A stretch of DNA of 34,200 nucleotides from an uncultured bacterium. GTDB lineage: Bacteria > Patescibacteriota > Minisyncoccia > Phycocordibacterales > UBA9973. The notes below the pieces were generated by a model. It was not told the DNA's origin, ran no database searches, and saw only the letters and a program-made list of their open reading frames with translations. The stretch lies in contig CAIVBM010000008.1 of assembly GCA_903904195.1 (NCBI GenBank), positions 1-34,200 on the forward strand, in the 5' to 3' direction. This document shows positions 1 to 34,200 of this stretch, in pieces (the first letter of the stretch is position 1; the number at the start of each line of letters is the position of its first letter). Position numbers and translations under genes: made by a program.

Positions 1-77
1 ATAAAAATTTTTACAAACAACAGGATGTTGATAAAGCTAATAAAATATTAGATTTCTTGATAAAAGAGTTATCATAA
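1..77 (+). CDS. 3' end of an upstream CDS, partial (..KNFYKQQDVDKANKILDFLIKELS*)
   Basis: Open frame from position 3 to TAA at 75-77; too short to identify. Confidence 0.5.
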   Translation, partial: KNFYKQQDVDKANKILDFLIKELS

Positions 78-104
78 AATATGATACTATATTAGTAATT
101 ATTT

Positions 105-1532
105 ATGGAAAAGAAATATTATCCGACAATTGGTTTAGAAATACATGCAGAGTTAAAGACGCAAACAAAGATGTTTTGCGCTTGCAAGAATGATCCGGAT
201 GAAGAGAATCCAAACGTAAATGTTTGCCCTGTTTGCATGGCGCATCCGGGAGCTTTGCCGGTTATAAATAAAAAAGCGATAGAAAATGTGATAAAAGTTG
301 GCTTTGCGGTAAATGGTAAAATTTCTGACTTTACCGAATTTGATCGAAAGAATTATTTTTATCCTGACATCCCAAAAGGTTATCAGATTTCACAATATAA
401 ATATCCGATAGTTTCAGGCGGGAATTTGGCAGATTTTGATATTACTCGTGTGCATTTAGAAGAAGATACAGCAAACAACAAACACGATAGGGGTGATTTT
501 TCTTTAATAGATTTTAATCGTGGAGGTGTGCCACTCATGGAGCTAGTGACCGAAGCGATGACTTTTCAAAATGATGAAGAAGCAGCAAAGGGCGCGACAA
601 AGTTTGCTAAAGAACTCCAACTCATACTCTGGTATTTAGGAGTGTCAGAGGCGAATATGGAAAAAGGAGAAATGCGTGTGGAGGCAAATATTTCTGTTTC
701 TACAGATCCAAAGAAATTAGGTACAAAAGTAGAAGTAAAAAATCTTAATTCTTTCCGAAGCGTAGAACGCGCTATCAAATACGAGCTTGATAGAATGACA
801 AAATTAATAGAAGAAGGAAAGGGTTCAGAAATAGTGCAGGAGACTCGTGGTTGGGATGACAGCAAACAAAAAACTTTTTCTCAGAGAAAGAAAGAAGGAA
901 GCGCCGATTACAGATATTTTCCAGATCCAGATTTACCAAAATTAAAACTTCATGAGGCTTTTGATTTAGATGCTATAAAAAATAGTTTACAAGAATTACC
1001 TCAAGTAAAACGTGCCAGATACAAGAAGGATTTCGGAATAAAGGATGAAGACATAGAAGTCTATGTAAATGAACCCAGCTTGGGTATGTGGTTTGAAGAA
1101 GTTGCCAAAATTCTCAAAGATACTGGAAAGATAAAGGTGTCATCAAATTATATTACGACAGATTTTATAGGGCTCAGAGCAAAAAGTGGGGCTAAACTTC
1201 CGTCTGTAGTTAATTTTGCAGAATTAATAAACTTAGTTTCAGAAAACAAGATTTCATCTCGTGTTGCAAAAGATGTCTTGGCAATGATTGTGATCAAAGA
1301 TGAATCACCAATAAAAATCGCAAGTGAGAAAAACCTTCTTCAGAGCAGTGATACAGGAGCTTTGAAAGAAATCGCAAAAAAGATAATAGACGCCAGTCCA
1401 AAGGTTGTGGCTGATTATAAAGGAGGCAAAGAACAAGCACTCATGTTTCTAGTAGGTCAGATAATGAAAGAAACAAAAGGTTCTGCAAATCCAGCTATTT
1501 CTAAACAAATTTTAATTGATTTGCTTAAATGA
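105..1532 (+). CDS. gatB: Asp-tRNA(Asn)/Glu-tRNA(Gln) amidotransferase subunit B
   Basis: IGLEIHAEL, FDRKNYFYPD, RVHLEED, VEVKNLNSF and DYRYFPDPD motifs; C-terminal Yqey-like domain. Confidence 0.98.
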   Translation: MEKKYYPTIGLEIHAELKTQTKMFCACKNDPDEENPNVNVCPVCMAHPGALPVINKKAIENVIKVGFAVNGKISDFTEFDRKNYFYPDIPKGYQISQYKYPIVSGGNLADFDITRVHLEEDTANNKHDRGDFSLIDFNRGGVPLMELVTEAMTFQNDEEAAKGATKFAKELQLILWYLGVSEANMEKGEMRVEANISVSTDPKKLGTKVEVKNLNSFRSVERAIKYELDRMTKLIEEGKGSEIVQETRGWDDSKQKTFSQRKKEGSADYRYFPDPDLPKLKLHEAFDLDAIKNSLQELPQVKRARYKKDFGIKDEDIEVYVNEPSLGMWFEEVAKILKDTGKIKVSSNYITTDFIGLRAKSGAKLPSVVNFAELINLVSENKISSRVAKDVLAMIVIKDESPIKIASEKNLLQSSDTGALKEIAKKIIDASPKVVADYKGGKEQALMFLVGQIMKETKGSANPAISKQILIDLLK

Positions 1533-2536
1533 ATACAGATAAATTAAAAGAAACAGTCGCTCGTTTAGTAAAACCTCCAAAAGGGATTCTTGCTATTGAT
1601 GAGAGTTTTAATACTTGTGGTGAACGTTTTTTAAAGCTCGGTGTGCCGAATATAGAAGATAAGCGTAGGGAATATCGTGAGCTTCTCATCACTGCGCCTA
1701 AAATAGAAAAATACATTTCCGGATATATTCTTTTTGACGAAACAATCAACCAAGAAACTGTCGCTGGGAAAAGTTTTGTTTCTGTCTTGCAATCGAAAGG
1801 CATAGAAGTCGGAATAAAAGTTGATGCCGGCACCACTAACTTTTCTGGACATGAAGGAGAAAAAATTACTAAAGGATTAGATGGTCTAGAAAAAAGATTG
1901 AAAGAATATAAAGAACTTGGCGCGACTTTTGCGAAATGGCGCGCTGTTTATAGGATTGGGGTAAATACTCCTAGTTTTGATTGTATGGAAAAAAATGCTG
2001 AAATATTCGTAAAATACGCAATCCTGTGTCAAAAAAATGACATTGTCCCGATTGTTGAACCAGAAATTTTGATAGACGGAAATCATACTATAGAAAAATG
2101 CTACCAAGTGACTGCTCGAAATTTAGACATGGTCTTTTCCAAACTTCGCTCCGCAAATGTTTTTATGCCAGGAATAATTTTAAAAACAAGTATGGTTCTT
2201 TCTGGAAAAGATTCAAGGGATAAATCTTTTACAGAAAAGATTGCTGAAATAACTTTGAAATGTTTAAAGGAACACGTGCCAGCAGATATTGGTGGGATCG
2301 TTTTTCTTTCCGGCGGACAAGCCGATGCCGACGCGACGATGAATATAAATGAAATGCATAAAATGGGGGATTTGCCTTGGCCTCTGACGTTTTCTTATGG
2401 CAGAGCAATCCAAAATCCCGCACTTGAAAGCTGGGCAAAGAATCCTGCTGACGTTTCCGGAGCCCAAAAGCTTCTTTTGCAAGCTGCAAAAAATAATAGT
2501 CTGGCTTCTACAGGGGAATATAAATATAAAGCTTGA
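1529..2536 (+). CDS. Class I (eukaryote-type, glycolytic family) fructose-bisphosphate aldolase
   Basis: KGILAIDES, GIKVD, FAKWR, VPIVEPE, Schiff-base Lys in ILKTSM, FLSGGQ, TFSYGRAIQ. Confidence 0.95.
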   Translation: MNTDKLKETVARLVKPPKGILAIDESFNTCGERFLKLGVPNIEDKRREYRELLITAPKIEKYISGYILFDETINQETVAGKSFVSVLQSKGIEVGIKVDAGTTNFSGHEGEKITKGLDGLEKRLKEYKELGATFAKWRAVYRIGVNTPSFDCMEKNAEIFVKYAILCQKNDIVPIVEPEILIDGNHTIEKCYQVTARNLDMVFSKLRSANVFMPGIILKTSMVLSGKDSRDKSFTEKIAEITLKCLKEHVPADIGGIVFLSGGQADADATMNINEMHKMGDLPWPLTFSYGRAIQNPALESWAKNPADVSGAQKLLLQAAKNNSLASTGEYKYKA

Positions 2537-2569
2537 AAATCGATGCATTTAGTACATTCTAACATTCTA

Positions 2570-2874
2570 TAGAACATTGGAATAAAAATATGAAAGATAA
2601 ATTAGAATATAAAAAATTAGAGAGAATAATAAAAGGTGTTGCGAATCACAGAAGATTGCAAATTTTAGAACTTTTACAAAAAGAGCCAGAGCTGTCGGTT
2701 CAAGAAATTTCAGAACAGCTCAAATCCAAAATGAAAAATATTTCTGCGCATATCACGAAGATGGCAATAGCGGGTTTGTTGATGAAAAGGAGTGATAGTA
2801 AGTCCATTCGACATAAACTAACCAAGCGCGGAGTTGTCATTCTAAAGTTCGTTAGAATGTTGGAATAAAAATAT
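2570..2874. repeat. 22-bp direct repeats flanking the ArsR-like gene (2570-2591 and 2853-2874)
   Basis: TAGAACATTGGAATAAAAATAT versus TAGAATGTTGGAATAAAAATAT (20/22 identical). Confidence 0.8.
2590..2868 (+). CDS. ArsR/SmtB-like winged-helix protein
   Basis: 92 aa; KGVANHRRLQILELL..ELSVQEISEQL..NISAHITKM..AGLL pattern; no Cys metal site. Confidence 0.85.
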   Translation: MKDKLEYKKLERIIKGVANHRRLQILELLQKEPELSVQEISEQLKSKMKNISAHITKMAIAGLLMKRSDSKSIRHKLTKRGVVILKFVRMLE

Positions 2875-2911
2875 AGCATAGAAAATATAAATAAAGAATT
2901 AAAACTAAGAT

Positions 2912-2942
2912 AGGCCATCTTCCTTGCTGGGGAAGATGGCCT
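2912..2942. terminator. GC-rich hairpin between convergent genes, probable terminator
   Basis: AGGCCATCTTCC-7nt-GGAAGATGGCCT, perfect 12-bp stem. Confidence 0.7.
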
Positions 2943-2969
2943 GTTGCTGATTTCGTTTTTTGATGATGT

Positions 2970-3551
2970 TTAGTGGTTGCCCGCTTTGGCGACAGCCACG
3001 ATGGCGGATTTTGCTTGAGGGGGTGTGGAGTAATGACTCCACATTTCGAGTGCGACAAACGAAAAGCCGCAAATGACTAAACCAACAGCAAAACTTATCA
3101 CCGTCAGCTCAAACCCCAAAAGTTTACCTCTAAGCATGAACTGAATCTGCCAGTTCGTAAGCATCGAGGCAATCAGGAACATAATGATTGCCTGTTTGCT
3201 CATGCTGCCATTTTCCCATCCAGATCGAAGAATGGGGCAGGCAGAGATAGTGGTCGGCATTGAAGAGCCAATCACGAATGCTTTTTCGATTGCTCTGGGG
3301 CCACTTAACATTGCCTCAAGGTGTTCCGGATGGCGTTTGTTCATCGCGATGAGCTGGCCGCCCACGAGGGAAATCGAGAGGATGATTATAGCAAAGCCTT
3401 TCAACATCCCCACACCTTCCTTGAGTCCGGCAATCACATCCACCCACCCGCCAGCGCTGTAGTTTTTCAAGCAAAGCAAGAGAAAAAACAGGCTTACGAC
3501 GACAAGCATGGTATTTTCACCCATCAGCCACTTCATATTTCTTAGTTGCAT
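2970..3551 (-). CDS. Membrane protein, possibly a permease of the DUF318/ArsP_1 type
   Basis: Several hydrophobic segments; G..MP...ACPI...G....AIIMFLIASMLTN resembles the DUF318 motif; SD AAGGAG before ATG. Confidence 0.55.
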   Translation of the reverse strand: MQLRNMKWLMGENTMLVVVSLFFLLLCLKNYSAGGWVDVIAGLKEGVGMLKGFAIIILSISLVGGQLIAMNKRHPEHLEAMLSGPRAIEKAFVIGSSMPTTISACPILRSGWENGSMSKQAIIMFLIASMLTNWQIQFMLRGKLLGFELTVISFAVGLVICGFSFVALEMWSHYSTPPQAKSAIVAVAKAGNH

Positions 3552-3600
3552 ACACTCCTTGGTTAAAAGGTTTGACTAACGTTGGAAAGATCTTTGGCTA

Positions 3601-3630
3601 GAGTATGCCATGCCAAAAGTTAAAAGTCAA
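3601..3630 (-). promoter_or_regulatory. sigma70-type promoter for the 3551 gene
   Basis: Minus strand TTGACT-17nt-CATACT. Confidence 0.6.
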
Positions 3631-3673
3631 GCCTTAAAAATATACGATTTTTATTGCTTTTTATTTTTTTTCT

Positions 3674-3746
3674 GTATACCCCAACACTTATTTCAAAAAA
3701 TAGTATTATAAAAAGTTTTTGACTTTTAATAAGTGTTCGGGTATAC
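3674..3746. repeat. 19-bp inverted repeat overlapping the rplY promoter
   Basis: GTATACCCCAACACTTATT (3674-3692) / AATAAGTGTTCGGGTATAC (3728-3746), 1 mismatch. Confidence 0.8.
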
Positions 3747-3747
3747 T
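3719..3747 (+). promoter_or_regulatory. sigma70 promoter of rplY, probably giving a leaderless transcript
   Basis: TTGACT-17-TATACT, ATG 6 nt downstream at 3754, no SD. Confidence 0.7.
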
Positions 3748-3753
3748 ATCTTC

Positions 3754-4446
3754 ATGTTTGTAATTAAAGCTGATAAAAGAGATTTGGATACAAAATTAGG
3801 CGTTTTGAGAAAGTCTGGGAAAATCCCAGCTGTTTTTTACGGCGCTGGTGAGAAAACCACTTCTGTGACTATATCTATTACTGAATTCAAGAAAATCTGG
3901 CGAGACGCCGGAGAGTCTTCTGCTATTAAAATCTCAACTCCTACAGGAGATGTAAACGCTCTTATTCATGAGGTTCAAGTTGATCCAGTTACAGATGAGC
4001 CAATACATGTAGACTTTTTGGTTATTGATATGAAGAAGAAAATCCGTGTTGCTGTACCGCTTGTATTTGAAGGAATATCAAATGCAGTCAAGGGTGGTAT
4101 AGGAAACCTAGTCAAAGTTCTTCATGAAGTAGAAATTGAAGCTTTGCCTGCAGATTTGCCACACAACCTTATCGTAGATATTTCAAAGCTTGAGACTTTA
4201 GATAATAGCGTCCTCGTTTCTGATATTAAATTACCAGCAGGAGTCGTTGTTATTACAAATGCAAATGATGTTGTAGCTTCTGTCGTCGCTCAGGTTGAAG
4301 AAAAAGAAGAAGTCGTCGTTGCTCCAGATTTGTCTGCTATTGAAGTTGAAAAGAAAGGTAAGAAAGAAGAAGAAGGAGTTCCAGCAGCTGAAGGAGCCGC
4401 TCCAGCAAAAGAAGAAAAGACAGAAAAGAAGCCTGAAAAGAAATAA
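3754..4446 (+). CDS. rplY: 50S ribosomal protein bL25 (long Ctc/TL5 type)
   Basis: LRKSGKIPAVFYG, HEVQVDPVTDEPIHVDF, beta domain, acidic/lysine tail; ATG 3754 preferred over GTG 3733. Confidence 0.96.
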   Translation: MFVIKADKRDLDTKLGVLRKSGKIPAVFYGAGEKTTSVTISITEFKKIWRDAGESSAIKISTPTGDVNALIHEVQVDPVTDEPIHVDFLVIDMKKKIRVAVPLVFEGISNAVKGGIGNLVKVLHEVEIEALPADLPHNLIVDISKLETLDNSVLVSDIKLPAGVVVITNANDVVASVVAQVEEKEEVVVAPDLSAIEVEKKGKKEEEGVPAAEGAAPAKEEKTEKKPEKK

Positions 4447-4539
4447 AAAAGGTGAGTTTATAATATTTTTTCGTCCTGCGCCCTTCTCCTTTGGAGTGGG
4501 ACCCTCGGACAGAAAAAATTTTATAAACTCACCTTTTTT
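4445..4539. repeat. Long hairpin element with CCCTTC-hairpin-GGGACCC core (family 2, copy A); may also act as rplY terminator
   Basis: Perfect 19-bp IR AAAAAAGGTGAGTTTATAA/TTATAAACTCACCTTTTTT, continuing through ATTTTTTC/GAAAAAAT and GTCC/GGAC. Confidence 0.85.
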
Positions 4540-4557
4540 TATGATACAATAAAAGCT

Positions 4558-5922
4558 ATGACGAGAAATACAGTCATAGTTTTTATTTTTCCACTTATTG
4601 TTGTTATGTTTGTTTTTTCCTTTATTTTTGCACCGACAGCAAGAGCTGATTTTGATTGTTTGACCCTCACTGTGTCATCTGCTCAATCCGACAAAGATTA
4701 TTGTCAAAATCAACTAACTCAAATAGAAGCTCAACTTACGGATTTATTAAATCAACAAGCAGAACAACAGAAAACCACGGGCACATTAAAAGGTGACGTG
4801 AATTATTTGACCAGTCAAATAAATGCTTTAAAAGTAAAAATAAAAGCCAGAGCTTTAACCATCGCCCAGCTAAAAGTAAACATTACAGAAAAAGTTAATA
4901 CTATTAATTCGCTTTCCGACAAGATAGATAGAGAACACGAATCTTTGGCCCAATTACTCAGAAATACAAATGAATTTGATGATTCAAATTTAGTTGATTT
5001 AGTCCTTTCAAATAATAGTATTTCCAATTTCTATTCTGATTTAGAGTCTTATACTTTTATAAAACAAGCCATAAAATCATCGGTTGATATAATCAATGGA
5101 GTAAAAAAACAAAATGAAGTAGCAAAACAAGATCTCGTAAATAAGCAAAACGCTGAAACGGACGCAAAGGCAGAATTAGAAAGTGCTCAAAAGGCTGTGG
5201 CAAAATCAGAAGCAGACAAGAAACAGCTTTTAGCTATTTCTAAAAATAAAGAGCTTGAATATCAAAAATTAGCGGCAGCAAAAAAGATGCAAGCAGATAA
5301 AATACGTAGCGCCCTCTTTAGCCTCGCTGGTATTTCACAAAAAATAGATTTCGGTACAGCTCTCAACTATGCCAATGAGGTAAAAAGTAAATTAGGAATT
5401 GATCCTGCGTTCTTGTTGGCCATTATGACCCAAGAATCAAATCTAGGAGGAAATGTCGGCCAGTGCTATCTGACCAGTCCTGACACAGGTGGAGGAGTGG
5501 GGAAAAATACCGGAACATTTTTCGCAAATGTTATGAATCCTACCAGAGATGTGCCAGTATTTTTGAGCATGACTGTTGATTTGGGAATAAATGCTTACAA
5601 GACGGCGGTTTCTTGTCCGATAGCAGGAGCTGGTGGTTATGGTGGAGCGATGGGTCCGGCACAATTTATTCCTTCAACTTGGAAAATGTTTGCCAGTCGT
5701 TTGAAAGATCTTTTGGGTTATATTGCTAATCCTTGGGCACCCCGTGACGCATTTATGGCTTCTGGAATGTATTTATCTGATCTTGGGGCAGTAGGCACTA
5801 GCACCAGCGCACAAAACAGAGCAGCTTGTAGCTATTATGGCACCAGAGGGTCTTCATGTACTTATAGCAGAAGTGTTCAGAAATTAAAGTCTACGATTCA
5901 AGCCAATATAGATTTGCTTTAA
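4558..5922 (+). CDS. Secreted coiled-coil protein with C-terminal lytic transglycosylase (SLT/lysozyme-like) domain
   Basis: Signal peptide ending in ARA, long heptad region, catalytic QESNLG, GAMGPAQFIPSTW. Confidence 0.88.
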   Translation: MTRNTVIVFIFPLIVVMFVFSFIFAPTARADFDCLTLTVSSAQSDKDYCQNQLTQIEAQLTDLLNQQAEQQKTTGTLKGDVNYLTSQINALKVKIKARALTIAQLKVNITEKVNTINSLSDKIDREHESLAQLLRNTNEFDDSNLVDLVLSNNSISNFYSDLESYTFIKQAIKSSVDIINGVKKQNEVAKQDLVNKQNAETDAKAELESAQKAVAKSEADKKQLLAISKNKELEYQKLAAAKKMQADKIRSALFSLAGISQKIDFGTALNYANEVKSKLGIDPAFLLAIMTQESNLGGNVGQCYLTSPDTGGGVGKNTGTFFANVMNPTRDVPVFLSMTVDLGINAYKTAVSCPIAGAGGYGGAMGPAQFIPSTWKMFASRLKDLLGYIANPWAPRDAFMASGMYLSDLGAVGTSTSAQNRAACSYYGTRGSSCTYSRSVQKLKSTIQANIDLL

Positions 5923-5951
5923 AATAGAATTCGTGATAATCTTTTTAAACA

Positions 5952-6170
5952 ATGAAAAAAGATATACATCCAAAATACGACATAAAAACAAAGGCTACCT
6001 GCGCTTGCGGAGCTGTTTTTGAGGTTGGTTCTACTATGCCAGCTATCTCAATGGAAATCTGCAGTCAATGTCATCCTTTTTATACTGGAAATGAAAAAAT
6101 CATGGACACCGCTGGACGCGTAGAACGTTTCAACAAGCGACGTGCTGCAACTGCTAAAGTTAAGAAGTAA
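5952..6170 (+). CDS. rpmE: 50S ribosomal protein bL31 (Zn-binding type)
   Basis: [27 protein letters not shown]. Confidence 0.97.
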
Positions 6171-7136
6171 ATGAATCTAGAAGAAATAAAAAAAGATCAT
6201 AGGACTAGCTATCTAGCGAGCAGTCTAGAGAAGCTTTTGCGTGAAGAAGCGGAAGTGCGAGAGATGCTCGCAAGTGATGACAGTTTGCATGAGATGGCAG
6301 CAAAAGAATTAAAATTTATTCAAGAAGAAAAAGAAAGAATAGAAAAACAAGTACAAGAAATCCTAGATAAAGACAAAGCAGAAGAAGAATTTCCAAACGA
6401 AATAGTTTTAGAAGTGCGAGCTGGCGCAGGGGGAGACGAAGCAAGCCTTTTTGCGTGGGAGTTAGCACATATGTATGAAAAGTTCTCCGAGGCCGAGGGT
6501 TGGCAGTGGAGGGTGAACTATGAATCAAAAAGTGATTTAAATGGTTATAAAGAAGCGAGCTTTGAAATAAAAGGAAAAGACGTTTACAGAAAAATGCGAT
6601 ATGAAACAGGCGTGCACAGAGTGCAGAGAATGCCAGCGACAGAAAAGAACGGCAGGATACACACGTCTACAGCCTCAGTGGCAGTGTTACCGATAAGAAA
6701 AAAAGTCACGATAAAAATTGATCCTTCAGAATTTGAAATGGAATATTCTCGTTCTGGTGGAAAGGGTGGACAAAATGTAAACAAGGTTGAGACGGCTGTG
6801 CGTATAATTCATAAACCTACAGGGCTGGATGTGCGTTCTACTAATGAGCGAAGTCAGTTAGCAAACAGAGAAAAGGCTATGTCTATTTTGACTGCGAAAC
6901 TTCAACAACTTGAAGAGGAAAAGGAAGCGAAAAAGTATGCAGGAGAGCGCAAAGAACAAATAGGTACAGCAGATAGATCAGAAAAAATCCGCACTTATAA
7001 TTTTCCGCAAGACCGAGTGACAGATCATCGTATAAAGAAATCTTGGCATAATTTACCAAAGATAATGGAAGGTGGAATAGGGGAAATAATTAAAGACATT
7101 GAAACGGGTGCAGTTGGAAATGAGGCTGAAGAATAA
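6171..7136 (+). CDS. prfA: Peptide chain release factor 1
   Basis: GVHRVQRMPAT (PxT motif of RF1), GGQ motif, RSEKIRTYNFPQDRVTDHR. Confidence 0.96.
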   Translation: MNLEEIKKDHRTSYLASSLEKLLREEAEVREMLASDDSLHEMAAKELKFIQEEKERIEKQVQEILDKDKAEEEFPNEIVLEVRAGAGGDEASLFAWELAHMYEKFSEAEGWQWRVNYESKSDLNGYKEASFEIKGKDVYRKMRYETGVHRVQRMPATEKNGRIHTSTASVAVLPIRKKVTIKIDPSEFEMEYSRSGGKGGQNVNKVETAVRIIHKPTGLDVRSTNERSQLANREKAMSILTAKLQQLEEEKEAKKYAGERKEQIGTADRSEKIRTYNFPQDRVTDHRIKKSWHNLPKIMEGGIGEIIKDIETGAVGNEAEE

Positions 7137-7269
7137 TTATTTTTCTATTTGCTTTTCGATTTTAATATGGTATTCTCTTAGATGTAGTTTCTCACTTAGC
7201 GAAAAGAGTTTCTACGTTTTATTAAGTAGTTTTTTGTCCTTTTTATTAAAAAAGGAAGAAGTAAAGAAA

Positions 7270-7590
7270 ATGGCTACAAAGCTATATGTAGGGGGTCTTC
7301 CTTACAGCACAGTCGAAAATGCTCTTAAAGAGCTTTTCGCACAGGCTGGAAACGTTGTTTCCGCTGTGATTATTATGGACAAGATGTCTGGTCGTTCAAA
7401 AGGTTTTGGATTCGTAGAAATGTCATCACAAGATGAGGCTGCAAAAGCTATCTCGATGTTCAACGATCAAGAATTCGAAGGACGCAAACTTACTGTCAAC
7501 GAAGCTCGCCCTATGGAAGCTCGCCCACCACGTTCTGGAGGCAATGACCGAGGCGGTTACGGGGGAGGAAGCGGACGAAGAGAATACTAA
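7270..7590 (+). CDS. Single-RRM RNA-binding protein with Gly-rich tail
   Basis: RNP2 LYVGGL and RNP1 KGFGFVEM; real start MATKLY at 7270, not 7099. Confidence 0.93.
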   Translation: MATKLYVGGLPYSTVENALKELFAQAGNVVSAVIIMDKMSGRSKGFGFVEMSSQDEAAKAISMFNDQEFEGRKLTVNEARPMEARPPRSGGNDRGGYGGGSGRREY

Positions 7591-7611
7591 TTTAAATTTA
7601 GATCTCAGATT

Positions 7612-7644
7612 AAACAAAAAACCACCTTGGGTGGTTTTTTGTTT
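7612..7644. terminator. Intrinsic terminator after the RRM gene
   Basis: AAACAAAAAACCACC-TTG-GGTGGTTTTTTGTTT perfect IR with T tract. Confidence 0.85.
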
Positions 7645-7701
7645 GCTTTAAGTTATTATTTTTGTTATATTTTCTGCACGGCTTCTTGTATTTTTTATTT
7701 T

Positions 7702-7729
7702 CTAGAACCTAGAAGCTAGTCCCTAGAAC
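7702..7729. repeat. Heptamer tandem repeat (CTAGAAC/CTAGAAG/CTAGTCC/CTAGAAC) before tRNA-Ile
   Basis: Four 7-nt units starting with CTAG. Confidence 0.7.
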
Positions 7730-7739
7730 CTGTATTTTT

Positions 7740-7811
7740 GAGTGTGTAGTTCAGTGGTAGAACGCTGTCCTGATAAGACAGAGGTCGAAGGTCCGATTCC
7801 TTCCACACTCA
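7740..7811 (+). tRNA. tRNA-Ile(GAT), CCA not encoded
   Basis: Acceptor GAGTGTG/CACACTC, anticodon stem CTGTC/GACAG with loop CTGATAA, T stem GAAGG/CCTTC. Confidence 0.93.
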
Positions 7812-7887
7812 CTAGGTATTTTCTTCACATTTGCATCCAACATATTTTTCATTTATACTAGAATAAAGCCGTGAGGGCTTTGTTTTT

Positions 7888-8163
7888 GTGATTAATAAAG
7901 ACAATAAAAAAATAGATTGGAAACCAGCATTTGATATATTCAGCAAGGTTTCGACTTGGGTCATAGTGCCTATAATTTTGGCACTAATAATCGGAAAGGC
8001 ATTAGATAAACATTACGGCACGGATCCTTGGATATTCTTAGCTTGCACCGGTTTAGGATTTATAATTTCTTCATATGGTATCGTGCGAGTAGTTTTTAAA
8101 TATATGAAGACTTTAGAGATGGAAGATAAGAATAAAAAAGAAATAAATAATATTAATAAATAA
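7888..8163 (+). CDS. atpZ: AtpZ/AtpI-family two-TM ATP synthase accessory protein
   Basis: Two TM helices around IGKALDKHYGTDPW; first gene of atp cluster; promoter TTGCAT-17-TATACT upstream. Confidence 0.8.
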   Translation: MINKDNKKIDWKPAFDIFSKVSTWVIVPIILALIIGKALDKHYGTDPWIFLACTGLGFIISSYGIVRVVFKYMKTLEMEDKNKKEINNINK

Positions 8164-8165
8164 TA

Positions 8166-9303
<1,138 letters not shown>

Positions 9304-9462
9304 TTTGAAAATTTTAAATAGCTTCTTTTAAAAAGCAATCTATCTGGCGAAGCTTTGGGAGCGTTCTGCTCGTCGATCAAGAAAATAATAAATGGATTAC
9401 CATTTTTATTTTCTAATCTCCTGCGCAAGGCTTTTTAAAAGAACTATTTTAAATTTTTTAAA
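9304..9462. repeat. Structured palindromic element family 1, copy 1 (atpE-atpF spacer)
   Basis: Terminal IR AAATAGCTTCTTTTAAAAAGC/GCTTTTTAAAAGAACTATTT and two internal hairpins; reverse complement aligns with 14260-14394. Confidence 0.92.
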
Positions 9463-9471
9463 TATAAACAA

Positions 9472-9933
9472 ATGGATTCAATTATATCTACATTTCACAT
9501 AGACTGGAAAATCATTGTTGCTCAAGCGATAAACTTTGTTATTGTTTTTGTTGTTTTATATATTTTCGCTTTAAAGCCACTTTCTAAATTGATGGCAGAA
9601 CGCGCAGAAAAGATAAAACAAGGTTTAGTTGATTCAAAGAAAGCTAATGAATTATTGCAAAAAGCTGGTGAAGAATATAAGGAAAACACAATTAAACTTC
9701 GAAAATTTTCAGTAGATGCTCAAAAAGAACTTCAAAAAGATTTGGAAAAATTAAGAGCAGAAAATATAGAAAGGATAAAAAAAGACGAAGAGGAATATAA
9801 AAAGAAGAGAATGGCGCAAATGGAATTAGACAAGAAAGCTTTAATTGAGTCGGCCACAAAAGAAGTCATATCTTTGGCGATGCTTGCCACAGAGAAATTA
9901 ATTAGTAGTAAGAAAGATTTAAATAATTTATAG
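9472..9933 (+). CDS. atpF: ATP synthase Fo subunit b
   Basis: N-terminal TM (QAINFVIVFVVLYIFALKP), ERAEKI, coiled coil; operon position. Confidence 0.92.
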   Translation: MDSIISTFHIDWKIIVAQAINFVIVFVVLYIFALKPLSKLMAERAEKIKQGLVDSKKANELLQKAGEEYKENTIKLRKFSVDAQKELQKDLEKLRAENIERIKKDEEEYKKKRMAQMELDKKALIESATKEVISLAMLATEKLISSKKDLNNL

Positions 9934-9944
9934 AATATATTTTA

Positions 9945-10355
9945 ATGTCAGTAACATCAAACAATGACATAGCTCGCGCTATCTACCTTATGTCCAAAGA
10001 TAAGAGTAGTTCGGAGCAGAAAAATATATCTGAAAAAGTGGTTAAATTTTTATTTAAAAAAAGATTATTGTCAAAAGCCCCCGATATATTATTACGGCTT
10101 AAGAAAATAATAAATGGTGAGGAGGGAAGAATAGAAGCGAAAATATCAAGCGTAGAAGCCCTCAGTCATCAGACAAAAACATCCTTGGAGCAAGCTTTAA
10201 AAAAACGTTATTCCGTAAAAGAAGTTACTTTAAAAGAAAATATAGATAAAAAATTATTAGGTGGAATAAAAATAGAAGTGGATGACGAAGTAGTTGACCT
10301 TTCAGTCAAAAATAAAATTAATAAATTACAAGAATATTTAACAAAGACCGTATGA
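9945..10355 (+). CDS. atpH: ATP synthase F1 delta subunit (short form)
   Basis: C-terminal [26 protein letters not shown]; operon position. Confidence 0.9.
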
Positions 10356-11854
10356 ATAGCAATACAATCGTAGAAAACTTAAAAAAAGAGATAGAAAACT
10401 TTTCACTTCAAATGAAGGTTGAAAAGGTGGGTAAAGTCGTTGAGGTTTTTGATGGTATTGCGAAAGTTTCTGGACTTTCTGATATCAAATCTTCTGAAAT
10501 GGTGACTTTTCCAAACGGTGAGACAGGAGTAGCACTCAACCTCGAAGAAGATGCAGTCGGAGTTATTATCCTTGGTGATTTTTCTAAAATAAAAGAAGGT
10601 GATGAAGTCAAAGCAACAGGAAAAATTCTTGAAATTCCAGTAGGAGACAGTATTTTAGGCCGTGTAGTAAATGCTATCGGAGCGCCTATTGATGGTAAGG
10701 GAGCTATCAAGGCTTCAAAGACATATCCAATTGAAAAAGTGGCTCCAGGAGTCGTCACCAGACAGGCTGTGGATCAAGCCGTCGCTACTGGTATCAAAGT
10801 TATTGATGCCATTATTCCAGTCGGACGTGGACAACGTGAACTCATCATCGGCGACAGACAGACAGGAAAAACAGCTATCGCAATAGATGCTATTTTAAAC
10901 CAAAAAGGCCAAAACATGATTTGTGTTTATGTTTCTATCGGACAAAAAGATTCAAAACTTCGTAAATTAGGAGCACGATTGGAAGCTGGTGGTGCTATGG
11001 ATTACACAGTCATAGTTTCTGCCGGAGCATCTGAAGCAGCATCTATGTCATACATCGCTCCGTATGCTGGAGTATCTATTGCAGAATACTTTATGGATCA
11101 AGGAAAAGATGTGCTCATTATTTACGATGATCTTTCAAAGCACGCCGTGGCTTATCGTGAAATCTCTCTTCTCCTTCGCCGACCACCAGGACGTGAAGCA
11201 TATCCAGGAGACGTTTTCTATTTACACTCTCGTTTATTAGAACGAGCTTGTAGACGAAATGCTAAATATGGAGGTGGTTCTATCACTGCACTTCCTATAG
11301 TAGAGACACAAGCCGGTGACGTGTCTGCATATATTCCTACGAACGTTATTTCTATTACTGATGGACAGATTTTCTTGGAGACAGATCTTTTCTACAAAGG
11401 TATTCGTCCAGCAGTCAACGTCGGTCTTTCCGTCTCTCGTGTTGGTTCTAGTGCGCAAATAAAAGGAATGAAGAAAGTTGCTGGAACATTAAAACTTGAC
11501 CTTGCGCAGTTCCGTGAACTTGAAGCGTTTGCTCAATTCGGTTCAGACCTTGATGAGTCCACAAAGAAACAGCTTGAGCGTGGTAAAAGAGCTGTTGAAG
11601 TTTTGAAACAGCTTCAATATTCTCCTATTAAAATTGAGAATCAAATCGTTACTTTGTACGCTCTCACCAAGGGTTATATGGATGATGTTGCAATTGATAA
11701 GATAAAAGAATTTGAAAATGGACTTGTGGAATATTGTGAACGTCATGCAAAAGTTTTCTACAAAGAAATCAAAGAGTCCAAGATGTGGACAGACAAAGGT
11801 GAAATGGAATTAAAAAAGGCTATTGCGGATTTCAAAGTAGGCTTCAGTAAGTAA
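10352..11854 (+). CDS. atpA: ATP synthase F1 alpha subunit
   Basis: [38 protein letters not shown]. Confidence 0.99.
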
Positions 11855-11862
11855 AATAATTT

Positions 11863-12774
11863 ATGGCAGGGACAAAAGAAATCAAAAGAAGAATAAAGAG
11901 TGTGAAGAACACAAAAAAGATCACCAAAGCGATGGAGCTGGTGGCTGCTAGTAAGATGAAGCGAGCCGTTTCTTCTACTCTGGCTTCACGTTTATATGCA
12001 GGATATTCTTCTGAAATTCTTTCTTCTATAGCAAAAAATATCGAGGAAAATTACCACCCGCTTTTCACTGAAAGAGAAAAGAAGGGTGAAGAGAAAAAGA
12101 ATGTTTTACTCGTGCTTATTACTTCAAACAGAGGTTTGTGTGGAGCTTATAATGCGCAAGTTATAAAGAAAACCATTGCATTTTTAAAAAGTCAGAATAT
12201 AAATTTGGAAGTTGTTTCAGTCGGTAAAAAAGGAGATGTGGCAATGCGCAGACTAGGCATAAATGTTATCGCTTCTTTTACAGATTTGAGCGACAAGATT
12301 TCTTTATCTGAAATTCTTCCAATTTCAAAATTAACAATAGACGAATATACACTTCTTCATTACGATAAAATTTTAGTGGCTTACACTGATTTCGTTTCAG
12401 CTTTGACTCAAAGACCTAACATTAAACAAATCCTCCCCGTTTCTAAAATGAAAGTACAAGAACTGATAGATAATTTAGAAAAAGATAAATCCGGAGAAAA
12501 AGCAGAAGACAAAAAAGTAAATTATCTGATAGAGGGGGACATGGAAACACTTATCGGGTCACTTGCGGAAAAGATAACGAGGATGCAAATATATCAAATG
12601 TTTCTAGAATCAAATGCTTCAGAACAATCCAGTAGAATGATCGCCATGAAAAACGCCTCAGATGCTTCAGGAGAAATGATAGATGATTTGACTCTAATGT
12701 TTAACAAAGCAAGACAAAGCAACATTACAAGAGAGATATCGGAAATAAGCGCAGGTATGGCAAGTGTAAGTTAA
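11863..12774 (+). CDS. atpG: ATP synthase F1 gamma subunit
   Basis: KITKAMELVAASK, SNRGLCG, RQSNITREISEI. Confidence 0.98.
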   Translation: MAGTKEIKRRIKSVKNTKKITKAMELVAASKMKRAVSSTLASRLYAGYSSEILSSIAKNIEENYHPLFTEREKKGEEKKNVLLVLITSNRGLCGAYNAQVIKKTIAFLKSQNINLEVVSVGKKGDVAMRRLGINVIASFTDLSDKISLSEILPISKLTIDEYTLLHYDKILVAYTDFVSALTQRPNIKQILPVSKMKVQELIDNLEKDKSGEKAEDKKVNYLIEGDMETLIGSLAEKITRMQIYQMFLESNASEQSSRMIAMKNASDASGEMIDDLTLMFNKARQSNITREISEISAGMASVS

Positions 12775-12797
12775 TGATAGTATATTATAAATATGAA

Positions 12798-14404
<1,607 letters not shown>

Positions 14405-14412
14405 ATAATTTT

Positions 14413-14862
14413 ATGTCAACAAAACAATTAAAATTAAAAATAATCACTCCAGAACGACTTGTTTTGGAAGAAATGATAGACCAAGTCACTTTGCCAACCA
14501 TCGAAGGCGAAGTCACTATTTTGCCAGACCATATTCCCCTTATTGCTGGTTTGTCTTCAGGAGACATTGTGGCTTTTACCAGTGGTGAACATGTGCCGAT
14601 GGCTGTCGTGGGTGGATTTGTGGAAGTAAAGAAGAATAAAAATAAAATCACCGAAGTAGCCGTCTTGGCTGATTTTGCTGAAACTATGAACGAACTCTCC
14701 GAAGAAAAAATAGCTCAGGCAAAAGCTCGCGCCGAAGAATTGAAAAAGCAGATGGAAAACAAAGACCATGTTGACTTTGAACATTTCGAAGCCGAACTCG
14801 AACGTTCTCTCACTCGCATCAAAATTGCCGACAAATGGCGAACGAGAAAGTATAGGAAATAA
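14413..14862 (+). CDS. atpC: ATP synthase F1 epsilon subunit
   Basis: LKIITPER, GEVTILPDHIPLI, VVGGFVEV, C-terminal helical hairpin. Confidence 0.96.
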   Translation: MSTKQLKLKIITPERLVLEEMIDQVTLPTIEGEVTILPDHIPLIAGLSSGDIVAFTSGEHVPMAVVGGFVEVKKNKNKITEVAVLADFAETMNELSEEKIAQAKARAEELKKQMENKDHVDFEHFEAELERSLTRIKIADKWRTRKYRK

Positions 14863-14977
14863 AACCTTATATTTGCTTGATTTTTTAATTTTTTAGTGAT
14901 AGTTTCAACTCGAAGGCGTTTGTTCAAGCCTTGTGGCTTTTTGTCAATTTAAACAACCAACACAAGAAGGGGTAAAT

Positions 14978-16021
14978 ATGAATATGAGACAAGGGTTAGA
15001 GCTTAGGCAGGTTCCAACAACGTTCATCATCGGTGATAGTTTGCATGCGAGGCATATGCGTCGTTTTGCCAAACGATTAGCGGGGACAACGTATCCGGTT
15101 CTTATAAGCGGGGAAACCGGAGTGGGAAAAGAAGTTGCCGCCATGGAGATTCACAGGCACGAGCAATCAGATGTTCCATTTGTTCCGGTGAATTGCTCTG
15201 CTCTCAGCCGTGATCTTTTTGAGAGCGAAATGTTTGGTCATAGGAAGGGTTCGTTTACGGGTGCAGTTGATGACAGGGAAGGTTTCCTAGAGTCGGCCGG
15301 AGATGGAATGGTTTTTCTTGATGAAGTAGGGACTTTGTCTCTTGCTTTACAAGTGAAACTCCTTCGCGTTCTGCAGGATGGAAAATTCAATCCGGTTGGT
15401 GAAAGGCGGCAGATTCAAATGAAAGCTAGAGTTGTTGCCGCGACCAATATCGACCTGCAAGAGTCAATACGGAAAGGAGAGTTTCGTTCGGATCTCTTCT
15501 ACCGTCTGAACGTAATCCTGTTCAATGTCCCACCCTTACGAAAGCGCTTGGAGGACTTGCCGTTGCTCGTTGAGTACTTTCTTCAAAAGGAGGGTTTGTC
15601 GAAAAAGTTTACGGCGAGCGCCTTAGTAGCAATGGGCAGCTATGACTGGCCGGGCAATATCCGCCAACTTGGAAACATTGTCCGCCGAGCAGTGTTCTTG
15701 GCTGATGAATGTGAACAGGTTGGTGTAGAACACATTAAGCTGTGCATCGAAGAAGCTGGGACGGACGGCGACGGAAGTAGTAAGAATGTTTGTCCTGATT
15801 CTTTTGTTGAGAAAGCTGCAACTAACGGAAGGTTTCCAACCTTACGGGAAGTGAAGAAGGTCTACTTGTGCGAACTTCTTAAACGAACCGGAGGAAACAT
15901 GACAAGAAGTAGTCGAATATCAGGTTTGACACTCAGGTCAATGAGAAATTGGGTTAGGTCGTTTGGTTTAAAAGATCTAGTTCGCTCAATCAAGAAAGAA
16001 GTAGAAGAAAAATTCACATAA
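14978..16021 (+). CDS. Sigma54-interaction AAA+ protein (bEBP, NtrC/PspF-like) with Fis-type HTH and no sensor domain
   Basis: Walker A GETGVGKE, ESEMFGHRKGSFTGA, Walker B FLDE, FRSDLFYRL, WPGNIRQL, C-terminal HTH; SD-like AAGGGG before ATG 14978. Confidence 0.92.
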   Translation: MNMRQGLELRQVPTTFIIGDSLHARHMRRFAKRLAGTTYPVLISGETGVGKEVAAMEIHRHEQSDVPFVPVNCSALSRDLFESEMFGHRKGSFTGAVDDREGFLESAGDGMVFLDEVGTLSLALQVKLLRVLQDGKFNPVGERRQIQMKARVVAATNIDLQESIRKGEFRSDLFYRLNVILFNVPPLRKRLEDLPLLVEYFLQKEGLSKKFTASALVAMGSYDWPGNIRQLGNIVRRAVFLADECEQVGVEHIKLCIEEAGTDGDGSSKNVCPDSFVEKAATNGRFPTLREVKKVYLCELLKRTGGNMTRSSRISGLTLRSMRNWVRSFGLKDLVRSIKKEVEEKFT

Positions 16022-16037
16022 CAGAAAGGAAAATATT

Positions 16038-16082
16038 CAAGAACCGGAAAAGGACGCAGGCGCGGCCGCCGGTTCTTTTTCA
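16038..16082 (+). terminator. Probable terminator after the bEBP gene
   Basis: AAGAACCGG...CCGGTTCTT followed by T tract. Confidence 0.55.
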
Positions 16083-16116
16083 TTTGTGTTATAGTATAAT
16101 CGTTTAATAAAATAAC

Positions 16117-16821
16117 ATGTCAAAATTTTACGTTGTGGCGACGCCGATAGGAAACATGGGGGACATCACGTTTCGCGCGATTGAGACGCTGAAGGGCGTG
16201 GATTTGATATTATGCGAAGATACTCGGCAGACTAAAAAAATTTTGGAAAAATACGCAATAAACAAGGAGACTCTGAGCTATCCGTCAGACGATGTGGCGG
16301 GGAAGGGTTATGTGTTCGGCAAGAATGAAAAATTAGATAAAATTTTCAGGCTTTTATACGAAGGTAAAAATCTGGCGCTGGTGTCAGACGCCGGCACGCC
16401 CACAATATCCGATCCGGGCGCGATGCTTGTTTCTAAAATAAAAGAAAAATTTACAAATGAAGAAGTGCAAGTGATTCCGATTCCCGGAGCGTCAGCCGTG
16501 ATAGCCGCACTCTCGGCTTCCGGATTGCCGACTCACGAATTTACTTTTCTGGGATTTCTTCCGCACAAAAAAGGCAGAGAAACTCTGTTTAAGGAAATCG
16601 CAATTTCCGAGCGCACGATGGTATTTTATGAATCTCCGCACAGGATTTTGAAAACTTTAGAATCGCTTGTGAAATTTTGCCCAGATAAAAAAATCTGCGT
16701 CGCCCGCGAACTGACAAAAATTTACGAGGAATTCAAAACAGGCACACCGGTAGAAATTCTAGAATATTTTAATAAGAATACCGAAAAGCAAAGAGGTGAG
16801 TTTACCGTTATTGTCTCCTAA
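16117..16821 (+). CDS. rsmI: 16S rRNA C1402 2'-O-methyltransferase
   Basis: YVVATPIGN, CEDTR, LVSDAGTPTISDPG, FYESPHR, ARELTK. Confidence 0.96.
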   Translation: MSKFYVVATPIGNMGDITFRAIETLKGVDLILCEDTRQTKKILEKYAINKETLSYPSDDVAGKGYVFGKNEKLDKIFRLLYEGKNLALVSDAGTPTISDPGAMLVSKIKEKFTNEEVQVIPIPGASAVIAALSASGLPTHEFTFLGFLPHKKGRETLFKEIAISERTMVFYESPHRILKTLESLVKFCPDKKICVARELTKIYEEFKTGTPVEILEYFNKNTEKQRGEFTVIVS

Positions 16822-16851
16822 AAATAGCTAGGCAAGACCTAGCTATTTTTA
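16819..16851. terminator. REP-like palindrome and bidirectional terminator spanning the stop codons of two convergent genes
   Basis: TAAAAATAGCTAGG-CAAGA-CCTAGCTATTTTTA; same core recurs at 18677-18701. Confidence 0.8.
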
Positions 16852-17172
16852 TTTATTCAAATTGTGCTTCAGACATGTAATGATAGACCAATCAAATTTT
16901 CCCTTGGACGCGAGGTATTTCATTTTGTCTAAAGCCCAGATAGCGTCGTCTAGGACTTCATTACAAGCTTGGTAGAGCATCTTTGCTTCTTTTGCTAATT
17001 TATTATATGCATATCTACCGGTGTAAAAATCTTTTGGCATTTTTTCCCAACCATTCATTTTATAATAACAATTCACGATTTCATGAACAGGGTTTACGGC
17101 AGATTTGTGTTTTTGTAAGTTGGCTAAATATCCTGCAAACGGGTTCTTTAGATTGTTTTCTATGTCATTCAT
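16849..17172 (-). CDS. Hypothetical protein (107 aa)
   Basis: Fills the gap between rsmI and mreB; TGcTAAAAT box 6 nt before ATG. Confidence 0.7.
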   Translation of the reverse strand: MNDIENNLKNPFAGYLANLQKHKSAVNPVHEIVNCYYKMNGWEKMPKDFYTGRYAYNKLAKEAKMLYQACNEVLDDAIWALDKMKYLASKGKFDWSIITCLKHNLNK

Positions 17173-17208
17173 CCTTTGATTTTAGCATAAATATGATAAC
17201 ATAGGCTC

Positions 17209-18222
17209 ATGGGTATTTTCACTAAAAAATTAGGCATAGATTTGGGAACAGCCAACACCTTGGTTTTTTTACCTGGCAAAGGAATTATCCTAAACGAGCC
17301 TTCTGTCGTAGCTGTTTCTGAACAAGACAATAAAATTCTAGCTATTGGTTTTGAAGCAAAAGACATGATAGGTAAAACTCCAGAATCCATCATCACTTAT
17401 TGTCCGATGAAAGACGGAGTGATAGCGGACTATAGAGTGACAGAGGCGATGCTTCGTTATTTTATAAATAAAGCGATGGGAAAGTTTAATTTATTTAAAC
17501 CTGATGTGATGGTTTCTGTTCCAGCTGGAGTCACGAGTACAGAAAGACGAGCCGTGATTGAGGCAGCAATTCGCGCTGGAGCAAAGAATGCTTATGTGGT
17601 TAAAGAGCCCATCTTGGCAGCTATCGGTGCAGGGATTCCTATTTATGAATCTAGAGGTCATATGGTGGTAGACATAGGTGGAGGTACGACGGACGTGGCG
17701 GTGATATCTCTCGGAGGAATAGTGTCCTCAAAGTCTGTGAAATGTGCTGGAAATAAAATAGATGCTGCGATAGCTGATTACATCAAGAAAACTTTTAATC
17801 TTGCGATAGGTGACAGGACGGCTGAAGAAGTCAAAATCAAAATCGGTGCAGCAGTTTTGCTCGAAGAAGAATTGAGTGTGACGATAAAAGGACGAGATTT
17901 CATTCAAGGCTTGCCTCGTTCAGCGCGAGTGGGTACAAATGAAATAGTGCGCGCAATAGACGGAGAATTAAAACAAATTATCAAGGCTATTAAAGATGTG
18001 TTGCAAGAAACTCCGCCAGAACTAGCTTCAGATATTATTGATCAAGGTATCATTATGACTGGAGGTTCTTCTCAATTACGAAATTTCACTGACTTGGTTT
18101 ATCGTAAGACAGGGGTAAAGGCGATGCTAGCCGAAGATCCTCTATTTTGTGTGGTTAAAGGCACGGGTATAGCTCTAGAACATTTGGATGTGTATAAGAA
18201 AGCTGTTTTAAGTAAAAAATAA
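17209..18222 (+). CDS. mreB: Rod shape-determining protein MreB/Mbl
   Basis: GIDLGTANT, EPSVVA, DIGGGTT, TGGSSQL. Confidence 0.97.
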   Translation: MGIFTKKLGIDLGTANTLVFLPGKGIILNEPSVVAVSEQDNKILAIGFEAKDMIGKTPESIITYCPMKDGVIADYRVTEAMLRYFINKAMGKFNLFKPDVMVSVPAGVTSTERRAVIEAAIRAGAKNAYVVKEPILAAIGAGIPIYESRGHMVVDIGGGTTDVAVISLGGIVSSKSVKCAGNKIDAAIADYIKKTFNLAIGDRTAEEVKIKIGAAVLLEEELSVTIKGRDFIQGLPRSARVGTNEIVRAIDGELKQIIKAIKDVLQETPPELASDIIDQGIIMTGGSSQLRNFTDLVYRKTGVKAMLAEDPLFCVVKGTGIALEHLDVYKKAVLSKK

Positions 18223-18225
18223 GTT

Positions 18226-18291
18226 CTTTAAAAATTTGAAATAATACTTTTAAAAACCCGCTTTTAAAAGCACTATTTCAAATTTTTAAAG
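18226..18291. repeat. Core-less relative of family 1 (arms only)
   Basis: Perfect 18-bp IR CTTTAAAAATTTGAAATA/TATTTCAAATTTTTAAAG plus CTTTTAAAA/TTTTAAAAG; arms align with those of 9304-9462. Confidence 0.75.
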
Positions 18292-18299
18292 CCAAGATT

Positions 18300-19070
18300 A
18301 TGCTTTCAAAACATTTAGATAAAAATAATTTACATCACGCATATCTCATAGAAGGAGATAGGGAAAAAGTTGTTCCTGAAATTTTAAAATTTTGTGAAAG
18401 CTTGGATATAAAGACTTCTGGCAATCCTGACTTTTGTCATATATCAATTGATAATTTTAAAATTGAAGAAGCTTTAAATCTTCGTGGTATGGGAAGTAAT
18501 AAAGGTTTTTCTCAAGGTAAAAAAGTATTTATTGTCAGTTCAAATAGTTTTACTCTTGATGCTCAAGGCACGTTGTTAAAGATGTTTGAAGAGCCGATAG
18601 AAAATACGCATTTTTTCTTAGTTATGCCTGACACGAGTTCTCTTTTAAAAACTCTTATTTCAAGGTTTTACCTAATTTCAGCTAGGCAAGGCCTAGCTGA
18701 AGAAGAGATAAAAGATGCAGAGAAATTTATTAGTATGCCCTTAAGAAACAGAATTGATTTTATTAAAGAATTATTAATTGAATCTGAAAATGAAGACGGA
18801 GAGGGTAATGAAATAGTTGCTCTAGATTCTACTCGTTCAAAAGCCTTAAAATTTTTAAATGCACTCGAAAGTTCTATGCAAAACAAGTTTCTAAAAAATT
18901 ATTCAGGCTTAACCCTTCCCGGAGTACCGGTTGGGACCCACACCGTTCAAAATTCTTTAGAAACTTGTTTTGCGCACATTTTTAAAGTTCGTGAGTTTCT
19001 ACGAATGCCAGGAAGCTCAGCAAAAACTTTGATGGAATCGGTGGCTTTGATTATTCCAGAGAAAATATGA
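18300..19070 (+). CDS. DNA polymerase III delta-prime-like protein (degenerate HolB) carrying palindromic insertions
   Basis: HHAYLIEG, NPDF, AQGTLLKMFEEP, LLKTLISRF. Confidence 0.75.
   Translation: MLSKHLDKNNLHHAYLIEGDREKVVPEILKFCESLDIKTSGNPDFCHISIDNFKIEEALNLRGMGSNKGFSQGKKVFIVSSNSFTLDAQGTLLKMFEEPIENTHFFLVMPDTSSLLKTLISRFYLISARQGLAEEEIKDAEKFISMPLRNRIDFIKELLIESENEDGEGNEIVALDSTRSKALKFLNALESSMQNKFLKNYSGLTLPGVPVGTHTVQNSLETCFAHIFKVREFLRMPGSSAKTLMESVALIIPEKI
18677..18701. repeat. REP-like palindrome inside coding sequence (encodes SARQGLAE)
   Basis: TTCAGCTAGG-CAAGG-CCTAGCTGAA; core shared with 16819-16851. Confidence 0.8.
18878..18973. repeat. Family 2 hairpin element, copy C, in-frame inside the holB-like gene
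   Basis: 23-bp IR (1 mismatch) GCAAAACAAGTTTCTAAAAAATT/AATTCTTTAGAAACTTGTTTTGC around CCCTTC-CCGG-AGTA-CCGG-TT-GGGACCC; 96 nt. Confidence 0.85.
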
Positions 19071-19082
19071 TATAGTAGGACC

Positions 19083-19634
19083 ATGCAATATAATTTTTCA
19101 GTTTTTAAGACAGAATTAAAAAAAGTAGGAGATTTTCTGGCTAAAGAATACAGCCAATTAAACATAGGCCGAGCTTCACCGATGGTGCTAGATGGTGTGT
19201 CTGTGGAGTCTTATGGTTCTCGTGTTCCGTTAAAAAATGTTGCAAATATAAACATTGAAGATCCAAAGACTTTACGCATTGCGCCTTGGGATAAAAGTCA
19301 GGTTAAGGAAATAGAAAAAGCGATTGTGGCTTCTAACCTCGGATTGTCTGTGGCTACTGATGACCTAGGTATCAGAGTTATTTTTCCTCAATTGACTACA
19401 GAGACAAGGCAATCACTCGTAAAAGTGCTTAAAGAAAAATTAGAAGAACAGAGGATTACCGTACGTCGAGAACGAGAACGAATTTGGAAAGATGTTGAAG
19501 ATAAAGAAAAATCAGGTAAATTGACTGAAGATGAAAAATTTAAGGCAAAAAATGAATTGCAAAAAATTATTGATGAAATAAATAGAAATCTAGAAACAAA
19601 TTTTGAGAAAAAACAAAAAGAAGTGATGGGGTAG
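19083..19634 (+). CDS. frr: Ribosome recycling factor
   Basis: IGRASP, YGSRVPL, IAPWDK, PQLTTETR. Confidence 0.95.
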   Translation: MQYNFSVFKTELKKVGDFLAKEYSQLNIGRASPMVLDGVSVESYGSRVPLKNVANINIEDPKTLRIAPWDKSQVKEIEKAIVASNLGLSVATDDLGIRVIFPQLTTETRQSLVKVLKEKLEEQRITVRRERERIWKDVEDKEKSGKLTEDEKFKAKNELQKIIDEINRNLETNFEKKQKEVMG

Positions 19635-19638
19635 AGAC

Positions 19639-19671
19639 AATTACGAATTAATAATTACGAATTAGGAATTG
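19639..19671. repeat. Heptamer tandem repeat (AATTACG-type) in the frr-rseP spacer
   Basis: AATTACG AATTAAT AATTACG AATTAGG AATTG. Confidence 0.75.
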
Positions 19672-20769
19672 AATATCGTTATATTTATAATAATACTTCT
19701 CGTTCTCGTACTCGTCCACGAGTTTGGGCATTTTTTTACTGCAAAAAAGTTTGGAATTCGTGTGGATGAATTTGGTTTTGGTTTTCCGCCGAAAGTTTTT
19801 GGCTATAAATATGGAGAAACAGAATATAGCCTTAATCTGTTACCCATAGGTGGTTTCGTTAAAATTTTTGGTGAAGATCCTAATGAAGAAAATACAAATG
19901 GACTAGATGCCGGTAGAAGTTTTGTAAATAAAGCAAAATGGAAACAAGCGATAGTTTTGTGCGCAGGGGTAATTGCAAATCTTTTACTTGCATGGCTGTT
20001 ATTTTCTATTGGTTTTATGTCCGGACTTCCGACATCCGTTAGTGGAGAATCAGCTGGTTATAAGTTAGACAATATCAATCTGACTGTTGTTTCCGTCTTA
20101 GAAAAATCTCCCGCTCAAATGGCTGGGCTTAGGTCTGGTGATAAGATCGTTACTCTTGCAAATGGTAAAGATTCTGTTTCGGATATAAATCCGGATACTT
20201 TAAAATCTTTCATTCTTTCTCATGGTAATAAAGAAATTAATATTGGATATATGCGTGGACAAAATAAAGAAATTATTTCCACTGTTATTATTCCAACGAT
20301 AAATAAGACAAATAAACAGCCAGAAATAGGCATATCTATGGACATGATCGGTACGGTCAAATTACCCTTTTTTACAGCACTTAAAGAGGGAATGGCTCTG
20401 ACTTGGTTTATCACTAAAGGCACTGTTTTAGGGCTTTATACGCTTATTGTAGAGGGTTTACAGGGTAAAGGTAGCTTTTCATCGGTTACCGGACCCGTCG
20501 GGATGGTAGGCATTGTGGGTGATGCTTATCAATTTGGTTTTGTCTATCTTTTGTCTTTTATGGCTCTCATTTCCATTAATCTTGCAGTTATAAATTTATT
20601 GCCATTTCCGGCGCTTGATGGCGGAAGACTTTTCTTTTTATTAATTGAAAAAATTAAAGGTTCGCGGATAAATCCTAAAATTGCCAACACTGTGAATATG
20701 ATCGGTTTCTGTATTTTGATAATTTTAATGCTGGCTGTCACCTATCATGATGTTGTGAAGTTGCTCTGA
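19669..20769 (+). CDS. rseP: RIP metalloprotease RseP (site-2 protease with PDZ domain)
   Basis: HEFGH, FGFGF, PIGGFV, PDZ, NLLPFPALDGG; TTG start. Confidence 0.95.
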   Translation: MNIVIFIIILLVLVLVHEFGHFFTAKKFGIRVDEFGFGFPPKVFGYKYGETEYSLNLLPIGGFVKIFGEDPNEENTNGLDAGRSFVNKAKWKQAIVLCAGVIANLLLAWLLFSIGFMSGLPTSVSGESAGYKLDNINLTVVSVLEKSPAQMAGLRSGDKIVTLANGKDSVSDINPDTLKSFILSHGNKEINIGYMRGQNKEIISTVIIPTINKTNKQPEIGISMDMIGTVKLPFFTALKEGMALTWFITKGTVLGLYTLIVEGLQGKGSFSSVTGPVGMVGIVGDAYQFGFVYLLSFMALISINLAVINLLPFPALDGGRLFFLLIEKIKGSRINPKIANTVNMIGFCILIILMLAVTYHDVVKLL

Positions 20770-20821
20770 CCTCTCCCTAACCCTCTCCTTAATAAGGAGA
20801 GGGGAAAGAAAGGGGTGAGGT
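20769..20821. repeat. Pyrimidine/purine REP-like nested hairpin
   Basis: CCCTCTCCTT-AAT-AAGGAGAGGG inside an imperfect outer stem ACCTCTCCCT/AGGGGTGAGGT. Confidence 0.75.
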
Positions 20822-20827
20822 GAATTT

Positions 20828-22543
20828 ATGGAATATAAAGCAGAAAATAAAACATGTCAGAATTGCAAAAAAGACTTTACGATAGAGCCGGAAGATTTTG
20901 GATTTTATGAAAAGATAAAAGTTCCTCCGCCGACTTGGTGTCCGGAATGCAGGATGATACGCAGAATGAATTATCGTAACGAAAGATCATTATATAAACA
21001 AGATTGCGCTCTTTGCAAAAAACCTATAATCACTATGTATAATTCAAAAGATGGATATATCGTGTATTGTATTGACTGTTTTAATTCTGATAAATGGAAT
21101 CCTGTTGATTATGGTAGAGATTATGATTTTTCTAAAAACTTTTTTGAACAGCTTAGTGAACTTTTTAAAAAGATTCCACGTAGGGCTCTTTATCAAGATT
21201 TTTCTGTAAATAGTGAATATAGTAATCAAGCAGTTTATATAAAAAATTGTTACCTTTGTTTTGGCGGGCATCATTATGAAGACTCTGCTTATTGTGCTCA
21301 AGATTTATATATAAAAAATTCTTTGGATACTGATTTTTCAAGTAAAAGTGAACTTTGTTTTGAATCTCTTTATTTAACGAATTGTTTTAGGGTCAGGTTT
21401 GGATATTTTTCAGAAAATTGTATGGATTCATGGTTTATGTATGCTTGTCGAAACTGTTCTAATTGTGTTGGATGTACAAATCTAGTTGGTAAAATGCATT
21501 GTATTTTCAATATACAATACACAAAAGAGGATTATAATAAAAAGGTAAAAGAAATGAATTTATCAAATAGAGAAAGTTTAGAAAAAATAAAAAAAGAATT
21601 TTGGAAACATTCTTTAATTTTTCCCAGAAAATATGCAAATATAAAAAATATTGTTAATTCTACTGGAGATTATTTAGAGCAAACTAGAAATTGCAGGTAT
21701 TCTTTTTCAATTATTGATGCGGAAAATGTATGTTATGCTTTTCATTCTCCGACCGGCGCTAAAGACTGTTATGATATCGATCATTGCGCGCTCGGAATTA
21801 GCGAAGTTTACGAATTACATAGCGCTTTTAGAGATAACAGAGTTTTCTTTTGTAATCGTGTTTACGATTCTCACAATGTTTCATATTCAGATGATGTTTA
21901 TAATAGTAATTATATCTTTGCTTGTGCTGGACTTCGTAAAAAATCTTATTGTGTCTTTAATAAGCAGTATTCTAAAGAAGAATATGATATTTTAGTAGAA
22001 AAAATAAGAAAACAAATTGATGAAATGCCGTATGAGGATAAAAAAGGTAGAATTTTCAAATATGGAGAATTTTTTCCATTTGAAATTATACCTTTTAGTT
22101 ATAATGATTCCGTAGTTTCTGAATATTTTCCTTTAAGTAAAGAAAAGATTTTAGAAGAAGGGTATAAATATACAGAACCTGAAGAAAAAAAATACAAATT
22201 TACAATTTCTCCTCATCAATTACCCGCAATAAAAGATGTAGATGAAAATATCTTGAAAGAAATTATTCAGTGCGAACACGGGGGTAAATGTAATCATAAA
22301 TGTACTACAGCTTTTCGTGTAATTCAAAATGAACTTAATATTTGTAAAATCTTAGAAACTCCACTACCAAGACTTTGTCCAAATTGCAGGCATATAGAGA
22401 GAGTAGAAGTATTGAATCAGCCTAGGCTTTACAATAGAAAATGTATGAACAAAGGATGTAAAAACGAATTTGAGACAAGCTATGCCTCTAGTAGGCCGGA
22501 AATTATTTTTTGTGATAGTTGCTACAAAAAGGAAGTATATTAG
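20828..22543 (+). CDS. Cys-rich hypothetical protein with multiple CxxC zinc-ribbon-like motifs (family typical of CPR genomes)
   Basis: CQNC..PPPTWCPECR, CALC..CIDC, internal repeats, CPNCRH, C-terminal CMNKGC..CDSCY. Confidence 0.85.
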   Translation: MEYKAENKTCQNCKKDFTIEPEDFGFYEKIKVPPPTWCPECRMIRRMNYRNERSLYKQDCALCKKPIITMYNSKDGYIVYCIDCFNSDKWNPVDYGRDYDFSKNFFEQLSELFKKIPRRALYQDFSVNSEYSNQAVYIKNCYLCFGGHHYEDSAYCAQDLYIKNSLDTDFSSKSELCFESLYLTNCFRVRFGYFSENCMDSWFMYACRNCSNCVGCTNLVGKMHCIFNIQYTKEDYNKKVKEMNLSNRESLEKIKKEFWKHSLIFPRKYANIKNIVNSTGDYLEQTRNCRYSFSIIDAENVCYAFHSPTGAKDCYDIDHCALGISEVYELHSAFRDNRVFFCNRVYDSHNVSYSDDVYNSNYIFACAGLRKKSYCVFNKQYSKEEYDILVEKIRKQIDEMPYEDKKGRIFKYGEFFPFEIIPFSYNDSVVSEYFPLSKEKILEEGYKYTEPEEKKYKFTISPHQLPAIKDVDENILKEIIQCEHGGKCNHKCTTAFRVIQNELNICKILETPLPRLCPNCRHIERVEVLNQPRLYNRKCMNKGCKNEFETSYASSRPEIIFCDSCYKKEVY

Positions 22544-22583
22544 AAAAGTGTATTTTTGAAATAATTATTGTATACTACACCCT

Positions 22584-23552
22584 ATGGCAAAAAAGAAATT
22601 AAAAATCGGGGTGCTTTTTGGGGGTAAGTCGGCAGAACATGATGTGTCTTTGCAGTCTGCGAAAAATGTAATAAATGCGTTGGATGAGACAAAATATGAT
22701 ATAACTCCAATAAAAATAGGACGGGATGGGAAGTTTGATTTTAATATTGTTAAAAAATTTGATGTTATTTTTCCTGTGATGCATGGGCCTTTTGGTGAAG
22801 ATGGCAGCATGCAAGGACTTTTAAAGCTCGCCGGCGTGCCTTTCGTGGGTCCTAGTGTTCTTGGTTCTGCAGTGGGTATGGACAAAGATGTGATGAAAAG
22901 ATTATTCCGTGACGCTGGTATTCCTATTGGGAAATTTTTATCTGTTAAAGACAATGAAAAGATAGATTTTGAAAAAGCAAAGCAAGAGCTCGGTTTACCC
23001 TTATTTATCAAGCCGGCAAATATGGGTTCATCTGTGGGAATCAGTAAAGTACGAAATGAAAAAGAATTCAAGAAAGCAATTGCTGGGGCATTCAAATTTG
23101 ATAATAAAATAATTATAGAAGAATTTATTGATGGACGAGAGATAGAATGCTCTGTGATGGGTAATGAGAATCCAATTGCATCTACTCCGGGTGAAATAAT
23201 TGCCAACCAAGATTTCTACTCATATGATGCTAAATATATAGATGATGGTTATGTCATAAATATTCCAGCAAAAATCAGTAAAGAAGCATCAAATAAAGTT
23301 CAGGAATTAGCATTAAAAGTATTTAAGGTATTGGCTTGTGAAGGAATGGGACGAGTGGACTTTTTCTTAAAGAAAAATGGAGAAGTTATAGCAAATGAAA
23401 TAAATACTATTCCCGGATTTACAAATATCAGCATGTATCCTAAATTATGGGAAGCAGATGGAATATCACAGAAAATACTTTTGGGTAAATTAATTGATTT
23501 TGCAATAGCTCGTTTTAAAAGGGAACAGAAATTAAAAACTACGGTTAAATAA
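22584..23552 (+). CDS. ddl: D-alanine--D-alanine ligase
   Basis: GGKSAEHDVS, HGPFGEDG, KPANMGSSVG, YSYDAKY, NEINTIPG. Confidence 0.97.
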   Translation: MAKKKLKIGVLFGGKSAEHDVSLQSAKNVINALDETKYDITPIKIGRDGKFDFNIVKKFDVIFPVMHGPFGEDGSMQGLLKLAGVPFVGPSVLGSAVGMDKDVMKRLFRDAGIPIGKFLSVKDNEKIDFEKAKQELGLPLFIKPANMGSSVGISKVRNEKEFKKAIAGAFKFDNKIIIEEFIDGREIECSVMGNENPIASTPGEIIANQDFYSYDAKYIDDGYVINIPAKISKEASNKVQELALKVFKVLACEGMGRVDFFLKKNGEVIANEINTIPGFTNISMYPKLWEADGISQKILLGKLIDFAIARFKREQKLKTTVK

Positions 23553-23555
23553 GCT

Positions 23556-24704
23556 ATGGAAAAATCGCAAAGAAAAGGTTTGAGAACTTGGATTGAGATT
23601 GACCGAAAAGCTATTCGGCATAATTTTTCAATTTTTCGATCTTTAATTTCTAAAAAGACTAAGCTTATGGCAGTAATAAAATCAAATGCTTATGGTCACA
23701 GTTTTATTGACTTCGCTCGTGAAATGGAAAAGTTGGGTGCTGATTTTTTAGGTGTGGACTCAATCGTGGAAGGTTTAGCTTTAAGAAAAGAAGGTATCAA
23801 ATTGCCCATATTGGTGTTGGGCTATACGTTACCTGAGATGATTGATTTAGCTGTGAGTAATGACATCTCAATATCAGTATCAACTTTTGAGTCCTTAGAA
23901 TACATAATCGCTAATCAAAAACATTTTTCTAAACCTCTGAACATTCATATAAAAGTAGACACTGGCATGCATCGGCAGGGTTTTCTTATAGAAGACCGAA
24001 AAAAAGTTTTAAATATTTTCAGTTCAAATAAAAATTCAGCTTTTAACGTTGAGGGAATTTTTACTCATTTCGCTTCTGCAAAAAATCCATCTTTCCCTGA
24101 GGATACACAAAAGCAAATAGTAGATTTTAAATTATGGATTCATGATTTTAATCAAGCTGGTTTAAAACCGTTAGCTCATGCGGGAGCTACGGCTGGCGCA
24201 ATGCTTTTCCCTAATTCTCATTTTGATATGGTGCGTATAGGTATAGGACTTTATGGTCTATGGCCTTCAAAAGAAACTAAGGCTGCTTTACAAGATAAGA
24301 TATTACTTCAGCCGGTTCTTTCGTGGAAATCGTTAATCACCGAAGTAAAAAAACAACCGAAGGGGAACCGGGTGGGTTATGATCTGACAGAATCGTTATC
24401 AAAAGATGGTGTCATAGCTATAGTGCCTGTGGGGTATTGGCATGGCTATCCACGTTCTCTTTCATCGCTCGGCAAGATGATTGTCAAAGGAAAGGAATGC
24501 AAAGTACTCGGTAGGGTTTCAATGGATATGATATGCATAGATGTAAGTGAAGTTAAAAATCTATATGTTGGAGACGAGGTCATAGTCATAGGTAATGACA
24601 GCAAATCATCTTGCTCTATGGAAGGAATCAGTAATGTTTTGGATTTATCATGGTATGAGACAGTTACACGAATTAACCCACTTATCAAGAGAATTTACAT
24701 GTAA
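23556..24704 (+). CDS. alr: Alanine racemase
   Basis: PLP Lys in AVIKSNAYGH, KVDTGMHRQG, VGY, GRVSMD. Confidence 0.97.
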   Translation: MEKSQRKGLRTWIEIDRKAIRHNFSIFRSLISKKTKLMAVIKSNAYGHSFIDFAREMEKLGADFLGVDSIVEGLALRKEGIKLPILVLGYTLPEMIDLAVSNDISISVSTFESLEYIIANQKHFSKPLNIHIKVDTGMHRQGFLIEDRKKVLNIFSSNKNSAFNVEGIFTHFASAKNPSFPEDTQKQIVDFKLWIHDFNQAGLKPLAHAGATAGAMLFPNSHFDMVRIGIGLYGLWPSKETKAALQDKILLQPVLSWKSLITEVKKQPKGNRVGYDLTESLSKDGVIAIVPVGYWHGYPRSLSSLGKMIVKGKECKVLGRVSMDMICIDVSEVKNLYVGDEVIVIGNDSKSSCSMEGISNVLDLSWYETVTRINPLIKRIYM

Positions 24705-24715
24705 AAAGGGGCTTG

Positions 24716-24745
24716 CCCCGTAGCGAGCTTTGCTCTGCTTCGGGG
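24716..24745. repeat. GC-rich REP-like hairpin between alr and rpmG
   Basis: CCCCG-T-AGC-GAGC-TTT-GCTC-T-GCT-T-CGGGG. Confidence 0.65.
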
Positions 24746-24780
24746 TTGCAATTTAAAGGTTTTTAATATAATATATAAAT

Positions 24781-24939
24781 ATGTCACAAGATAGACTTAT
24801 AAAACTTGCCTGCGGAGTATGCAAACGTGTAAATTACTGGTCTAGTAAAAATAAGAAACTCGTCACTAAAAAGATTGAGCTCAAGAAATATTGCCGTTGG
24901 TGCCGAAAACAAACCAAGCATAAAGAAATCAAGAAATAG
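24781..24939 (+). CDS. rpmG: 50S ribosomal protein bL33 (Zn-ribbon type); not in the ORF track
   Basis: MSQDRLIKLACGVCKRVNYWSSKNKKLVTKKIELKKYCRWCRKQTKHKEIKK*. Confidence 0.95.
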   Translation: MSQDRLIKLACGVCKRVNYWSSKNKKLVTKKIELKKYCRWCRKQTKHKEIKK

Positions 24940-24994
24940 ATTTTCTTCATATTTATGCTACACTTAAAACGGCTGAAAGTCCGTTTTTTAGTTT

Positions 24995-25065
24995 GGGTCC
25001 ATAGTTCAGAGGTAGAATAATCGTCTCCAAAACGATTGACCTAGGTTCGATTCCTAGTGGGCCCG
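24995..25065 (+). tRNA. tRNA-Trp(CCA)
   Basis: Acceptor GGGTCCA/TGGGCCC, anticodon stem ATCGT/ACGAT with loop CTCCAAA, T arm CTAGG-TTCGATT-CCTAG. Confidence 0.93.
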
Positions 25066-25162
25066 CCTTTCTAATTAAATTGATTATAACTCTAGTTAGT
25101 GTATAGTTTACAGTGACATTAGTTCACAGTTCACAAAGTAAACAAAGAAAGGAACGCTCTTT

Positions 25163-25417
25163 ATGTATATTTTAGAAAGAAGTATCATGATCTTTCTATA
25201 TGAACTCAAGGGAAAGGAAAGCGTCAACCTAGCTATCATCGAGGCTATAAAGGTTGGCATAGAAAAGTACAAGGACAAACACAACCAGATCGATGAGTCT
25301 AGACTCGATGAAGTGATGGGTGATCCAAAACTCGCTCAAAAATTCAGGGAAGCTAGGGAAAAAAACTGGTATCTACAGGGCCAAGTGTTACCCAGTCCAA
25401 TAGGAGATGACGAATAG
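25163..25417 (+). CDS. Small hypothetical protein
   Basis: SD-like AAAGGA upstream; own terminator; start may be the internal Met. Confidence 0.6.
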   Translation: MYILERSIMIFLYELKGKESVNLAIIEAIKVGIEKYKDKHNQIDESRLDEVMGDPKLAQKFREAREKNWYLQGQVLPSPIGDDE

Positions 25418-25454
25418 CCGCACGCGTCCTAGACGTGTTGCGGCTTTCCCTTTT
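25416..25454 (+). terminator. Terminator hairpin
   Basis: AGCCGCA-CGCGTC-CTA-GACGTG-T-TGCGGCT then TTCCCTTTTT. Confidence 0.65.
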
Positions 25455-25540
25455 TAAACAGATTTAAATAGACAAAAAAAATTGTGGGTGTATATTATAT
25501 TATGAGCCGCACAAATAAAACTTAACAGGGAGCTTAGATC

Positions 25541-25783
25541 ATGAAGATACATCGAGCTAAGATCGTGGAGTTTCTGAATTCGCTGGGTGAAGGGATAAAA
25601 GCCAAAGAACATGACGCAATCGAGCGAAGATTTGATGCAAGAGCGAACGAGGAGGGTTATGTAAAAAACGATGATCTTCTTCATGTCCTCGATGGCAGGA
25701 TGTCTGAGTTTCGGAAGTTCCAAAGGGGAGGCGATCCCAACCCTGCGTCACAAGTAGCCCCCGTTGTGTGTTTGGTCCACTAA
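25541..25783 (+). CDS. Small hypothetical protein
   Basis: SD AGGGAG upstream; 80 aa. Confidence 0.6.
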   Translation: MKIHRAKIVEFLNSLGEGIKAKEHDAIERRFDARANEEGYVKNDDLLHVLDGRMSEFRKFQRGGDPNPASQVAPVVCLVH

Positions 25784-25853
25784 ATCCAGCCGAAGATCGT
25801 TTCCAGAGTGGCTGCGCAAAGCTAAAGAGCAATGTGCGGCCTCCTACTTTTAG

Positions 25854-26204
25854 TTAAAAAGTTTCTTCTGCTCCTCCAAACATTTCTAATACAAAACTTA
25901 CGATTGCGAGTACGATTCCGAAAAGTAGCGCCCACCAGAAATTATCTACTGCAAAACCAGGGACGATAAGTGCTGCAAACATAACGAGAAATCCATTAAT
26001 TATTAAAACAAAAAGTCCTAAAGACAAGACAGTGAGAGGTAACGTTAAGAATATAAGTATCGGACGTAAGATAGCGTTTACTGCACCCAAAACCACTGCT
26101 AAAACAAATGCAGAAAATATTCCAGTGACATGAACTCCTGGTAAAATATATGCTGTTATTAATATTGCGATGACAGAAACCACCCAATGGATTAATGTTT
26201 TCAT
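25854..26204 (-). CDS. 4-TM phage-holin-family (YvlD/DUF360-like) membrane protein
   Basis: LGAVNAILRPIL..LTLPL..LSLGLF..IING..VPGF.V..FW.AL; start MKTLIH at 26204. Confidence 0.88.
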   Translation of the reverse strand: MKTLIHWVVSVIAILITAYILPGVHVTGIFSAFVLAVVLGAVNAILRPILIFLTLPLTVLSLGLFVLIINGFLVMFAALIVPGFAVDNFWWALLFGIVLAIVSFVLEMFGGAEETF

Positions 26205-26244
26205 ATAGATTTCATTGTACACCTGATATGATATAATACCAAAA

Positions 26245-27891
26245 ATGGAAGCAAAGAAAATGAATTCAGCAGAAATTCTTGTACGATGTTTAGAGGATCA
26301 TGGTGTTTCTCATATTTTCGGAGTTCCTGGTGAAGAAAATTTAGCTTTTCTTGAGGCTATTCGTAAATCAAAAATAATTTTTGTTACTACTCGTCATGAA
26401 CAAGCAGCAGCATTTATGGCTGCCACATTTGGCAGGATGACTGGCAAAGTCGGTGTAGCATTGTCTACACTAGGCCCTGGAGCCACAAATCTGCTCACAG
26501 GCGTGGCTTACGCACAGCTTGGTGGATTTCCTTTTTTGGCTATTACCGGACAAAAACCGATTAAAAAGAATAAGCAAGGAAAATTCCAAATCGTTGATAT
26601 TGTGGCGATGATGAAGCCTATCACGAAATTTTCCATAACTATCACATCGAGCGAAAAGACGCCGAGCATGGTGTCTGAAGCGATAGAAAAAGCTGAAACC
26701 GAGCGCTTTGGCGCAGTTCATTTGGAATTGCCCGAAGACATTGCAAGTGAAGTCTGTGATGCTATTTCTTTTGATGCTCCGGTGATTCAAAATATAAAAT
26801 ATCCTACTGCAAAAGAAAAAGATATTAAAAAAGCATTGGAAGAAATAGAAAAATCTAAACACCCTTTGATAATCTTAGGTAGAGGTGCAAACGATGAACT
26901 CATCAGTAAAGTTCTAAAGAGTTTTTTAGAAAAGGCTGGTATTCCTTTTGTTTCTACGCAGATGGGGAAAGGTTCTTTTGACGAAAATTCAAAGTTATAT
27001 ATAGGCACTACTGCATTATCTGCTGGTGATTATGTGCATCAAGCTTTACAATCTGCAGATGTAATTATTCTAATTGGTCATGATGTGACAGAAAAGCCAC
27101 CGATGATTTTTGATAAAAAGAAAATAATTCATATCAATTTCTTTTCTTCAAAGTTTCCAGATGTTTATGTTCCTACCTGTGAGGTTATTGGGGATATTTC
27201 AAATACTCTTTCAGTATTTACAGAAAAAATAAAAATTAATCCCGCGTGGGATTTTAATTATTTCTTTAAAGTTCGTGATGCTTTAATAAAAATTATAAAA
27301 GAATCTTCTCAGTCTCAAGATTTTCCTCTTCGTCCTGAACGTATTGTCGGAGATATAAATAAAAATTTACCAAAAGATGGAACACTAGCTCTTGATAATG
27401 GCATGTATAAAATCTGGGTTGCAAGGAATTTTATTGCTAGTTCACCAAACAACATTCTTTTAGATAATACTTTGGCCACGATGGGTGCGGGTTTGCCTTC
27501 GGGAATAGCTTTAAAAGTTTTATATCCAAATAAAAAGGTCTTGGTTATGGCTGGTGATGGTGGGATTATGATGAGCATTGGAGATCTAGAGACTGCTGTT
27601 CGCCTCAAGTTTGATTTAGTCATATTGGTTTTAGATGATTCTGAATTTGGTATGATTCGCTGGAAACAAAGTAATATGAACTTGTCTCAATTTGGGCTTT
27701 CTTTTAATAATCCAGATTTTGTAATGTTAGCGAAAAGTTTTGGCGCAATTGGACATAAAGTTGAAAAAGCTGATGATCTTGCATTACATTTGCAAAAAGC
27801 GTTTAATTCTAAAGGTGTACATATCATCGTTTGTCCGATAAACTACGATGAAGCAAACAAGACATTAAAAAATATTAAAATAATTGAGTAG
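26245..27891 (+). CDS. ThDP-dependent enzyme, acetolactate-synthase-like (candidate 2-oxoacid decarboxylase)
   Basis: FGVPGEEN, RHEQAAAFMA, GPGATN, LDNTLATMGAGLP, GDGG ThDP motif. Confidence 0.88.
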   Translation: MEAKKMNSAEILVRCLEDHGVSHIFGVPGEENLAFLEAIRKSKIIFVTTRHEQAAAFMAATFGRMTGKVGVALSTLGPGATNLLTGVAYAQLGGFPFLAITGQKPIKKNKQGKFQIVDIVAMMKPITKFSITITSSEKTPSMVSEAIEKAETERFGAVHLELPEDIASEVCDAISFDAPVIQNIKYPTAKEKDIKKALEEIEKSKHPLIILGRGANDELISKVLKSFLEKAGIPFVSTQMGKGSFDENSKLYIGTTALSAGDYVHQALQSADVIILIGHDVTEKPPMIFDKKKIIHINFFSSKFPDVYVPTCEVIGDISNTLSVFTEKIKINPAWDFNYFFKVRDALIKIIKESSQSQDFPLRPERIVGDINKNLPKDGTLALDNGMYKIWVARNFIASSPNNILLDNTLATMGAGLPSGIALKVLYPNKKVLVMAGDGGIMMSIGDLETAVRLKFDLVILVLDDSEFGMIRWKQSNMNLSQFGLSFNNPDFVMLAKSFGAIGHKVEKADDLALHLQKAFNSKGVHIIVCPINYDEANKTLKNIKIIE

Positions 27892-27909
27892 GTGATTCTA
27901 CTAAATCAT

Positions 27910-29274
27910 ATGATTCAATCAAAAAATCCAGCAACAGAAGAAGTTTTGAAAAGTTTTAAAGAAATTTCAAATGAAGAACTTGAAAAGAAGGTTTCACTTG
28001 CGTCAAAGGCTTTTGAATCTTGGAAGAAAGCTTCGTTTAAAGAACGTGCGAGATTGATGCGTAAGCTCGGGAGTTATCTACGCGCTCACACCGAGGATTT
28101 ATCAAGATTACAGATGCTTGAAATGGGTAAAACTATAAAGTCAGGACCAGCTGGTATTTTAAAATGTGCTGACCTTTGTGACTATTATGCAGATAACGCA
28201 GAAAGTATTTTGACTAATGAGAAATTAAATACAAATAAAAAAGAACAATATGTGGAATTTGATCCTCTTGGAATAATTCTCGCCGTGATGCCGTGGAATT
28301 TTCCTTTCTGGCAAGTGTATCGTTATGCTGTACCAGCTTTGATGTCTGGAAACGTGGGGCTTTTAAAACATGCGTCAAATGTTCCACAATGCGCAGAAGC
28401 CATAGAAGAGTCATTTCGTGCTTCTGGTTTTCCTGAAGGAGTTTTTCAAAATTTATTTCTTTCATCTTCGCGTGTAGCTGGATTGATTCGTGATTCTAGA
28501 ATATCTGCTGTCACTTTGACTGGTAGCGAAAAAGCCGGCAGTGAAGTAGCTAGTGTCGCAGGATCTGAGATTAAAAAAGTAGTGCTTGAACTCGGTGGCA
28601 GTGATCCTTTTGTTGTTTTTGCTGATGCGGATATCGCTAAGGCTTCAAAATTTGCAGTTTTATCAAGACTTCAAAATAATGTGGGACAGAGTTGTATTTC
28701 AGCTAAACGCTTTATAGTGGAAGAAAGTATAAAAGATAAATTTATCAAGGTTGTCGTGGATGAACTTTCAAAATTATTTATTGGTGATCCTAGTGATAAA
28801 AATACAGACATAGGTCCGCTCGCCACAGAACAGATTTTGCTTGATGTTGAGAAGCAAGTAGAAAAGTCAGTATCTCTTGGAGCAAAGATAGTTTATGGGG
28901 GTAAAAGAAAATTTGAAAAGGGCCATTTCTATATGCCGACTGTTATGACAAATATTAAAAAGGGTATGCCTGTCTATGATGAAGAAGTCTTTGGACCAGT
29001 TGTGCCTATTATTACTTTTAAAAATGAAATAGAAGCAATACAAATAGCAAATGACACTAGGTATGGTCTCGGTGCATCTATTTTTACCTCTGATGTAAAA
29101 AAAGCAAAAAGAATCATCCCGCAGATTGATGCAGGAAATGTGTGTGTAAATGATATGGTCAAGTCAGATCCTCGTGCGCCGTTTGGTGGAATAAAGAAAT
29201 CTGGATATGGTAGGGAACTCGGCAGTTACGGAATAAAAGAATTTGTAAATATTAAAAACGTTTATTTTGGGTAA
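27910..29274 (+). CDS. NAD(P)-dependent aldehyde dehydrogenase, succinate-semialdehyde dehydrogenase (GabD1/Sad)-like
   Basis: MPWNFP, LKHASN, LTGSEKAG, LELGGSDP, catalytic Cys in GQSCISAKR, EEVFGP. Confidence 0.92.
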   Translation: MIQSKNPATEEVLKSFKEISNEELEKKVSLASKAFESWKKASFKERARLMRKLGSYLRAHTEDLSRLQMLEMGKTIKSGPAGILKCADLCDYYADNAESILTNEKLNTNKKEQYVEFDPLGIILAVMPWNFPFWQVYRYAVPALMSGNVGLLKHASNVPQCAEAIEESFRASGFPEGVFQNLFLSSSRVAGLIRDSRISAVTLTGSEKAGSEVASVAGSEIKKVVLELGGSDPFVVFADADIAKASKFAVLSRLQNNVGQSCISAKRFIVEESIKDKFIKVVVDELSKLFIGDPSDKNTDIGPLATEQILLDVEKQVEKSVSLGAKIVYGGKRKFEKGHFYMPTVMTNIKKGMPVYDEEVFGPVVPIITFKNEIEAIQIANDTRYGLGASIFTSDVKKAKRIIPQIDAGNVCVNDMVKSDPRAPFGGIKKSGYGRELGSYGIKEFVNIKNVYFG

Positions 29275-29281
29275 AATAGAA

Positions 29282-29324
29282 AACCGCCCTCCCACGGTCT
29301 TCGTTGTGCCCGTGGTGGGCGGTT
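29282..29324. terminator. Hairpin between convergent genes
   Basis: AACCGCCC..CCACGG...CCGTGG.GGGCGGTT. Confidence 0.65.
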
Positions 29325-29336
29325 AAAGGTCTGATG

Positions 29337-29828
29337 TCAACAGCTTGGGACTAGAATGTGGTGGCCGTACACAGAATGCCACACACGTTTTTCGACCCAT
29401 TTTTTTTCCATCCAGTAAGCAATAGGTCTCTCTTCTCTATTGATGCCAAGATTGACATCAATGTAAAGAACGCGTCCATCTCTGAATTCAAGGAAGGTGG
29501 CACGGCCATAATCGTTACCATTGCTAAGTTCTTCCGGATACGAACGAAACAATGTTGTGGCTTGACCTTGATTTCTCCAGCGACTTCTTCCATCACCTAA
29601 AACTCTTAGGCTATTGGCGAGAGTGGCATTACTCGTCATTTTGAAAACATGTACCCTCGTTGTTGGTAGGGCTGGATTCAAAATTCGCCATAATAGGCTA
29701 TATAGCGAACGGAAGGCGAATATTTGCCATGGATTGTCGTTAAAAACTCCGGCAGTGAATATACCACACGAGTTCAAGGTTTCACTGAGAGGAGCACCGA
29801 TAGAAATTGATTTCTGGTATTCCAACAC
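29337..29828 (-). CDS. Hypothetical protein (163 aa)
   Basis: SD AAGGAG before GTG; follows miaA on the same strand. Confidence 0.55.
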   Translation of the reverse strand: MLEYQKSISIGAPLSETLNSCGIFTAGVFNDNPWQIFAFRSLYSLLWRILNPALPTTRVHVFKMTSNATLANSLRVLGDGRSRWRNQGQATTLFRSYPEELSNGNDYGRATFLEFRDGRVLYIDVNLGINREERPIAYWMEKKWVEKRVWHSVYGHHILVPSC

Positions 29829-29864
29829 GATTTGTCTCCTTGGTTTTTCATGAACTGTTCTTGT

Positions 29865-30707
29865 TTACCGCGATTCGGTTATTACTATAGCACGTTTTTT
29901 AGATGCATCAAACCACTGTATTTTCTTGTCACGTTTAAACCACTGCATCTGTCTTTTTGCATATTGTAGAGTTCCGCTCACTACTTTTTCATAAGTTGGG
30001 TCATTGTATTCAAAACCAAGCTCACTTAGTCTATTTTTTGATAATCTAGTTTGTTTTAATTTTTTAATTTCTTTAAGTAAGCCATCTTGAAACATCTTTT
30101 TTACTCTTTTTTCCACCTTATTTTTCAATTTATCTGATGGTAAATATAATCCAATTTTTATAAATTTATACAGCGGTGAAACCGCTGTAATTTTGGGGAC
30201 TCTACCTAAAACTTTAGCAATTTCAATTGCTCTGATTAATCTGACTTTGTTTTGTGGGTCAATATTTTTTGCGCGTCTTTTATCTAGCTTTTCTAAAATT
30301 TTGAAAAGTTGAAATGTAGATTTTTTATTTAGAATTTTTCTTAATTTTTGATTTGGTGGGACTTCTGGAAAAATGACACCTTTGGTAATAGCATCAATAT
30401 AGAATCCCGTGCCTCCACAAATTATTGGAGTCTTTCCTTTAGAAATTATTTCTTCTATTTTATTTTCAGCTAATTCTTTATATTCTGCGACTGTAAATTT
30501 GCGTTTTGGATTTGCTACATCTATCAGGTGATGGGGAATACCCTTCATCTCTTTCTTGGTGACTTTTCCCGTACCAATATCAAGGCCTTTATAAACTTGT
30601 CTTGAGTCAGCGGAGATTATTTCTCCATTTATCTTTTTAGCTAGTTTTATAGCCAAAGCACTTTTACCTGTAGCAGTCTGGCCTAGAATAACAATAACCT
30701 TTTTCAT
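29865..30707 (-). CDS. miaA: tRNA dimethylallyltransferase
   Basis: GQTATGKS, ISADSRQVY, GGTGFY, YAKRQMQWF. Confidence 0.97.
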   Translation of the reverse strand: MKKVIVILGQTATGKSALAIKLAKKINGEIISADSRQVYKGLDIGTGKVTKKEMKGIPHHLIDVANPKRKFTVAEYKELAENKIEEIISKGKTPIICGGTGFYIDAITKGVIFPEVPPNQKLRKILNKKSTFQLFKILEKLDKRRAKNIDPQNKVRLIRAIEIAKVLGRVPKITAVSPLYKFIKIGLYLPSDKLKNKVEKRVKKMFQDGLLKEIKKLKQTRLSKNRLSELGFEYNDPTYEKVVSGTLQYAKRQMQWFKRDKKIQWFDASKKRAIVITESR

Positions 30708-32242
30708 TAATTTCCTTTTATTATTTTAATGTCTGCGCCGATAGAATTTAGGCGTTCTGCTATTTCTTCATAACCACGATTTATCATATATACGTTTCGT
30801 AGAATAGATGTGCCACTGGCTCCGAGCATTGAAATAAGGATAACCATAGATGGTCGTAACGCTGGAGGACAGACTACTTGAGCAGGTTTTAATGTTGTTC
30901 CACCATTTATATATAAACGGTGCGGGTCTGCTAGAGTAATGTCTGCTCCTAGACGGTTTAAATCAGCTAGATAAATTGCTCTGTTTTCATAAACCCAGTC
31001 ATGAATCATTGTTTGACCTTTTGCTTTTATGGCTATGGGTACAAAGAAAGGCAAGTTGTCTATGTTTATCCCAGGATAAGGATTTGAATGTAGTTTATCG
31101 TCTAAGGCTTTTAGTTTACTTGGAAAGATTTCAATATCTACAAGCTTTGTTCTGCCATTATATGAATAATAGACATCCGAGAGTTTATATTTCAAATTCA
31201 TCCTTTTTAATTTTTCTAATTCTAAAGAAAGGAAATCAATAGGGGAACGAGTTATCGTGATTCTTGAATCAGTAATAATTCCGGCAGAAATAAACATCAT
31301 TGATTCTATTGGGTCTTCGCTATTCCAATATTCTATATTTTTATTTATTTCTGAAATTCCATGAATCGTCAATGACGCAGTGCCTATGCCATCTATTTTT
31401 ACCCCTAGTGCTTCAAGAAAGAAACACACTTCTTGCACCATATAATTTGCGCTAGCAAAACTAACCTTAGTAATCCCGGGGATAAGAGCAGATGCTGTGA
31501 GCACGTTTTCACAAGCTGTGTCACCGGATTCATACATTACTATTTCTGATGGTTTTAGATTTTTAGCTGTTATTTCGTAATTATTTCCTGTAGTTTTTAT
31601 CCTTGCTCCAAGTTTTTCTAATGCATAAATATGAGCGGCGATGGTTCTTTTACCTAGACTGCAACCATGCGCATGGGGAAGAGAAAAAGCAGATAACTTA
31701 TGAATAAGCGGACCAATTAACATCACCACAGAACGTGTTTTGATGGCTGATGTGACGTTGATATTTTCTAGATTAAATTTCTTTGGTGGGGTAATGATGA
31801 GGGTATTATGATCAAGCCATTTTATGTTGACTCCGATACTTTCAAGGATTTCTATGACTCTATAGACTTCTTCAATACGAGCGATGCCGTGCAAAGTAGT
31901 CACACCATCATTTAAAAGTGATGCACACAAAAGTCCCACTGAACCATTTTTAGAAAAGTTAGTTTTAATTTTTCCACTTAATTTTTTTCCTCCTCTTACT
32001 TCAAAATCCATTGATTCGTTTATGGAAACTATCTGATGATCTAAAACATCGCTTATTTTCAATAAAAGTTCGGTAGTAAAATTTTGTTCACCTTTTTCCA
32101 TGCGGGGGATAGAGCTTTGTGAAGTATTGAGTGCTTTTGCAAATTCACCTTGGGTCATACCCCTGTGTTCTCTCAGTTCTTTAATAAAAAACCCTATCTT
32201 TTGCTGTTCTGTCTGCAGATCACCTTTTCGTTCCTTTTTCAT
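30707..32242 (-). CDS. murA: UDP-GlcNAc 1-carboxyvinyltransferase with N-terminal XRE HTH
   Basis: XRE domain (IKELREHRGMTQGEFAKALNTSQSSIPRMEKG), then SKN, GCSLGKR with the active-site Cys, PYPG..D, ALR, RGYE. Confidence 0.9.
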   Translation of the reverse strand: MKKERKGDLQTEQQKIGFFIKELREHRGMTQGEFAKALNTSQSSIPRMEKGEQNFTTELLLKISDVLDHQIVSINESMDFEVRGGKKLSGKIKTNFSKNGSVGLLCASLLNDGVTTLHGIARIEEVYRVIEILESIGVNIKWLDHNTLIITPPKKFNLENINVTSAIKTRSVVMLIGPLIHKLSAFSLPHAHGCSLGKRTIAAHIYALEKLGARIKTTGNNYEITAKNLKPSEIVMYESGDTACENVLTASALIPGITKVSFASANYMVQEVCFFLEALGVKIDGIGTASLTIHGISEINKNIEYWNSEDPIESMMFISAGIITDSRITITRSPIDFLSLELEKLKRMNLKYKLSDVYYSYNGRTKLVDIEIFPSKLKALDDKLHSNPYPGINIDNLPFFVPIAIKAKGQTMIHDWVYENRAIYLADLNRLGADITLADPHRLYINGGTTLKPAQVVCPPALRPSMVILISMLGASGTSILRNVYMINRGYEEIAERLNSIGADIKIIKGN

Positions 32243-32249
32243 AACAGAC

Positions 32250-32277
32250 AGTATATCTCATATATGATATAATGCAA
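32250..32277 (-). promoter_or_regulatory. murA promoter with a palindromic operator candidate in the spacer
   Basis: TTGCAT-16-TATACT, 7 nt before ATG; 18-bp palindrome TATCTCATATATGATATA at 32254-32271. Confidence 0.65.
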
Positions 32278-32283
32278 ATAGGC

Positions 32284-32292
32284 TGTGGATAA
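32284..32292 (-). promoter_or_regulatory. Perfect DnaA-box 9-mer
   Basis: TGTGGATAA is the reverse complement of TTATCCACA; single copy. Confidence 0.4.
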
Positions 32293-32341
32293 CTTATTAA
32301 TAAATTGATTTTTGAATAAAATTCAAGTATTATCTATACAA

Positions 32342-32428
32342 GCCCAGGTGGCGGAATTGGTAGACGCGATAGACTCAAAATCTATTGTTGGCAACAACAT
32401 GAGAGTTCGATTCTCTCCCTGGGCACCA
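32342..32428 (+). tRNA. tRNA-Leu(CAA), CCA encoded
   Basis: Acceptor GCCCAGG/CCTGGGC, anticodon stem ATAGA/TCTAT with loop CTCAAAA, long variable arm. Confidence 0.96.
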
Positions 32429-32467
32429 TAAGTTTTTTTAATTTATATTTTGTGTTAAAATCAATTA

Positions 32468-33463
32468 ATGTCCAACATATATTCAAATTCAATTTTCTGG
32501 GTTGATACAGACAAAATCAAACCAAACCCTTATCAGCCAAGACGAGACTTTGATGAAGTTCGTTTGCAAGATCTAGCAAACTCTATAAAACAGTATGGAG
32601 TGCTTCAGCCACTGACGGTTTCTCGTACAGAGAAAGAAAAAGAAGGCGGAGGGCTAGTCACAGAATACGAACTCATCGCTGGAGAACGCAGACTTCGTGC
32701 AGCTGTTTTGGCAAATGTGTCCCAAGTGCCGGTAATAATCCGTGAAGGTGACACAGCTATTATGAAGCTAGAGCTTGCTATTATTGAAAACTTACAACGT
32801 GAGGATTTAAATGTTGTGGATCGCGCTCGAGCCTTTTTTCGTTTGGCTAGTGAATTCAAATTTACACACAACGAGATAGCAAAGAAAATGGGTAGAAGTA
32901 GAGAGTATGTTTCAAATTCTTTGCGTATTTTAACTTTGCCTGAAGAAATCTTGACTGGTCTAAGAGACGGTAAAATCAGCGAAGGTCACACCAGACCAAT
33001 ACTCATGCTCGCAGATCACCCACAAGAACAATTAGTTTTATTTAAAGAAATTGTTTACAAGAAGATTACAGTGCGTGAGGCAGAACGACTCGCCAGAAAA
33101 ATAGCTTTTGATAGAGTTCGCAAAAAGGAATTTATGCCTGACCCAGAAATAGTAGAGCTCGAAGAAGAGTTTCAAGAAAAGCTTGGAACTAGAGTTCATA
33201 TTGATAGAAAAGAGTTGGGTGGTCAAATCAAGATTGACTATTTTTCCACCGAAGACTTACGCGCTATTTTAGATTTGATAAATAAATCAAATGTAGGAAA
33301 GAAGCCAGAAGATATGCTTGAGAATCATATTACTAATCTACCCCCACAGACAGGAAATGAAGTTGAAGGAAATACATCCGAAGCGCCAGTAGATGACAGA
33401 TCAAAAGAAGAAGTGACTAAAGACGATAGTGAACTCTACAACATTTCTAATTTTAGCTTATAG
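32468..33463 (+). CDS. parB: ParB/Spo0J partition protein
   Basis: PNPYQPR, GVLQPL, IAGERRLRA, IENLQREDL, HTH. Confidence 0.95.
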   Translation: MSNIYSNSIFWVDTDKIKPNPYQPRRDFDEVRLQDLANSIKQYGVLQPLTVSRTEKEKEGGGLVTEYELIAGERRLRAAVLANVSQVPVIIREGDTAIMKLELAIIENLQREDLNVVDRARAFFRLASEFKFTHNEIAKKMGRSREYVSNSLRILTLPEEILTGLRDGKISEGHTRPILMLADHPQEQLVLFKEIVYKKITVREAERLARKIAFDRVRKKEFMPDPEIVELEEEFQEKLGTRVHIDRKELGGQIKIDYFSTEDLRAILDLINKSNVGKKPEDMLENHITNLPPQTGNEVEGNTSEAPVDDRSKEEVTKDDSELYNISNFSL

Positions 33464-33467
33464 GATT

Positions 33468-34200
33468 TTATGATTTACCGAAAGATTTTAGCTTATTAGC
33501 GAAGCTATTTTTTTCTAGATATGATTTTATGTGCTTTCTAGCGATAGTCGTCTTTGCATATTCAAGCCATTTACTAGATGGATGAGCATCTTTCTTTTTA
33601 ATTATTTCTACGATATCTCTGTTTTTTAAGATAGAAAAAATCTGACTCATTTTTCCATTTATTTTTGCTCCAGAAATATGATTACCAACATCTGAGTGTA
33701 TGTTATAAGCAAAATCTATAGGAGTAGAATTTTCTGGCAGGTCTATTACGTCACCCTCAGGAGTAAAAGCAAATATTCTGTCGCTGAAAAAATCAGCCTT
33801 CAAATTATCTAAGAATTTTTGAGGTTCATTTGGTGTGTAATTTAATCCATTTAATTCTTCTATCCATTTAAATTTAAGTTTGTCATTTTTAATTTTCTTA
33901 CCAGCGTCTTCTTTGTATGCAAAGTGTGCAGCGATACCATGCGCAGCTTCTGCATGCATTTCTCTTGTTCTTATTTGGACTTCTGCAGCCTTACCAGAAC
34001 CGATAAAGATGGTGGAATGGATAGATCTATAGCCGTTTGGTTTTGGAAGTGCTATGTAGTCCTTGATTCTACCTGGAAGCGGGTTCCAGATAGAGTGTAT
34101 GATTCCGAGCACTCTATAACATTCTTCTTCATTTTCTACGACAACACGCAAAGCGATAACATCGTAAATTTTTTCTATTTCCATGTTGTAACGCAAGAGC
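33468..34200 (-). CDS. RelA/SpoT family (p)ppGpp synthetase, C-terminal part (5' end outside window)
   Basis: DVIALR, RIKDYIALPKPNGYRSIH, EVQIRT, TGS domain FTPEG..TPIDFAYNIH. Confidence 0.93.
   Translation of the reverse strand, partial: LLRYNMEIEKIYDVIALRVVVENEEECYRVLGIIHSIWNPLPGRIKDYIALPKPNGYRSIHSTIFIGSGKAAEVQIRTREMHAEAAHGIAAHFAYKEDAGKKIKNDKLKFKWIEELNGLNYTPNEPQKFLDNLKADFFSDRIFAFTPEGDVIDLPENSTPIDFAYNIHSDVGNHISGAKINGKMSQIFSILKNRDIVEIIKKKDAHPSSKWLEYAKTTIARKHIKSYLEKNSFANKLKSFGKS

Follow-up and report, generated by a model that had tools for sequence, protein, structure and literature searches.

Two families of small hairpin elements in a bacterial genus with CPR-like genomes, with long stems probably made from the target DNA

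Three long hairpins in the window, by which we mean the whole 34,200-nucleotide stretch of DNA analysed here, probably belong to two families of small, non-coding mobile elements that act at the DNA level, and whose long stems would be made from the target, most likely by fold-back template switching. Copies A and C form one GC-rich core family and copy B belongs to the other, and both families are specific to one genus with small, CPR-like genomes. Comparison of filled and empty alleles at uvrA, uvrC and the spacer after rplY partly supports the view that the stem would be largely an inverted copy of the DNA beside the insertion.

Results

Three hairpins and their host loci

Copy A, a type A hairpin (4445..4539, + strand), lies between the stop codon of rplY (3733..4446, +), which encodes ribosomal protein L25/TL5 (Pfam Ribosomal_L25p and Ribosomal_TL5_C), and the promoter-like box of the next gene. 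Its conserved unit, made of inner A/T arms and a GC core, occupies 4465-4520 and is enclosed by an outer 5' arm at about 4445-4463 and an outer 3' arm at about 4521-4539; a T-run is present after the element. Copy B, a type B hairpin with 17-bp perfect arms (12798..12875, +; conserved unit 12807-12866), lies in the atpG-atpD spacer. The open reading frame 5' of it (11863..12774, +), named earlier as atpG and taken here as a putative atpG, is conserved in 58 of 61 genomes of the genus and was used as the probe for orthologous spacers, and the frame on the 3' side (12890-14254) starts as its counterparts in relatives do. Copy C is a type C hairpin, a subtype of the A/C core family (18878..18973, +; conserved unit 18897-18955), and sits in frame in a holB-like gene for the DNA polymerase III delta-prime subunit (18300..19070, +; Pfam DNA_pol3_delta2, E 3.7e-15), within which it is translated as ...QNKFLKNYSGLTLPGVPVGTHTVQNSLETCFA... 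and which was matched in 40 of 41 relatives.

The original prediction, made from the letters of the window, had described these three elements, and an inverted-repeat scan of the whole genome recovered each of them independently, copy A with an arm of 19 and a loop of 57, copy B with an arm of 17 and a loop of 44, and copy C with an arm of 18 (23 nt if one mismatch is allowed) and a loop of 60. With arms of at least 14, at most one mismatch and loops of up to 70, the 679-kb genome holds 80 inverted repeats, compared with 6 in a block shuffle. Two further details of the prediction were borne out, namely that the 5' arm of copy A abuts the rplY stop codon and that the arms of copy C are protein-coding. 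When folded as RNA, copies A, B and C reach -45.4 kcal/mol (z -9.3), -40.6 kcal/mol (z -8.6) and -34.9 kcal/mol (z -5.5), and none of 200 shuffles was as stable as its copy. The predicted fold is a stacked hairpin with internal loops and not the branched core that had been described.

Two core families with covarying inner helices

Copies A and C had been said to share CCCTTC, a small hairpin, two nucleotides and GGGACCC. This motif is real and its small hairpin covaries. The conserved core itself is also real, but it had been drawn too short, since an A/T-run inner arm (AAATTTTTT / AAAAAATTT) belongs to it as well and brings it to about 56-61 nt in total. The doubt expressed about copy B was justified to the extent that it has to be set apart as a member of a separate core family. 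The search with covariance-type models that had been suggested found further copies of both families: this genome has 10 matches to the A/C model, none of them type B, and 7 to the B model. Model R1 scores copy A at 74.4 bits (4465-4520) and copy C at 68.8 bits, and model R2 scores copy B at 89.2 bits. Matches to the A/C model occur in 70 and matches to the B model in 72 of the 101 genomes of the genus, counts that are not independent, as the genomes compared come from different, mutually related species. Outside the genus, only weak matches were found, in 3 of the 119 other genera of the order. The expectation that GGGACCC would exceed background genome-wide also held, with 16 of its 24 occurrences on either strand lying within such elements. 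A reading of GGGWCCC as a restriction site was rejected, as the 8 sites outside the elements are about what base composition would give by our own arithmetic. Two further core families, D and F, likewise have long copy-specific arms, and the recurrence of such arms around unrelated cores (A/C, B, D and F) points to a process that is independent of core sequence.

In the core alignments 91.5% of the pairing cells are paired among the ten A/C copies and 98.5% among the seven B copies, with 10 and 6 pairs, respectively, changed on both sides, and none of 500 shuffles reached the covariation score of the observed alignments. The paired columns hold 29 (A/C) and 7 (B) two-sided changes and no one-sided (G-U) change; it is the inner helices that covary, and the cores are conserved. 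One copy (C26) has a UUCG-type loop. With Rfam at gathering thresholds the window yielded three tRNAs only and no family match to the hairpins, and at permissive thresholds 14 copies gave only far sub-threshold matches to miRNA-like hairpins.

Residence in genes and the structured-RNA reading

Six of the 17 copies of this genome lie in frame in open reading frames, namely holB, uvrA, ligA, uvrC, a pseudouridine synthase and a class V aminotransferase. Among type A copies inside reading frames 19 are sense and 9 antisense by a crude test, and 20 of the 22 type C copies are in reading frames in sense orientation. Between genes, type B copies point either way relative to their neighbours, at least two in each direction, and at one ligA loop type B has opposite orientations in different species. 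At a given site the element families turn over rapidly between sister species, and the coding hot spots also hold other small palindromes. An intrinsic transcription terminator was rejected as a general identity because 6 of the 17 copies are inside genes and type B runs antisense to its neighbours, the T-run at copy A notwithstanding.

One of the two readings offered by the original prediction was a functional structured RNA (a terminator, a processing site or a regulatory motif) whose long stem is kept by selection through covariation. This would account for the strong covariation in the inner helices, the very stable folds, the UUCG-type loop, the T-run after copy A and the nearly constant sense orientation of type C. 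We nevertheless rate it as highly improbable. Types A and B occur in both orientations, many copies are in frame within essential genes, and different families replace one another at the same site between sister species. Moreover, the paired columns lack G-U intermediates, A.C, a combination that RNA does not pair, predominates among the sense-strand mismatches of the arms, arms remain perfect beside decayed cores, and Rfam gave no match at gathering thresholds, with hits far below threshold in the permissive search.

Filled and empty sites and the origin of the long stems

As had been proposed, the arms are unrelated between copies and the core is kept: outer-arm identity is 0.26-0.31 and independent of core identity, and three copies of one genome (L181-L183 of G013) have core and inner arm in common and unrelated outer arms. 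At uvrA, 35 of 73 distinct alleles are empty, and an intact type C core is present in 8. Each of these 8 has a 5' arm made up of the lineage's own K-N-L/F-G/E-K-K-N codons and a 3' arm that is the reverse complement of this native 5' arm (16-26 nt, at most 2 mismatches), the 5' arm having an identity of 0.95 with its own 3' arm and of 0.38 with the 3' arms of other alleles. After the 3' arm the native K-K/S-N-K-R-K-V-M continues, which results in a direct repeat of about 9 bp. No palindrome is present at this site in any of the 35 empty alleles.

Similar relations were found at two other loci. In the type B alleles L366 and L369 of uvrC each 3' arm mirrors the allele's own native 5' flank, and a further uvrC allele (L370) can be read as a complete hairpin with a 9-bp direct repeat on each side, as expected of an ordinary MITE. 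After rplY, a relative (L269) has native spacer sequence that matches the 3' arm of copy A, and the 5' arm is an inverted copy of that 3' arm; copy A is absent from the 170 nt after rplY at all 29 other loci of the genus. The atpG-atpD spacer holds a type B element in 1 of 25 readable spacers of the genus, copy B itself, and the site of copy C in holB is filled in 3 of 15 orthologs. At holB the arms mix both native flanks, one side having been converted and not inserted. A direct repeat is clear only at uvrA and in one uvrC allele, and there is none at rplY or holB. In a formal test of outer arms against empty sites, which has low power, 2 of 13 scored alleles beat all controls (the 5' arms of L223 and L102), and the ligA arms and the one scored pseudouridine synthase allele were at control level.

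The second reading of the original prediction, an insertion that creates an inverted duplication of its flank, fits the uvrA, uvrC and rplY sites, where one arm is native and the other its reverse complement. It does not cover the mixed arms of holB, the control-level arms of ligA and the pseudouridine synthase or the uvrC allele L370; the element carries the inner 8-10 nt of its arms along, and the duplicating step itself is one that we infer. Moreover, arms are common to different loci of the genome in three cases (C32/C52, C33/C38 and, for type B, C7:5338/C8:12834), which indicates that the element can bring some of its stem along. In three copies (L139, L288 and L312) the cores have decayed and the arms are still matched, and one uvrA allele (L314) is a bare palindrome in which the core is gone and the inner-arm sequence of the element is kept.

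Could both arms be older than the insertion? The GC core might insert into the centre of existing palindromes, for instance bidirectional terminators or palindromic sequences that had been inserted before. Like the simple terminators of this genome, copy A and many of the intergenic copies do lie between an A-run and a T-run, some long and perfect AT-rich palindromes have no core (for example C45:153-190 and C27:4298-4334), the empty holB allele L007 is already quasi-palindromic at 6 of 8 positions by eye, and other small palindromes occupy the same coding hot spots. We find this reading quite improbable given the 35 empty uvrA alleles without a palindrome at the site and the lack of one, for the arm sequences concerned, in the 24 other readable atpG-atpD spacers and the 29 rplY spacers. 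The bare palindrome of L314 looks like a remnant of core loss because the inner-arm sequence of the element is kept.

Filled and empty states are scattered on the gene trees, with 4 changes for 4 type C rows in ligA (28 rows) and 6 changes for 6 type C rows in uvrA (30 rows). Both are quick trees with weak resolution, on which an old insertion followed by losses and repeated insertion are indistinguishable. We also compared positions 4000-19500 of the window with contigs assembled from lake and freshwater metagenome runs, which gave many matches to related organisms. Among the matching contigs there was no clean empty allele, and among those compared we found no filled/empty pair of close strains and no intermediate. 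Several identical contigs stop inside the hairpins, at 12845, 12862, 18941 and 18944. One contig has a joint from 4378 to 4540, from which we draw no conclusion.

Candidate movers of the elements

It is also conceivable that the hairpin moves as a whole, together with its arms, through a RAYT-like Y1 (HUH) transposase, which would carry it as folded single-stranded DNA, or through a DDE transposase that duplicates 9 bp. Only foldable copies would then move, the arms would diverge by compensatory change, and the likeness of the arms to flanking DNA would reflect target choice or chance. Several observations lean this way. Arms are common to different loci (C32/C52, C33/C38), the L370 hairpin stands between 9-bp direct repeats, and genes for IS256-like, IS4-like, IS630-like and rve transposases are present on short contigs. 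This genome has five Y1_Tnp (RAYT-like) genes, four of them above the Pfam cut-off, such genes occur in 71 of the 101 genomes of the genus, and by hand count their co-occurrence with the A/C family is mildly positive (both in 55 genomes, A/C only in 15, Y1 only in 16, neither in 15). The arm mismatches are strand-asymmetric, with 35 A.C/C.A and 10 G.T/T.G on the CCCTTC strand, which a symmetric mutational process does not predict and which would fit a form folded from one strand. Furthermore, many of the type A copies in other genomes stand inside the motif AG-CTTCG ... CTTCG-CT, which resembles a target and suggests a sequence-specific one and hence an enzyme. As a general target the CTTCG motif was rejected; in this genome it is clear at the C33 copy only.

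We consider movement of the whole hairpin unlikely. It leaves unexplained why one arm is native coding sequence in 8 of 8 uvrA and 2 of 2 uvrC type B alleles, and why the outer arms are unrelated between copies that share a core. Two genomes with 9 and 14 copies (G013 and G063) have no Y1_Tnp match at E up to 1e-5, each RAYT gene is flanked by its own, different small palindrome and not by the A, B or C cores, and no A/C or B match adjoins a RAYT gene among the matches listed, as checked by eye. HUH transposition is not known to make duplications. A coarse check of the insertion-sequence contigs (IS256-like, IS4-like, IS630-like and rve) found no similar ends and no core motifs. We rejected RAYT as the mobiliser, on the lack of adjacency and the imperfect co-occurrence, and the DDE insertion sequences as parents, as the coarse check found no end similarity.

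Discussion

A model in which the target supplies the stem

In the reading that we prefer, a small mobile unit with a stem made from the target, the unit would measure about 56-61 nt and consist of the GC-rich stacked hairpin of about 45 nt, flanked by a short inner inverted repeat of A/T runs. It would land in AT-rich DNA, that is, in tight intergenic spacers and in the stretches that encode Lys/Asn-rich surface loops of housekeeping proteins, where it would persist only with an open frame and be translated as an extra loop. The long copy-specific stem would lie outside the unit and be built on the spot, with about 10-20 nt of one flank copied as the reverse complement onto the other side of the unit. 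The signature at uvrA could then be written a0-t-U-t'-a0'-t, where t is the direct repeat of about 9 bp, and in an alternative outcome the opposite flank would be overwritten to match. The most likely route may be fold-back (intrastrand) template switching, in which the GC hairpin would let the nascent strand snap back and copy itself for about 20 nt, a step that we infer from the end products. Later rounds of fold-back copying would transfer changes from arm to arm, and this would explain how the arms can diverge fast between lineages and yet remain Watson-Crick perfect.

The unit could be moved by enzyme-free template switching or by a transposase acting in trans. We hypothesise, as a tentative and rather doubtful extension, that spread and stem-building both proceed without a dedicated transposase: a nascent strand would switch to a donor at A/T-run microhomology, copy the hairpin, snap back to copy about 20 nt of flank and return to its template. 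If true, this would amount to replication-borne transposition, with a hairpin that makes its own target-derived inverted repeats.

Relation to known systems

The closest likeness appears to be with a DNA-level mobile element of the kind of the Rickettsia palindromic elements (RPEs). RPE families have a consensus over their whole length, ends included, unlike the elements here, which differ in their outer arms (identity 0.26-0.31). RPEs are about 150 bp long, whereas here about 56-61 nt are conserved, the long stem is copy-specific and probably target-derived, and the host lineage is another one. In the part of the RPE literature used here, RPEs are small, palindromic, non-autonomous repeats of a reduced genome, with several families, often found in frame in unrelated housekeeping genes and translated into additional peptide (PMC10969869), and on these points the present elements resemble them, being small, palindromic and non-autonomous, falling into several families and being read through in frame in housekeeping genes.

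The palindromic GC clusters of yeast mitochondrial DNA, for example GC42, are described in the portion of the source we draw on as GC-rich hairpins on the 40-nt scale in a very AT-rich genome, mobile, sporadic, constrained in structure, merging, rapidly turned over and with no known dedicated enzyme (PMC4478555). The present elements share the GC-rich unit of about that scale in an AT-rich genome, as well as the probable mobility, the sporadic occurrence, the constraint on structure, the merging and the fast turnover, and they too have no known enzyme of their own. They differ in that GC42 has a 2-nt (AG) target, is mostly intergenic, belongs to an organelle and not to a bacterium and, within that portion, is not described with long target-derived arms (PMC4478555).

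REP and REPIN sequences resemble these elements as short hairpin-forming repeats, and five RAYT-like genes are present here, each with its own small palindrome. In REPINs, however, the arms are conserved and the loop is variable, which is the reverse of the pattern found here, none of the A, B and C cores was found beside a RAYT gene, and there are genomes with many copies and no RAYT match. Like classical MITEs, the elements are non-autonomous; their A/T-run inner arms form a short, conserved, terminal-like inverted repeat, and a direct repeat of about 9 bp is seen at two sites. The A/T-run arms are of low complexity and lie inside variable arms. No parent insertion sequence with matching ends was found in the coarse check, the dominant inverted repeat would come from the target, and the uvrA direct repeat is placed after the inverted flank copy and does not simply flank the element.

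For the proposed stem-building step a parallel may be template switching, which can produce a perfect stem in one event, lengthen stems and, with priming from the hairpin loop as the proposed route, introduce compensatory changes of several bases (PMC8794818). Both would involve perfect copies of neighbouring sequence as reverse complement, stems lengthened by insertion, and compensatory changes of several bases in a single step. That work concerns a mutational process in rRNA and microRNA genes; here the process would accompany a mobile core at hundreds of insertions (PMC8794818). In a search of the literature we found no paper on these elements in CPR, Patescibacteria or Saccharibacteria.

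Implications

A mobile element normally brings its own inverted repeats. A dominant inverted repeat copied from the target would suggest that fold-back DNA synthesis regularly accompanies insertion, and would make these families a natural system, with hundreds of events, for the birth, extension and upkeep of perfect palindromes. At the same time, the elements break assemblies, as contigs end inside the hairpins, and in genome scans they look like structured RNAs, terminators and covarying stems. For the organisms themselves, essential proteins of repair and replication (UvrA, UvrC, LigA and delta-prime) become 18-30 residues longer in minimal genomes, and the fast turnover of the elements at the same loops makes them a source of variation in protein length and a marker by which strains can be typed.

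Three hairpins and their core families

For the three hairpins under study, the positions given in the original prediction proved exact. Copy A (4445-4539) begins at the stop codon of a gene for an L25/TL5 ribosomal protein (Pfam), copy B (12798-12875) is within a 115-nt spacer whose flanking open reading frames had been called atpG and atpD, and copy C (18878-18973) sits in frame within a gene for a delta-prime (holB-like) protein (Pfam). The long hairpins fold at -45.4 (A), -40.6 (B) and -34.9 (C) kcal/mol, and 0 of 200 shuffles were as stable. The assembly that has the window as its contig C8 (679 kb, 37% GC, 54 contigs) contained 80 inverted repeats against 6 after shuffling (arm of at least 14 nt, at most 1 mismatch, loop of at most 70), and 16 of its 24 sites with GGGACCC or the complement fall within hairpins of this kind. 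The genome holds 17 copies in all, and the hairpin observation was confirmed.

We found that the copies group by their GC-rich cores. Type A, with 7 copies in the genome, reads ...TTTTTTC-GTCC-TGCG-CCCTTC-[hairpin]-GT-GGGACCC-TC-GGAC-AG-AAAAAA..., and type C, with 3 copies, keeps CCCTTC-[hairpin]-NN-GGGACCC with the helices framed differently. Type B, with 7 copies, has a distinct core (GGTCTGGCCGGG...GGGACCCGGAGAACCGAGGACC), one copy, picked up by the repeat scan, having GGGGCCCC instead. The cores are conserved and their inner helices covary, both in the A/C family (types A and C together) and in type B. In the A/C alignment 91.5% of cells were paired and 10 pairs had changed on both sides (29 two-sided cells, 0 one-sided), and in the type B alignment 98.5% were paired, with 6 compensatory pairs and 0 one-sided changes; for A/C and B alike, 0 of 500 shuffles reached the observed covariation score. 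The covariance model search for which the original prediction had called, with one model from each alignment, recovered exactly 10 A/C and 7 B copies in this genome, and extended the A/C family to 70 of 101 genomes of the genus (about 250 matches) and type B to 72 of 101 (about 305 matches). Of 119 other genera in the order, just 3 gave the A/C model matches, all of them weak. The doubt already expressed over the membership of copy B was well founded: since the cores and models form separate families, copy B stands outside the A/C family, and type B is a sister phenomenon to it. Rfam at gathering scores returned three tRNAs in the window and no family for the hairpins, and on 14 copies nothing more than far sub-threshold matches to miRNA-like hairpins.

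More GC-rich core families were seen in this genome, at C2:1090-1199 and C26:22114-22220, at C22:138-221 and C54:4831-4914, and at C5:3345-3442, C45:12252-12338 and C53:4034-4126 (contig:positions). Two of them, D and F, have long copy-specific arms, and in a third, E, the arms are conserved; in another species (L137) the family D core is also found within the pseudouridine synthase gene, in frame. A hairpin with 19-bp arms at window positions 3674-3746 precedes rplY and extends over its start, with AT-rich, promoter-like sequence inside. A closely similar hairpin precedes an apparent rplY in genome G075 (locus L262); it could be a conserved leader or serve in regulation. The repeat scan found additional perfect inverted repeats at 18226-18291 (arm 18, loop 30, directly upstream of holB), 16819-16851, 7612-7644 (resembling a simple bidirectional terminator) and 2910-2944. 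Near-identical DNA to window positions 9500-19400 is present in assembled lake-water/freshwater metagenome contigs from two studies (shares of 0.98-0.46 of sampled words), and the window may derive from one of these runs.

Copy-specific outer arms around a conserved unit

Each core is enclosed by an inner arm of 8-10 nt (AAATTTTTT and similar), which is conserved and part of the unit. Outside it, at positions 10-18 from the core, identity between copies drops to 26-31%, and is equally low when the cores are <70% or 85-95% identical. Three copies from one genome (L181-L183) have the core and inner arm in common and unrelated outer arms. These comparisons show that the outer arms are produced at each locus. 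Long copy-specific arms are found on four unrelated cores (A/C, B, D and F, the last two on other contigs), and therefore the making or upkeep of the arms is independent of core sequence. Some arms are common to different loci of the genome (C32/C52, C33/C38, and 14 nt in two type B copies), so part of the stem is able to travel.

Between species, differences in orthologous arms are mirrored on both sides, as in the pseudouridine synthase gene, where GTGTGTTC, GTATGTTC, GTGTGTAC and GCCTGCTC are accompanied by their complements. At L139, L288 and L312 the arms remain matched around a decayed core. In L314, a uvrA relative from a metagenome, a bare palindrome lies some 100 nt upstream of position 1501, its arms fused at GAATTC and the core absent, and appears to be what a deletion between directly repeated inner arms left behind.

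Native arms and inverted copies at orthologous sites

According to the original prediction, such arms could arise from an insertion that creates an inverted duplication of the flanking DNA, in which case one arm might already be found at empty sites. UvrA was the best comparison site because its flanks are highly conserved. From 30 genus loci and 80 metagenome relatives, 106 loci were examined, 85 anchored and 73 distinct alleles obtained. Of these alleles 35 were empty and 8 kept the type C core intact; the other 30 had decayed or held different inserts. Empty alleles read ...E-K-I-K-N-L-E-K-K-N-K-R-K-V-M... and lack any palindrome. Each of the 8 intact alleles has as its 5' arm the lineage's own K-N-L/F-G/E-K-K-N and as its 3' arm the reverse complement of that 5' arm (16-26 nt, at most 2 mismatches), and the native K-K/S-N-K-R-K-V-M follows again after it, giving a direct repeat of ~9 bp. 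The 5' arm scores 0.95 against its own 3' arm and 0.38 against those of other alleles. In the alleles measured, the insertion is 81 nt, made up of a unit of ~52, an inverted flank copy of ~17-20 and the direct repeat of ~9, with the signature a0-t-U-t'-a0'-t (U being the unit). For type B in UvrC, the 3' arm mirrors the native 5' flank of its own species in both L366 and L369.

At the 3' side of rplY, the copy A element was present in 0 of 29 other genus loci (L259 and L262 among them being perhaps mis-anchored). The native spacer of a relative, L269, matches the 3' arm of copy A and the promoter-like box after it, which makes the 5' arm, next to the stop codon, the inverted copy. In copy C, native holB coding sequence of the relatives L010 and L006 is matched by the 5' arm in its inner part and by the 3' arm in its outer part; the arms therefore form a mosaic, and the 5' flank was partly overwritten, not added to. 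Among the 25 spacers that could be read, copy B is the sole type B element, and its arms hold pieces that resemble the relatives' native spacer but overlap the type B family's own inner arm. When outer arms were formally scored for similarity to empty sites, 2 of 13 scored alleles (L223 and L102, each in its 5' arm) beat all controls, and the ligA arms and the single pseudouridine synthase allele scored stayed at control level. In the uvrC allele L370, a whole hairpin seems to stand between 9-bp direct repeats. The duplication model is partly supported, by uvrA, type B in UvrC and copy A, while the holB mosaic, the hairpin of L370 and the control-level ligA and pseudouridine synthase arms limit that support. 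The genomes compared are separate, mutually related species, and counts across them are therefore not independent events. The genus tallies include the unpublished genome G076 (source of L083, L149, L242 and L279), whose publication needs the depositors' permission and on which alone no conclusion depends.

In other genomes many type A copies are flanked by AG-CTTCG ... CTTCG-CT, or have the left pentamer inverted, which hints at a preferred target; around this genome's copies the CTTCG motif was not general.

Hot spots and turnover

Permissive loops were struck repeatedly, and by differing families. Among 30 genus loci, the zinc-finger loop of LigA was empty in 4, and carried type C in 4, type A in 1, type B sense in 1 and type B antisense in 4 by pattern plus 3 by eye, the remaining loci holding other palindromes. 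In a LigA tree built without the insert columns, a clade with support 98 brings together the states type C, empty, type A, type B and type C, and a type B species and a type C species are sisters with support 97; the trees were built quickly and have weak resolution. A similar picture of turnover came from the pseudouridine synthase, UvrA and UvrC, and small REP-like palindromes too occur at such sites.

Residence in genes and a DNA-level element

The original prediction had also proposed a structured RNA motif on a freely covarying stem, a reading to which gene residence, orientation and mismatches all speak. Six of the genome's 17 copies lie within open reading frames, in UvrA, the NAD-dependent ligase LigA, UvrC, delta-prime, an RluA-type pseudouridine synthase and a class V aminotransferase, and in-frame copies are predicted to read through as ...SGLTLPGVPVGTHT... 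within the UvrA, LigA or holB product. Intergenic type B copies occur in both orientations relative to neighbouring genes (at least 2 each way), and the single LigA loop carries type B in either orientation, depending on species. By a crude open-frame test on 81 distinct A/C hairpins, type A was sense in 19, antisense in 9, outside open frames in 27 and ambiguous in 4. For type C, whose 22 copies represent about 10 host loci, 20 of the 22 were in open frames, every one sense and in a single reading frame (...S-G-L-T-L-P-G-V-P-G-G-T-H-T...); all three sense frames of its core are open, and the insertion point is usually directly 3' of an AAT (Asn) codon. Examples of type C copies are window 18897-18955, C31:17455-17513 and C48:1154-1212.

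The pair tables of A/C and B contained no G-U intermediates. The rare arm mismatches, counted on the CCCTTC strand over 81 A/C copies (from this genome, L030-L059 and L161-L220), were 35 A.C/C.A against 10 G.T/T.G, concentrated 7-10 nt from the core, where the inner arm meets the outer; A.C does not pair in RNA. Because of the mixed orientation, the copies in open frames, the absent G-U steps and the A.C mismatches, a strand-specific RNA function is disfavoured and the structured-RNA model is not supported; together they argue for selfish DNA, acting at the DNA level.

Possible origin of the arms and candidate mobilisers

As judged from end products alone, fold-back template switching best fits as the source of the arms. 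A GC-rich hairpin unit would arrive in AT-rich DNA; the nascent strand would fold back at the hairpin, copy itself for ~20 nt and then rejoin the template. Recurrent fold-back could transfer later changes between the arms, or lengthen the stem by overwriting the opposite flank. Template switching has been shown to yield perfect stems in one event, to lengthen stems and to cause multi-base compensatory changes; the route proposed for it is priming by the hairpin loop (PMC8794818).

The genome encodes five RAYT-like Y1 (HUH) transposases, at C32:9258-9884(-), C14:10005-10688(+), C29:21487-22128(-), C27:21927-22553(-) and C40:7773-8456(+), in 0.68 Mb. RAYTs are typically single-copy according to published abstracts. 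Every one has its own small palindrome at its flanks, and the C14 and C27 genes have one hairpin repeated on both sides; these palindromes probably correspond to the first hairpin family of the original prediction. A reverse transcriptase gene (RVT_1, 330-residue open frame) lies at C45:38998-39615(-), and IS256-like (E 8e-111), DDE_Tnp_1, rve and DDE_3 transposase genes lie on the short contigs C1 (3157 nt), C13, C12 and C9 (~2 kb each), which have genome-like GC content, C1 starting with a ~20-nt tandem repeat. We found no link from the RAYT-like, RVT_1 or DDE genes to the A, B or C elements. RAYT was set aside as mobiliser, as no A/C or B match in the hit lists, checked by eye, adjoined a RAYT gene and co-occurrence was imperfect. 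A hand count over 101 genomes gave 55 with both A/C and RAYT, 15 with A/C only, 16 with RAYT only and 15 with neither, and two genomes with 9 and 14 copies had no RAYT match. DDE insertion sequences were likewise set aside as parents, a coarse check having shown no similarity between the elements and the ends of the insertion-sequence contigs.

Relation to known palindromic elements

Nearest in behaviour are the Rickettsia palindromic elements, reported to insert in frame in housekeeping genes (PMC10969869), the likeness being this in-frame residence; the GC clusters of yeast mitochondria also bear a likeness to these elements (PMC4478555). No published description of such elements was found in the main texts of the literature. 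Unlike in the Rickettsia elements, the yeast GC clusters, MITEs and REPINs, the dominant inverted repeat here is copied from the target and not borne by the element. The elements belong with palindromic selfish DNA, and their new feature, the one that merits attention, is the target-derived stem.
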